Source: a virus (Duplodnaviria; Caudoviricetes). From it: a stretch of 52,462 nt of DNA. Each line of letters begins with the position of its first letter. Position 1 is the stretch's first letter. Under the pieces are notes generated by a model, which did no database searches, had not been told where the DNA came from, and saw only the letters and a list, made by a program, of their open reading frames with translations. Positions 1 through 52,462 of this stretch are shown piece by piece. Made by a program: the position numbers and the translations under genes. Where the stretch lies: IMG/VR virus record IMGVR_UViG_3300042549_010209, positions 1 through 52,462 of that record. One strand, 5' to 3'.

Positions 1-2
1 GA

Positions 3-1841
3 TACACCATCAATATCATATTGAACCAATCTATAGTAATGTAAAATAAATTGATCTATGTTATCCAATTGAGAATATTCAATTTTTTCTGTTGAATTAC
101 CTGCTGATTGGTTTTGTGCTACTTCTCTCCATGTTTCTCCATCTATTGATCTTTCAATACCAAAATAAGATGAATTTTGCTCTGAAGCTGTAGCCCATTC
201 TAAAATATTATATGTTGAATAAGCATTTCCATTGAAATAAAGTAATTCAACTGGTAGTGGTTGAGGTGAAGTAACTGAAATTCCAAATGTACCTACTGTT
301 CCACCATTGTATTCCCATACTCGAATATAAATTGTTTCATATTCAATGAAATCTGTTCTAGAGATAAATGACATAGCTCCATTTGGGGAACTATCATCGT
401 CACATTGTATCTCAACTAACGCTCCAGGAGTACCTCTATAAATTGCCATACCAGCATCAGTTATAACTCCCGTTTGTGTATCAAAATCCAATGAATTCAT
501 ATATTGTGGAACTGTTACTTTAAACCAAACATCTTCTCCAACATATGCAGCACAACTAGGCGTGGATTCTGTTGTAGTAGCAGTAGCATTAACATTTGTA
601 TAAGTTGTATATGTAACTGTATTTGATATAGTTAATGCAATTGCCCCTGATGGATTATCGTTAATTGGGGGTACAGGAGGAGCAGTACATGTCCTAGATA
701 TAGTAAATGTTCCAGTTGTTGAACTGCTAGTTAAATAATGAGCAACATAAATATAATATTGAATTCCTACTGTAGTAATAAATGTATATGTTTCAGTTAG
801 TGTTGAATTATCAATGTTAGTTATATAACTTAATCCGCTACATGATCCAGACATAAATAATAAACTATGATCAAATGTGGTTGTTGATGTAATAGTTGTT
901 TGTTGACCATCACCTGTAAAAGTATACCAAACACCATAACTAGATGACAATGAAAAAGGTGCAGTTTCAACAACGGCCCCTACTGTTGTTCCAGCTAATG
1001 AACTAGTACCACAAGGAATGTTTGTTGATCCAGAACAATAATCATTTGATGGAGGTGTTGGTGGTGGTGGTGGAGTCCAAGTAAATGTTAATCCGGATAC
1101 AGGAAAACATGATGCCGCCGAAGTAAATCTAACTGTATGTGCATTTGAAGTACCTGCAGTAGTACCATTTGGAGCACCCCAATTTGGAGTAGCATCTGGT
1201 ATCGCTGCTGTTAATCTTCTGTTGTTATAGTTTGTATTGGTTGATCCACGTAAACCAACCATTGGTTGGTAGGTAGTACTTGCTACAATAGTAGTCATGT
1301 TACCATAAACAATACGTACAACACCTGTTGATTTATTTATTCTAATTTGGAATGAAAATCTTTCATTTAAAACAAATGGGGTTGTGGTTGAATATCTTGC
1401 ACAGTTTTGCCATTGAAATATAACTTCAGTACCATTATCTTGCCACCTGCGTTCATATACTTGACCGGCAATTGCTGTACTTCGTAAATCCATATTCATA
1501 GCACAAATTACACCTGTAGCAGCTATAGATGATGAAATAGCCCCAGTTGTTCCATTTCCTGTAGTTGTAGAACCAACATTCATCCAAAGGGCACCATCAG
1601 CAGTCATGTTAACTGAAGTAATTATGGTATTGTTAAATGTGAATTGACTCCCAGCGGCTAAAGTGAAATAACTACCATCTGTATCATATGATGTGGCACC
1701 TGATGTAGTAGTTACTAATTGAGTACCACCTGTAATTGCTGTGTATGTACCTGTTGTTTCGCTAAATGTGTAAGAGTTAACTTGGGAGAATAGGTTTCCT
1801 AGAATTAATAGAAAATAAAATAAGATTAATAACTGTTTCAT
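3..1841 (-). CDS. Secreted T9SS-cargo-like protein (3' partial, runs off window)
   Basis: Not in ORF track because it is open at the edge. Manual translation: MKQLLILFYFLLILGNLFSQVNSYTF (signal peptide), Thr-rich domains, then PQPLPVELLYFNG..ILEWATASEQNSSYFGIERSIDGETW..AGNST..YYRLVQYDIDG, the module that typically precedes the Bacteroidota T9SS C-terminal sorting domain. Confidence 0.8.
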   Translation of the reverse strand, partial: MKQLLILFYFLLILGNLFSQVNSYTFSETTGTYTAITGGTQLVTTTSGATSYDTDGSYFTLAAGSQFTFNNTIITSVNMTADGALWMNVGSTTTGNGTTGAISSSIAATGVICAMNMDLRSTAIAGQVYERRWQDNGTEVIFQWQNCARYSTTTPFVLNERFSFQIRINKSTGVVRIVYGNMTTIVASTTYQPMVGLRGSTNTNYNNRRLTAAIPDATPNWGAPNGTTAGTSNAHTVRFTSAASCFPVSGLTFTWTPPPPPTPPSNDYCSGSTNIPCGTSSLAGTTVGAVVETAPFSLSSSYGVWYTFTGDGQQTTITSTTTFDHSLLFMSGSCSGLSYITNIDNSTLTETYTFITTVGIQYYIYVAHYLTSSSTTGTFTISRTCTAPPVPPINDNPSGAIALTISNTVTYTTYTNVNATATTTESTPSCAAYVGEDVWFKVTVPQYMNSLDFDTQTGVITDAGMAIYRGTPGALVEIQCDDDSSPNGAMSFISRTDFIEYETIYIRVWEYNGGTVGTFGISVTSPQPLPVELLYFNGNAYSTYNILEWATASEQNSSYFGIERSIDGETWREVAQNQSAGNSTEKIEYSQLDNIDQFILHYYRLVQYDIDGV

Positions 1842-1853
1842 GTTGGTTTTGTT

Positions 1854-1862
1854 TATAAATAT
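1854..1862 (-). promoter_or_regulatory. Putative late promoter motif ATATTTATA
   Basis: Motif recurs just upstream of many structural-type genes in the window. Confidence 0.6.
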
Positions 1863-1874
1863 TTTAAATAAAAA

Positions 1875-2336
1875 AAGTATAGAAGTTTTTGACGGGTTAT
1901 TTACTGTTTACCGTTATCCGTTTATTATTTGCTTGGAACCATCTAAAGTTCCTTTCATTACTACTTTATCGATTCTAGAATCAATGTAGCTGCTTAGATC
2001 AGTACGCACTGTATGGACTGCCTTGCCTGTTTCTTGTCGTGCTTGATCAATTTGGTTCATAATAGTTTTTTCTACCATTGTGATATCACGTCCTGTACTT
2101 TCAAATTTACGCCATACGTTATTGTAATCATCTTTCATAGCATCATACAATTCACTACGTGTACGTTCTAGTGAAGAATTTAAATATTCTTGTTGTTTTT
2201 CTAGTTTATTAATCTTAGCTAAACCTGCAACAATAGAAGCTGATATAAAAGCTGCTACAATCGTAAGCATACCTAAAACAAATGAGGTTATTTCCATAAT
2301 TTTTAATTTTTAATATGTCAAAGAACTTCTATACTT
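1875..2336. repeat. Inverted repeat (1875-1893 / 2317-2336) enclosing ORF 1914-2297; upstream arm contains boxA-like GTTCTTTGACAT
   Basis: Sense AAGTATAGAAGTTCTTTGAC pairs with GTCAAAAACTTCTATACTT (19 bp, one bulged C). Confidence 0.75.
1914..2297 (-). CDS. Hypothetical membrane-anchored coiled-coil protein
   Basis: N-terminal hydrophobic helix followed by a heptad-rich segment. Confidence 0.75.
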   Translation of the reverse strand: MEITSFVLGMLTIVAAFISASIVAGLAKINKLEKQQEYLNSSLERTRSELYDAMKDDYNNVWRKFESTGRDITMVEKTIMNQIDQARQETGKAVHTVRTDLSSYIDSRIDKVVMKGTLDGSKQIING

Positions 2337-2347
2337 GTCCCCAATAT

Positions 2348-2394
2348 AAAAAACCCCTAGTAGTATTCCAAGCGTCCTTGGCACTTGCTAGGGG
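2348..2394 (-). terminator. Rho-independent terminator-like hairpin closing the ncRNA candidate
   Basis: CCCCTAG...CCAAG-GACG-CTTGG...CTAGGGG followed by TTTTTT. Confidence 0.7.
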
Positions 2395-2725
2395 GTGATA
2401 CTTGGTTATAGGGTTGTCTATGAAGGCACCGTCGCGCACCCATAAAGCAGATCCCATTTCCCAATATCGAGAAAGACCATCTGAGTGAGCAGATCTAACG
2501 GTATGCCCGATGGTACTTGACCTATGGATTCTATCCACAGGGGGGAGTGTTACATTGATTTGGGTTCAATGTAGAAAACCTTTATACATTCCCTACCAAA
2601 GGTAAAGAACTATACTCTACAACCGGAGAAATAGAGGATCCCAATGTTTCCATTGGTGGGGTAAAAGACCTACCCTGGTACGCTCGATCGGGGACACCCC
2701 AGTCCAGAAGCGTGGTAGGTACTGT
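2348..2725 (-). ncRNA. Candidate large structured ncRNA (~380 nt), class unidentified
   Basis: GC-enriched versus flanks, many hairpins (ACCTACC/GGTAGGT, CCAATG-GAAA-CATTGG, TACATTGA/TCAATGTA, CCTGTGGAT/ATCCATAGG), bounded by late motif 2731-2739 and a terminator. Confidence 0.6.
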
Positions 2726-2729
2726 CAAA

Positions 2730-3092
2730 CTATAAATATTGTTTAAGTAATTCTCCTTTATAGTGTTTTTCATATGTTCCTCGAGGATCATCATAATACA
2801 TTGCCATATATGTTGTCATTTTATCAAATGATTCAAATACAAATGTTTGACAACCAACACTAACAATAAACCCATTATGTACGTGTTTAATAGTTACATC
2901 ATATTGGGCTAATTTATCATTTATGTCTACAGGCATTGGTATTGATTCCTCTCTACACACTTCTTCTCTATCATATGCTTCAAGTGCGGGTTCTCCTTCC
3001 TGAGGAAGTTCTCCCATGTCAATAATTTCTTCTAGTGCGTCTTGAAATGCTCTTCCTAGATCTGTTACTCGTTCTTCTTGTCTTCTATTCAT
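2730..3092 (-). CDS. Hypothetical protein
   Basis: 120-aa ORF with ATG start, A-rich leader, typical composition. Confidence 0.75.
   Translation of the reverse strand: MNRRQEERVTDLGRAFQDALEEIIDMGELPQEGEPALEAYDREEVCREESIPMPVDINDKLAQYDVTIKHVHNGFIVSVGCQTFVFESFDKMTTYMAMYYDDPRGTYEKHYKGELLKQYL
2731..2739 (-). promoter_or_regulatory. Putative late promoter motif ATATTTATA upstream of ncRNA candidate
   Basis: Exact copy of the recurring motif, not followed by a credible ORF. Confidence 0.55.
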
Positions 3093-3111
3093 ATAACTTA
3101 TTTTATTTTAG

Positions 3112-3184
3112 TTGTCCCACAAGGGCTCGAACCTCGACTCTTCTGTACCAAAAACAGACGTGTTGCCAATTACACCATAGGACA
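3112..3184 (-). tRNA. tRNA-Gln(TTG)
   Basis: Acceptor TGTCCTA/TGGGACA, D arm GTGT/ACAC, anticodon arm TCTGT-TTTTGGT-ACAGA, T arm CGAGG-TTCGAGC-CCTTG; no encoded CCA. Confidence 0.92.
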
Positions 3185-3188
3185 ATTT

Positions 3189-3285
3189 AATAGAAGGCGA
3201 GAGCTTATTGCGATTCGTCTCTCTCGTCCACTTACCGGGTCATAGACGCCTCTATCCGGGTTGTGGCTTCCGCTTGCCTTCTATT
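3189..3285 (-). ncRNA. Small multi-branched structured RNA candidate
   Basis: 10-bp closing stem AATAGAAGGC/GCCTTCTATT enclosing internal hairpins (ATAGA-GGCG-TCTAT, GAGAG/CTCTC). Confidence 0.45.
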
Positions 3286-3344
3286 TGAAATTACTAAAAC
3301 CCATCTCCGTTGAGGTAAGGAAACTTCATTTCTTGTTTTTTGCG

Positions 3345-3429
3345 TAGTCAGGACAGGATTCGAACCTGTACTAAACCTGGTATACACCATATTAAATTAG
3401 GGACGTGTTACCAATTACACCACCTGACT
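3345..3429 (-). tRNA. tRNA-like element / pseudo-tRNA (no assignable anticodon)
   Basis: Perfect acceptor AGTCAGG/CCTGACT, D arm GTGT/ACAC and T arm ACAGG-TTCGAAT-CCTGT, but the middle region cannot form a canonical anticodon stem. Confidence 0.65.
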
Positions 3430-3434
3430 ATATT

Positions 3435-3592
3435 GGTAAAGATTTGTAAGCCAACGTATGATTACCCTTACGTCTCGTTTCTTTTGTCTTCGGCACTCTA
3501 CCATTGCAAGTACGCCTTATCTTGCGCCGCCGTTCATGAATTTTCCGAAATTCTAACGGCTGTTACTGTTAACTATCGGAATCAAGTAACTA
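3435..3592 (-). ncRNA. Structured spacer RNA candidate between tRNA genes
   Basis: Hairpins GCCGTT-A-GAATTT-CGGA-AAATTC-ATG-AACGGC, GCAAG/CTTGC, ACGTA/TACGT, GTTAC/GTAAC. Confidence 0.35.
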
Positions 3593-3595
3593 CTG

Positions 3596-3668
3596 TAGCG
3601 GGGGCCGGATTCGAACCAACGTCCTCGGGTTATGAGCCCGCCGAGAATACCATCTTCTCCACCCCACT
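3596..3668 (-). tRNA. tRNA-Met(CAT), initiator type
   Basis: Cloverleaf with anticodon arm CGGG-CTCATAA-CCCG (three G-C pairs) and A11:U24, both initiator hallmarks. Confidence 0.9.
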
Positions 3669-3676
3669 ATCTTATT

Positions 3677-3775
3677 TTATTTCCTTTGTTTGTTTTTTCT
3701 GCTTGCTTCTGTTTTTACAAACGTTATCCAACCTTGTAATTGTTCTACTCTTTGTTTTGCACTTACTTTACTCAT
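3677..3775 (-). CDS. Small basic hypothetical protein (32 aa)
   Basis: Manual translation MSKVSAKQRVEQLQGWITFVKTEASRKNKQRK, directly downstream of a promoter. Confidence 0.5.
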   Translation of the reverse strand: MSKVSAKQRVEQLQGWITFVKTEASRKNKQRK

Positions 3776-3792
3776 TATTTTTTATTTATGTT

Positions 3793-3824
3793 TTAATATA
3801 CAAATTCTATTTTACTTTTCCAAG
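3793..3824 (-). promoter_or_regulatory. Bacteroidota-type sigma promoter driving the tRNA/ncRNA island
   Basis: CTTG-N20-TATATTAA. Confidence 0.6.
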
Positions 3825-4277
3825 CTCTTTTTCAACTTCTTTAATATGCTTACACTTTCTATCTTTTGCTCTCCAAACACCAGGACAATCACAACGTAAA
3901 AATCCATTCTTTGTTTCGTTTACCATATATGTTCCACCCCCACTTGAACTTTCAAATGTCCAGCTTTTCAATTCTGGTTGTTTTGGTCGCAATGTCGTTT
4001 CCTCTACTTTAATTTTAGGTGTATTGTCAATTACTATAATATCATCTAATGTTGTTTCAGGATGACATTCAATACCCGCAGGCATAATCACTACTTTATC
4101 GTATAATCTTGCTATTGCAACAGGTAAATAAGCATGTTTTTCAACAGTATACTTAAATGATCTACAAAACCCCAATGTTATCCCATCGCGTTGTGGGTAA
4201 ATAGTGGTTTCGTTACTTAAAACTATTTTTGTTTCTTTTCTACCATCTTCGTATTCTAAAACTAATTCCTTTAACAT
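3807..4277 (-). CDS. SWIM zinc-finger protein
   Basis: C-terminal Y-x-V...CDCPG...CKHI motif. Confidence 0.75.
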   Translation of the reverse strand: MLKELVLEYEDGRKETKIVLSNETTIYPQRDGITLGFCRSFKYTVEKHAYLPVAIARLYDKVVIMPAGIECHPETTLDDIIVIDNTPKIKVEETTLRPKQPELKSWTFESSSGGGTYMVNETKNGFLRCDCPGVWRAKDRKCKHIKEVEKELGKVK

Positions 4278-4320
4278 AACCTTTATTTGAATTAAATATA
4301 CGAAAATAAGTTTAAATCTC

Positions 4321-4638
4321 CTAGCTTTTAATTTTTTCCTTCAAAAACTTTATTGCTTTAACAATCTCAGCACATCCTTCATACAACTCATGTTTTTCAT
4401 ATATTGGTAAATTACTTTCCAATGTTGTTATAAAGTCATTCCTATCAACTGTTATATCATATATTGTTTGTTCCTGTTCAATTGAAACAGAAAGTGCATG
4501 AAGGTGTCTTTTTCTTCCCTTCAAATTTTTCAAAATGGTCTCTACTAAGGCCTTAGATATTCTAATGTCTTTCCTTGAAACCAATTTTTCAAATTCTTCA
4601 CTATCAAATACATTAATTTCTACTGCCATATCTCTCAT
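4321..4638 (-). CDS. Hypothetical protein
   Basis: 105-aa ORF in operon context. Confidence 0.75.
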   Translation of the reverse strand: MRDMAVEINVFDSEEFEKLVSRKDIRISKALVETILKNLKGRKRHLHALSVSIEQEQTIYDITVDRNDFITTLESNLPIYEKHELYEGCAEIVKAIKFLKEKIKS

Positions 4639-4639
4639 A

Positions 4640-4795
4640 TTAAAATAAATTTAAAAACTTAGGATCGATTTCTTTCCCCTTTAATTTACTAAATTTCTCA
4701 TCATTCTCCAACATCTTTGTAGCAAGCTTCTCAAGTTGTTTCTCCTTTTGCTTGTCATAGTCTTTGACTATGTTTTTATGTTTCTTGTTTTTCAT
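4640..4795 (-). CDS. Small Lys-rich hypothetical protein (51 aa)
   Basis: Manual translation MKNKKHKNIVKDYDKQKEKQLEKLATKMLENDEKFSKLKGKEIDPKFLNLF; fills the gap exactly, with late-like motif ATATTTATC upstream. Confidence 0.6.
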   Translation of the reverse strand: MKNKKHKNIVKDYDKQKEKQLEKLATKMLENDEKFSKLKGKEIDPKFLNLF

Positions 4796-4809
4796 TTCAA
4801 TGATAAATA

Positions 4810-5457
4810 TTATTTTTTTCTTGAAACTAAATCATATGGATCATCACTTACCTTAGCTTCAAATCCTCCTAGTTCTTCTAACCGTTTTTTAGTATAACTA
4901 TCTACCTGAAATTCAATAGCATCACTTGTTCTGTATGCACCATGTCCTTCCAACGCTTCAATATCTTTTTCTGTAAATACGTTTCCAATATTCAAAAAAT
5001 GACAATTGTAACAACATAACTGTGCGTTTCCATTTGTATAATCGTATTTATTTGAATTCAAAAAAACCATAAGCAATGGTATCTTACCATCAACTATCCT
5101 TTTTTCACTGTACCCACAATAGTAACATTGCTCTATTATATACCCAGATTCAATTAATTTCCACCTTACTTTATCTGGGTTGAATGACGAGGCATCTACT
5201 ATTCCATTAACTATTTCCTCAATTGGGGCTATTTTACCAAAATGACTATGGGTCAAAAATTTAGGTATACCTTTACCACTTTGATTTTTATGTAACTCAA
5301 ATAATGATACTCCCGTTTCCTCGTCCTTATATGCTTTCATAAACGGCTTTAAATGCTGGTAAGAGCAATTTAAATAACGGGCGGCGGCTCTAACTGATCT
5401 AGTTGTTTTCATCGCCGCTAAGCATTGTTCTTTCGATATAGGTTTTGGTTTAGCCAT
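4810..5457 (-). CDS. HTH plus degenerate HNH-like zinc-binding protein
   Basis: SVRAAARYLNCSY (HTH-like), CYYCG...LCCYNCH. Confidence 0.6.
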   Translation of the reverse strand: MAKPKPISKEQCLAAMKTTRSVRAAARYLNCSYQHLKPFMKAYKDEETGVSLFELHKNQSGKGIPKFLTHSHFGKIAPIEEIVNGIVDASSFNPDKVRWKLIESGYIIEQCYYCGYSEKRIVDGKIPLLMVFLNSNKYDYTNGNAQLCCYNCHFLNIGNVFTEKDIEALEGHGAYRTSDAIEFQVDSYTKKRLEELGGFEAKVSDDPYDLVSRKK

Positions 5458-5458
5458 C

Positions 5459-5773
5459 TTATAAATCCTCTAGACCATCAAGTAATGTATTGTCCCAATC
5501 TTTCAAATTATCGTCTCCATCATTGTTCATTTCCGTTTTATCTAAAATGTCAAATGATGATTTTTGGTTGTTTTGTTTTTCAAAACGATCAAACTCTTCC
5601 GGTTCCATCAAAATAATATCTGTCCAAGTATGGTCTTTTTCTCCAAACATCATTGGTACTCCTCTTTTTGCTCCTGTGGTTGAACATTCAACACACGTTT
5701 TTGCACTTGGCAACGCTTTAATCCTTAATGGATTAATTTCATGCCTGCACTTTATACATAATCTACTTTCCAT
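5459..5773 (-). CDS. TraR/DksA C4-type zinc-finger protein
   Basis: CIKCRHEINPLRIKALPSAKTCVECS matches C-x2-C-x3-I-x3-R-x2-A-x-P-x4-C-x2-C. Confidence 0.8.
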   Translation of the reverse strand: MESRLCIKCRHEINPLRIKALPSAKTCVECSTTGAKRGVPMMFGEKDHTWTDIILMEPEEFDRFEKQNNQKSSFDILDKTEMNNDGDDNLKDWDNTLLDGLEDL

Positions 5774-6155
5774 CGTATTGTTTTAAAAATTTATATAATT
5801 GGGTTGGTGTTTTTATTATGTGTTTTTTATCGTTTTCATCAATCAAAGGTAATATTGATCCGTCTGGTTCAATGCTTTCAAACACCCACCATAAAATAAT
5901 AGATGCTTTTACTTCACCATATATTTTTGTTAAGGTCATTTCAAAAACACGTATAAATCTATCTTCATAGTCAACCAAGTTAATGCCCAATGAGCTAACA
6001 ATAGCAGACGAAGCATCTATTTGACATAGTTCTTCAATCAAAGCCATAAAATACTCTTCTTCTAGTTTTTTAATAGACTTTTCTTTTTCTTTTACTTGAA
6101 CGCCCTTTCCTATCAATTCGGATAGGTTTTTGAATTTATTTTCTTTTTCGCTCAT
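5763..6155 (-). CDS. Hypothetical protein
   Basis: 130-aa ORF overlapping neighbours. Confidence 0.75.
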   Translation of the reverse strand: MSEKENKFKNLSELIGKGVQVKEKEKSIKKLEEEYFMALIEELCQIDASSAIVSSLGINLVDYEDRFIRVFEMTLTKIYGEVKASIILWWVFESIEPDGSILPLIDENDKKHIIKTPTQLYKFLKQYDGK

Positions 6156-6309
6156 ATTCTTCTACATTAAAAACAGTTAAAAAATCATCAACAGGCATTC
6201 GCTTAATGTGTGATGCTATTAAAACAGCGTCATCAAAGTTAATTGCTTCAAATTTACCGTGTGGTTCCTTGGTTTTATCTAATTTGTTATAGTAAATATA
6301 CTGTTTCAT
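6136..6309 (-). CDS. Small hypothetical protein
   Basis: Likely start MKQYIYY at 6309, coupled to the upstream stop. Confidence 0.6.
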   Translation of the reverse strand: MKQYIYYNKLDKTKEPHGKFEAINFDDAVLIASHIKRMPVDDFLTVFNVEEYERKRK

Positions 6310-7079
6310 AAAATAAATTTTTGGTTTGTATCTGGGTTGTGGTGAATGTAACTTCCCCATTTATATTTTGCGTATTCGTGTCCTGTTTGTTCTGCTTCTT
6401 GTCTTTTTTCTCCATTAGTTGAAATTGAAGCAAAGTGATAGAAGTGACAATTCCATGTTCGAATCATTTTTAAATTTGACATTGAACATTTTAAAAAGAA
6501 ATCCCAATCTGCTACCATCCCCATTTCAAAATTTTCATCCCATCCACCCAATCGAATAAAATCGTATTTGTTCATGAATATAGGCAATGTTGAACCACAT
6601 TCTTCTTTTTTATCACCCGAAGCGTAATGATAATCAAACAACCAAAATTTTTCTAGATCAAATGTTTCTGGTGTTGTTCCTAAATCTTCTATAATGAATT
6701 GTTTGAACATAGACGGATATGGTTCAATTTGGTTTGGTGTTATAACAGCACCATCTTCCCAATCATCTTCTAATGTTGTATCCCAGAATCTAGGAAATAC
6801 ATTATCGTCATTTACAATTAATATTTTGTCGTACCTTGCATTATAAACACCTAAATTAGTTGCTCTACATAAACCAACGTTTCCTGTTAATTCTAGAACA
6901 TTAATATGTTCAGCCCATTTTTCAAGTACCTCTTTGTTTATGTCATAGAAACCATCAACAACAACCATAATTTGGTTTTTGTTTTGTTGTCCTTCAATTG
7001 CAGAACGTAAACATAAATCAAGTACGTCTGGTTCTTTGTATGTTGGTATTATTACTGATATTAAATGTGGGTTTTCCAT
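6306..7079 (-). CDS. Glycosyltransferase family 2
   Basis: ISVIIPTY, VVVDG, NDD, GGWDE, DWDF motifs. Confidence 0.9.
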   Translation of the reverse strand: MENPHLISVIIPTYKEPDVLDLCLRSAIEGQQNKNQIMVVVDGFYDINKEVLEKWAEHINVLELTGNVGLCRATNLGVYNARYDKILIVNDDNVFPRFWDTTLEDDWEDGAVITPNQIEPYPSMFKQFIIEDLGTTPETFDLEKFWLFDYHYASGDKKEECGSTLPIFMNKYDFIRLGGWDENFEMGMVADWDFFLKCSMSNLKMIRTWNCHFYHFASISTNGEKRQEAEQTGHEYAKYKWGSYIHHNPDTNQKFIL

Positions 7080-7810
7080 TCTTCAACTAGGTTTTCTGGG
7101 GTTACTTTATATAATGGGGCTAACCAATTAGTTTCGCCATGGGTGCTAAATGTATTTAAAGGACATAGTAATATACTACCTTTTTCCCTCAATTCCAAGA
7201 ACATTTGAAAATCATTTGGATGTTTTTCTGAGGTCCATTTTCTTAAAATATCTTCATCGTCTTTTAATGTTTTTACTTTAGCAGCAAAAGTCATAGTTGT
7301 GCTATTAAATATTCCAAATAATTGAGTTTCACCTCTATATATTTTAGTTGGATATCCTCCATCTGAATCTACTTCTGGGTTGCCACCTTGAGATGGGGAA
7401 ATAAATTTATCTGGGTGTAAATAAAGGGTCATGTAAGGTGCTCCTAAATTAAATCCTTCCTCTAATACTTCAGGAGAGCCAGATAAATGTATATAATCGT
7501 TTTCTATAAAATAAATTATTTCATCATCAGTGGATTGAAGTGCTTCATCTAATGCTAAATTAAACGTTCCTGCTCCATGACCTACAGAAACATAATTAAT
7601 ATAATCTCTAGAGATATATTTACAAATCATATTGTTTGTCTCCTCAGATATATTATCTGCTATAATTGACCAATCATATTCATTGTAAGGAAATACTTGT
7701 AAAGCATTTTTTAAACAATTTTCATTGGTGATGTAATCAGGTTTTACTTTATTGTAACCTGCATCTGATATACGGTATATTATTTTCATAAAGTTTTTAT
7801 AATGTAACAA
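7061..7810 (-). CDS. GT-A fold glycosyltransferase-like protein
   Basis: IIYFIENDYIH (DxD-like), STHGET; within GT cluster. Confidence 0.65.
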   Translation of the reverse strand: MLHYKNFMKIIYRISDAGYNKVKPDYITNENCLKNALQVFPYNEYDWSIIADNISEETNNMICKYISRDYINYVSVGHGAGTFNLALDEALQSTDDEIIYFIENDYIHLSGSPEVLEEGFNLGAPYMTLYLHPDKFISPSQGGNPEVDSDGGYPTKIYRGETQLFGIFNSTTMTFAAKVKTLKDDEDILRKWTSEKHPNDFQMFLELREKGSILLCPLNTFSTHGETNWLAPLYKVTPENLVEEWKTHI

Positions 7811-8490
7811 CCTGCAGGTAACCCTGAATCATCATTGGTATGTCTAGAGTTGATATTTAATAATTGGTCTGTTACAGGATGATTAATAAATTCAGGTAAA
7901 TTTCTTTGTTTGAAGAATGTTTTAATAGCATCTAAAGTTTCATATAAACAAGAATCATCAAAAATTATATATCCTCCGGGTTGTACTTTATCATATAGCT
8001 CTTCTAAGGTTTCTAATGTGGCAGAATATGCGTCTACATCAATTCTTAATAGTGAGATTTTTTCTATTCCAGAAGTTGGTAAAGTATCTTTAACAAATCC
8101 TTTCAAAAATTTAATTCTTTCTTCATCACCTAAACCATATGTTTTAAAATGGGATTGAACTTCTTCTAAACTAATAGCTAATGGACCAACAGCATTATGA
8201 GTAACATGATTTGTATGTCTTTCTCTATCATAACTATGTTTAGCTATTTCAACTGGTTGGAATCCTTCATATGAATCACATACCCAAATGTTTTTATCCT
8301 GGAATATGTAACTTAAGAATATTGAAAATCCACCTCTCCAAACCCCACATTCTACTACATCACCCTCTACCTCAGATATTTTAGGATAATGTTTGAATAT
8401 TGTTTTGAATTCGTCAGGACGAACCATTGTAATTTTATTGTCAATAAGATCTTGAACTAGATCTTCATAAGTTGTAATTGTTTTTTCCAT
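7786..8490 (-). CDS. TylF/MycF-family sugar O-methyltransferase
   Basis: VECGVWRGG, DSYEG, LRIDVDAY, GGYIIFDD. Confidence 0.9.
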   Translation of the reverse strand: MEKTITTYEDLVQDLIDNKITMVRPDEFKTIFKHYPKISEVEGDVVECGVWRGGFSIFLSYIFQDKNIWVCDSYEGFQPVEIAKHSYDRERHTNHVTHNAVGPLAISLEEVQSHFKTYGLGDEERIKFLKGFVKDTLPTSGIEKISLLRIDVDAYSATLETLEELYDKVQPGGYIIFDDSCLYETLDAIKTFFKQRNLPEFINHPVTDQLLNINSRHTNDDSGLPAGCYIIKTL

Positions 8491-8495
8491 TTTAT

Positions 8496-9386
8496 TTATA
8501 TATTATATTTATTTTTTAACCATTGATAACAATCATTTATAAATGTTTGTGTTTGATCTAAACTTTGTTTTTTTAGATCTTTAACTAAATTTTGTACTAG
8601 AGGAAGGGTCGATACAGCCCAATCTAAATCTTCTTCTCCATATGCTATTCCATATTTTAAGGTAGGAAAACCTTTTCTCCAATCATCCTTTTCTAATCCT
8701 TGTGAAGGAACTACTATTACTATACATCCACACAATGCTGCTAAAGTTGCAATGAATGTTTTGTTACTATAACATATAAACCTTTCAGAATTATTGAAAA
8801 TAGAAACTAAATAATTAATTCTATCTTCTGAGGAAAGACTGTACATATTATCTAAGCACGTGTCATCATCATTGTGAAGTTTGTTTTCTTTAGTTATAGG
8901 GATACCTTTTGTATAATAACAATTACCTTTTCTAGGTAAATTGTAATTTTGAAAAATATCTAAATCAACATCTATAGCTATTAGTTGCCCATCTACGTTT
9001 TGGTTGTTTAGTGTATTAAAATAATCTACAAATTTATATACTTTATCTTTGGGGGAGTATAAAGAAACTTGATTATTCATCAACCATCGTATTTTATTAT
9101 CTATACCCAATATGCTTTGATTGAGATAATTTTGATATGTATGTTCACCGTCTCCTGATGGATAAACAATTATAGTATTTTCTTGAGAATATTCCAATTC
9201 TGTTCCCCAAGGTATAGGGGTGCTAGTATAATTTGATTTAGTAGAGTCTGCATATATGTAAGAATTTTCTCCTAACAAATTTATATTATGAGCTAAATTA
9301 TGACATACCATAGAACCTCCTATATAATCTACATATGTTGGGGTAGGGGAAAATACTATAAAATTTATATTAAAATTATTCATCAA
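8496..9386 (-). CDS. WavQ-like/GT-B glycosyltransferase-like protein
   Basis: GGSMVCHNLAH...IIVYP...AALCGCIVIVVP...YGIAYG pattern. Confidence 0.6.
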   Translation of the reverse strand: MMNNFNINFIVFSPTPTYVDYIGGSMVCHNLAHNINLLGENSYIYADSTKSNYTSTPIPWGTELEYSQENTIIVYPSGDGEHTYQNYLNQSILGIDNKIRWLMNNQVSLYSPKDKVYKFVDYFNTLNNQNVDGQLIAIDVDLDIFQNYNLPRKGNCYYTKGIPITKENKLHNDDDTCLDNMYSLSSEDRINYLVSIFNNSERFICYSNKTFIATLAALCGCIVIVVPSQGLEKDDWRKGFPTLKYGIAYGEEDLDWAVSTLPLVQNLVKDLKKQSLDQTQTFINDCYQWLKNKYNI

Positions 9387-10168
9387 TCTTGATATTTCTT
9401 ATAAAAACGTTTATCTTCTGGTTGGTACCATTCATTTAATGAAGATGGTACACGAGAATAATATCCTAATAATTGTTGGATTTCGGGAGTATATGAATCC
9501 ATTTTATTATATCCTAGAGCTCTTGGGTAATCAAGTAATTGTTTCATAAATGATTTGCTTACTGTAAATGGAATAGCTCTTCTATTAAGTTGGGTTGTGT
9601 TTGGAGCAGATGAATGCCATATGTTAGCATTGAATATTAAAATATCTCCTCTTTTCCCGGTAGCTTGGATAGCATTATTAAAAAATTCTTCATCTGTTGG
9701 TTTTCTTTCTTCTAAATGAGAACCTGTAAGAAGATAAGTCCCGCCGTTTTCAATAGTAAAATCATCTACCATAATTAAACAATTAAGCATAATAGGAAAA
9801 TCACCAGAATAAAATCTTAAGTCACGATGTACTATAGCTGAAAAGTTAGGTTGGTTGGGTAAATTATTTAAAGCACTAAATGAGTTTAAGATACATTTAC
9901 TATGAAAAAAATTATCTTGTAATGATTGAATAAATTGATTTTCAATTAAAGTTTGTAAAAATTCAATAAATATTGGGTTGCTTAATAAAACATGAAGTGC
10001 AACTCCACCTGAGTTAATGTCATTGTTATTGTTTAATTGAATACTTCTATGTTCTAAAAATGCTTTATCCATTTCATCCGATAACAAATTTAACCACCTT
10101 TCATCTATTTGATTACGAATAATGGTGTAACCTTGTTCTTTAAGTTCTTGTGATTGTTCTTTTGTCAT
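9383..10168 (-). CDS. Phytanoyl-CoA dioxygenase (PhyH) family 2OG-Fe(II) oxygenase
   Basis: EQGYTII, HRD, DFTIENGGT..GSH, GDILIF...WH. Confidence 0.88.
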   Translation of the reverse strand: MTKEQSQELKEQGYTIIRNQIDERWLNLLSDEMDKAFLEHRSIQLNNNNDINSGGVALHVLLSNPIFIEFLQTLIENQFIQSLQDNFFHSKCILNSFSALNNLPNQPNFSAIVHRDLRFYSGDFPIMLNCLIMVDDFTIENGGTYLLTGSHLEERKPTDEEFFNNAIQATGKRGDILIFNANIWHSSAPNTTQLNRRAIPFTVSKSFMKQLLDYPRALGYNKMDSYTPEIQQLLGYYSRVPSSLNEWYQPEDKRFYKKYQD

Positions 10169-10830
10169 TTTAAGAATTTTTCAAATTTCTTTCTACTCCT
10201 GATTATTTTTGCTGGGTTTCCATAAGCTAGAACATTATCTGGAAGAGATTTAATGACTAAACTTCCTGCTCCTATTACTGTATTTTCTCCTATTTCTATT
10301 CGATCTAAAACAGTTACTCCTAATGTGATTGCTGAGAATTTTCCTATGGTTACGTATCCTCCAGTAATTGAACCTGCTGATATGCTAGCAAAATCATGAA
10401 TGATATTATCATGTTCTACTTGGGCTCCAGTAGCAAAAAATGTAAAATTACCGATTTTAGCTTTAGGGTTGAAAACACACCCAGCCATTGCTACTATCCC
10501 AAACCCTAGTTCTGTAGTATTTCCTATAACAACTGAAGGGTGAATTGCATTTACAAAAATAAAATCTGGGATGAGATTAATGATTTGTTGGGAAACTAAA
10601 TATCTTGATCCATTGTCTCCTATAGAAATAACTCCACCATATATATCATATTTTAAAATTATTTCTTTTAAATCTTCTTGTCTCCCTAAAATTTTATACC
10701 CGAATCTTTCACTATCTATATCATGTACCGAATCAATTATACCTACAATATTATATTTTTTTTCTTTTTCAATAATATCTATAGTATAATGAGCTTGATT
10801 ACCACCCCCAAATAATATTATATTTTTCAT
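10165..10830 (-). CDS. NeuD/PglD-family sugar acetyltransferase
   Basis: LFGGGNQA, NAIHPS, hexapeptide repeats, EHD, GNPAK. Confidence 0.9.
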   Translation of the reverse strand: MKNIILFGGGNQAHYTIDIIEKEKKYNIVGIIDSVHDIDSERFGYKILGRQEDLKEIILKYDIYGGVISIGDNGSRYLVSQQIINLIPDFIFVNAIHPSVVIGNTTELGFGIVAMAGCVFNPKAKIGNFTFFATGAQVEHDNIIHDFASISAGSITGGYVTIGKFSAITLGVTVLDRIEIGENTVIGAGSLVIKSLPDNVLAYGNPAKIIRSRKKFEKFLK

Positions 10831-11465
10831 TATCTATTGGATTTAGTATAAATTTCAAATTTAGATAAGTCTGGGTAAGGTAGTTCTAGATCATCGTTGT
10901 GTTTTGGTTTTCCATCCATGTCATAAAATTGATTCATGAGTAAAAACCCACGTGCAGCTAACTCAGGCATCATGTAAAAATTCCAACCCAACATATCAAA
11001 ATTATCATCATGGTATGAACATTCACGTCTACCACTATATCTTGCTCTTTTAAACCATAGATATGCTTCATGACTATCCGTTAATATAGCTCCACCTTTA
11101 GATAATTTGAAATGTTTATACGGACCTGTAAATGAAATACACATATGTGTACCTGGTTTATACATTTCCGAAGTAAAACATAGAGCAGAATCCCATACAT
11201 TAGTAGGTTCTAGTTGATAAGCGCCTTTAATGGTTTTACCTTCAACTGGTTTGAATTTAACTTTAGCTCCAGCATGGATTATTTCACATGGTACCGAAGG
11301 GTATGTACGAGATGGGATAGTTATTTCTGTTCCACATACTTTTTCATACATTAATGCTAAAAATAAAGCATTTGATTGGTTATCTACAGTTACTACATAA
11401 GGTGCTCCTGTATATTCAGCTAAACGTTTTTCAAATTCGTTTGTTATATCATAAACATTTTTCAT
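10830..11465 (-). CDS. DegT/DnrJ/EryC1/StrS aminotransferase (short form)
   Basis: FEKRLAEY, DSA, SFTGPYK..GGAILTD, GWNFYM; only 211 aa. Confidence 0.8.
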   Translation of the reverse strand: MKNVYDITNEFEKRLAEYTGAPYVVTVDNQSNALFLALMYEKVCGTEITIPSRTYPSVPCEIIHAGAKVKFKPVEGKTIKGAYQLEPTNVWDSALCFTSEMYKPGTHMCISFTGPYKHFKLSKGGAILTDSHEAYLWFKRARYSGRRECSYHDDNFDMLGWNFYMMPELAARGFLLMNQFYDMDGKPKHNDDLELPYPDLSKFEIYTKSNR

Positions 11466-11488
11466 AACTTAAATATATATAATTAAAT

Positions 11489-12340
11489 TTAATTTTCCAA
11501 ATTTTTATCTATTATTTCAAACATTTCTTTTGGTTTTTCATGTCCTATGAAATGAATTACTTTAGATTTTTTCAAATATTCCATATCGATCCAATAAGGA
11601 AAAACATAATACTCTTGGGGGTTCAAAATTTGGTGAGTTGGAGAAAGAGCATTCATTAATGAATGAAATGATTGTTCCTGAGTATCAATTGTGGTTCTTT
11701 CCCACCCAGTTTTTTCAGATCCATCTTCATTGTATATCCCTGAGAAGTCAAAACATGCTAAAAGCATATTGAATGTGGATGGATTCATAAATTCATCAAA
11801 TATTTTTAAATCAATTCCTTGAAAACCAGCATTTATTCCTACATTTGGATACTTAATTATATCTTGTTGAAATAAGTTAGATAATTGTTGTGCTAAAGAT
11901 TTATCACATCCTGGGTTAGCTGGTTCAGTTATGCTAAATGGGGTTTTAGTTTCTAGGCATGTTTTTAGTTGATCTAAATCATTGCTATTAAATAACACAT
12001 CATATTCTATATTTAAAACATAATCATAACTGAATACTCTTCTTAGGTAATGATTGATTAAGATATGGTAGAAATGGACAAAATTAGGGATATTAGAAAT
12101 AAATTCTTCGTTTCCATACTCACTATTTTTTAGATAGTTACCCATATCTTCTTTAGAGTACCAAAAACATTTATATGGTAATTCATCAATTTTTTTAGAC
12201 CATTCATCTTCATAATCATGTTGGTCCAAAATAACATGAAATTCAAATTCCAAATTAGGAAAATGTTTTTTTAATTGGAACATAGTATAATATTCCATTT
12301 TCCCTTTTTTATGCCAAAGACGAGCTACAGGTATTTTCAT
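11489..12340 (-). CDS. Glycosyltransferase-like protein (GT8-like)
   Basis: EYDVLF, INAGF, EQS, IHFIGHEKP. Confidence 0.65.
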   Translation of the reverse strand: MKIPVARLWHKKGKMEYYTMFQLKKHFPNLEFEFHVILDQHDYEDEWSKKIDELPYKCFWYSKEDMGNYLKNSEYGNEEFISNIPNFVHFYHILINHYLRRVFSYDYVLNIEYDVLFNSNDLDQLKTCLETKTPFSITEPANPGCDKSLAQQLSNLFQQDIIKYPNVGINAGFQGIDLKIFDEFMNPSTFNMLLACFDFSGIYNEDGSEKTGWERTTIDTQEQSFHSLMNALSPTHQILNPQEYYVFPYWIDMEYLKKSKVIHFIGHEKPKEMFEIIDKNLEN

Positions 12341-13230
12341 TTTGTAAAATATTCGTTTAAGTATTCATGTAAACACACTTTCCAATTTCTCATATAATTT
12401 CTATCCAAATCATTTAATGATTTATTTATTAATTTTTCTGAGTATGGGCGTGGGGCGAAGTATTCTGTTTTAAAATAGTCACTATCTACTTTATGTACTG
12501 TTAATCCTAAATTAAGATATTCATTTATAGCTACAGCGGTTTCATATCTACTAGCTTCACCTTGACTTACCATATTATATAGTCCGTATGGAAGTTCTTC
12601 TTCAATATGTCTTAAAATGGATGAAGCAAAATCTTTAGTATAAGTAGGTACTCCTAACTTATCATCAACCACAAATAATTCTTTAACACCTGATTTGACT
12701 TGTTTCATTATTTTATTAACGAATTTTTTATCTTTTTCAGGTCCACCTCCCATCATCCATCCAGCTCTGAATATCCAGTATTTAGGGTAGTCTTGGTTTA
12801 ATAGAAGTTGTTCAGTAAAATATTTACTTTTTCCATAAGCACTTAAAGGATAAGGTTGATCTTCTTCAGTATAAAATTCTTTATCATTACCAAATATACC
12901 GGCAGTACTTATGAAAACATATGGTATATTTAAATCTTTAGCTAAATTAAATAAATGCATAGCAGCAATTGTATTTGTTGAATAACAATCATCTTTTTCT
13001 TGCTCACAATATTCTAAATCTACTAAAGCAGCAAAATTTAATATTATATCTGGTTGGTATTCTTTAACTAGGTTAGCAGTATATTCAATATCTCTAATAT
13101 CACACCATTTAACATTTTCTGAAGTTTCTTTATCTGTTAAGAGGTAATTTTGAGTATCTGTTAGGTTTTGTAAAGTAGTACCTAACATTCCATTAGCACC
13201 AGCTATAAAAACCTTTTTATAGTTTGTCAT
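12337..13230 (-). CDS. rmlD: dTDP-4-dehydrorhamnose reductase-like SDR
   Basis: GANGMLG, YGKSK, GVPTY, APRP. Confidence 0.85.
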   Translation of the reverse strand: MTNYKKVFIAGANGMLGTTLQNLTDTQNYLLTDKETSENVKWCDIRDIEYTANLVKEYQPDIILNFAALVDLEYCEQEKDDCYSTNTIAAMHLFNLAKDLNIPYVFISTAGIFGNDKEFYTEEDQPYPLSAYGKSKYFTEQLLLNQDYPKYWIFRAGWMMGGGPEKDKKFVNKIMKQVKSGVKELFVVDDKLGVPTYTKDFASSILRHIEEELPYGLYNMVSQGEASRYETAVAINEYLNLGLTVHKVDSDYFKTEYFAPRPYSEKLINKSLNDLDRNYMRNWKVCLHEYLNEYFTK

Positions 13231-13840
13231 ATAAATCGTTTTGTTTCTCTTGTTTACTTATTGTTTTTGGATGATTTAGAGCAAAGTATTCTACATCGGG
13301 CATAGCGGTATATGTTTTAAAACCATCTAAACGCTCATGTACTTTGTTTACCCATTGAATCTCCGGTTTATTTTTCCAAATACGCCATTGGTAATCAGGC
13401 CAATTAACCCATCCCGCATCATTTACTCTCCATCCCCATTTTGCAATATGTTCGGGAGTTAAACCCTCTACTGTGTTTACTCTTGGTACCATAAAAACAT
13501 CTATGTCTTCATTTTCAGCTAGTACATCAGGTAAAACCGCTATTAGGTTTTCATTTGGCATTTCATCGGCATCAATTTGGAATATATGATCACCACTGCA
13601 CAGACTGGATAGTTTATTTTTCCAGTCTGCGAAATGTTTGTTGAATTTTCCTTTATGCCAACTAAATTCTCCATTAATGGAGTGAGTTCGCAGGAATAAT
13701 TCTATCTCCGGGTCACCATTTACTTCATCGTATAGTATTACTATGTTGTCTTGGATACGTTTGTGCTGAAGTAAAAAGCGCACTAAACGTTGAATTTCTA
13801 CAAATTCATTACAGACTGTAATTGCATAACTTATTCTCAT
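13217..13840 (-). CDS. Glycosyltransferase family 2
   Basis: ISYAITVCNE, IDADE, PDYQ.R, VHE. Confidence 0.85.
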   Translation of the reverse strand: MRISYAITVCNEFVEIQRLVRFLLQHKRIQDNIVILYDEVNGDPEIELFLRTHSINGEFSWHKGKFNKHFADWKNKLSSLCSGDHIFQIDADEMPNENLIAVLPDVLAENEDIDVFMVPRVNTVEGLTPEHIAKWGWRVNDAGWVNWPDYQWRIWKNKPEIQWVNKVHERLDGFKTYTAMPDVEYFALNHPKTISKQEKQNDLYDKL

Positions 13841-13872
13841 GTTTTTAATATATGAAACCTTTTTTAAATATC

Positions 13873-14340
13873 CTACTTGTCTTGAAATATTCCAATATGA
13901 TCTAAAGCCTCTATATAATCACGTTCAGGGTATACTTTCATATTAGCCATATCCATTTTATATTCCATAAATTCACCGGGTTTACCTGGGATTGGATGAT
14001 TTGGTCGGTCTTCTTCTGAAAGTTTAATTGATTTTACAGCTGCCCATCCCCAATTTGAAGCATTTCTTCCGTTTGCAAATATCATCCCCAATTCAGGTTC
14101 GTTAATTGTATTTGGAATCCAAGTTAAACCTGTTTTTTCATCTACCCAAGCTAAATCTTTATACAACTCAGGTAACGTTTGCATTTGGGCTTCATAAAAA
14201 TCCTCACCTTCTTTCATTAAGCTGTTAGTCCAATAACCACAACTTAAACTTAGGTAATTTGAAATGTCAGGTGTTACTTGTGTTTTATAACATAAATCCC
14301 CTCCTGATTTAGGGCATTGAATTATTTCTTCGTGTTGCAT
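13873..14340 (-). CDS. Hypothetical protein (possible Zn ribbon)
   Basis: CPKSGG..CY...SCGY; operon context. Confidence 0.75.
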   Translation of the reverse strand: MQHEEIIQCPKSGGDLCYKTQVTPDISNYLSLSCGYWTNSLMKEGEDFYEAQMQTLPELYKDLAWVDEKTGLTWIPNTINEPELGMIFANGRNASNWGWAAVKSIKLSEEDRPNHPIPGKPGEFMEYKMDMANMKVYPERDYIEALDHIGIFQDK

Positions 14341-15632
14341 TATGCTTCTACTTTTTTAAGTTTAGGTAATTCGATTTTTTTCAATTGAGGTAATTGCAAT
14401 GGTACTTGTTTTGGAAATTCAGGTATTCTTTCATTGAAAACACTATTTAATTTCTCTTTCATGTTTTCAAATGAGAATTTTGATCTTGAATGGAATCCTT
14501 GACGTTTTGCTTTTTCAAGATATGGTTTATAGTTGTCAAATACATCTTTCAAATAATGTCCTATATGTCCATGATCAACAGAAAACCATTGTGCTTCTTT
14601 CATTAACATGTTGTTGGCTGCACTTGGATGAACTTCAGTTAATGTTCCTTGAAGTAATGTAGTGAATTCTGGGTTTAAATAATCAGTATGTCCACTCCAA
14701 TTTGTTGTAATTATTGGTTTGTTTACCATAGAGAATTCAAGTAACGGACGACCAAAACCTTCTCCTTTAGTTAAATTAACCATTGCTTTAACTTTAGAGT
14801 GGTTATATATCTCATTCATCTCCCCATCTGTAAATTCACCATGAAGTAAATATACATTAGGTAAATGGGTTGATTTACATGATTCTTTAATAGATGTAAT
14901 TTTTTTCAATATCTCATCTCTATCCATATATGAAGAACCTACTTGAGATGTTTTTAAGATTAATGCTGGTTTTTTAGTTTTGTTTTTGAATGTTTCAAAG
15001 AACGCTTTAACTAGTAAACCTACATTTTTTCTATCCTCATTTATTTGCCCTTGCATCCAATGTCCTACAAATAGGTAAGCAAAATCTTCCTTAATTGAAG
15101 ACAAATCAAAATCAGATTTAACAGGTTTGTAAGTATTAACGTCTGCTCCTTCAAATATTACTTCGCTATTTCCTTTCCATTCAATGAATCCCATTGATTG
15201 GTTTGTTTGTTGGTCGCGTTTTTCAAATTTAGAACTTTTCAACACATTAATTGTGTGATTTGATGAACCTAATATTAAATCCATTCTACTACAACCTTCT
15301 ACCCATTCTGCAGGTGCTATTGTTGTTTCAATACCAGCTGTACATCCAATGTTATATTTTCCAACTTTTTGAAATTCATTTGGAACCGTAATTTGCATCC
15401 AAATTTCTGGTTGAGATGGTAATTGTGGTGAATTTAACATGTGTTTAGTTAAAAATGACCATTCTGGATTGTTTTTGATGAATCCTTTAGGTGTTGCACC
15501 CCATCGTTGAGGTAGGATTTTTACATCATATCTATTTAATTCAATAATCGCTTTAACGATGTCGCGAGAACGTGCTCCATAACCACTATATGTGTCAATC
15601 GGGCAACTAATTATAAATGTTGGTAAGCTCAT
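14340..15632 (-). CDS. Glycosyltransferase family 4 (GT-B)
   Basis: SGYG, DRKN, KGEGFGRPLLEF. Confidence 0.88.
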   Translation of the reverse strand: MSLPTFIISCPIDTYSGYGARSRDIVKAIIELNRYDVKILPQRWGATPKGFIKNNPEWSFLTKHMLNSPQLPSQPEIWMQITVPNEFQKVGKYNIGCTAGIETTIAPAEWVEGCSRMDLILGSSNHTINVLKSSKFEKRDQQTNQSMGFIEWKGNSEVIFEGADVNTYKPVKSDFDLSSIKEDFAYLFVGHWMQGQINEDRKNVGLLVKAFFETFKNKTKKPALILKTSQVGSSYMDRDEILKKITSIKESCKSTHLPNVYLLHGEFTDGEMNEIYNHSKVKAMVNLTKGEGFGRPLLEFSMVNKPIITTNWSGHTDYLNPEFTTLLQGTLTEVHPSAANNMLMKEAQWFSVDHGHIGHYLKDVFDNYKPYLEKAKRQGFHSRSKFSFENMKEKLNSVFNERIPEFPKQVPLQLPQLKKIELPKLKKVEA

Positions 15633-15633
15633 T

Positions 15634-17073
15634 TTAGTATAATAATTCGTGTTTAATTGTATCTTCTTTTATCTCGTTGCAATTGATTAGCTCATATTTT
15701 GAGCGCGGGATCCACGTTGAAAATAATTTATCTATCGCGTCTATTACTCTAGTTCCCATTATTTCTCCGGTAAAACCTGCTTCATTTAATGCCCAAACTC
15801 TTCCTGTTTTACCAAGTTCTTTTCTCATTGTTCTACCCAATGCATATACTTCAGAAATACGAGCAGCTGCATCTTCAGCATTACATCTATCATCCCAAAT
15901 ATAAGGTGTTTTAGGTGAACCTTGAATTGATCGGTTTGTTGGATAAACTGGAAATGCCCAGCAACCATGGTTTTTCAATTTGCCAGTATGGTTTGAAGGT
16001 AATTTTTTAGTTGGTACAAACCAATTTCCATACTCGTCTTCAAATCTCATTTGATCTTGCATTCCACCGGTTACATTTGCTATTACTACAGTTCCTGCTA
16101 AAATTGCCTCTGTAATCGATAGACCCCATCCTTCATTTGAAGTTAACAAGATTTGAGTATCTGCAATGTTATACAAGAAATTCAATTCTTTTGACGATAA
16201 TTTATTTGTTGAATAATAAATTGCATTTGGATAGTCTTGGAACAATATTTTACGTACTGCCTCTAAATCTGTTCCATGTTCACTTACTATTTCGGTATGT
16301 AAAACCATAGCACATTTTTGAGCTTTCTCTTTAGTTAATGTATCCAAAAAATACCTAAATGCAAGCATTGTATCCGGGATTTGTTTTCTTCGAATGTTTC
16401 TTGAATTGAAAAACACTACGAAATCTTTTTCTTGACCTGCAAACAATTGATTTCTAAACGCCTCTAATTCTTTTAATTCGTTTTCGTTTTCAATTGGATA
16501 GTAATGGTTTTCATTTAAACCATGAGGAACATACTCTATAATTTTTCCTTCTGTTTTATCACCCAATACCAATTCATTAATTAATTTGGTTTGTTTTGAA
16601 ATAGCTAACAATGCATCACACGATTCATAAAATGCTTTGTTGTACAACGGTGCCGGATAATCATCCCAAATGTTCAAGTAAATAATTGGAATGTTTTGTC
16701 TAATTTCATTTTCAATCATAAACAACCACTCAAAATACCTTGGATCCGTGATCAACATAATTGCATCTGGTTTTTCCATTTCAATCAATTGTCTAATTAA
16801 ATCAGCATCTCCATATCCGTTTGACGGATATACTACAACTGAAGAATCTGTTATACCTGCGTTTGTGTTTGTGTCCGCTGATAGATCTAGGCGTTTGCCT
16901 TGCTCGGGGTGGTTAATTGCTCCGGCAATGTTAACCCAATTAAAATGTTGTACTGTATTAAGTACAATTTCACGTGCTACTGTTGCTACACCCGAATGTA
17001 CTCTAATGTCGTCGCAAATTAAAAGGATTTTTTTCCTTTCGTTTTGTGGTAAATAACCAAATTTTTCTTTCAT
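15634..17073 (-). CDS. Glycosyltransferase family 4 (GT-B)
   Basis: HSGVA, PHG, RNIRRK, EGWGLSITEA. Confidence 0.9.
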   Translation of the reverse strand: MKEKFGYLPQNERKKILLICDDIRVHSGVATVAREIVLNTVQHFNWVNIAGAINHPEQGKRLDLSADTNTNAGITDSSVVVYPSNGYGDADLIRQLIEMEKPDAIMLITDPRYFEWLFMIENEIRQNIPIIYLNIWDDYPAPLYNKAFYESCDALLAISKQTKLINELVLGDKTEGKIIEYVPHGLNENHYYPIENENELKELEAFRNQLFAGQEKDFVVFFNSRNIRRKQIPDTMLAFRYFLDTLTKEKAQKCAMVLHTEIVSEHGTDLEAVRKILFQDYPNAIYYSTNKLSSKELNFLYNIADTQILLTSNEGWGLSITEAILAGTVVIANVTGGMQDQMRFEDEYGNWFVPTKKLPSNHTGKLKNHGCWAFPVYPTNRSIQGSPKTPYIWDDRCNAEDAAARISEVYALGRTMRKELGKTGRVWALNEAGFTGEIMGTRVIDAIDKLFSTWIPRSKYELINCNEIKEDTIKHELLY

Positions 17074-17091
17074 ATAACTGTTAATTTGTTT

Positions 17092-17123
17092 TAAATGTAA
17101 AAAATTTATTTTAGGCTTCCAAA
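17092..17123 (-). promoter_or_regulatory. Bacteroidota-type promoter for GT cluster
   Basis: TTTG-N20-TACATTTA. Confidence 0.6.
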
Positions 17124-17302
17124 CTTAAATCACTGTGATTGTGAACTTGTTTTCTAAAATCTTCGTCTGTTAAATATAGGTGGATTGCTCGTTCACTTAG
17201 TTTTTGGAAGCTAAATTTGCGTTTAATACACTCGATTTTAAATTTGTCAAATAAATCCGTATCTATTTTTACGGATGTTAATACTTGGTTTTTCTCACTC
17301 AT
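17111..17302 (-). CDS. Ribbon-helix-helix-like small DNA-binding protein
   Basis: LTSVKI strand followed by two helices (LFDKFKIEC...SFQKLSERAIHLYL). Confidence 0.65.
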   Translation of the reverse strand: MSEKNQVLTSVKIDTDLFDKFKIECIKRKFSFQKLSERAIHLYLTDEDFRKQVHNHSDLSLEA

Positions 17303-17344
17303 ATGTTTTGTTTTTATGTTATTGTATATACATATGGTGATATA

Positions 17345-18280
17345 TTAGTAGGTTGCAGAACAAAAGTGAGTCTTATGAAAAGGACACCACTTACAATTTT
17401 CATTTATTTTAGGTTGGTGTTCTACTTCTTTAAATCCGTTCCAATCAAATGCTGTTTCTACAAAATTTTCTATTGATTTAGCTACTTTATTTAATTTTAC
17501 TTTACCCGAAGCCGGTTTGAATATTTGAACACGTTTAATTACGAAATCTTCACTTTTAAATGGTTTTCGTTTTACAATCATGAATTCTATTTCAATGTTG
17601 TCTAAAGGTATATTGTATGTTTCGGAGAAATATTTTTTATATGCTATAAGTTGAAATTGTTTTTGTTCGTTTGATTTTTCTTTTTTACTCCAACCTTGTT
17701 TACTTGTTTTTATATCTATGATTTTAATTGAGTTGGTTGGTTCATGATATAAAACAATGTCTAAATATGCCTGGAATATTATGTTTGGGTATTTTGGGTG
17801 TGGGGGGAGTATAAGGGGTAATTCAATTCCGGCTAAGTGCCATCCTCGTTTGGAAAAATATTTTCCTTTGTTTTTGGATAGTTCTCTTATTATTTCTATT
17901 CCGTCTTCATAGAACTCTCTAAGTTCTCCAGGTTCAGTGAAATGTTGTTTGTTGTTGGATTTGTATTGTTTTTTGTATTCGTTACGTAAAGCTTCTTCTA
18001 GCATTTCAGATGTGTTTAATCGGTCTGCTTCGGCTCCACTTTGTTGATAAAATACAGTTAAATATGATTGGATTACCTCATGTAATGCTGTTCCAAAAAC
18101 AGTATGAATGGTAGAGGTGAATTGTTTATGTCCTTCTTTGTATTGTAGTGACCATTTTTTAGGGCACTCATTGAACATAGATAATTGGGAATATGATATT
18201 GATTTTTGGTTTGCGTAATCAATTTCCAATAAAACCTTGTTTTTTATTTCCTTTAATATAGGAGGTAACTTTTTTTTCAT
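17345..18280 (-). CDS. PD-(D/E)XK (RecB/Cas4-like) exonuclease
   Basis: SYSQ...CP, FGTALH, LD...IIDIKT, QLIAY, CKWCPF..C. Confidence 0.88.
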   Translation of the reverse strand: MKKKLPPILKEIKNKVLLEIDYANQKSISYSQLSMFNECPKKWSLQYKEGHKQFTSTIHTVFGTALHEVIQSYLTVFYQQSGAEADRLNTSEMLEEALRNEYKKQYKSNNKQHFTEPGELREFYEDGIEIIRELSKNKGKYFSKRGWHLAGIELPLILPPHPKYPNIIFQAYLDIVLYHEPTNSIKIIDIKTSKQGWSKKEKSNEQKQFQLIAYKKYFSETYNIPLDNIEIEFMIVKRKPFKSEDFVIKRVQIFKPASGKVKLNKVAKSIENFVETAFDWNGFKEVEHQPKINENCKWCPFHKTHFCSATY

Positions 18281-18293
18281 TACCTAAAGATAC

Positions 18294-18320
18294 AAAAAAA
18301 GCCTGCCAGAGGCAAGCTTT
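18294..18320 (-). terminator. Repeated terminator hairpin overlapping a promoter (copy 1)
   Basis: AAGCTTGCC-TCT-GGCAGGCTT-T tract; CTTG-N20-TATCTTTA at 18285-18316. Confidence 0.8.
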
Positions 18321-18405
18321 CTTTAAATTTTTGAAATTACCTTGATAGCGACAAGAAGATAATCTCTTGCTATAACTAGCAAACGGTCCTAAGCCGTGTT
18401 TTGAA

Positions 18406-18639
18406 TTATTTAATGATTCCCGCTCTAACTTGGAGCATTCTACGTTCATTCATTTCTTCTTGAGATCCAATAATAGCTGCATAATCTATCATCCCTAAAG
18501 CTTCTCCTACGGAGCTAAGGGAAATTACATTTTCTGCAACGCGATGTAAATCCATATCGTCTTTTGCATCCTCTCTAGCATATTCGAGTAAACGAATAAA
18601 TAAAGGAACGTCTAGTTTGATTATGTCTTTTGGGTTCAT
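18406..18639 (-). CDS. Small acidic protein, possible virion/internal head protein
   Basis: Ends RRMLQVRAGIIK, a motif shared with neighbouring late-cassette proteins. Confidence 0.75.
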   Translation of the reverse strand: MNPKDIIKLDVPLFIRLLEYAREDAKDDMDLHRVAENVISLSSVGEALGMIDYAAIIGSQEEMNERRMLQVRAGIIK

Positions 18640-18640
18640 A

Positions 18641-19150
18641 TTAATTTAATTCTAATTCTTCTGCAGGATATAACTCTTCTTCACCATTATGATCCACTTT
18701 ATACCAAGGACCATTTAAAGCGCTTTCATCATATGCGTCTGCATCTACTTCATAATATCCAATATCTTCTGATGGGATTGAATTAAAATTAGGATAAACT
18801 TTAGTGATCATACCTTCGTCTGTTTCTGCAGAAGCATCTAAAGGGGCAGTAATTCTAATAGTATCACCAACTTTAAACATGTTTCCTTCCATTTCTTCAC
18901 CTTCTTCTAGATCTTGTTCTCTGTTTTCAAATTTAGTTTCGTATCTTTCACTTAAGAAATGTTCAAAAGCATCTTCGTATGATTCTTTTTCACGTTTAGC
19001 AAATGGGCTATTAATAGCACCCATTCCAACAAAGTTTTCATTTAGTGATTCTTTATTTTCAGATGTCTCGTTTTCTTGCAATTTTGCTTTGTATTCACTT
19101 TCTGTGATTATACCTGAAAGCATTTGCATACGTAATTGTTCGTTTGTCAT
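18641..19150 (-). CDS. Acidic late protein with C-terminal SH3-like segment
   Basis: MTNEQLRMQMLSGIITESEYK leader; FKVGDTIRI..G.ITKV..YKV..YPAEEL; late motif at 19166-19174. Confidence 0.75.
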   Translation of the reverse strand: MTNEQLRMQMLSGIITESEYKAKLQENETSENKESLNENFVGMGAINSPFAKREKESYEDAFEHFLSERYETKFENREQDLEEGEEMEGNMFKVGDTIRITAPLDASAETDEGMITKVYPNFNSIPSEDIGYYEVDADAYDESALNGPWYKVDHNGEEELYPAEELELN

Positions 19151-19173
19151 TTTTAAGTATTTTATTATAAATA

Positions 19174-19398
19174 TTATAAACCTTTTGTTTCTACGGTTTT
19201 TTTCAATTTTTCCAGGTATAATATAGCATCCATATGTTCTTGTTTGGCATGCTCAATCCATTCCAAAACACTTAAATCTTCACGATCTAAATCTACTCCA
19301 TATTTTTGTTTACCAAATGTTGCTCTTTGTACAAACTGGTCAATAATTGAATCAACTACTGAATCTGTTTGGTTTATTAGTCTAAATACTTTATTCAT
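19174..19398 (-). CDS. Small MazG-like all-alpha NTP pyrophosphatase-like protein
   Basis: G..KYG..L.R.D....W..HA.QE.MDAILY pattern. Confidence 0.5.
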   Translation of the reverse strand: MNKVFRLINQTDSVVDSIIDQFVQRATFGKQKYGVDLDREDLSVLEWIEHAKQEHMDAILYLEKLKKTVETKGL

Positions 19399-19399
19399 A

Positions 19400-19828
19400 T
19401 TATTTTAATAGTTTTTTTATTTCTTTGTCGTCTAATCCCATGTCATGGAGTATTCTTTGAACACCATGTTCACGTAAAATGTCAATATATTCTTCGGCTT
19501 CGCCTAAACCACATTCAAAGTATTTTGCTACATATTCTACCAATGTAGTTGGTTTTTTCTTAGTGGTTGATTTAGTCCACTTGAAAAACATTTTACGTTT
19601 TGGGATCATTTCTTTGTAAATCGAGTATATTTGTTTCTTTTGATCATATGGTACAGTTTGGACAAAATTAACCAATTCAATAAAATTTTGATTCATTGAA
19701 ATAGAACGGTTAACTGTATAGCTATTCCAATTGTCCCAAGACTCCTCTGAAATATCTTCAATAGGAGTCTTAAAGTAGGCAATTTCATCTATCCATTTCC
19801 AAACTGTAGGGATATGTTTTTTAGACAT
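19400..19828 (-). CDS. gp62: Clamp loader small subunit (T4 gp62-like)
   Basis: Y.VNRSIS...IPKRKMFFKW.K...VAKYFE....AEEYIDIL; near gp44-like gene. Confidence 0.7.
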   Translation of the reverse strand: MSKKHIPTVWKWIDEIAYFKTPIEDISEESWDNWNSYTVNRSISMNQNFIELVNFVQTVPYDQKKQIYSIYKEMIPKRKMFFKWTKSTTKKKPTTLVEYVAKYFECGLGEAEEYIDILREHGVQRILHDMGLDDKEIKKLLK

Positions 19829-20063
19829 CTAAAGTAATATCTTTATATTCGTCACGGATTTCTTTTGGAAGTGAATCTGCTAAGATTTTCTTTGATTCCA
19901 AATCGTAAAATACAGGGATAGGCATAAGCATATCTTCGTCTGTTCCTGTAATGAATTTAGATACTTTACGGATTACTACGGCTTGTCCGAATAATTTACC
20001 TCCATCAAATCCTTCTATGGATGTTGTGTTTTGAAAGTCAATGTTCAATTTTGGTTGTTCCAT
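19821..20063 (-). CDS. Hypothetical protein in clamp-loader operon
   Basis: 80-aa ORF, overlaps the gp62-like start. Confidence 0.75.
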   Translation of the reverse strand: MEQPKLNIDFQNTTSIEGFDGGKLFGQAVVIRKVSKFITGTDEDMLMPIPVFYDLESKKILADSLPKEIRDEYKDITLDV

Positions 20064-20071
20064 TTTATTTA

Positions 20072-20275
20072 TTATTTATTTGTTTTTTCTTTTTTATATT
20101 CTATAAAGTCATGTATAAACCCAGCTGCAACTATTATGTTCATTCCAAGCGATACTATTATTTCATGTATATCTTGGTAAACAGTTGTCATTAAATGAAT
20201 ATGTCCTACTGTCCAAAAAGGTACGGACAGATTTTGAGATACCCACGAAAGAGTGTATTTTACAAAATATTTCAT
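20072..20275 (-). CDS. Small membrane protein
   Basis: Two hydrophobic segments and a basic tail. Confidence 0.6.
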   Translation of the reverse strand: MKYFVKYTLSWVSQNLSVPFWTVGHIHLMTTVYQDIHEIIVSLGMNIIVAAGFIHDFIEYKKEKTNK

Positions 20276-21195
20276 ATTACATCTATAATCTTTGCAATTG
20301 CAGACATTACATTTATTTCTTTATCTATTCTAAAATTTGATTGATATAAATGCTCGTTTAGTATAATTGCAACAGATCCCTCTTTACCTGGAGCGTATTT
20401 GGGGGCATATTCAAATAGGTTACGATATAGTTCCTCAAAGTCTTTAACGTTTGAATCTGCTATAATTTGTCTAATTGTAAGCCATTTTTTACTACCTGCT
20501 AGTTCTTTCAATACCTCTTTAATGTAGTTGTTTGAGGTTAAGATTGTTTCGTCAAGTACAACTTCATCGTCTTTTACAGACATTTGTAAAACGTTTAACA
20601 TTTTACGCATGTCGGGATAGTATTTTACAATTAGTGATTTAATGTCTTCTGGTTTGTAAGATACACTAAGTTGATCTGCTAAAATACAAGTTAAATGGTT
20701 ATACACATCCATTTTAGATGGTGGTGTAATTTTAATTGTGTGGCATCTGGATTGTAGAGGATCAATTATTCGCTCTATAAAGTTACAAGTTAAAATAAAA
20801 CGTGTTGAACGAGAGAAGGTTTCAATTACATTACGTAATGCGGCTTGTCCTTGAACTGTAATGAAATCGGCTTCATCTAGGATTACTACTTTGATACCTT
20901 TCCAAGATGCAGCACTAGCAAACCCCTTTACTTTTTCTCTAATAGTGTCGATTCCATTTTCGTCGGATGCGTTTATATAAAGGTAATCACAATCTAGATT
21001 TTTAACTATGATTTTAGCTAATGTTGTTTTACCTGTACCTGCAGGTCCATAAAATATAAAATTTTGGATATCACCTTGATCAAGGTATTTTTGGATTGTG
21101 TCTTTGATGTTTTCGTTACCAACATAGTATTTCAGTTCGGTAGGGCGAAAACGTTCTACATATAACGTATTTTCTTTCATAACCATATTATACAA
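20272..21195 (-). CDS. gp44: Clamp loader large subunit (RFC AAA+, T4 gp44-like)
   Basis: ERFRP, GPAGTGKTT, NASDE, DEAD, SRC; real start may be 21186 or 21180. Confidence 0.93.
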   Translation of the reverse strand: MYNMVMKENTLYVERFRPTELKYYVGNENIKDTIQKYLDQGDIQNFIFYGPAGTGKTTLAKIIVKNLDCDYLYINASDENGIDTIREKVKGFASAASWKGIKVVILDEADFITVQGQAALRNVIETFSRSTRFILTCNFIERIIDPLQSRCHTIKITPPSKMDVYNHLTCILADQLSVSYKPEDIKSLIVKYYPDMRKMLNVLQMSVKDDEVVLDETILTSNNYIKEVLKELAGSKKWLTIRQIIADSNVKDFEELYRNLFEYAPKYAPGKEGSVAIILNEHLYQSNFRIDKEINVMSAIAKIIDVI

Positions 21196-21220
21196 AAAAA
21201 GCCTGCCAGAGGCAAGCTTT
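21194..21220 (-). terminator. Repeated terminator hairpin overlapping a promoter (copy 2)
   Basis: 31 nt (21190-21220) identical to 18290-18320. Confidence 0.8.
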
Positions 21221-21226
21221 TCTTTT

Positions 21227-21607
21227 TTATTCTGAATATCTTTGTGATCTGTAATATGCTTTTTCTAGAGTTTCACCTGGTCCTCTATCTCTAGATTTTC
21301 CACCTACATCACCAACTGCAACTTGATACATTGGGTCGTTTATTAACGAATCCATTGTTGCTTTTACTTTAGCTAAGTAATCTTTATACCCTTCGGATAT
21401 TTTGATTAGTTCTTCTCTTTCTTCTGGGGTGTTAAAGAAACGTCCTAGGTTTCCACTTCCATCTGCTTCCATTTTGTCAGCATTTTTTCTAGTGAATAAA
21501 CCAACTTGTGAAATCATTTGACCTGCATTGTAATACAAATCTGTTCCTTCTGCTTCGTTTAGCTTACTTTCAGCTAAATACTTTTTTAAATCAAAATTGT
21601 CTATCAT
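21227..21607 (-). CDS. Late hypothetical protein, possible internal head protein
   Basis: MIDNFDLKKYLAESKLNEAE leader. Confidence 0.75.
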   Translation of the reverse strand: MIDNFDLKKYLAESKLNEAEGTDLYYNAGQMISQVGLFTRKNADKMEADGSGNLGRFFNTPEEREELIKISEGYKDYLAKVKATMDSLINDPMYQVAVGDVGGKSRDRGPGETLEKAYYRSQRYSE

Positions 21608-22563
21608 AGTCCTGCTATTTTTCTCATTCTATACATTCCATAATCAAAATCAACTTCTTCTTTCAATGTTGATTTTTTAACTAAAAGTTTTTGTCTTTGG
21701 TCTTTTGAAATACCTGTTACAATTACTTTATATTTTCTTTCACCGTTTATATCAATTGGTTCAATTTCGTATTTGGCTGTTGGAACTTCTCCAATTTCTT
21801 TACGTAGTAAATCTCTGAATTTGTCTGCTTTGTCTTTTGTATCTGTAGTTACAGTTAAAGGTGGTACCTCTTCTGCTTTTGCTTTTTCTACTGTTTTAGG
21901 TGCTTCACCTCCATCCTGTTCTACATCCACTAGTTGGTATTCAACTTTAGCATTGTCCATGATTGTTTTCAATACTTTAGACAAATATGGTTTTGTTTTG
22001 TATGGATTTTCAAGTGTGTATGGGAAAACAATTTTTCCATCTTTTACTATATAGTGAATATCTTGTTCCAATTTACCACCATATTTTTTCAAATTGTCAG
22101 GTGTTTTCATTGGGTAATAGTTAGCACCATATTTTCCAATAATATCTTTTGGAAGTAATTTACCGGATAATGTAAATAAATAGTCGTTTATGCTACCATC
22201 GTTTCCTTCAGCTTGCCATTTTTCGTATCCAGCTTGTGCTTCAGCTTCAGCTTTTGTCCACGCTTCTGGTACTCTGTTTTTGATATCAATTATTTTGAAT
22301 GCTTTTTCGTCGTCTGAACGTGTATCCCAGTCTTTCCAAGCAGCTCCAGCTTTTTGTGCAGGAATTGAAGGTCCAAATGCTTTTTTAATAGCTTCAGGAT
22401 TTCGCATGTTTTGTGCGTAAATACCGTAGTTTTTAACGTCATCCATTGCTTGCAACGCAGCATCTAAATTTGTGGGTTGAACGGCAAGATCGTAACGAAC
22501 CTTTAATTGGTTCATTCCATCTTCATCACCTTCAATTTCACGTAGTATATCAGTCAATTTCAT
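21604..22563 (-). CDS. Late hypothetical protein, possible virion protein
   Basis: MKLTDILREIE leader, C-terminal YRMRKIAGL, late motif at 22567-22575. Confidence 0.75.
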   Translation of the reverse strand: MKLTDILREIEGDEDGMNQLKVRYDLAVQPTNLDAALQAMDDVKNYGIYAQNMRNPEAIKKAFGPSIPAQKAGAAWKDWDTRSDDEKAFKIIDIKNRVPEAWTKAEAEAQAGYEKWQAEGNDGSINDYLFTLSGKLLPKDIIGKYGANYYPMKTPDNLKKYGGKLEQDIHYIVKDGKIVFPYTLENPYKTKPYLSKVLKTIMDNAKVEYQLVDVEQDGGEAPKTVEKAKAEEVPPLTVTTDTKDKADKFRDLLRKEIGEVPTAKYEIEPIDINGERKYKVIVTGISKDQRQKLLVKKSTLKEEVDFDYGMYRMRKIAGL

Positions 22564-22577
22564 AATTATAAATATGT

Positions 22578-22607
22578 AAAAAAGGAGACCCGTTACTGAG
22601 GGTCTCC
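22578..22607 (-). terminator. Rho-independent terminator after groESL operon
   Basis: GGAGACCC-loop-GGGTCTCC-TTTTTT. Confidence 0.85.
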
Positions 22608-22853
22608 ATATATGTTAAAGCGTTTAACTGGTTCGGGTTGAATTTCTTTCTCTTCGTTTCGTATAACATAAAGTTTACTATCTAAAGGAGATAAACGGAA
22701 TTCAGCCTTTATTTGATTTTTTTCAAACCATGCCTCTAAAGCATCAGTAAGTGACTTGTGAATCACTTTACTTTTATCTCCCACGAGTGTCCAGGAATCT
22801 CCTGGAGGTACTCGTGTTGCGATAAGTTCATTATATTCTATTACTTGTAGCAT
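22593..22853 (-). CDS. Hypothetical protein
   Basis: 86-aa ORF downstream of groEL. Confidence 0.7.
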   Translation of the reverse strand: MLQVIEYNELIATRVPPGDSWTLVGDKSKVIHKSLTDALEAWFEKNQIKAEFRLSPLDSKLYVIRNEEKEIQPEPVKRFNIYGDPQ

Positions 22854-22856
22854 ATA

Positions 22857-24776
<1,920 letters not shown>

Positions 24777-24780
<4 letters not shown>

Positions 24781-25133
24781 AATTCTATTTTGTTTAACAT
24801 TGTTTCCATTCCTTCTTTAACTGTGTTCCAAGTATCAATATATTCTTGGATAGATTCATATTCATTTTGATTTTGGTAGAATTTTTCTTTGGCAATACGA
24901 TTTAACGCATTTCTAAAGTTACTGTAGTAACCTAATGTTTTTTCAATTTCTTTACCAGTTGCTTCTTTCCCAGCAAACCCTCTAGTTGAAACAGATTTTT
25001 CTATTACTGTAAAATTGGTTGAATCTTTGACAATATAAAATGGTTCCATTGCAGGATCCTTAATTGTACATAAGTTGGATTGTGTGTCATTCTCGTCTCT
25101 AGCGGGACGACCGCGTCGTTTGGTTTCTTCCAT
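24777..25133 (-). CDS. Hypothetical protein with AT-hook-like RRGRP
   Basis: 118-aa ORF heading the groESL operon. Confidence 0.75.
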
Positions 25134-25155
25134 AACTAAATTTAAATTTATAACT

Positions 25156-25202
25156 ATAATATACGAAAACTAATTTGGATATCCAAATTTTATTATACAT
25201 AT
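25156..25202 (-). promoter_or_regulatory. Tandem host-type promoter (25156-25187) and late motif (25194-25202) for groESL operon
   Basis: TTTG-N20-TATATTAT and ATATGTATA. Confidence 0.6.
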
Positions 25203-25936
25203 TAGAAAGCACTTTCCTCTCTGCGAACCATATAGTAAGTACTGGTTGTGTCTTCTGATTTGAATTCAAGTTTCATTAAACCTTGATAGCTAATCCAAAT
25301 ACATCCATCTTCTAGGTCTTTATTTTCCTTTAGTATGTTTTTGAACATATCTGAATTGAATGGGATTTCGATTTTTTCCTGTTTGATTTTACCATACATT
25401 TGGTATGTGATTTTATTGTTATGTCCTTGTTCGTCTCCGAAAGTAAACACACACATATCATCTCCATTTAAGTCTTTATCAACAGAAATAGCCATTGAAC
25501 CAATACCTGCTAAAGCCGATTTAGCTTTAACTAAATTATCAACGTGTTCTTTTTCTAAAGGTAAACATGCATCCCATTCTGGTTCTGTAGCCGTAGCTAC
25601 TTTTCCAATTAATAAAGGATCAGCTAAAGCATAAGTTAAATTAAATGAACTGTCAGCAAAATGCATTTTAGTGTAAACGGATCTGCCTTTCTCTAAACTA
25701 AACATCAAATCACCTGAAGTGATTCCAATTAAATTTAATAATTTTTTAGTGTCAAATATAGCTAATTCACTGTCTTCAATATCAATATTGTTGTGAGTGA
25801 TTTTACCTATTACCTCTTTTGAAATTGACATAAAGTCAATTGTTAAGGTTTTGTCTTTGATTTTCCACCTAACGGATTCGTTTTCGCCTAGGTAGTATTT
25901 GTTTATAACCGATTGTAGAACTAATTTATTTACCAT
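25202..25936 (-). CDS. gp45: Sliding clamp (T4 gp45/PCNA-like)
   Basis: 244 aa, LAIFDTKKLL, YALADP.LI, GLMKLEF..STYYMV; lies between PolB and clamp loader. Confidence 0.8.
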   Translation of the reverse strand: MVNKLVLQSVINKYYLGENESVRWKIKDKTLTIDFMSISKEVIGKITHNNIDIEDSELAIFDTKKLLNLIGITSGDLMFSLEKGRSVYTKMHFADSSFNLTYALADPLLIGKVATATEPEWDACLPLEKEHVDNLVKAKSALAGIGSMAISVDKDLNGDDMCVFTFGDEQGHNNKITYQMYGKIKQEKIEIPFNSDMFKNILKENKDLEDGCIWISYQGLMKLEFKSEDTTSTYYMVRREESAF

Positions 25937-25950
25937 GTGTTAAAGATAAG

Positions 25951-25977
25951 AAAAAGCCTGCCGGTAGGCAAGCTTTT
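25951..25977 (-). terminator. Repeated terminator hairpin overlapping a promoter (copy 3)
   Basis: AAGCTTGCC-TACC-GGCAGGCTTTTT; CTTG-N20-TATCTTTA at 25941-25972. Confidence 0.8.
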
Positions 25978-25997
25978 CTATAAGAGTTTATTTAAAT

Positions 25998-26303
25998 TTA
26001 ATAAGCTAGATTTGAAATAAAATCAGATAACTCTGGACTAATGTCAACTGCATCGTAATCATCTCCAAATTCTACTACTAATTCTTCTTCAAAATCTTCT
26101 TCAAAAAATCCAGCATTTTGAAGATCTTCTATTTCTTCTTCAGAATACTCGTTCATTATCTCATTTAATCTTTTGATAACATATCGTTTAGTAGTTGCAT
26201 CTAAAGGAATTGTAGGATTTTCTTCTTCTTCTATTTTTTCTTTATATTGGCTTTCTGTAATTACTCCAGCCAACATTTGCATACGTAGTTGCTCTTGTGT
26301 CAT
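25998..26303 (-). CDS. Very acidic late protein sharing its leader with 18641-19150
   Basis: MTQEQLRMQMLAGVITESQYK; start reassigned to 26303, late motif at 26318-26326. Confidence 0.75.
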   Translation of the reverse strand: MTQEQLRMQMLAGVITESQYKEKIEEEENPTIPLDATTKRYVIKRLNEIMNEYSEEEIEDLQNAGFFEEDFEEELVVEFGDDYDAVDISPELSDFISNLAY

Positions 26304-26325
26304 TTCAATTATTTTATTATACATA

Positions 26326-29055
26326 TTATGAAAAGTTAAAAAATTTAGCTTTAAATGGGTTAAGAGCAAGTTCCCAACCTATATCAGAGTAAAGGGTTTC
26401 TAATTTGTTTCGCATCACACTATCAAATAAACCATCGCGATCAATATATTTGTTGATCAATTCAGTTATGTCATCTGGATCGTTATAGCCGTTATAGCCT
26501 ATAGCATCAATTTGGTATGGGTTTGATTTTAGATTAGCTATATACATTTTATCTCCAATTGTAAATTCAGGATATTTGACATTGAGTTTCTTGTATTTCA
26601 AGAAATCATTATATCTAATGGCTGCTTTAGTATTTACCGGACATTTTAATTTTAATTTAGTAAATAATTCACCAGGCATTGGTCTGCGTTCAATGTATTC
26701 ACCCATTTTCTTCAATCCAGTTGGTTTGAGTAATTTGATCCATTCAATTTCACCTACCATTTTCTTGAATTCCATTACGTCTTTGTCTATATCTGTTTTA
26801 GATTTACCAAATAGGATATTTTTAATTAAATTTTCTCCAAAGTCTCTAAATAGGGGAGGGAAATTTGATTTCATAATGTCCAATCCCTTCATCTCTAGTT
26901 CCTCAAGTGACACACCCTCTTTGTTTACAATATACATTGCATAACGACGTTTTCCCGACCAATACGCTTTTTCAGCGATTACCTCTTGCTTCAACACAAA
27001 GTGATGTTTACCATTCATATTGAACAGATCCTGCGATATACTATTTAAATTATCGTTTGCTACTTGTTGGAGTTCTTCTGTTAATGTAAGTAAACGGCTA
27101 ATTTTTTCTTCACGATCTTCGTATTTTAAATCTGGGTTTCTGTGTTTTAGCAGGTCAGTTAATTCCATATACAGGGAATCTGTATCGGATGCAATTACAA
27201 ATGTTTTTGGTTCAATTTCAAGTTGATCTGAAATGTATTGGTTTACAAATGTAATGGATTCCTTCGTAAGTCTCTGTCCGCTGTTTGTAATAGCAGCAGA
27301 ACATATTTTAAATCCATCTGTAAAACGCCAAGAATTAATTGCGTACGTACCATATAATGCATTTTGTAAGATTTTAAATGCCATTTGGTACAAGTCATAT
27401 AATTTATAATTTGCCCAATCTTCTTGTTTACCTGCAGTTTTCTTAAGTGCTCTATAGTGTTCTCGTTTATCAAACCAATCCTCTAGTACTTCACATGCTA
27501 TACTTTTAATATCGGTTCTAAAAAATGCTCCACTAGCCGATATTGTCCATTCATTGTCTTCAATTAACTTAATTAAAGCACCAATAGCTATAGTAGCATC
27601 CTTTAACTTGTATGAATGTTTATTTAATTTTTGAATATGGATTTTTTCTTCGGGGTCACGTTGTTTTAGTTGCTCAAGTGAATTGTACTGTTCGTAATTG
27701 TTTTTTGTAACGATTCTACCAACCAATGTTTCCACACCCAAATTCAATGATTTAATAATCGAAGGATATAGTGAGGTAAAGTCAAGGTCACTTACGTCTG
27801 AATATAACCCAGGTATAGGGTCGAGTAAATATCCTCCAGCATATGAATCTTTTTTACGGATTGATTTTGGAAAACGATTAATAAACTTACCAGCTGCTGT
27901 TTTAACGATGATTTGATCTTTGTCTATGTTGTATACAACACCTTCAATAGTTGGGGTACCTCGTTGATGTATAACGTGATCTCCAATTTCCAACTCTCTA
28001 ATTGTAGGGTTGGTTGTTGTTGGTTTATTTGGAGCAATTATACCTTTACGTTTTAAATAAGTTAAAATAGCACCTTCGTTCAATGTAGTATTGTAGTAAA
28101 TTGCTTCGTAAGGTGTATGGCATAGATGGGAAATCAAAATAGTTAACTCAATAAATTTCTGTTTTTCCTCTAGCGCCTCTATAATTTCAACATCTCGAAT
28201 GTTATAGTCTATAAATTTATTTGGATCTTCTCTAAATAACGTATCTAAATTACCATTGTATTCTATTTTCCCCATCTTAGCGTACTTGGTTCCAATGTCA
28301 CCTAATTTGTACGAGGATTCTTCCTTCATAATATACTTACGAAGCAACAACATATAATCTAAACTACTAACTAAACCAATTTTAATTGGGGAATTTGGTT
28401 GAGATAATGTTTCTGTAATCTTTTTTATTGGAGATAAACGATATACATCATCTCCTAGACGTTTTTTAATTCTGTAATATAAATACGGGATATCAAAGAA
28501 ATCACTATTGTATCCTACTACAATTGTAGGGTCCATTTCTTCCCATTTATTTAAAAACTTACGTAATAGTGTATTTTCGTCTTTACAAGGTATAACCTTC
28601 TTACCATCTGAATCGATTTCCTCTATTTTACTTTGTTTATCTAAAATAAAACATATTTTCTCCTTGGTTGAAGTATCAATTAAAGCAATTGCTGTTATTT
28701 CAGCATTTGCCTCTCTAATTGTTTGTGGGGTAAGTGCACCTAGAATTTCAATCTCAATATCCAGATAAACTGTATTGTGATATGAAGGCATTTCATCAGT
28801 TTCTGAATATAAATCTCGAAGTAAGACTAGTTCACGGTCAATATCTTTTTCAAGTATAGTTGGATCGTTTCTGTCATATCTTCCATTGATGGGAGAACAC
28901 TTATCACCAAATAGTGTTTCGTGTTCTCCATATTCATCTAATTTGTATAAAGTAGGCCAATATTGGAATTGGTGGATTCCTTTTTTATCATCACGTAGAT
29001 AATAATGGTATTGGTCTTCACCGGGGAGGCGATTGTAAAAAACTGATTGGTACAA
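26326..29055 (-). CDS. gp43: DNA polymerase family B (T4 gp43-like)
   Basis: ExoI DIE, ExoII YNSDFFD, DFTSLYPS, K..QNALYG, SDTDS, KRRY; TTG start. Confidence 0.96.
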   Translation of the reverse strand: MYQSVFYNRLPGEDQYHYYLRDDKKGIHQFQYWPTLYKLDEYGEHETLFGDKCSPINGRYDRNDPTILEKDIDRELVLLRDLYSETDEMPSYHNTVYLDIEIEILGALTPQTIREANAEITAIALIDTSTKEKICFILDKQSKIEEIDSDGKKVIPCKDENTLLRKFLNKWEEMDPTIVVGYNSDFFDIPYLYYRIKKRLGDDVYRLSPIKKITETLSQPNSPIKIGLVSSLDYMLLLRKYIMKEESSYKLGDIGTKYAKMGKIEYNGNLDTLFREDPNKFIDYNIRDVEIIEALEEKQKFIELTILISHLCHTPYEAIYYNTTLNEGAILTYLKRKGIIAPNKPTTTNPTIRELEIGDHVIHQRGTPTIEGVVYNIDKDQIIVKTAAGKFINRFPKSIRKKDSYAGGYLLDPIPGLYSDVSDLDFTSLYPSIIKSLNLGVETLVGRIVTKNNYEQYNSLEQLKQRDPEEKIHIQKLNKHSYKLKDATIAIGALIKLIEDNEWTISASGAFFRTDIKSIACEVLEDWFDKREHYRALKKTAGKQEDWANYKLYDLYQMAFKILQNALYGTYAINSWRFTDGFKICSAAITNSGQRLTKESITFVNQYISDQLEIEPKTFVIASDTDSLYMELTDLLKHRNPDLKYEDREEKISRLLTLTEELQQVANDNLNSISQDLFNMNGKHHFVLKQEVIAEKAYWSGKRRYAMYIVNKEGVSLEELEMKGLDIMKSNFPPLFRDFGENLIKNILFGKSKTDIDKDVMEFKKMVGEIEWIKLLKPTGLKKMGEYIERRPMPGELFTKLKLKCPVNTKAAIRYNDFLKYKKLNVKYPEFTIGDKMYIANLKSNPYQIDAIGYNGYNDPDDITELINKYIDRDGLFDSVMRNKLETLYSDIGWELALNPFKAKFFNFS

Positions 29056-29069
29056 AACTTTTATTTATT

Positions 29070-29693
29070 TTAGTTAAAAAACTGTGTTAAATCGGGTCTA
29101 AAGTATTTAATGTTTTTCATTACTTTTCTATCACGTGTTCTATAGACGATATAATATCCGCCAATCTTTTCATAGTGACACGCCTCACCTTGCTCTTCGG
29201 AACGAACTCGTACTGTTTCTTGTGCATCTTCCTCACTTGAACAAGCCTTGCTAAGATTGGACGCTTGTACTTCTTGATATGCGGGCCATACTTTATTCTT
29301 AAGGCCATGTAGCATAGCGCCATTGCCAAGCGAGACATAGGTAATGTCACACAAAGCATCAAGAACTTCAACAATGTTCCCGGTTTCGCACGCATGTTTA
29401 TATTCCTCGAGTTCTTCCAAAATAAAATTATAGACAAACATCCACTCCTTCTCATTGGGGATGACCGGTGTATAATTATTTGGTTTTCCCATTACTGTAT
29501 TGAATTCTTCTACTTCAGATACAAAAGGAACATAATTAGATTGGGATTTTGCCTCTTCAATTTCTTCTTTTAATCGAGTCCATTCTTGAATTACATCATC
29601 TCCAAGTTCAATTTTGGACATTACTGATAAATCTACAACTTGGTTTCGCAGTAAATTAATTAACTCGTCTTGTTTTTGTTCTAGATATGTCAT
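29070..29693 (-). CDS. MazG-like nucleoside triphosphate pyrophosphohydrolase
   Basis: LEELEEY...EVLDALCDITYV...EVQASNLSK...KVMK. Confidence 0.85.
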   Translation of the reverse strand: MTYLEQKQDELINLLRNQVVDLSVMSKIELGDDVIQEWTRLKEEIEEAKSQSNYVPFVSEVEEFNTVMGKPNNYTPVIPNEKEWMFVYNFILEELEEYKHACETGNIVEVLDALCDITYVSLGNGAMLHGLKNKVWPAYQEVQASNLSKACSSEEDAQETVRVRSEEQGEACHYEKIGGYYIVYRTRDRKVMKNIKYFRPDLTQFFN

Positions 29694-29694
29694 A

Positions 29695-29928
29695 TTAAAA
29701 TGGGTTAAAATCGTTTGAGTTAGTTGAATGAATTGTGTTTAAAGCTTCAAGTTTATCCTGGGCATCTGCTAGTTGAGTTACAAACTTATCCATTTCTTCT
29801 AAATGTTGTGGGTGTTCTCCGATTCCAACTGAACTTTCAAAGTAAATTGCTAGGGTTGCTTGTGCTTCTGCGATTTGAGCTTCATACTTTGCTTCTAAAG
29901 CTCTGTATAGTAATTGTGATTTTGTCAT
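29695..29928 (-). CDS. Hypothetical helical-hairpin phage protein
   Basis: VGIGEHPQH motif between two helices. Confidence 0.75.
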   Translation of the reverse strand: MTKSQLLYRALEAKYEAQIAEAQATLAIYFESSVGIGEHPQHLEEMDKFVTQLADAQDKLEALNTIHSTNSNDFNPF

Positions 29929-29929
29929 T

Positions 29930-30100
29930 TTATTTTTCTGTTAAATAGTAATATATTCTTTCTTTTACTGTGTCTTTCCAAACATTGATTCTTGCTTGAG
30001 AAAAACTATCTTTTTTCTTAGGATCAATCAAAATGTGAAGATTACCTCCTAACTCAGCATCCAATAATTTTAATACTTCGTCTTTAGATTTGATGTCCAC
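29930..30100 (-). CDS. Small hypothetical protein (56 aa, GTG start)
   Basis: Manual translation MDIKSKDEVLKLLDAELGG...ERIYYYLTEK; fills the gap. Confidence 0.5.
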   Translation of the reverse strand: MDIKSKDEVLKLLDAELGGNLHILIDPKKKDSFSQARINVWKDTVKERIYYYLTEK

Positions 30101-30782
30101 CGTTATTTATTTTTAATGAATCAAAGAATTCTTTACGTGCTTCGTTTCCATTTTCCATAAACACACCTGATGCTTTGGTTGTAACCATAGAAGCGCCTTG
30201 GTGTTTAACACCTCTACAAGATACACAATTATGTGTTGCTACTGTAGTAACGATTACACCTCTATTTAATTCACATATTTTGTCTACTGCTTGGTGGATT
30301 GCTGAAGTTAATTGTTCTTGGATTGCTCCTCTACGGCCAAAATGTTCTACAATTCGGTTTAGTTTAGATAAACCAATTACTCTACCTTCGTTTCCAACAA
30401 CATAACCAATATGTACAACTCCTCCAATTGTTTGGTGGTGATGTGAACACATTGAAGTTAACGGGATATTTCGTTCAATTACTATACCGTCATATCCATC
30501 GGATGGAAATGAAGTAATATCAGACATCGCATTATATCTACCAGCAAATAAATCGAACACGTATGCCTTAGCTACACGTCGTGGTGTTTCAGATGAATTT
30601 GGATCGTTTTTCCAATCAACACCTAATGCTGTTAAGAATTGTCCATAAGCAACTTCTGCTTTATCAACCATATCCCATTTTTGTCCTTCGGTAAAGGGGA
30701 ATCCAGGAGCAACTCCATTCGCGAAACCTGTTTTAACACACTCTAAATCGGTGTGGTTTTTTCTACGTTTGTTTTCTGTCAT
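30084..30782 (-). CDS. folE: GTP cyclohydrolase I
   Basis: ETPRRVAK, SMCSHH, GLSKLNR, QEQLT, HNCVSCRG; ATG start taken at 30782. Confidence 0.95.
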   Translation of the reverse strand: MTENKRRKNHTDLECVKTGFANGVAPGFPFTEGQKWDMVDKAEVAYGQFLTALGVDWKNDPNSSETPRRVAKAYVFDLFAGRYNAMSDITSFPSDGYDGIVIERNIPLTSMCSHHHQTIGGVVHIGYVVGNEGRVIGLSKLNRIVEHFGRRGAIQEQLTSAIHQAVDKICELNRGVIVTTVATHNCVSCRGVKHQGASMVTTKASGVFMENGNEARKEFFDSLKINNGGHQI

Positions 30783-30800
30783 ATAACTTGTTATTTTGTA

Positions 30801-30832
30801 CAAATGTACGGATAATTTTTAGGGGAAACAAG
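30801..30832 (-). promoter_or_regulatory. Bacteroidota-type promoter for folE-polB
   Basis: CTTG-N20-TACATTTG (exact TAnnTTTG). Confidence 0.7.
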
Positions 30833-30837
30833 GATTT

Positions 30838-31620
30838 TTAAACACCTCGTTTAGTATCAAAGGCAATAATATGATCTCTACCAGTCATGTTATATCCTTT
30901 TTCAGCACACATATCAAATACAAGTGGATACATTTTAATTAATTCTTCTCTAGTATCACCTGCTGGCATAATATATGTTTTATTTTTTGGGATATTTAAC
31001 AACACACGAAATTCTTCAATTTCTTCTAGATTATATTCGGTACCATCCCACACGGGTTTGTAATGGTAGTCAGTATGGTATGCTAGTGTTTGTTTAATAG
31101 TATCGTGTTTTAAACGAAATTTATTGTGTTGATCAACCATTTTTTGGTCTACAATATTCCCAAGAGGTGTAGTAACACCAACCACAGGGACGCTGTTATC
31201 AAATTTAGGGCTAAGAGAAATAAGGCCAATAGGGTAATGTGTTTCGAGAAAATGGGACCCTTCGGTTTCAATAGTGATAAGAATATTTCTTTCATGTGCA
31301 AAATAAGTTAATTCGTTTACAAGTTTTGGATGCATTGTTGGAGAACCACCAGTTAACATCATTTCTTTAATATGAGGGTTCTCGTCATATATTTTTATAA
31401 TATCATTAAATGTGAATGTACCTTTTTCTGGGTGTATTGAAGTATACCAGCTGTCGCACCATCCACCTTCTCCAAAGTAGCAACGGTGTGTACATCCTGT
31501 TGTACGTACTGCGATTGTAGGGCGTCCAAAGCGAGATCCCTCACTTTGAACACAACGATACAATTCTATTATTGGTAATACTTTGTTATAGTCTTCTATT
31601 CTTCCTAATTTTGATTCCAT
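30838..31620 (-). CDS. queE: 7-carboxy-7-deazaguanine synthase (radical SAM)
   Basis: E.Y..VQSEG..G.P...VR..GC...C...WCDS, LTGG, IETEG, SLSPK. Confidence 0.92.
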   Translation of the reverse strand: MESKLGRIEDYNKVLPIIELYRCVQSEGSRFGRPTIAVRTTGCTHRCYFGEGGWCDSWYTSIHPEKGTFTFNDIIKIYDENPHIKEMMLTGGSPTMHPKLVNELTYFAHERNILITIETEGSHFLETHYPIGLISLSPKFDNSVPVVGVTTPLGNIVDQKMVDQHNKFRLKHDTIKQTLAYHTDYHYKPVWDGTEYNLEEIEEFRVLLNIPKNKTYIMPAGDTREELIKMYPLVFDMCAEKGYNMTGRDHIIAFDTKRGV

Positions 31621-31853
31621 AAATTTTTTATCTGTGATTCTGTTAAAACTCCGGCTTGTTTACTTGCAACTTGCCCATTATTTAATATAACAATTGTAGG
31701 TACATTTCTTACACCATATTCGGCAACTAATTGAGGACTCGCATCTACATCAACAAATTGTACAGGTAATTCACGGCTTACTTGTTCCATGATTGGTTTG
31801 AAATTCTTGCACGGTTGACACCAACCCGCAGAGAAATAAAGTATTTTTTTCAT
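31605..31853 (-). CDS. Thioredoxin
   Basis: WCQPC, VDVD, VPT. Confidence 0.92.
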   Translation of the reverse strand: MKKILYFSAGWCQPCKNFKPIMEQVSRELPVQFVDVDASPQLVAEYGVRNVPTIVILNNGQVASKQAGVLTESQIKNLWNQN

Positions 31854-31910
31854 TTTGTTAATAAATATGTAAATTTGATGTTACCAAATGTAGTAGTAAC
31901 TGTATAGTAA

Positions 31911-32042
31911 TTATTGTCCATTTTTTTTATTTTTTTGGTATTCTTTATCTGCTTCCAAAAGTATTTTTGCTACTCTAGGACTAAATGGTCCTATTGTAAT
32001 TGGAGGAACAGGTTTAAGTTGTTTAAACTTTTTATTCCCCAT
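31911..32042 (-). CDS. Small hypothetical protein (43 aa)
   Basis: Manual translation MGNKKFKQLKPVPPITIGPFSPRVAKILLEADKEYQKNKKNGQ. Confidence 0.4.
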   Translation of the reverse strand: MGNKKFKQLKPVPPITIGPFSPRVAKILLEADKEYQKNKKNGQ

Positions 32043-32496
32043 AAATTGCTGAGTTTTTATTATGTTCGCTAAATTCTACTTGGGTAACACGTACTCTGTT
32101 ATTTGTTTCTTCTAGTACAAATGCATTTACTTTGTCGTAAATGTATTTTGCAAATTGTTCTGCTCCGGTAGCTGGGATAATTCTTAATTGAATTATTCCT
32201 TTTATATGCATACCTTCAAAAAAGTTAAGGTGTGGATCATCTTCAGCTATAATTGTAGTGTGATCAAACATATGATCCATCCACATTTTAGGATTCATTC
32301 CATCAATAGTATTTTTAGCACGTTTCATACCGCCAAAATCCCATACCCAATTTTTTTCATCTAGTTCACCTTCAAATATGATTTTGAATGAAACACCATA
32401 ACCATGTAAAAACGAACAATGAGTTCCATCTGCTTTCCATTGACGGAATACTGTACTGAATCCATCAAATATTTTTGTTGATTTAAATTTTGCCAT
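32032..32496 (-). CDS. queD: 6-carboxytetrahydropterin synthase
   Basis: HCSFLHGY, WVWDFG, FDH, E.FA, V.FSE; clustered with queE/queC/folE. Confidence 0.9.
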   Translation of the reverse strand: MAKFKSTKIFDGFSTVFRQWKADGTHCSFLHGYGVSFKIIFEGELDEKNWVWDFGGMKRAKNTIDGMNPKMWMDHMFDHTTIIAEDDPHLNFFEGMHIKGIIQLRIIPATGAEQFAKYIYDKVNAFVLEETNNRVRVTQVEFSEHNKNSAIYGE

Positions 32497-32507
32497 TTTA
32501 ATTTGTT

Positions 32508-32942
32508 TTATTCTACTATTTCATAAGTTAAGTCAAAGATATCAGGTTTACATGGATAAAATTCTCCTTTAACACCTCTGATAATATAATCGTTCCAAGA
32601 CAATTCCATTTTACCTTCTAATGTGTTAATAAAATGTTTTACCTCATCTTCATCTGTATTTATTATTAGAGTATCACCTAACATTTCATAAACTTGTTCA
32701 ATGTTATCAGATACCCATTGAATTGCTTCAATCTCTACTGGTTTTTTTCTATATATTCCCATTTTATTTTTATTTTTATATTCTTTTTCTATTGGTTTTT
32801 CTATTTCAACTGTAATATATTCTGGAAAGAACATATTTAATCCTACTCCAGTGCATATTTTTATTGTGGTTTTGTTTTTCTTTGCCATAACTTTTTGGTA
32901 TAATTCCCAATCTAATATACAACTATCCTGCATGACTTTCAA
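32508..32942 (-). CDS. Phage protein of the RKKPV..EA family (start uncertain)
   Basis: YRKKPVEIEAIQW...TLEG.M....DYII.GVKGEFYPCKPDIF..TY. Confidence 0.7.
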   Translation of the reverse strand: MKVMQDSCILDWELYQKVMAKKNKTTIKICTGVGLNMFFPEYITVEIEKPIEKEYKNKNKMGIYRKKPVEIEAIQWVSDNIEQVYEMLGDTLIINTDEDEVKHFINTLEGKMELSWNDYIIRGVKGEFYPCKPDIFDLTYEIVE

Positions 32943-33810
32943 GTACTTTTGTTACTTCATTTACTACGTGTTCCCAAGTTACAGGACCTTCTTCATCAGC
33001 ATATCCCACAGGATCTTTACGGCCTAATTTAATAAACGCCTCTACTCGCTCAACTGATGATGCTGATTTATAGTCACTAAACCATTTATGGGTATAGGTT
33101 TTTCTTTCAGGATGATCTGTATCTTCCCACACTGCAAATAGGATTGGTTTGTATGATGTATTTGTTCTTGAATATACTTTATTAAAATCTAAATCTAATT
33201 CTTCACATAACGTTTCTCCATCTTGTAAAATGGTAAATTTATTTCCTTCAAGGTATGGTGTAAAATAACCTACTTTTTCAGATCCCCAATTCCCTACTCT
33301 AAATGCATGGTCATCTGCATCTCTAAATTCTTGTCTGCAATCAGGATAAATTGCATGATCGCCTGCATGTATTCCTAAAGCAATATCGCATTGTTCACCT
33401 GTTTTTTCTGCAATTGAAAGTGCAATTGCTTGAACGATGGAAGCAAATATTTTGTTTCTATTTGGAACAACTGTTGCTTTCATGTTTTCTTCAGCATAGT
33501 GTCCTTCAGGTACTTCATCTCCACCTGTTACAAGTGCTGAGTTAAGTAGGGAAGATAAACCATCAAGTATAATTTGACGATAACGAATAATGGTATATAC
33601 TGTTTCTCCATTAATCTCAATAGGTTTTTCAAATGTATAATTGATATAATTTACCAATGATTCAGCTCGTTCAAGCTCAACTCGATGCTTTTGTCCATAA
33701 TCAAATGAAATTGCTGTTACTGTATCGTACTCTTTCAAGCAGCGAAGCAACAATGTACTGGAATCCATTCCTCCAGATAGGGATATTACTACGTGTTTCA
33801 TATTATTCAT
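32923..33810 (-). CDS. queC: 7-cyano-7-deazaguanine synthase
   Basis: SGGMDS, FDYGQKH, TVVPNRN, YPDCR. Confidence 0.93.
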   Translation of the reverse strand: MNNMKHVVISLSGGMDSSTLLLRCLKEYDTVTAISFDYGQKHRVELERAESLVNYINYTFEKPIEINGETVYTIIRYRQIILDGLSSLLNSALVTGGDEVPEGHYAEENMKATVVPNRNKIFASIVQAIALSIAEKTGEQCDIALGIHAGDHAIYPDCRQEFRDADDHAFRVGNWGSEKVGYFTPYLEGNKFTILQDGETLCEELDLDFNKVYSRTNTSYKPILFAVWEDTDHPERKTYTHKWFSDYKSASSVERVEAFIKLGRKDPVGYADEEGPVTWEHVVNEVTKVLESHAG

Positions 33811-33949
33811 TATTTAATTTATCGTATTCTTCTTTGGTCATTCCTCCCATCAACATATAAGCTTCAAAGTCAATATCCAAAAGTCTCCAATGATTATACC
33901 ATTCTGATTTCCAAACTTCACGGTACTCTTCAAATGTTTTTGAATCCAT
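33803..33949 (-). CDS. Small hypothetical protein (48 aa)
   Basis: Manual translation MDSKTFEEYREVWKSEWYNHWRLLDIDFEAYMLMGGMTKEEYDKLNNE. Confidence 0.55.
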   Translation of the reverse strand: MDSKTFEEYREVWKSEWYNHWRLLDIDFEAYMLMGGMTKEEYDKLNNE

Positions 33950-33951
33950 GT

Positions 33952-34206
33952 TTAAAATGGTAAATCGTCATCAGCAAGATTTCCTGTCCAATCATGTCCT
34001 TTAGGCAAAACATCTTCCGTTGGTTTTCTAAAATAAAATTCAAGAAAATCTTTTGGATATAAATGTACAGAACCTGTATATTTTGGATTTGATATTTCTC
34101 TTTCTTGTGGTTTAATACCACCTTGGTAAGCTGCTTGTGCAACTTGTCCTCCTAGTTCTTTACCTGCTGGTTTTCCTAGGTAATCATATAAACTTAAGTA
34201 TTCCAT
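33952..34206 (-). CDS. Hypothetical protein
   Basis: 84-aa ORF with DDDLPF tail. Confidence 0.75.
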   Translation of the reverse strand: MEYLSLYDYLGKPAGKELGGQVAQAAYQGGIKPQEREISNPKYTGSVHLYPKDFLEFYFRKPTEDVLPKGHDWTGNLADDDLPF

Positions 34207-34207
34207 A

Positions 34208-35002
34208 TTATAAATTATTTATTTTTCTAAACATTTCAACATTGTATTCTACAAGATCTTCATTGACAAAATCTAAACTTACGTCTTGATATTTGTTCAT
34301 ATTGGCTACTGGTTTGGAGTTAAGTCCCATTTTTGTATATGGCATTTCCCCAATTGCAGCCATAATGGGATTTGAGGTATCAATTGATTCAATGAATTTA
34401 AAGTTGCTATACATTCCAAATTCAATAGGAGAAGCAGTTCCAAGTAAGTGTACGCGATCAAAATCTGTTAGTGTTTTATTTTTATATAAAGTAGATATAG
34501 CCATAAATCTACCAATTGCTTTACCCAAATCCTTGTTTGGGTGTGGACACAAGTCATTGTAATATGAAGCACCGTATGAATATGCTATTTTCTTGTATCC
34601 TAAATCTTTATATGATAGAGTACAAAGTGTTGCTTCATGTAAATCCTTTGCTTGAACTACAGCTACCTTTAGTACTTCTTTAGGTAATTTAATTTTAGAC
34701 CATTGTTTTGCATTTACAACTGAAGCTGTATGGTTTTCCCATACGTCTGGGACTATAAATTCATTTGGTTTAATTTCATTTACCCAATACAGTAAACGTT
34801 CTGTGTTGTATGCTTCTCCAAGTTCATGGAGTGAATTGTCCATTACAATGTATCGACCCATTTCCTTTGACTTGTAGAAGAAATTGCGATATTCTTCGTT
34901 TTCGTCCATTAAATGAGGTAAACAATAATCATAATCGTTAAATTCTCTACTTGAGTCAAGTAGACAAAATGGTACTTCGTGTGATACTTTTACTTTTTTC
35001 AT
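34208..35002 (-). CDS. dpdA: TGT-fold DNA guanine transglycosylase (DpdA-like)
   Basis: MDNS (DSG-equivalent), PDV, VVQ, VHLLG, SIDTS in TGT order; adjacent to que genes. Confidence 0.7.
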   Translation of the reverse strand: MKKVKVSHEVPFCLLDSSREFNDYDYCLPHLMDENEEYRNFFYKSKEMGRYIVMDNSLHELGEAYNTERLLYWVNEIKPNEFIVPDVWENHTASVVNAKQWSKIKLPKEVLKVAVVQAKDLHEATLCTLSYKDLGYKKIAYSYGASYYNDLCPHPNKDLGKAIGRFMAISTLYKNKTLTDFDRVHLLGTASPIEFGMYSNFKFIESIDTSNPIMAAIGEMPYTKMGLNSKPVANMNKYQDVSLDFVNEDLVEYNVEMFRKINNL

Positions 35003-35003
35003 A

Positions 35004-35252
35004 TTAATTTAATGCGTAATTAGATTCTGTTGCTTCTTCGTATACACCATCAGCACTTGCAAATCTGTCTGCGTTATATCCATACCACCGTAATCCCATT
35101 TTAGTCATACCATAGTTGTTTATACCTGCTATAATGTAAACTCGTTGATCAAAGTTATTTAGAAATTCATCTTCAACTTCATATTCCTTTCCTTCAGTTA
35201 AATTTGAACCTTCAGGTAGTCTTTTATCATTTATACAAACTACTTTCTTCAT
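35004..35252 (-). CDS. Hypothetical SH3-like protein
   Basis: VVCIND...LTEGKEYEV...Y...RF. Confidence 0.7.
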   Translation of the reverse strand: MKKVVCINDKRLPEGSNLTEGKEYEVEDEFLNNFDQRVYIIAGINNYGMTKMGLRWYGYNADRFASADGVYEEATESNYALN

Positions 35253-35479
35253 TTAATCGGTGATTTTTTAATTTCATGGAAGATATGGATTGCAGCTTCT
35301 AAATCTTGTTTGTTTTGAGGGATTTCCCTTAGTGGAGATTTGTATTCAGTAACAGTTCCATCAGGTTGAACTGATCTAGATACTCGAATGCCTCTTCTGT
35401 GTTTGTATGGTTTTTTAGCAAAACCTAATTCACGTAAAAGTGATAATAATTTGCTTTTAGCTTTTTTTCTTGTAGTCAT
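35249..35479 (-). CDS. Basic hypothetical protein
   Basis: 76-aa ORF downstream of promoter. Confidence 0.65.
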   Translation of the reverse strand: MTTRKKAKSKLLSLLRELGFAKKPYKHRRGIRVSRSVQPDGTVTEYKSPLREIPQNKQDLEAAIHIFHEIKKSPIK

Positions 35480-35498
35480 AACTTTTATTTTTATACCT

Positions 35499-35530
35499 TT
35501 AATATACGAAATAAAAATATTAACTCCAAG
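35499..35530 (-). promoter_or_regulatory. Bacteroidota-type promoter for dpdA/que operon
   Basis: CTTG-N20-TATATTAA. Confidence 0.6.
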
Positions 35531-35535
35531 TTTTT

Positions 35536-36354
35536 TTACACGTAATTAAATTTTTCGAAATACCATTTGTAACTTTGTTTAATTAAGTCACAATTTTGGA
35601 AACCTAAAATGCTAGTATAGTCTTGTGCTACTGGTTTTATTGTAGGTTGGATTTCGTGGTCTCCAAATATTCCATGTATAACATCGTTTTCGTGAGTTAA
35701 TTGTTCTACGTTTTCAAAGTCATGTTTGAAATATGGAATTTCAAGATAATTGTATATCCGTTGCATTTCTGCCTCTGGGTTTGTGGTAAAGTCCTCGAAT
35801 CGAATAAATAGAAAATGTGAATCATATCCTTGTTGGATTGAATCTTTTAACCACTCTAAAGCAGGACCAATTGGAGGTGCAACGGAGAAATGTTGCATAC
35901 GATTATCCGTAGTCATGTTTTTAAGTTGAGCTCCGTTTACAATTTGGGGGTCTTTGTGTGGATTTTTTCTGTAATTTTTTTCCATTGAAGCAAATACTCC
36001 CCTCAAATCTCGAACCATTACTATAGCTTTTGCTCCTGGTTCAATAAAGTTAGCAAAACGGAAATTGCCCGTCCATGCTCTACTTTTGTCTATAACGTAA
36101 GGGCGATCTGTGATTGCATCAAAGTATCCATATAGTCCTGCTTTACAGAAACCATGGAATGCTTTTTCCATTTCTTTTGGATCTTGTGCTTTGAAAGCAT
36201 CACCTGTTGAATAAAGTGAACGAGCCGTTAATAAAAATTCTATAACACCGGAAGTTGGAGTAGAATATATTTCGGGATTTTGCATTAAAACATTTTGCAA
36301 TAACGTTGAACCTGCTCTTGGGAGAGAGGCATTGAAAAAAACCTTTTTTACCAT
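35536..36354 (-). CDS. Sulfotransferase family protein
   Basis: 5'-PSB LPRAGSTLL, DKS, 3'-PB VRD...AS, IRFEDF. Confidence 0.88.
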   Translation of the reverse strand: MVKKVFFNASLPRAGSTLLQNVLMQNPEIYSTPTSGVIEFLLTARSLYSTGDAFKAQDPKEMEKAFHGFCKAGLYGYFDAITDRPYVIDKSRAWTGNFRFANFIEPGAKAIVMVRDLRGVFASMEKNYRKNPHKDPQIVNGAQLKNMTTDNRMQHFSVAPPIGPALEWLKDSIQQGYDSHFLFIRFEDFTTNPEAEMQRIYNYLEIPYFKHDFENVEQLTHENDVIHGIFGDHEIQPTIKPVAQDYTSILGFQNCDLIKQSYKWYFEKFNYV

Positions 36355-36360
36355 AAAATT

Positions 36361-38073
36361 TTATTGGATCATTAATAATCGATATGTATTTCCGTTTAAA
36401 TTAATTGCTAAAGTATGAGTTGAACTTGCACTTGATTCTGTTGCAATTGGTCCAATTGGATAATCTTGAGAGCCTAAAGCAAACTGTCCATTATCTGTTG
36501 CTGCAGCTTTTGCTCCAAGTATAACTGAACCGGAGAAATCATTTGATTGGACTTTATATCCTAGACCTGAGTTGTGGGTTCCTGTTGTATTTGAAGATAA
36601 AGCACTGTTACCTAAAGCAACGTTATATTGTCCTGTTCTATTTTTTTCTAAAGCACTTGCTCCTAAAGCAACGTTATTAGTTCCTGTTGTATTAAAAACT
36701 AAAGCACTTGCTCCTAAAGCAATATTAGCAGTTCCTAAGGTATTTTGTTGTAAAGCATTTGTACCTAAAGCAATATTAGTACTTCCTTCTGTGTTTGATT
36801 TTAAAGATTGATATCCTAAAGCAATGTTAGAGTTTCCTGTTGTATTGTAAAATAAAGCACGTCTACCTAAAGCAACGTTATTATATCCTGTTGTATTGTA
36901 TTTTAAAGTACTTTCACCTAAAGCAACGTTACTATTTCCTGTTGTATTGTATCTTAAAGCATTTTCTCCTAAAGCAACGTTACTGTCTCCTGTTGTATTT
37001 GAGGATAAAGCACTTGCTCCTAAAGCAATGTTATTGGTTCCTGTACTGTAGGTATAACCCCCATACCCATCAGATATTTTTTGTCCCGTTAATGCATTTG
37101 GTCCTATTGCTATGTTTGGTTTGTTGGTTTGGAAATATCTTAAAGTATATGCTCCTAAAGCAACGTTATTGGCTCCTTCTGTATTTGAGGATAAAGCACT
37201 GTTACCTAAAGCAACGTTATAATTTCCTGTTGTATTACTATATAAAGCACTATCACCTAAAGCAACATTTTGATATCCTGTTGTATTTGTTTGTAAAGCA
37301 CGTGGTCCTAAAGCAACGTTATTGTTTCCTGTTGTATTTGCAGTTAAAGCATTTTGTCCTAAAGCAACGTTATAGTTTCCTGTTATGTTACTACCTAAAG
37401 CAGTATTTCCTAAAGCAACGTTATAGTTTCCTGTTGTATTGTATAATAAAGCACTTGATCCTAAAGCAACGTTATTAGTTCCTGTTATATTTTGTTGTAA
37501 AGCACTTGCTCCTAAAGCAATGTTATTGGTTCCTTCTGTATTTGAAGTTAAAGCACTTAGGCCTAAAGCAACGTTATTAGTTCCTGTTGTGTTATTAAAT
37601 AACACGTTACTACCTAAAGCAATATTAAAGTTTCCTGTTGTATTTGAATGTAAAGTAAGTGGTCCTAAAGCAATATTAACACTTCCTTCTGTATTATCAT
37701 ATAAAGCATTAAAGCCTAAAGCAACGTTGTTGTTTCCTATAGTATTTGATTGTAAAGCAGAAGTACCTAAAGCAACGTTGTTGTTTCCTTCTGTGTTTGA
37801 AGTTAAAGCACTTAGGCCTAAAGCAACGTTATTAGTTCCTGTTGTATTTGCAGATAAAGCACTTGGTCCTAAAGCAATATTATTACTTACATTTGAACCA
37901 CCTAAACCAAGAGTTAATAAATTTACTGTTGTAGCTGATAGAGCATTAACAACTGCTAAACTTTCTATAGTACCATCTACTGGGTTGCCTGTTCCGTCTT
38001 GAATTTCGCCTCCATCTACTTGGAGTACTCTTTGATATGATTCACTTATGGATTGTCCTGCGAAATTTGCCAT
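36361..38073 (-). CDS. Beta-roll repeat tail fibre/adhesin-like protein
   Basis: About 30 copies of the 14-aa unit NTTGxxNVALGxxAL; late-like motif at 38098-38106. Confidence 0.8.
   Translation of the reverse strand: MANFAGQSISESYQRVLQVDGGEIQDGTGNPVDGTIESLAVVNALSATTVNLLTLGLGGSNVSNNIALGPSALSANTTGTNNVALGLSALTSNTEGNNNVALGTSALQSNTIGNNNVALGFNALYDNTEGSVNIALGPLTLHSNTTGNFNIALGSNVLFNNTTGTNNVALGLSALTSNTEGTNNIALGASALQQNITGTNNVALGSSALLYNTTGNYNVALGNTALGSNITGNYNVALGQNALTANTTGNNNVALGPRALQTNTTGYQNVALGDSALYSNTTGNYNVALGNSALSSNTEGANNVALGAYTLRYFQTNKPNIAIGPNALTGQKISDGYGGYTYSTGTNNIALGASALSSNTTGDSNVALGENALRYNTTGNSNVALGESTLKYNTTGYNNVALGRRALFYNTTGNSNIALGYQSLKSNTEGSTNIALGTNALQQNTLGTANIALGASALVFNTTGTNNVALGASALEKNRTGQYNVALGNSALSSNTTGTHNSGLGYKVQSNDFSGSVILGAKAAATDNGQFALGSQDYPIGPIATESSASSTHTLAINLNGNTYRLLMIQ
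36560..37885. repeat. 42-nt coding tandem repeat
   Basis: Recurrent cctaaagcaacgtt...cctgttgtatt at 42-nt period. Confidence 0.9.
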
Positions 38074-38116
38074 TGAAATATAATTTTGTTTTACTATAAT
38101 AAATATTGAAGAAATA

Positions 38117-38200
38117 TTAACTCCAACCTTTTCCAGTAAAAATCATTGCTTTAATTTTTTCTTGTTCAAGAAATGTTAAATATTTAAAAAATCGTTTCAT
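38117..38200 (-). CDS. Very small hypothetical protein (27 aa)
   Basis: MKRFFKYLTFLEQEKIKAMIFTGKGWS immediately after the thyA stop. Confidence 0.4.
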   Translation of the reverse strand: MKRFFKYLTFLEQEKIKAMIFTGKGWS

Positions 38201-38201
38201 A

Positions 38202-39272
38202 TTAATTAGATAAAGGTGCTTTAATTGATGGGTGTGATTGATAGTTTTCAATTTGAAAATCCTCAATCAACATAGACAAAATGTGAGTATCTAAACCACA
38301 GTTATCAACCCAATATTGATCATCTATTTTAAGTTTAGGTAATACATATGGTTCTCTTACTAGTTGTTCACGTGCTTGAGACATATGGTCTTCATATAAA
38401 TGAACGTCACCTAAGTTACCAACCAATTCATCTGGGATCATGTTGGTCATTTTGGCAAGTATTTCTAAGAGTAAACCGTAAGATGCAATGTTAAATGGTA
38501 AACCTATAAATGTATCTACTGAACGTTGATTCCACATTAGGGAGATTGCTCGTTTAGGTATGTTTGCCTGATTTACATCTAATTCTGCCAAACTACATTC
38601 ATACCAACCTGCATTATTTGTTTGGATTTTTTCTACACCGTATATTTCAACTCTTTCCTCCAAACTCAACTCTCTTGTATAAACTTGAAATCCATAATGA
38701 CAAGGTGGAAGTGTCATTGAATCCAATTCTCCAACATTCCAAGCATTAACCATCAATCGTCTTGAATCTGGGTTTGTTTTAAGGTCGTTGATTAGGTTTG
38801 CGATTTGGTCTACTTTTCCATTCACATACGCAATTTGTTCTCCATTTGTAAACTTATCTGTAAATTTCCACTTTCTCCATTGCTTACCATATACAGGACC
38901 TAAATCACCCCAACGCTCAGCAAATTTAAAATCTGTTTTTATAAATTGAATAAACTCTTCTTGATTTGGAACATCTTCATAACCTATAAACTGGTCTAGA
39001 TATTTTTTATAAGCATCACCATCCCAAATATGGCACCCATTATCAATAAGGAATTTAATGTTTGTATCACCACGTAGGAACCATATTAATTCTGTTACGA
39101 TACCTTTCCAATACATTTTTTTAGTTGTGAGTAATGGAAAGCCCTCTTTCATCTTATGTCGTATCTGTTTACCAAATACAGAACGTGTTTTTCCGTTTCT
39201 AGTATCTTTATCAACACCATTTTCAATGATGTCAAATAGGAGTTCTTGGTATTGTTTATCCAATGTGTTCAT
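38202..39272 (-). CDS. thyA: Thymidylate synthase
   Basis: GFPLLTTK, DLGPVYG.QWR, DSRR, LPPCH, QRSVD..GLPFN, HLY; start taken at MNTLDKQY. Confidence 0.95.
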   Translation of the reverse strand: MNTLDKQYQELLFDIIENGVDKDTRNGKTRSVFGKQIRHKMKEGFPLLTTKKMYWKGIVTELIWFLRGDTNIKFLIDNGCHIWDGDAYKKYLDQFIGYEDVPNQEEFIQFIKTDFKFAERWGDLGPVYGKQWRKWKFTDKFTNGEQIAYVNGKVDQIANLINDLKTNPDSRRLMVNAWNVGELDSMTLPPCHYGFQVYTRELSLEERVEIYGVEKIQTNNAGWYECSLAELDVNQANIPKRAISLMWNQRSVDTFIGLPFNIASYGLLLEILAKMTNMIPDELVGNLGDVHLYEDHMSQAREQLVREPYVLPKLKIDDQYWVDNCGLDTHILSMLIEDFQIENYQSHPSIKAPLSN

Positions 39273-39447
39273 AATGTTCCAATTGGTTTTCATTGAAGAT
39301 ATGTAATAATCCGTATTCATCCATTTCACCAATCACCCGTACTTCACCAGCAATTGTTTCAAATACACCCACGATTGTACAAGGAAATTTATAACCTTTT
39401 GGTTTGTGAGACTTGTCCCCCACTTTAAATTTTGTTTCTTTATTCAT
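39256..39447 (-). CDS. SH3-fold protein resembling R67/DfrB dihydrofolate reductase
   Basis: FKVGDKSHKPKGYKFPCTIVGVFET...E...GLLHIFNENQLE aligns by eye with R67 [25 protein letters not shown]...E...GSVQIYPVAALE. Confidence 0.55.
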   Translation of the reverse strand: MNKETKFKVGDKSHKPKGYKFPCTIVGVFETIAGEVRVIGEMDEYGLLHIFNENQLEHYEHIG

Positions 39448-39668
39448 AACACTATTCCATTTACTATTTTATAACTTGGTCTTTCTTCTTCATCTATAAA
39501 TGAAACTGTTTCATGTGGTCCATAATACCATTCTTTGTTTACATTTAAGCAAAATGAATCTGATTTAGAAACATCTACATAATGGTATCCACCTTCATAT
39601 CCAGGTACAAAGACATGTAATTCTGGGTCTAGTTCACTTAATTTTTCGATTAGCTCTTTAATTGTCAT
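39444..39668 (-). CDS. Hypothetical protein
   Basis: MTIKELIEKL..LDP...V...GYEGG, a common phage-type small ORF. Confidence 0.75.
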   Translation of the reverse strand: MTIKELIEKLSELDPELHVFVPGYEGGYHYVDVSKSDSFCLNVNKEWYYGPHETVSFIDEEERPSYKIVNGIVL

Positions 39669-40170
39669 TTATTTGTTTTTTAGGTCTTCCACGTTTATCA
39701 GGTTGTTTACCAGATCTATCAAATGTTTTGAGACAGTAAATGTAAAATTCTTCTGTTGTACCTCCAAATTCTATTACATGTTGATCGTATTCTTCTTTGG
39801 TCATTATGAATTCTCTCATAAAACCATTTTTCAATGCTTTTAATCTAGAATTTTCGTCTTTTTCAAAGTCCTCAGTTAATCTTTTTCTACGAGCTAAATC
39901 AACTCCATTTTTTTCTAGGAGTTTTTGAATATCACCTCTGTATTCTACATATTTTTCATTGATTTCTAACTCGGTTAATTTCAATTGCCAGTAGTAATGT
40001 GAGAATTCATATTCACCGTTTTTAATGCGATCAAAAAATTTAGCTCCCTTGGGTAATGGTTTGTTTTTTGAGTCAAAACGTCTCCACCATTTGAATTGGT
40101 TGTAATTTAGTGGTTGGAGTTTTTTTATTTCTTTGTATACTAATTTTGGATCGGATGTTTTATAGAGCAT
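39658..40170 (-). CDS. Hypothetical protein
   Basis: Start reassigned to MLYKTSD downstream of terminator/promoter. Confidence 0.7.
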   Translation of the reverse strand: MLYKTSDPKLVYKEIKKLQPLNYNQFKWWRRFDSKNKPLPKGAKFFDRIKNGEYEFSHYYWQLKLTELEINEKYVEYRGDIQKLLEKNGVDLARRKRLTEDFEKDENSRLKALKNGFMREFIMTKEEYDQHVIEFGGTTEEFYIYCLKTFDRSGKQPDKRGRPKKQINDN

Positions 40171-40192
40171 AACCTTTATTTTCCGTAAATAT

Positions 40193-40215
40193 AAAAAGGC
40201 CCCTTTGGGGGGCCT
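40193..40215 (-). terminator. Terminator after fibre gene 40242-41867
   Basis: AGGCCCC..AAA-GGGGCCT followed by T tract. Confidence 0.8.
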
Positions 40216-40241
40216 AGTTTTTTTAAATAAAATGTTATATT

Positions 40242-41867
40242 TTATGCAAGTGAACCTGATCTCCAAGTTCCTGCCATCCATACATAAAATAAATGATTTC
40301 CTGTTACTGTTGCAAACACCATTTCACCATCAACACCTGTCCAAGAAGGAGTAGATGATTGAGTAGTTGGTAAAACTATTGAACCTGACATTTTTACTGT
40401 AAGAGCATTGCTTCTAGATCCATCTGAGGTGCCATTTCCAATAGCAAATAAATCATTTTCATCAAATGAAAGTAAATTAAATTTACCAGAGGCATGTTGA
40501 TAAGGAGCTGATGTTATAGTACCTAAACCTTCAGCATGTGAAAAATTGCCTGCTGCATATGTACCGTATCCTTCAGTATGTGACCATGAGCTAGAAGCAT
40601 ATGTTTGGTATCCTTCAGCATGTGATGCTCTACCTACAGTTATTGTTTCTTCACCTTCGGCATGTGAGCCAATTGCTGGGTTATCTGAAGTATTAGTAGG
40701 GGCATAAGGATCATAAGTATAAGTTCTAATACCTTCAGCATGAGAAAATTTAGACCAAGCTGTAGATTCTTCACCTTCAGCATGTGAACATGCACCCATA
40801 GTTATAGAACCTGAGCCCTCAGCGTGGGATGCTACTCCATTAGCTTGGGTAAAATTACCTTCAGCATGAGCACCATTTGCTGATGATGTAGTGTATCTTC
40901 CCTCGGCATGAGAACTTACACCTGATGTATATGTACTAAATCCTTCAGCATGTGAATTTGTACCTAATGTAAATGTAGCAGCTCCTTCTGCATGTGAATA
41001 TGGTCCTGCGGATATTGTAGAGTTTCCTTCTGCATGAGAATGGTTACCGGATGCTGTTGTAAAAGCACCTTCAGCATGTGAATACGAGTTAATAGCCAAA
41101 GTACTTTGACCTTCTGCGTGTGAATATAATCCTGATGCTGTTGTACTAAGACCTTGTCTTAGTTTTCCATCTATAAAAGTATCACCTGTTAATTGGTTAT
41201 TTCCAGAACCAATAGTTTGAGTTACTGTTCCTGCTGAGTTTAAAAAGTTAATTGTTCCTTGTGATACGTAAATGTCTTTCCAAGCAGCTGTTGGTGAACC
41301 TAAATTAAATGAGGAAGTTGTTGAAACACCATCTGTATTTGGTATAATTGAACCACTTACTAAAATTGAACCAGAAACAATTACGTCTTGATTTAATTTA
41401 TTAACATATGAAGATGTTTGAGCATTTTCTACAAATGAAGCTGTTTGAGCATTTTCAACATATGATGCTGTTTGAGCTAAAGTTACAAATGAAGCTGTTT
41501 GAGCATTTTCTACAAATGAAGCTGTTTGAGCAGTTGTAACATATGAAGCTGTTTGAGCATTTTCAACATATGATGCTGTTTGAGCAGTTGTAACATATGA
41601 AGCTGTTTGAGCTAAAGTTACAAATGAAGCTGTTTGAGCATTTTCAACATATGATGCTGTTTGAGCTAAAGTTACAAATGAAGCTGTTTGAGCAGTTGTA
41701 ACATATGAAGCTGTTTGAGCTATTCCTAAAAGTGTACCCGTAATATCTCCACTTACAACTAAAGAACCTGTTATTGCGTGTGAGCCTGTGAAGTACTCAA
41801 AGTTGCCATCTAACTGGTCATAAGTTAGCGGGTCATTTCCTGTGTTTTTTCTTAAAATTAATGCCAT
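40242..41867 (-). CDS. Modular fibre/adhesin paralog A (YadA-head-like SHAEG repeats)
   Basis: N-term LRKNTGNDPLTYDQLDGNFEYF, 12 AQTAS[YF]V repeats, 14 HAEG-type repeats, C-term WRSGSLA. Confidence 0.8.
   Translation of the reverse strand: MALILRKNTGNDPLTYDQLDGNFEYFTGSHAITGSLVVSGDITGTLLGIAQTASYVTTAQTASFVTLAQTASYVENAQTASFVTLAQTASYVTTAQTASYVENAQTASYVTTAQTASFVENAQTASFVTLAQTASYVENAQTASFVENAQTSSYVNKLNQDVIVSGSILVSGSIIPNTDGVSTTSSFNLGSPTAAWKDIYVSQGTINFLNSAGTVTQTIGSGNNQLTGDTFIDGKLRQGLSTTASGLYSHAEGQSTLAINSYSHAEGAFTTASGNHSHAEGNSTISAGPYSHAEGAATFTLGTNSHAEGFSTYTSGVSSHAEGRYTTSSANGAHAEGNFTQANGVASHAEGSGSITMGACSHAEGEESTAWSKFSHAEGIRTYTYDPYAPTNTSDNPAIGSHAEGEETITVGRASHAEGYQTYASSSWSHTEGYGTYAAGNFSHAEGLGTITSAPYQHASGKFNLLSFDENDLFAIGNGTSDGSRSNALTVKMSGSIVLPTTQSSTPSWTGVDGEMVFATVTGNHLFYVWMAGTWRSGSLA
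41397..41720. repeat. 27-nt coding tandem repeat (AQTAS[YF]Vxx x12)
   Basis: Recurrent atgaagctgtttgagc units. Confidence 0.92.
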
Positions 41868-41904
41868 TTGTTTTTGGTTTTATTATAAATATAATAGAAA
41901 AAAT

Positions 41905-41927
41905 AAAAGGCACCATTTAGGTGCCTT
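41905..41927 (-). terminator. Terminator after 41946-44975
   Basis: AAGGCACC-TAAAT-GGTGCCTT-TT. Confidence 0.75.
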
Positions 41928-41945
41928 AATATAAAATGTTATATT

Positions 41946-44900
41946 TTATGCAAGTGAACCTGATCTCCAAGCTCCACCTAAGTATGCCCAGATTACATAG
42001 TTACCTGCTCCATCATCTCCAAAGAACATCTCTCCTTGAGATCCTGAATAGGATGGGGAGGTTGATGAAGTTGTTGGAATAATGATAGATCCATTAGTGG
42101 TAACTTCAAAAGCATTTGATTCAATATATTGATTTCCATTTCCAACTATAAATAGTGAATTTGATGAGGTAACGTTATTCATCCCTACTACAGTTCCATA
42201 ATCCATACTAGATGTTAAACCTGTACCTGCTAAAAGGGAACCTTTATGATTAGAATAATTTTCACTTCCAACTATTAAAGCTTGATCATATGAAATTAGA
42301 TATACATCTGTATCAGCTTCAACTAATGTTCTAGAATAAGCCCCTGCTACTAAATTTAAACCTGCATATCTATCAAAACCAGTTCGAGAATATGCATGAA
42401 CAACTGTATTAGTTCCATCAAATTCTGAGGCTGCAGTATTTATAGAAGTAACTTCATTAAAATCTGGGGAGTAGAAGTAAAAATCCATTGGTCCATTAGC
42501 TGTTATGTATGAAACAACATCACCATATTTTGCATCTAGAAGTAATACATTTTCACTTCCCGATAAAAATACAGTTCCATTATATCCAACATATTGAAAT
42601 TCTTCTATAGTAGAAGTTGTATTGTCAAAAGCTTGGTTATTAGGTCCTAATATTAAACTTTTATTTACCGCTATATCTGAATTCAATACGACACCTACTT
42701 CATCATTAATAACAGCAATTGCTTGAGCACCCGGTACACATCCTCCAGGGATATTTACATATAATTTATCAGCTGGAGCTGGGAAAGTAACATATCCTGC
42801 ATCAGCTAAAATTAATGGTAATAATATTGGTGGTTGGGTTGGGGCTTGTACTATAGCTGATCCTACACCGTATGCACTATAACTAATATAGTCACATAAA
42901 ATATTAGTGCTAAGATCTGAAGTTACTAATCTAACTTTTCCACCGTTAGCAGCAGCTGAAGCTGATAAGCTTGAACTTATATTTCCATATTGTGGAGCAA
43001 AATTCATTTGAGTAGTCCAAACGTTTGGAGACAATTCACCAGATGATTTAACTAATACATCAAATCCAACTGTGTCAGGACATGGTGTTACTACGGCTAC
43101 AGATCCTGTAACTGTAACACTTCCACTTACTGTTGTATCGCCATTAATTGTAACTTCTTCATCACATATGATAACTGTAGAAAAACATTCACCTGGTACT
43201 GTTACTACAATATTAGATCCTGTTGGGGTAGTTCCATCTATTCCTATAGCTAATTGTCCTGTTGCATTCGGGAATATTTCGTTTGGAGAAGTAAATTGGA
43301 AGTAATTGATTGGAGCATTATAAACTGAAGCTACTAAAGTAACGTAAGTTATTTCTCCTGTTGTACTATTGTAAAGTGTAACTATATCATTATTTAAAGC
43401 TGCTAAAGCAGTCATTTCAGCTGAAATGTCTCCGTATGGTGGATCTGTTACCCATAATGTAGTTAAGTAAATACTACCACTTAAAGTACTTGAGCGAAAT
43501 GCTGCTTCAAACCCAGTAAATAATACTTGATCACAACTTGCACTAGTTATTACTTCTACACATCCATTAACTGTTACTGATCCTGTTACATCAACTGATC
43601 CTGTTACACCTAAACCACCTGAAATATCTACATCTACATCAAATGTTATTCCGTCACAACAGAAAGTAGCAATAGTTGATGGAGTAGAACTTCCTGATCC
43701 CATTAATGTATCTGCTAATGGAAGTACTGAACCTTCGTTACCCAAAACAATATTTGTTGGAGGGTTATATGGGATAAATGATCCAGAAACAATTACTCTA
43801 GTAATAGTACCTGTATAGATTGAACTTACAAATTGGTATTGTCCACTAACTCCTGTTGATGTGTTAAGTAATTCTAATTTACCTCCGTTATCTACTGCTG
43901 ATTGAGATATAAATGTTGAAACATTACCATATGTTGGAGATAATTGAACAAATGATGTCCAATCACCTGATCCTGTAACTTTTTCATATCCGTCTCTAAC
44001 TTGACCAGCATATCCATAATATGAATCTGTTTCGTCTCCAGGACAAAGCATTTCAATACATCCAGTTATAATTAAACCATCATGTAAATTTGTTGGTCCT
44101 GTTACATCTAATCCACCTGAAATTGTTGTATCGCCGTATAATGTAATTCCATCGCAACAAAATTCAGCTATTGGAGTACAAACATCACCTTCTACAGGGT
44201 ATGTAGCTCCGGTAACTGCAAATGTAAATCCTGGTTGTCCAACGTATACTACTGTTCCGTCTGGTACTTCAGCACCGGATGCTGTTAAAAATGTTCTAAC
44301 ACCATTGTAATTAGATCCTTCATATCCAAAAGAAGCATATTGATCATAAAATGGAGAATATAAATAAATAAATCCATTTCCTAAAGCAGCAGCTGCAACT
44401 AATTGAGAAGTTATATCTCCATATGATTGTGTAAATGCTATTATTTCATAACTAAAACTTCCACTTTTTGATTCACCTGTTACTTGACCTATAACACCTG
44501 TATAAAGCGATTCACAGCAATTGATTGTAAAACAACCATCAACATCTACATCTCCTATAAATTGAGTGCTACCTGTTACACTTAATGAACCTGTTATACC
44601 TGCAGATCCCGATGTTTGTGTCCCACCTGAAGTAGCAGACCATGAAGATGAAGGTGTATAATTGTTTGTTTGAGCTGAGGGGCCACTTCCTATAACATGT
44701 AAACTACCTGATTTTAGTATTACATCTCCTGTAAATTCTGAATCACCTTTTATAAGGAGTGAACCTGTTCCGGTTAAAGATCCGGTTACGTCAAATGAAC
44801 CTGTTACAGTTGAGGAACCTGTTACATCAAATGAACCTGTTATAGTTGAGGAACCTACTGTTGTTGATGATCCTGATGTTACAGTAGAAGATCCTGAACC

Positions 44901-44975
44901 AAATGTAGTGATTGATCCATTACTACCTGAGATGGCTAATAATCCATCGATTACTAAATTTTTAATTCTTGGCAT
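41946..44975 (-). CDS. Large fibre-like protein with Cys-bounded repeated modules
   Basis: VTGS repeats, five YG[DN][IV] modules, C-term WRSGSLA shared with paralog A. Confidence 0.78.
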   Translation of the reverse strand: MPRIKNLVIDGLLAISGSNGSITTFGSGSSTVTSGSSTTVGSSTITGSFDVTGSSTVTGSFDVTGSLTGTGSLLIKGDSEFTGDVILKSGSLHVIGSGPSAQTNNYTPSSSWSATSGGTQTSGSAGITGSLSVTGSTQFIGDVDVDGCFTINCCESLYTGVIGQVTGESKSGSFSYEIIAFTQSYGDITSQLVAAAALGNGFIYLYSPFYDQYASFGYEGSNYNGVRTFLTASGAEVPDGTVVYVGQPGFTFAVTGATYPVEGDVCTPIAEFCCDGITLYGDTTISGGLDVTGPTNLHDGLIITGCIEMLCPGDETDSYYGYAGQVRDGYEKVTGSGDWTSFVQLSPTYGNVSTFISQSAVDNGGKLELLNTSTGVSGQYQFVSSIYTGTITRVIVSGSFIPYNPPTNIVLGNEGSVLPLADTLMGSGSSTPSTIATFCCDGITFDVDVDISGGLGVTGSVDVTGSVTVNGCVEVITSASCDQVLFTGFEAAFRSSTLSGSIYLTTLWVTDPPYGDISAEMTALAALNNDIVTLYNSTTGEITYVTLVASVYNAPINYFQFTSPNEIFPNATGQLAIGIDGTTPTGSNIVVTVPGECFSTVIICDEEVTINGDTTVSGSVTVTGSVAVVTPCPDTVGFDVLVKSSGELSPNVWTTQMNFAPQYGNISSSLSASAAANGGKVRLVTSDLSTNILCDYISYSAYGVGSAIVQAPTQPPILLPLILADAGYVTFPAPADKLYVNIPGGCVPGAQAIAVINDEVGVVLNSDIAVNKSLILGPNNQAFDNTTSTIEEFQYVGYNGTVFLSGSENVLLLDAKYGDVVSYITANGPMDFYFYSPDFNEVTSINTAASEFDGTNTVVHAYSRTGFDRYAGLNLVAGAYSRTLVEADTDVYLISYDQALIVGSENYSNHKGSLLAGTGLTSSMDYGTVVGMNNVTSSNSLFIVGNGNQYIESNAFEVTTNGSIIIPTTSSTSPSYSGSQGEMFFGDDGAGNYVIWAYLGGAWRSGSLA

Positions 44976-45000
44976 TTCTTGTTATTTTATTTTTAATTAA

Positions 45001-45258
45001 TTAATGAACTATACATAACACATCATCTGATCTGTAAATAGCACCTATTGGTAATCCTGCATTTATTGCATCGGCATTTGAATTTATTCCTGGGAAATCT
45101 TGGACACTTCCTACTAATATTAGTGGAGTTAATGCTGATCCTGAGACTGTAAGTGAGCCTGTTACTGCGTGCGAGCCTGTAAAGTACTCAAAGTTACCAT
45201 CTAACTGATTATAAGTTAGTGGGTCATTTCCTGTGTTTTTTCTTAAAATTAGTGCCAT
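45001..45258 (-). CDS. Mini fibre paralog (N-terminal domain plus short tip)
   Basis: MALILRKNTGNDPLTYNQLDGNFEYFTGSH. Confidence 0.8.
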   Translation of the reverse strand: MALILRKNTGNDPLTYNQLDGNFEYFTGSHAVTGSLTVSGSALTPLILVGSVQDFPGINSNADAINAGLPIGAIYRSDDVLCIVH

Positions 45259-45295
45259 TTGTTTTTGGTTTTATTATAAATATGATATAAAAAAT

Positions 45296-45318
45296 AAAAG
45301 GCACCGTTTATGTGCCTT
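45296..45318 (-). terminator. Terminator after 45343-47607
   Basis: AAGGCAC-ATAAACG-GTGCCTT-TT, paralogous to 41905-41927. Confidence 0.7.
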
Positions 45319-45342
45319 AATATGAGATTATTTTTTTATATA

Positions 45343-47607
45343 TTAAATATCTGAAATTGATATTAATTTATATATAGCTCCATAAGTTGCATCAGAATAC
45401 CCATCTCCACTAAAATCACCATTATAAAATGGGTAATTTGAGCTAGTACCTATAGAAAAATTACCCCAGTTAATTACTTCAAATGAAACTTTTTTTCCTG
45501 GGAGGATTTCTAATGAAGCTGAATATCCAGAACTAGGATTTATGCTTTTAAAATCACCCCATGATCCTGATAGAATAGGACATTGAGTATTTTGGGCTGA
45601 AGTTACGTTTTTAGATCCTGTATCTACACCTAAAATACCTTGAGCAAAACAACTAATTTTAAGACTTCCTGAGTTTCTAATATTTGATGACGCTGAAGGA
45701 GAGATATTATATACTGTAATGATTTCACCAGGTGTGTATGGTGCATTATTTATTGGAGGTAAATATAATAATGATGGAGATACTGATGAAGATAAATTAT
45801 TATAAACATAAAAAGTATTAATTTTTCTATCCCATGGGAGGATTGGATCACTAAAATAAGTATACAACCCAGAATTTAAAGATAAACCAGTTGAATAATC
45901 AGCAGCTAATTTAATACCTGCTGAAGTAAGTTTTTGTTTAGATAGCTTAGAAAAAACACCATTGTATCCTTGAGTTTCTAAATTTAATTCTTCATCACCA
46001 TAAGAAATAACATTTAATGAACCTGTAATTACTGTTCCTGCAGTTCCAGCTCCTACTGTTCCTTGAATATTTCCGGCTCCATCTAAGAAATTAATTGTAC
46101 CATTTGATACATAAATATCTTTCCAAGCATTTGTAGGTGAACCTAAGTCAAATGATGAAGTTACAGATACACCATCAGTATTTGGAATAAGTGAACCACT
46201 TATTAAAATTGAACCAGATATTATAACATCTTGATTTAATATATCAACATATGATGCTGTTTGAGTGGTTGTAACAAATGAAGCTGTTTGAGCTAAAGTT
46301 ACAAATGAAGCCGTTTGAGCATTTTCAGCATATGTAGCATATGAAGCTGTACCCTCTAAAGAACCAGTAAATGAATCTGCTGTTATATTACCTGGGGTTG
46401 ATATATCTCCTGGGAATAAGGTATCCCCACCAGGAGTAAACTCCCACATATTTTCATTACCGCTATCATATTGTGTTATAATATCAACAGAATCAGTAGT
46501 TGAATAGTTTCTTAAGCTAAATATATCACGGCTATACATTCTTAAATCATCTATAGCTTCTATTGTAACATCACTATTAACTCTAACATAAGAATCTGCA
46601 TATTGATTAATTTCAAAATAAACTTGATCTAATGATATAGGATTAGCAGGTGGAGCTTGATCTACTGTTAAGACAATTGGACTTAAACCACCGGGAGCGC
46701 TTGTGCTTAAAACTTCTAGGATGGAAAAAGTACTATTAGAATCAATTACTGAAAAAAAGCTTGGGGGGTTAGGAATTATAAGAGATGTTGCAGTATAAGC
46801 ATCTATAGTAGGATCATTGAGAGTAATAATATGTACACTTCCGCTAGAAGACCATACTGCTGTAGAATATCCTACACCTGGAGTGAAAGTATAATCATTA
46901 ACAAATAAAACAGATTTACGTTTCATCTCTATTTCACTATTATTATCACTTACTACCAAATTAATATCTTCACCACCAATAATTAAATTAGCAGTACTAT
47001 TATCAATAGTTCCACCAGCTCTAATATGAATATGGTTTGGACCTGTTGGGTCTAAAATTAAATATTGATCTGTTCCTAAACTTGAATCTGGTATTAATTC
47101 TAAAGTTGGTAATCCTAATCCATCACCTGAGCTAGATGGGATTGATTGGATTGTACTACCGTCCCCAAAATTGATTGATCCAGAAATAGTTTGGTTTCCT
47201 ACAAATACATTTGAACCAGTTGTTGCAAATGAACCTGTATCTATAGAAGTGCCTCCACTTCCAAATCCAGAAGCTGCGGCTGAAGCAGATATAAATGTTG
47301 GGTCAACATATGATGCTGTTTGGGCTAAAGTTACAAATGAAGCTGTTTGAGCATTTTCAACATATGATGCTGTTTGAGCTAAAGTTACAAATGAAGCTGT
47401 TTGAGCATTTTCAACATATGATGCTGTTTGAGCTAAAGTTACAAAAGATGCAGTTGAAGCGGTTCCTAAAAGTGTACCGGTAATATCTCCACTTACAACT
47501 AAAGAACCGGTTATTGCGTGTGAGCCTGTAAAGTACTCAAAATTGCCGTCTAACTGTTCATAAGTTAGAGGATCATTTCCTGTGTTTTTTCTTAAATTTA
47601 GTGGCAT
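45343..47607 (-). CDS. Modular fibre/adhesin paralog C
   Basis: Same N-terminus and AQTAS repeats as paralog A, shared PNTDGVS..WKDIYVS segment, different C-terminus. Confidence 0.8.
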   Translation of the reverse strand: MPLNLRKNTGNDPLTYEQLDGNFEYFTGSHAITGSLVVSGDITGTLLGTASTASFVTLAQTASYVENAQTASFVTLAQTASYVENAQTASFVTLAQTASYVDPTFISASAAASGFGSGGTSIDTGSFATTGSNVFVGNQTISGSINFGDGSTIQSIPSSSGDGLGLPTLELIPDSSLGTDQYLILDPTGPNHIHIRAGGTIDNSTANLIIGGEDINLVVSDNNSEIEMKRKSVLFVNDYTFTPGVGYSTAVWSSSGSVHIITLNDPTIDAYTATSLIIPNPPSFFSVIDSNSTFSILEVLSTSAPGGLSPIVLTVDQAPPANPISLDQVYFEINQYADSYVRVNSDVTIEAIDDLRMYSRDIFSLRNYSTTDSVDIITQYDSGNENMWEFTPGGDTLFPGDISTPGNITADSFTGSLEGTASYATYAENAQTASFVTLAQTASFVTTTQTASYVDILNQDVIISGSILISGSLIPNTDGVSVTSSFDLGSPTNAWKDIYVSNGTINFLDGAGNIQGTVGAGTAGTVITGSLNVISYGDEELNLETQGYNGVFSKLSKQKLTSAGIKLAADYSTGLSLNSGLYTYFSDPILPWDRKINTFYVYNNLSSSVSPSLLYLPPINNAPYTPGEIITVYNISPSASSNIRNSGSLKISCFAQGILGVDTGSKNVTSAQNTQCPILSGSWGDFKSINPSSGYSASLEILPGKKVSFEVINWGNFSIGTSSNYPFYNGDFSGDGYSDATYGAIYKLISISDI

Positions 47608-47712
47608 TTGTTTTTGGTTTTATTATAAATATGGTATAAAAAATAAAAGACATCATTTAGATAACTTTTTTATTTTTAGTTTATTTTTTATTCAGTTATA
47701 AATATTACCATT

Positions 47713-48045
47713 TTAAGTAAAATATTGTAAAGTTATTTCTTTATTAGGGGCAATTTGTTTAATAGTTTTAATAGTAATTATTTTATTTAATTCATCTACA
47801 TAATGAATGCAATTATAATTTTTACTACTATTAATCCAGCTACTATATCCTAAAAATAACAGTAATCCATTACTTGCATGTAGCGGGTATGTGTATTTTG
47901 TTAATTCAGAAGGACAATGATCTGTAATAAGAACACCAGGGGTTTGTAAAATAATAGTATCTTGTTGTAATGTAGAAGATGAAAAAAGCCCCCATCCGTG
48001 GATGGGGGATTTATCAATATAAAATAATTTAGAAATTAATTTCAT
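47713..48045 (-). CDS. SET-domain protein (methyltransferase fold)
   Basis: SPIHGWGLF...INSS..NC...I....EITLQY; start taken at MKLISK. Confidence 0.8.
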   Translation of the reverse strand: MKLISKLFYIDKSPIHGWGLFSSSTLQQDTIILQTPGVLITDHCPSELTKYTYPLHASNGLLLFLGYSSWINSSKNYNCIHYVDELNKIITIKTIKQIAPNKEITLQYFT

Positions 48046-48047
48046 CC

Positions 48048-50024
48048 TTATACTCCAGTACCCCAATAAGATGCGGTAGTTGATGACCCCATCGCCATTA
48101 AGGTAACGCTAGAGCCATTAGTATCACATATTTTAGCAACACCATTTGATACACTAGTATTATTTAGCATTAAAACTGGGGACATGCTAGAATTTACAAG
48201 GATAACACCTCCTAAACTAGCTCCATCTTTTACTTTAATAATTTCAACACAACGTCCTGCTGGGCTAGATGACAAAAATGAAGCAATATTTATATTACCA
48301 TCACCAACTCCAGGAGCTCCAGAGGTATTATCTACAACTAAAATAATATCATCAGTAGGTAATATGGTTTCAGAAGGAGAAGTAGAAAATGTACTTACTG
48401 TAACTGTTCTATAATTTCTAACTCTAGAACCACTTGTAATAAGTGACCCGGTAATTACTACATTTTGATTAAGTGGATCAACAAATGATGCTGTTAAAGC
48501 ATATGAAGCACTTATAGCAGTTGTAGCATTATCAGCTGTTGAAGCACTTAAAGCATATGAAGCACTTAAAGCATATGAAGCACTTATAGCAGTTGTAGCA
48601 TTATCAGCTGTTGAAGCACTTAAAGCATATGAAGCACTTATTGATTGTAGAACATATGAAGCTGTTTGAGCTGTTTGAACATATGAAGCGGTTATAGCAT
48701 ATGAAGCGGTTGTAGCAGTAACTGGGAGTGAACTTATTGGGGTTGAGAAAAATTGCCCAGTTGTTGTATTATAAGTTACTACATCTGTTTGGGTTGTTGT
48801 TAAGAGTGTTTTAACAAAGAATGAACCTGTTATTTCAACATTATTTCCTCCAGCATATAATAAATTTTTACGATTAAAATCATTAATACCATTACCTACC
48901 ATAAAAGCTCCAGTAACAGGAACTGGGAGATTAAATACTCCTTGAGCATGTTGGTAAGAAGCCGTAGTTATTGTATTAAATCCTTCAGCATGTGAATAAT
49001 TTCCTTTCGCCCATGTTTGGTAACCTTCAGCATGTGATGCTTGTCCACTAGTTAGTGTATTTTCACCTTCAGCATGTGAATAAGAACCACTTGCTCTTGA
49101 ACTATAACCTTCAGCATGTGATCCATCAGATAATGCTTGTGCTATATACCCCTCAGCATGTGATGCTTGTCCAGAAGCTGCTGCTAAGTAACCTTCAGCA
49201 TGAGAATAAAAACCACTTGCTACAGCAAGCCAACCTTCAGCATGTGATGACTGTCCTGGAGATATTGTTTCAGTACCTTCAGCATGGGAAAAATTACCAC
49301 TTGCTTTTGTTCTCCAACCTTCAGCATGTGAATATAATCCTGATGACCATGTTTGGATTCCTTCAACATGGGAATAATCCCCAGATGATGTTGTATTAAC
49401 TCCTTCAGCATGTGAACCTTCTCCAGTTGCTTTTGTAAATTCACCTTCAGCATGAGATTTAGCCCCTTGAGCAATTGTATTAACTCCTTCAGCATGTGAA
49501 CCTTCTCCAGTTGCTCTAGTTATATACCCTTCAGTATGTGAATATATTCCTGATGCTGTTGTATAAGCTCCTTCAGCATGTGAATATAATCCACTTGCTA
49601 TTGTATGTGCTCCTTCAGCATGTGCTCCTTCAGCATCTGTTAATGTACTATTACCTTCAGCATGAGAATAATCTCCTGAAGCAGTTGTGAATCCTCCTTC
49701 AGCATGAGAAAAGTACCTATTAGCATTTGTATTAATACCATGAGCAAAAGAATCATTAATTGCAGTACTTCCAACCCCAGAAGTCATAGGCCCAACATTG
49801 TTAAATGTATTTGAACCTGAGACTGTTACTGAACCAAATATAGTTGTTGATTGGGAAACTGGGTCAATTGTTAAAAGTGAGCCAATAGTAATAGACTCAG
49901 TAGTTGTTCCTATAATATTAGATATTGATTGGGATAAGTAAGCAAAATTACCATCTAACTGATCATATGATAGTGGTTCATTTGTGTCTGAGCGATAAAT
50001 TAAATTTGGGTTTGGTACTGCCAT
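48048..50024 (-). CDS. Modular fibre/adhesin paralog D
   Basis: PLSYDQLDGNFAYL N-term, 18 HAEG-type repeats, TASY/SASY repeats. Confidence 0.8.
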   Translation of the reverse strand: MAVPNPNLIYRSDTNEPLSYDQLDGNFAYLSQSISNIIGTTTESITIGSLLTIDPVSQSTTIFGSVTVSGSNTFNNVGPMTSGVGSTAINDSFAHGINTNANRYFSHAEGGFTTASGDYSHAEGNSTLTDAEGAHAEGAHTIASGLYSHAEGAYTTASGIYSHTEGYITRATGEGSHAEGVNTIAQGAKSHAEGEFTKATGEGSHAEGVNTTSSGDYSHVEGIQTWSSGLYSHAEGWRTKASGNFSHAEGTETISPGQSSHAEGWLAVASGFYSHAEGYLAAASGQASHAEGYIAQALSDGSHAEGYSSRASGSYSHAEGENTLTSGQASHAEGYQTWAKGNYSHAEGFNTITTASYQHAQGVFNLPVPVTGAFMVGNGINDFNRKNLLYAGGNNVEITGSFFVKTLLTTTQTDVVTYNTTTGQFFSTPISSLPVTATTASYAITASYVQTAQTASYVLQSISASYALSASTADNATTAISASYALSASYALSASTADNATTAISASYALTASFVDPLNQNVVITGSLITSGSRVRNYRTVTVSTFSTSPSETILPTDDIILVVDNTSGAPGVGDGNINIASFLSSSPAGRCVEIIKVKDGASLGGVILVNSSMSPVLMLNNTSVSNGVAKICDTNGSSVTLMAMGSSTTASYWGTGV

Positions 50025-50044
50025 TCTGTTTTTATTTATACGTA

Positions 50045-51154
50045 TTAATAAGTTATTGTATTGTCTAAATCTCTTAATTTATTTTGTAATTTTTCCATAG
50101 CTAAACCTTTTTTCTTACTAGATACTCCTGAATTTTCGAGTTCCCATATTTCTTTAAGTAAATTTTGTTTTTCTTCTTCAACTATAAATTCATTTCTATA
50201 TTGTGAATTGGCAAGTGCTGATGGTTCATCAAGTTTTTCTTCTTCGGTAGGTTCAGTAAATACACCTTTTTCTCTTAATTCAGCAACCTTTTCCCAAACT
50301 CTATCAGCTTCTTTTTGTAAGTGTGTTTTAGGTTCACCGTAAATGTTTTTTTTAGGTTTTAATCCTGCAAATGCTTGATTAGTGGCTATAACTAAAGTAA
50401 TAGCTAGTGGATCAAATACAAATATTAAGATAAATATAAACCAGTTTGCTACTGTTTTTACATCAGATCCAGTCAATTCACTTACATATTTAATAGCACC
50501 TAATTCACTACTAGCTGTTTCTTTAGATTCCATATCTAAAATTTGAACATCTAATTTAGTAATACTATCGTTTAAAGCATCTATACGTTTAGATAAAGTA
50601 TCTCTATTTGATTGAGCTAATTTGATTTGGGATTCAAATGATTTTCTATTACCTGAATTTTCTCTTGTTATTAATTGTCCTGTTTTTTTATCTACTGATT
50701 GGGTAGTTGTGTTAGATGATAGGCCATCTCTTAATTTAGTAATATCTGTATCTAAAGTGGTTTTTTCTTTATTTAATTCAGATTTAATATCTTCAAATCG
50801 TTTTTTCTTAACTTCAATATTTGCTACTTGTTTACTTCCAATTTCAAGTTTAGCAATGTTTTCTTGAAATCCAGTACTTAGTAAACCATAAATTCCAAGG
50901 GATGTGATTACAGATAATGTAACTAAAGCTACGGTTAAATATATTTTTAAAGCAGTATATGTTTCTTTCCATTTATCATGTAAATATGTTGCAATTGCTA
51001 TTTTAGATATTTCTAAAAATGAACCCATTATAATAACGGGTATAGCTACTCCAACAAATACAATAGATAAACCTATAACACTGTAATATGCTGCTGTTGA
51101 AGATAATCCTATTGCACAAAACAATAGAAACCAAGGTAAAAATGTTTTTTTCAT
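50045..51154 (-). CDS. Multi-pass membrane protein with long coiled coil
   Basis: Three N-terminal TM segments, coiled coil, then TM ending FVFDPLA. Confidence 0.8.
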   Translation of the reverse strand: MKKTFLPWFLLFCAIGLSSTAAYYSVIGLSIVFVGVAIPVIIMGSFLEISKIAIATYLHDKWKETYTALKIYLTVALVTLSVITSLGIYGLLSTGFQENIAKLEIGSKQVANIEVKKKRFEDIKSELNKEKTTLDTDITKLRDGLSSNTTTQSVDKKTGQLITRENSGNRKSFESQIKLAQSNRDTLSKRIDALNDSITKLDVQILDMESKETASSELGAIKYVSELTGSDVKTVANWFIFILIFVFDPLAITLVIATNQAFAGLKPKKNIYGEPKTHLQKEADRVWEKVAELREKGVFTEPTEEEKLDEPSALANSQYRNEFIVEEEKQNLLKEIWELENSGVSSKKKGLAMEKLQNKLRDLDNTITY

Positions 51155-51159
51155 ATGTG

Positions 51160-51190
51160 AAAAATAAGGAGACCCTTTCAGGTCTCCAAA
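51160..51190 (-). terminator. Terminator after lysis cassette (overlaps a host-type promoter)
   Basis: GGAGACC-TGAAAG-GGTCTCC-TTATTTTT. Confidence 0.7.
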
Positions 51191-51210
51191 TACTTTAAAA
51201 AATTAATTAT

Positions 51211-51372
51211 TTATTTTTTAGCCGCTATAGACCAGATAGTACCAGCTAATGCTAATGTACCACCAATTAATTCGTTAAGTAGGCTTTCATCAAGATATCC
51301 TTTAACTACAAGGAAACCTCCGACAAATGTCAAAATGTGTCTTGCGATACCTAAGATTTGTTCTTTACTCAT
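51211..51372 (-). CDS. Small two-TM holin-like protein (53 aa)
   Basis: Manual translation MSKEQILGIARHILTFVGGFLVVKGYLDESLLNELIGGTLALAGTIWSIAAKK. Confidence 0.7.
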   Translation of the reverse strand: MSKEQILGIARHILTFVGGFLVVKGYLDESLLNELIGGTLALAGTIWSIAAKK

Positions 51373-51391
51373 TTTATTTTATTTTTATTGG

Positions 51392-52267
51392 TTACAAACT
51401 TAATAACATGTCGATTAGTTCTTGTTGAGGGAACATATCAACTTTTCCTCTAATTATATTGGTATGTGAATACATACCTGGTGTTGATTCGGCTTTAGCT
51501 AAATCTAAAACATCAAATCCATCAGCTCCTTTAGCTTTAATATATTGAACTAATCCTACTCTAGGGTCAATATTATATTTGTTAGCTGTAAATAAAATCC
51601 ATCTTTTTAAATTAAGGATTTGAGCATCTGAATATTTGTGCCAGAATTGGAATCCTCTAAATGGTTTAGCTAATTTAACAATTTGGGATGGTTCTGCAAA
51701 TGTATTAACATATGTTTTTCCATTTACAATTTGTCCCATACAACACACCTCTATTGCTACCGAGTTACGATGCATTACAGAATTTCCTGTTCCGGTATGC
51801 CATCCATATCCTCCTTCAGGAAAACATTGAATCAACTCACCGTCAAATTTAGTTGAACCATCTTTAACGGATTGTCCACCTAATATAAATTCAGTAGCAA
51901 CATTACCACGATTATCTCTAGCCCACATATCAGCAACTTGATATGGGTTTTCCCATCCAGCTGTGTGATGTAAAAATATCCAATCTTTTGGAACAGGCCC
52001 TTTGAAGTAAGTATTTTCGGGCATGTAATGTTTAATGATTTTCAATGCACTTTCTACTTCTAAGTTTTCTGCATTGTCAGTATTTAAAATACCCATTGCA
52101 GCCCATGTTTTTGATCCTACAATACCATCAGCTAGCAAGCCATGTGATTTTTGCCATGATTTGACTGCTGATTCGGTTTTTGGTCCAAAATTACCGTCTG
52201 TAGTGATTTTAAGAAACTCTTGTAGAGTTTTTACGGCTTCGCCCTTGCTTCCTAGTTTTAGTACCAT
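51392..52267 (-). CDS. Endolysin: peptidoglycan-binding domain plus N-acetylmuramoyl-L-alanine amidase
   Basis: LKLGSKGEAV..LQ..DG.FG..T..AV..WQ...GL.ADGIVG; LHHTAG, SHT, KVD. Confidence 0.9.
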   Translation of the reverse strand: MVLKLGSKGEAVKTLQEFLKITTDGNFGPKTESAVKSWQKSHGLLADGIVGSKTWAAMGILNTDNAENLEVESALKIIKHYMPENTYFKGPVPKDWIFLHHTAGWENPYQVADMWARDNRGNVATEFILGGQSVKDGSTKFDGELIQCFPEGGYGWHTGTGNSVMHRNSVAIEVCCMGQIVNGKTYVNTFAEPSQIVKLAKPFRGFQFWHKYSDAQILNLKRWILFTANKYNIDPRVGLVQYIKAKGADGFDVLDLAKAESTPGMYSHTNIIRGKVDMFPQQELIDMLLSL

Positions 52268-52445
52268 CTTCTTTAAAAAAATTAGTTAAAAATTTACCTA
52301 TTACACCTGTTATTAATGCTGTTAAAGCAACCCATTGCACATCATTGTACATTGCAAAACCTGTTATTGTTACACTTACGGCAAGTAAGGTATCACCTAA
52401 TTTTCTCCATTTTGTAGGAGTTGGTTTATAGTAATTCTTTAACAT
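52209..52445 (-). CDS. Holin-like two-TM protein
   Basis: Two hydrophobic helices, basic tail, overlaps the endolysin start; late motif at 52451-52459. Confidence 0.65.
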   Translation of the reverse strand: MLKNYYKPTPTKWRKLGDTLLAVSVTITGFAMYNDVQWVALTALITGVIGKFLTNFFKEDGTKTRKQGRSRKNSTRVS

Positions 52446-52462
52446 TTTATTATACATATTAT

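Follow-up and report, generated by a model that had tools for sequence, protein, structure and literature searches.

In Bacteroidota, a short hairpin RNA encoded just upstream of abiF is described as binding the HEPN RNase AbiF and keeping it inactive, i.e., as belonging to a toxin-antitoxin pair of type III (PMC12737573, PMC12373285, PMC13064643). Per the same sources, this upstream ncRNA is the antitoxin and is active in trans, AbiF/Abi_2 proteins are among the most abundant abortive-infection families, and Cas13 is presented as descending from AbiF. AbiF is also reported to be toxic in laboratory E. coli. The ncRNA antitoxin of AbiF is called AbiFr, and a Prevotellaceae complex of the two, PbAbiF-ncRNA, is represented by PDB entry 8VZ6 (Zilberzwige-Tal et al. 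2025, via PMC12737573, PMC12373285, PMC13064643). In Clostridioides difficile, the RNA RCd22 is reported to contain two motifs within one RNA, to end in a terminator, and to neutralise its toxin in trans, while C. difficile antitoxin RNA is also reported to act in cis by terminating prematurely; AbiF systems carried by phages and prophages are likewise known, for instance in C. difficile (PMC12373285). A phage RNA that imitates a type III antitoxin has been described for Pectobacterium phage ΦTE, whose pseudo-ToxI suppresses an abortive-infection RNase (Blower et al. 2012, PMC3475682). Our full-text literature search retrieved no natural phage countermeasure against AbiF/Abi_2, and no description of the phage RNA family treated here was found in the literature searched.

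The locus in question lies within a 52,462-nt stretch of DNA from a Caudoviricetes virus (IMG/VR record IMGVR_UViG_3300042549_010209), which was analysed in full and is referred to as the window; it is a genome fragment with a CheckV completeness estimate of 36%. The locus is a minus-strand gene for an RNA of about 378 nt, with predicted ends at positions 2726 and 2349. It resembles the Rfam abiF motif (RF03085) and RCd22 in containing hairpin RNA linked to Abi_2/AbiF, and RCd22, as described, also combines two motifs with a terminator. RCd22 differs in that it adjoins its toxin gene and has its motifs 19 nt apart, versus about 140 nt between the corresponding hairpins of the phage RNA (M1 and M6, below). 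Pseudo-ToxI, as reported, belongs with the ToxN family and consists of tandem 36-nt repeats that were expanded or captured in escape mutants, whereas the candidate mimic described here is an established part of many wild phage contigs, embedded in a larger structured RNA. A tandem-repeat architecture of the ToxI kind (unit of about 34-36 nt) was ruled out for this RNA, as Tandem Repeats Finder gives only a 7-nt AT repeat at 2300-2314.

GOLLD, ROOL, and the small stable RNAs of the T4 tRNA cluster are structured noncoding RNAs found beside phage tRNA genes. The phage RNA shares this kind of placement and structure; unlike them, it is smaller, forms a linear chain of hairpins, and appears to be tied in part to defence, and no Rfam match was obtained at E<=10. 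Phage RNA anti-CRISPRs (solitary repeat units, Racr) copy the RNA partner of an effector in order to occupy that effector. The concept would be the same here, with the differences that the target would be a non-guided toxin and that no repeat/spacer logic is involved; the parallel gains weight because Cas13 is presented as AbiF-derived (PMC12737573, PMC12373285, PMC13064643).

A minus-strand RNA gene between a promoter-like box and a terminator

The RNA region lies between an upstream ORF of 120 aa (2730-3092) and a downstream ORF of 127 aa (1914-2297). A preliminary description of this DNA had pointed to a GC-enriched island without a credible ORF, and both observations hold: GC content is 42-46% over 2301-2800 versus roughly 25-37% in the flanks, and the only frames in the RNA region of the window, of 69 and 70 aa, have no Pfam match. 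Since the open frames of this region vary in frame and position in all five relatives examined, the small ORFs were ruled out as the product. The motifs given in the preliminary description are minus-strand words, so that in window coordinates the RNA runs from right to left. The plus strand was rejected as the RNA strand: its fold is weaker (z-score -2.0, with 4 of 100 shuffles as good, versus -3.34 and 0 of 100 for the minus strand), and it is on the minus strand that the terminator and the motifs can be read.

The promoter-like box AATATTTATAG (2730-2740, minus) overlaps the stop codon region of the 120-aa ORF and precedes the predicted start of the RNA by about 4 nt, so that the RNA is predicted to begin right after an exact motif, as had been claimed. 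Relatives have ATATTTAT or TATATTTG at an equal distance from the RNA start, and these boxes resemble what we take to be the Bacteroidetes -7 box, TAnnTTTG. The label "late" that had been attached to the box is unsupported, given that the box also precedes three genes (at 1863-1853, 19175-19165, and 47706-47696) and that the motif occurs 9 times in the window versus 6.0 times expected. At its other end, the RNA closes in a strong terminator, also anticipated earlier: module M8 (2349-2394, minus) is a hairpin, CCCCUAG…CUAGGGG, followed by a U-run (U6); within the hairpin lie a further hairpin and an internal loop that is conserved (xAAG / AxxACU). A sigma-70/terminator consensus scan missed this terminator because its loop is long. 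The island is an RNA gene that has both a promoter-like box and a terminator of its own.

The whole predicted RNA (2349-2726, minus) is a chain of about nine hairpins in the minimum-free-energy fold, in keeping with the earlier count of at least six, and it is supported by the fold, by the alignment, and by metatranscriptome contigs. Following the two 5'-most elements in order, M1 (2660-2726; all modules are on the minus strand) is discussed in the next section, and M2 (2641-2656) is a small hairpin between CCACC and GG(A)AYCC with compensated stem changes in relatives. M3 (2615-2636) is a hairpin CUCUA…UAGAG that is replaced in some relatives by a different hairpin, CCAUGGUGAUACUGUUGCCAUGG, and M4 (2544-2614) comprises two hairpins, UUCUUUACC…AAAGG and CAUUGAACCCAAAUCAAUG. 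M4 is missing at this place in relatives L028 and L032, and L028 has a copy 3' of its terminator. M5 (2521-2545) is a C-run with the hairpin CCUGUGGAUAGAAUCCAUAGG and is found ahead of the AbiF-type hairpin in many phage contigs. M6 (2462-2518) is again treated below, and M7 (2397-2468) is a long hairpin closed by GAUAUUGG/CCAAGUAUC, in which GGGAAA and UAUAAC are conserved and the inner part is variable and in some relatives deleted. A long-range helix that had been suggested between GGUUGUAG and CUAUAACC was discarded: the first arm reads GGUUCUAG in L002, L003, and L010 without compensation, RNAalifold does not predict the helix, and L028 and L032 replace the first arm, yet keep UAUAACC.

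The RNA is better conserved than its neighbour, with nucleotide identities of 94% (L002) and 86% (L003) versus 86% and 82% for the neighbouring gene. In a six-sequence alignment, 24 of 97 pairs show compensatory change. A covariation check on homologues, as the preliminary description had suggested, supports the fold: across 23 core sequences (alignment A2), 96.9% of cells are paired versus 81.6% in shuffles, and there are 119 double-change cells versus 40 in shuffles, a value reached by none of 500 shuffles. Slid controls of the core alignment pair at <=44%. By helix, both sides are changed in 4 of 8 pairs in M5 (helix 1 of A2, with 98.4% of cells paired), in 5 of 7 pairs in M7 (helix 4), and in 9 of 12 pairs in M8 (helices 5 and 6).

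Metatranscriptome contigs from four studies cover 2388-2753 as well as the tRNA region, with the flanking ORFs little covered, and short RNA-library contigs fall entirely within the element; this coverage consists of assembled contigs, which show neither strand nor ends and may include DNA carry-over. Stretches without coverage, e.g., 2327-2387 and 2754-2814, were not taken as transcript ends. One RNA-library contig is joined to adapter-like sequence at 2471/2472, a single record that establishes no processing site. On the strength of open frames of 56-79 aa in the region, one might doubt the RNA gene and see in the island what is left of a GC-rich coding sequence, or else an element acting at the DNA level, for instance a site of recombination or packaging. 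We regard this as extremely unlikely: the frames are kept in neither position nor frame among the five relatives and lack Pfam matches, substitutions in the helices are compensatory, and the short RNA-library contigs are confined to the element.

The window was also compared with known RNA families. An Rfam search, which had likewise been suggested, retrieved three tRNAs at the gathering score and, at E<=10, only sub-threshold chance matches, among them no ribozyme or large-RNA family; for the RNA itself, no known class was matched. ARAGORN found no tmRNA in the window, which together with the lack of an Rfam family match agrees with the earlier exclusion of tmRNA and RNase P. The Rfam abiF motif RF03085 has no match at E<=10 in the window at 2330-2750 or in two bacterial leaders with AbiF-type hairpins, L145 at 6640-6800 and L250 at 1470-1610. 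BLASTN searches with the whole RNA and with each hairpin against 50,697 deposited phage genomes gave nothing useful, and the same was true for plasmids; a bacterial hairpin (see below), searched against the deposited phage genomes at E<=10, gave three chance-level matches in Firmicutes phages.

Two classes of AbiF-linked hairpins in Bacteroidota and in the phage RNA

The viral stretches that contain the 18-nt hairpin apex found in M6 number at least 119, and the genome stretches at least 120. At the bacterial sites it follows a promoter box and stands 18-32 nt ahead of an ORF of about 300 aa, which matched Pfam Abi_2 (E 1e-53 to 2e-56) and PADLOC AbiD in four of four tested cases. Searches of bacterial proteins against the PDB AbiF structure 8vz6_A gave E values of 6e-40, 3e-53, and 6e-61, and by these matches the ORF behind the bacterial hairpin is AbiF. 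Among the matches listed, AbiF is encoded at 86 of 120 bacterial loci with the 18-nt apex, and no AbiF ORF lies within the fetched stretch at the other 34. From 35 bacterial AbiF-linked sequences we built a model, R1, which defines class 1: a AACAGUAC leader, a basal stem of about 7 bp, the 18-nt apex GCAUACCGUAAGAUCUGC, and a GUCAUUUUUU tail.

The second class is defined by model R2, built from nine bacterial sequences only, and has the layout (A/G)ACAGUAC, a variable 5-bp stem, ACGCU…AGCGU, an (A/C)CCAG bulge, the other stem arm, and GUCUUUUGC. Its pattern occurs in 8 of 401 Bacteroidota genomes (reversed control, 0), and an AbiF ORF or fragment is found downstream at 6 of 10 class-2 bacterial sites. 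An independent route started from the protein: among 61 sampled genomes, Abi_2 was found in three, and at two of the three loci a class-2 hairpin is located just upstream, scoring 78.8 and 42.5 bits. We would like to note that the bacterial and viral loci were gathered by exact motifs, so the invariance of these motifs is by construction. For the class-1 hairpin (M6), across 149 distinct contexts, the median energy of flank pairing is -10.1 kcal/mol for cognate versus -4.7 kcal/mol for non-cognate flanks. Crude regular expressions for M2, M4, M5, and M7 gave chance-looking matches in 130 bacterial loci, with the exception of an M4-like hairpin in L196, and are no evidence of absence.

In the phage RNA, M1 forms the 5' end (2726-2660, minus) and reads, in order, GACAGUAC, a variable 5-bp stem, ACGCU…AGCGU, an ACCAG bulge, the other stem arm, and GUCUUUU. 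It scores 53.7 bits against R2 (E about 2e-13) and spans all 55 positions of the model (1-55), the R2 training set having been collected by a pattern partly derived from this window. Its apex has 22 nt, versus 10-12 nt in bacterial copies (10 in the model), and contains an additional GGGG/CCCC hairpin. M6 (2518-2462, minus) consists of AAGUACC, a basal stem CAUC/GAUG, the 18-nt apex GCAUACCGUUAGAUCUGC (2506-2489), a 3' bulge UCACUCA, and GGUCUUU; it matches R1 over the full length with 21.7 bits (E about 0.013, a rough value), the best of 20 matches in the window. M6 departs from class 1 in its AA-GUAC leader, in an apex with GUUA for GUAA, and in a 3' bulge of 5-7 nt. Judged by these matches, the phage RNA is a composite that holds one hairpin of each of two AbiF-linked classes.

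M1, M6, and the hairpins upstream of abiF in Bacteroidota share a 5' AGUAC leader, a covarying basal stem, a conserved upper stem and apex, and a GUC(A/U)UUU tail. The bacterial hairpins in this comparison are those of genes whose proteins match 8vz6_A. In contrast to AbiFr, the phage hairpins stand as orphans, the window having no abiF; they are two hairpins of two classes joined with seven others in a 378-nt RNA, the apex of M1 is enlarged, and a 3' bulge and a GUUA loop set M6 apart.

The preliminary description had presented the RNA as an undescribed element. It belongs to no Rfam family, as expected from that claim; nevertheless, RNAs of this kind are not entirely undescribed, since its key parts are related to a class of antitoxin RNAs already published.

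A candidate antitoxin mimic in phages without the toxin gene

Neither M1 nor M6 has an Abi_2/AbiF gene directly downstream, M1 being followed by the rest of the RNA, and no AbiF-like ORF was found anywhere in the 52-kb window. Among the matches listed, an AbiF-like ORF accompanies one of 119 viral class-1 loci (95 of the 119 sites have >=1200 nt downstream), namely L099, which has a full pair; for the class-2 hairpin, the count is 0 of 37 viral stretches. Abi_2 is likewise missing from all five large phage records with the hairpin, two of which are complete with terminal repeats, and which include L010 (83% complete) and L003 (80%), both with the full-length RNA. The pair in L099, the reported phage- and prophage-borne AbiF systems, e.g., in C. 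difficile (PMC12373285), and the fragmentary state of the window are compatible with an AbiF toxin-antitoxin system carried by the phage, of which the RNA would be the antitoxin half or a leftover in decay, the toxin gene lying elsewhere in the genome or having been lost and the RNA having no role in counter-defence. The toxin counts just given make this quite improbable, and decay does not fit an RNA that covaries and is better conserved than the neighbouring gene.

Based on these comparisons, we consider it probable (roughly 0.6) that the RNA is an orphan, phage-encoded mimic of an antitoxin RNA that neutralises host AbiF (Abi_2/AbiD-F), analogous to pseudo-ToxI. Infection would lower the supply of host antitoxin, upon which free AbiF would destroy RNA and the infection would be aborted. 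The phage RNA would present two antitoxin-type hairpins, one per class, at its 5' end and internally, and hairpins of the M1/M6 type would silence free AbiF by binding it; the remaining hairpins may serve stability or further functions. It is from sequence that we infer AbiF binding, neutralisation, and benefit to the phage. With regard to the functions listed in the preliminary description, a decoy role is favoured by the two AbiF-antitoxin-like hairpins and the phages lacking the toxin gene, whereas nothing in the analysis pointed to packaging, cage formation, or ribozyme activity.

A decoy role leaves M2-M5, M7, and M8, about two thirds of the RNA, unexplained. As these are conserved, covarying hairpins, the RNA could be a multi-domain phage RNA with another main job (scaffold, regulator, or helper in tRNA/RNA processing), in which AGUAC…GUCUUU hairpins would be general Bacteroidota modules for stability, processing, or termination that are not aimed at AbiF. 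A tRNA gene lies within 600 nt of 42 of 119 viral versus 3 of 122 bacterial sites among the matches listed, and the bacterial hairpin is also found ahead of other genes, including type I hsdR (8 class-1 sites among the matches listed, 2 of them confirmed by Pfam and PADLOC), both of which would suit such a role. We nonetheless hold it to be rather unlikely, in view of the pairing with AbiF at 86 of the 120 bacterial loci listed and of the class-2 hairpin at two of three AbiF loci that were found independently of the RNA. In addition, termination or stability alone would hardly account for an 18-nt apex that is identical in phages and AbiF leaders, and two different AbiF-linked classes within one RNA point to AbiF itself.

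The terminator ends about 50 nt before the 127-aa gene (1914-2297), and, with C. difficile antitoxin RNA reported to act in cis by premature termination (PMC12373285), the RNA might be read as a cis-acting leader or attenuator of that gene, as AbiF leaders attenuate abiF. The 127-aa ORF has no Abi_2 match in Pfam. Among the matches listed, an ORF lies within 150 nt at 33 of 119 viral sites, and these ORFs differ widely (unrelated proteins of 84, 147, 166, and 233 aa, and a terminase); relatives that share the upstream gene and lack the RNA carry other genes in its place; and 378 nt with about nine hairpins far exceeds what an attenuator needs. A cis-acting role is thus very improbable.

An extension of the antitoxin-mimic reading is that the RNA is a modular "decoy cassette", in which each hairpin would mimic an RNA that partners with a different immune protein of the host (such as other RNA antitoxins or guide-like RNAs), with phages shuffling the modules and often expressing and releasing them from tRNA operons. 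Module shuffling is seen in L028, L032, L106, and L031; as a whole, we consider this extension unlikely. If it were true, the family would be an RNA counterpart of the protein anti-defence islands in Bacteroidota phages.

If the RNA does neutralise AbiF, mimicry of type III antitoxin RNAs would extend beyond a laboratory escape route and amount to a strategy that is both permanent and widespread (at least 119 class-1 and 37 class-2 viral contig stretches). This would also assign a function to a new family of phage RNAs missing from Rfam and, at BLAST sensitivity, from 50,697 deposited phage genomes, and the hairpins would offer a handle on which AbiF clades a phage can disarm. For the AbiF antitoxin hairpins of Bacteroidota, the analysis provides two classes that are ready for covariance models and that escape the Rfam abiF model.

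An RNA gene on the minus strand

The window, a fragment from an IMG/VR viral contig (52,462 bases; CheckV completeness 36%), is AT-rich, with essentially all of its long ORFs on the minus strand. The preliminary description had singled out a GC-enriched island with no credible ORF, and this holds: GC content is 42-46% across about 2300-2800 vs about 25-37% in most of the flanks, and the only open frames within the island, of 69 and 70 aa, retrieved no match in a Pfam search. In five relatives the open frames occupy other frames and positions than in the window. Its hairpin-rich RNA with a promoter-like box and a terminator stands when read on the minus strand, where the sequence from 2745 down begins with AATATTTATAG, continues with GACAGUACC… and ends in CCCCUAG…CUAGGGG plus a run of six U. 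Of 100 shuffles of the minus strand, none folds as well as the native sequence (z -3.32); for the plus strand, four of 100 do so (z -1.99). In the 378-nt RNA (2726→2349), the predicted fold (z -3.34) strings together about nine hairpins. The box AATATTTATAA, a candidate promoter element of the phage, precedes the RNA on the minus strand and likewise lies shortly before three gene starts at 1853-1863, 19165-19175 and 47696-47706 (all minus strand). The preliminary description had called the motif late; such timing gains no support from its occurrences, nine in the window vs 6.0 expected. The proposed Rfam search of the window returned three tRNA genes and no other family, with noise alone at E<=10, and ARAGORN found no tmRNA.

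Relatives were gathered through the protein of 120 aa encoded upstream, which yielded seven viral loci. The whole RNA is present in L002 (nhmmer E 4e-109) and L003 (E 4e-86), L008 has a short form (about 140 nt), and nhmmer did not find the RNA in the other four; in L005 and L006, coding-like sequence occupies its place. Nucleotide identity of the RNA is 94% (L002) and 86% (L003), and that of the adjoining gene 86% and 82%, respectively. A consensus built on six full-length sequences has 97 pairs, with compensatory change at 24. In the 3' core (32 pairs across 23 distinct sequences), 96.9% of cells are paired vs 81.6% in shuffles and double-change cells number 119 vs 40, values reached by 0 of 500 shuffles, while slid controls pair at 44% at most. 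Covariation supports the fold; the long-range helix that had been proposed is not conserved among relatives.

Part of the region 1900-3700 was present in 20 public runs, six of them metatranscriptomes, and contigs from four of these six (four studies) were compared with it. Most of the cover falls on 2388-2753 and on the stretch of tRNAs and spacers at 3116-3668; 2754-3058 and most of 1900-2143 are covered barely or not at all. Several short contigs do not reach beyond the RNA, such as one of 238 nt (2487-2722) and one of 200 nt (2490-2689). Being assemblies, the contigs tell that a sequence was present in an RNA library; they do not tell its strand, its ends or its level, and carry-over of DNA is possible. 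A rival view, that there is no RNA gene here at all, is very improbable.

The modules of the RNA are shuffled among relatives. Hairpin M4 is missing at its usual place in L028 and L032, with the L028 copy sitting behind the terminator; the M3 position is taken by another hairpin in L028, L032, L106 and L035; and L031 lacks the 5'-end hairpin M1. Some metatranscriptome contigs connect hairpin M6 to M1 via other inserts, which fits relatives with other module sets. One rival explanation, less probable than the antitoxin mimic proposed below, is that the RNA has another main function and shares general modules. An M4-like hairpin (…CGUUGAACCCAAAUCAACG… plus a U-run) occurs in a bacterial MAG contig (L196, about 2667-2700, plus strand), the sole module besides M1 and M6 seen in bacterial loci, and may lie in a prophage.

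In the neighbouring tRNA region, a tRNA-like gene at 3344-3429 (-), labelled "tRNA-???" by ARAGORN, contains about 25 additional bases around the anticodon (Rfam tRNA 47.7 bits with a 25-nt insert). RNA-library contigs of two runs skip 3371-3409, which could point to an intron or to relatives that lack the insert. Two GC-rich spacers between tRNA genes, both covered by metatranscriptome contigs and both without an Rfam match, lie at 3186-3290 (-), an RNA of about 100 nt with a closing 10-bp stem (fold z -3.46), and at 3430-3594 (-), which is unremarkable (z -0.98). Elsewhere on this phage contig, two neighbouring ORFs (430 and 479 aa) at 14340-17073 (-) carry glycosyltransferase group 1 domains.

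The class-1 hairpin and AbiF

The short form in L008 and the window RNA have in common their start, their terminator and an 18-mer (window 2506-2489). Scanning for this 18-mer with one W allowed retrieved at least 119 viral and at least 120 genome stretches, and the genomes, among the matches listed, are almost all Bacteroidota (e.g., Prevotella, Bacteroides, Flavobacterium, Chitinophaga, Algoriphagus, Porphyromonas and Tannerella); four matches outside this phylum fall within coding DNA, show no hairpin and are probably due to chance. The 18-mer is flanked by a stem of variable sequence (67 distinct left 7-mers). Across 149 distinct flank pairs, cognate arms have a median of -10.1 kcal/mol vs -4.7 for non-cognate arms (Mann-Whitney p about 9e-39, inflated by sequence kinship). 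At least two more phage RNA architectures hold the identical apex, one with GGGAUCGAAA … AAUCGUU flanks and one with a CCCCCUAGGGAUAG…CCCUAGACC hairpin in front of it (L011, L017, L020, L027, L046, L051, L077, L085, L104 and L117; also L019, L033, L037, L038, L044, L063, L073, L088, L094 and others).

Genome loci follow the order promoter box, AACAGUAC, stem, 18-mer, stem, GUCAUUUUUU, and an ORF of about 300-310 aa begins 18-32 nt 3' of the element. All four such ORFs tested matched Pfam Abi_2 (E 1e-53 to 2e-56) and PADLOC AbiD, and one product matches 8vz6_A, the solved AbiF structure ("Abi family protein", E 6e-40). A local HMM built from 60 of these bacterial proteins found an AbiF-like ORF in 86 of 120 bacterial loci among the matches listed; the remaining 34 consist of truncated loci, the four apparent chance matches, phage-like contigs and eight hsdR-type sites. 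In PMC12737573, PMC12373285 and PMC13064643, AbiF is described as a HEPN RNase toxin and the ncRNA just upstream of abiF as its antitoxin in a type III pair; each monomer of the dimer is bound by one RNA in the Prevotellaceae complex 8VZ6, and a two-motif RNA of C. difficile neutralises its toxin in cis and in trans.

At the eight hsdR-type sites, the class-1 hairpin directly precedes an ORF resembling a type I restriction R-subunit (L139, L143, L152 (second copy), L211, L221, L237, L200 and L202), as does a class-2 hairpin in L253; the identity comes from Pfam and PADLOC for L139 and L200 and from N-termini alone for the rest. No AbiF ORF was found within the stretches fetched, and the class-1 hairpin may also be a leader for, or linked to, restriction operons. 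That the phage RNA is a cis leader is a further, very improbable rival reading; the genes downstream of the viral hairpins are diverse.

The class-2 hairpin and model searches

In L166 (6048-6200, plus strand) and L178 (minus strand), a second small hairpin gene, of the same build as window M1 (2726-2660, minus strand), comes right after the class-1 one, each with its own TAnnTTTG-like box. No AbiF ORF was found within either 8-kb locus; among the genes that follow is an ORF with a putative DUF262-like motif. Of 401 sampled Bacteroidota genomes, eight contain the class-2 pattern (reversed control 0). L248 brings the bacterial sites to ten, of which four precede intact AbiF ORFs of about 301 aa by 58-78 nt, one precedes a truncated ORF and one AbiF fragments; two class-2-linked proteins match 8vz6_A (E 3e-53 and 6e-61). 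In viral contigs the pattern was found in 37 stretches, 35 with at least 1200 nt downstream, and none of the 37 has an AbiF-like ORF; ten viral copies lie directly 3' of a conserved GGTTCGAnTCC-type tRNA motif.

Two models were built from bacterial sequences only, R1 from 35 AbiF-linked class-1 and R2 from nine class-2 sequences. With E-values that are rough because calibration was short, R1 places window 2518-2462 (-), i.e., M6, at the top of 20 matches (21.7 bits, E about 0.013, with a 5-nt insertion), and R2 scores M1 at 53.7 bits (E about 2e-13). The second R2 match in the window, at 13.3 bits, falls on the class-1 hairpin, and the two classes are therefore related. Since the training sets were picked by exact motifs, a match to these motifs is built in, which does not apply to the stems, leaders and tails. 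By a route that avoids this selection, Abi_2 was found in 3 of 61 sampled genomes, with an R2 hairpin just upstream in two of the three loci (78.8 and 42.5 bits). The Rfam abiF motif detected neither class.

Phage hairpins without the toxin

The local HMM found an AbiF-like ORF in one of 119 viral loci among the matches listed (L099, which looks like a Prevotella type) and none anywhere in the window. Most viral loci could have shown the gene, because 95 of these 119 sites are followed by at least 1200 nt. None of the five large phage records with the hairpin has a Pfam Abi_2 match; two of the five are complete with terminal repeats, and the full-length RNA is carried by L010 (83% complete) and L003 (80%), also among the five. 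A tRNA gene lies within 600 nt at 42 of 119 viral vs 3 of 122 bacterial sites among the matches listed. A split or decayed phage toxin-antitoxin system is another, improbable rival.

The simplest account is that the RNA is an orphan AbiF-antitoxin mimic. Imitation of a type III antitoxin by an RNA is already known as a kind of mechanism. Full-text literature searches turned up papers on AbiF with its antitoxin and on pseudo-ToxI, and in them neither a phage-encoded orphan AbiF-antitoxin mimic nor this RNA family; the original 2025 AbiF paper and its supplements, outside that scope, might bear on this. As far as checked, the target, the composite two-class build, the tRNA-cluster placement and the wide natural spread are new. 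The analysis shows the RNA gene, its structure, its likeness to AbiF-linked hairpins and the lack of the toxin gene; from these we infer AbiF binding, its neutralisation and a benefit to the phage: the phage would make a stable RNA presenting two AbiF-binding hairpins, one per class, and the host RNase would thereby be kept inactive during infection. Each hairpin may be meant for a different AbiF clade, or the pair may occupy both monomers of a single dimer; for the latter, RCd22, with two motifs in one RNA, is a precedent. The remaining hairpins, conserved and shuffled, leave room for a broader "decoy cassette".
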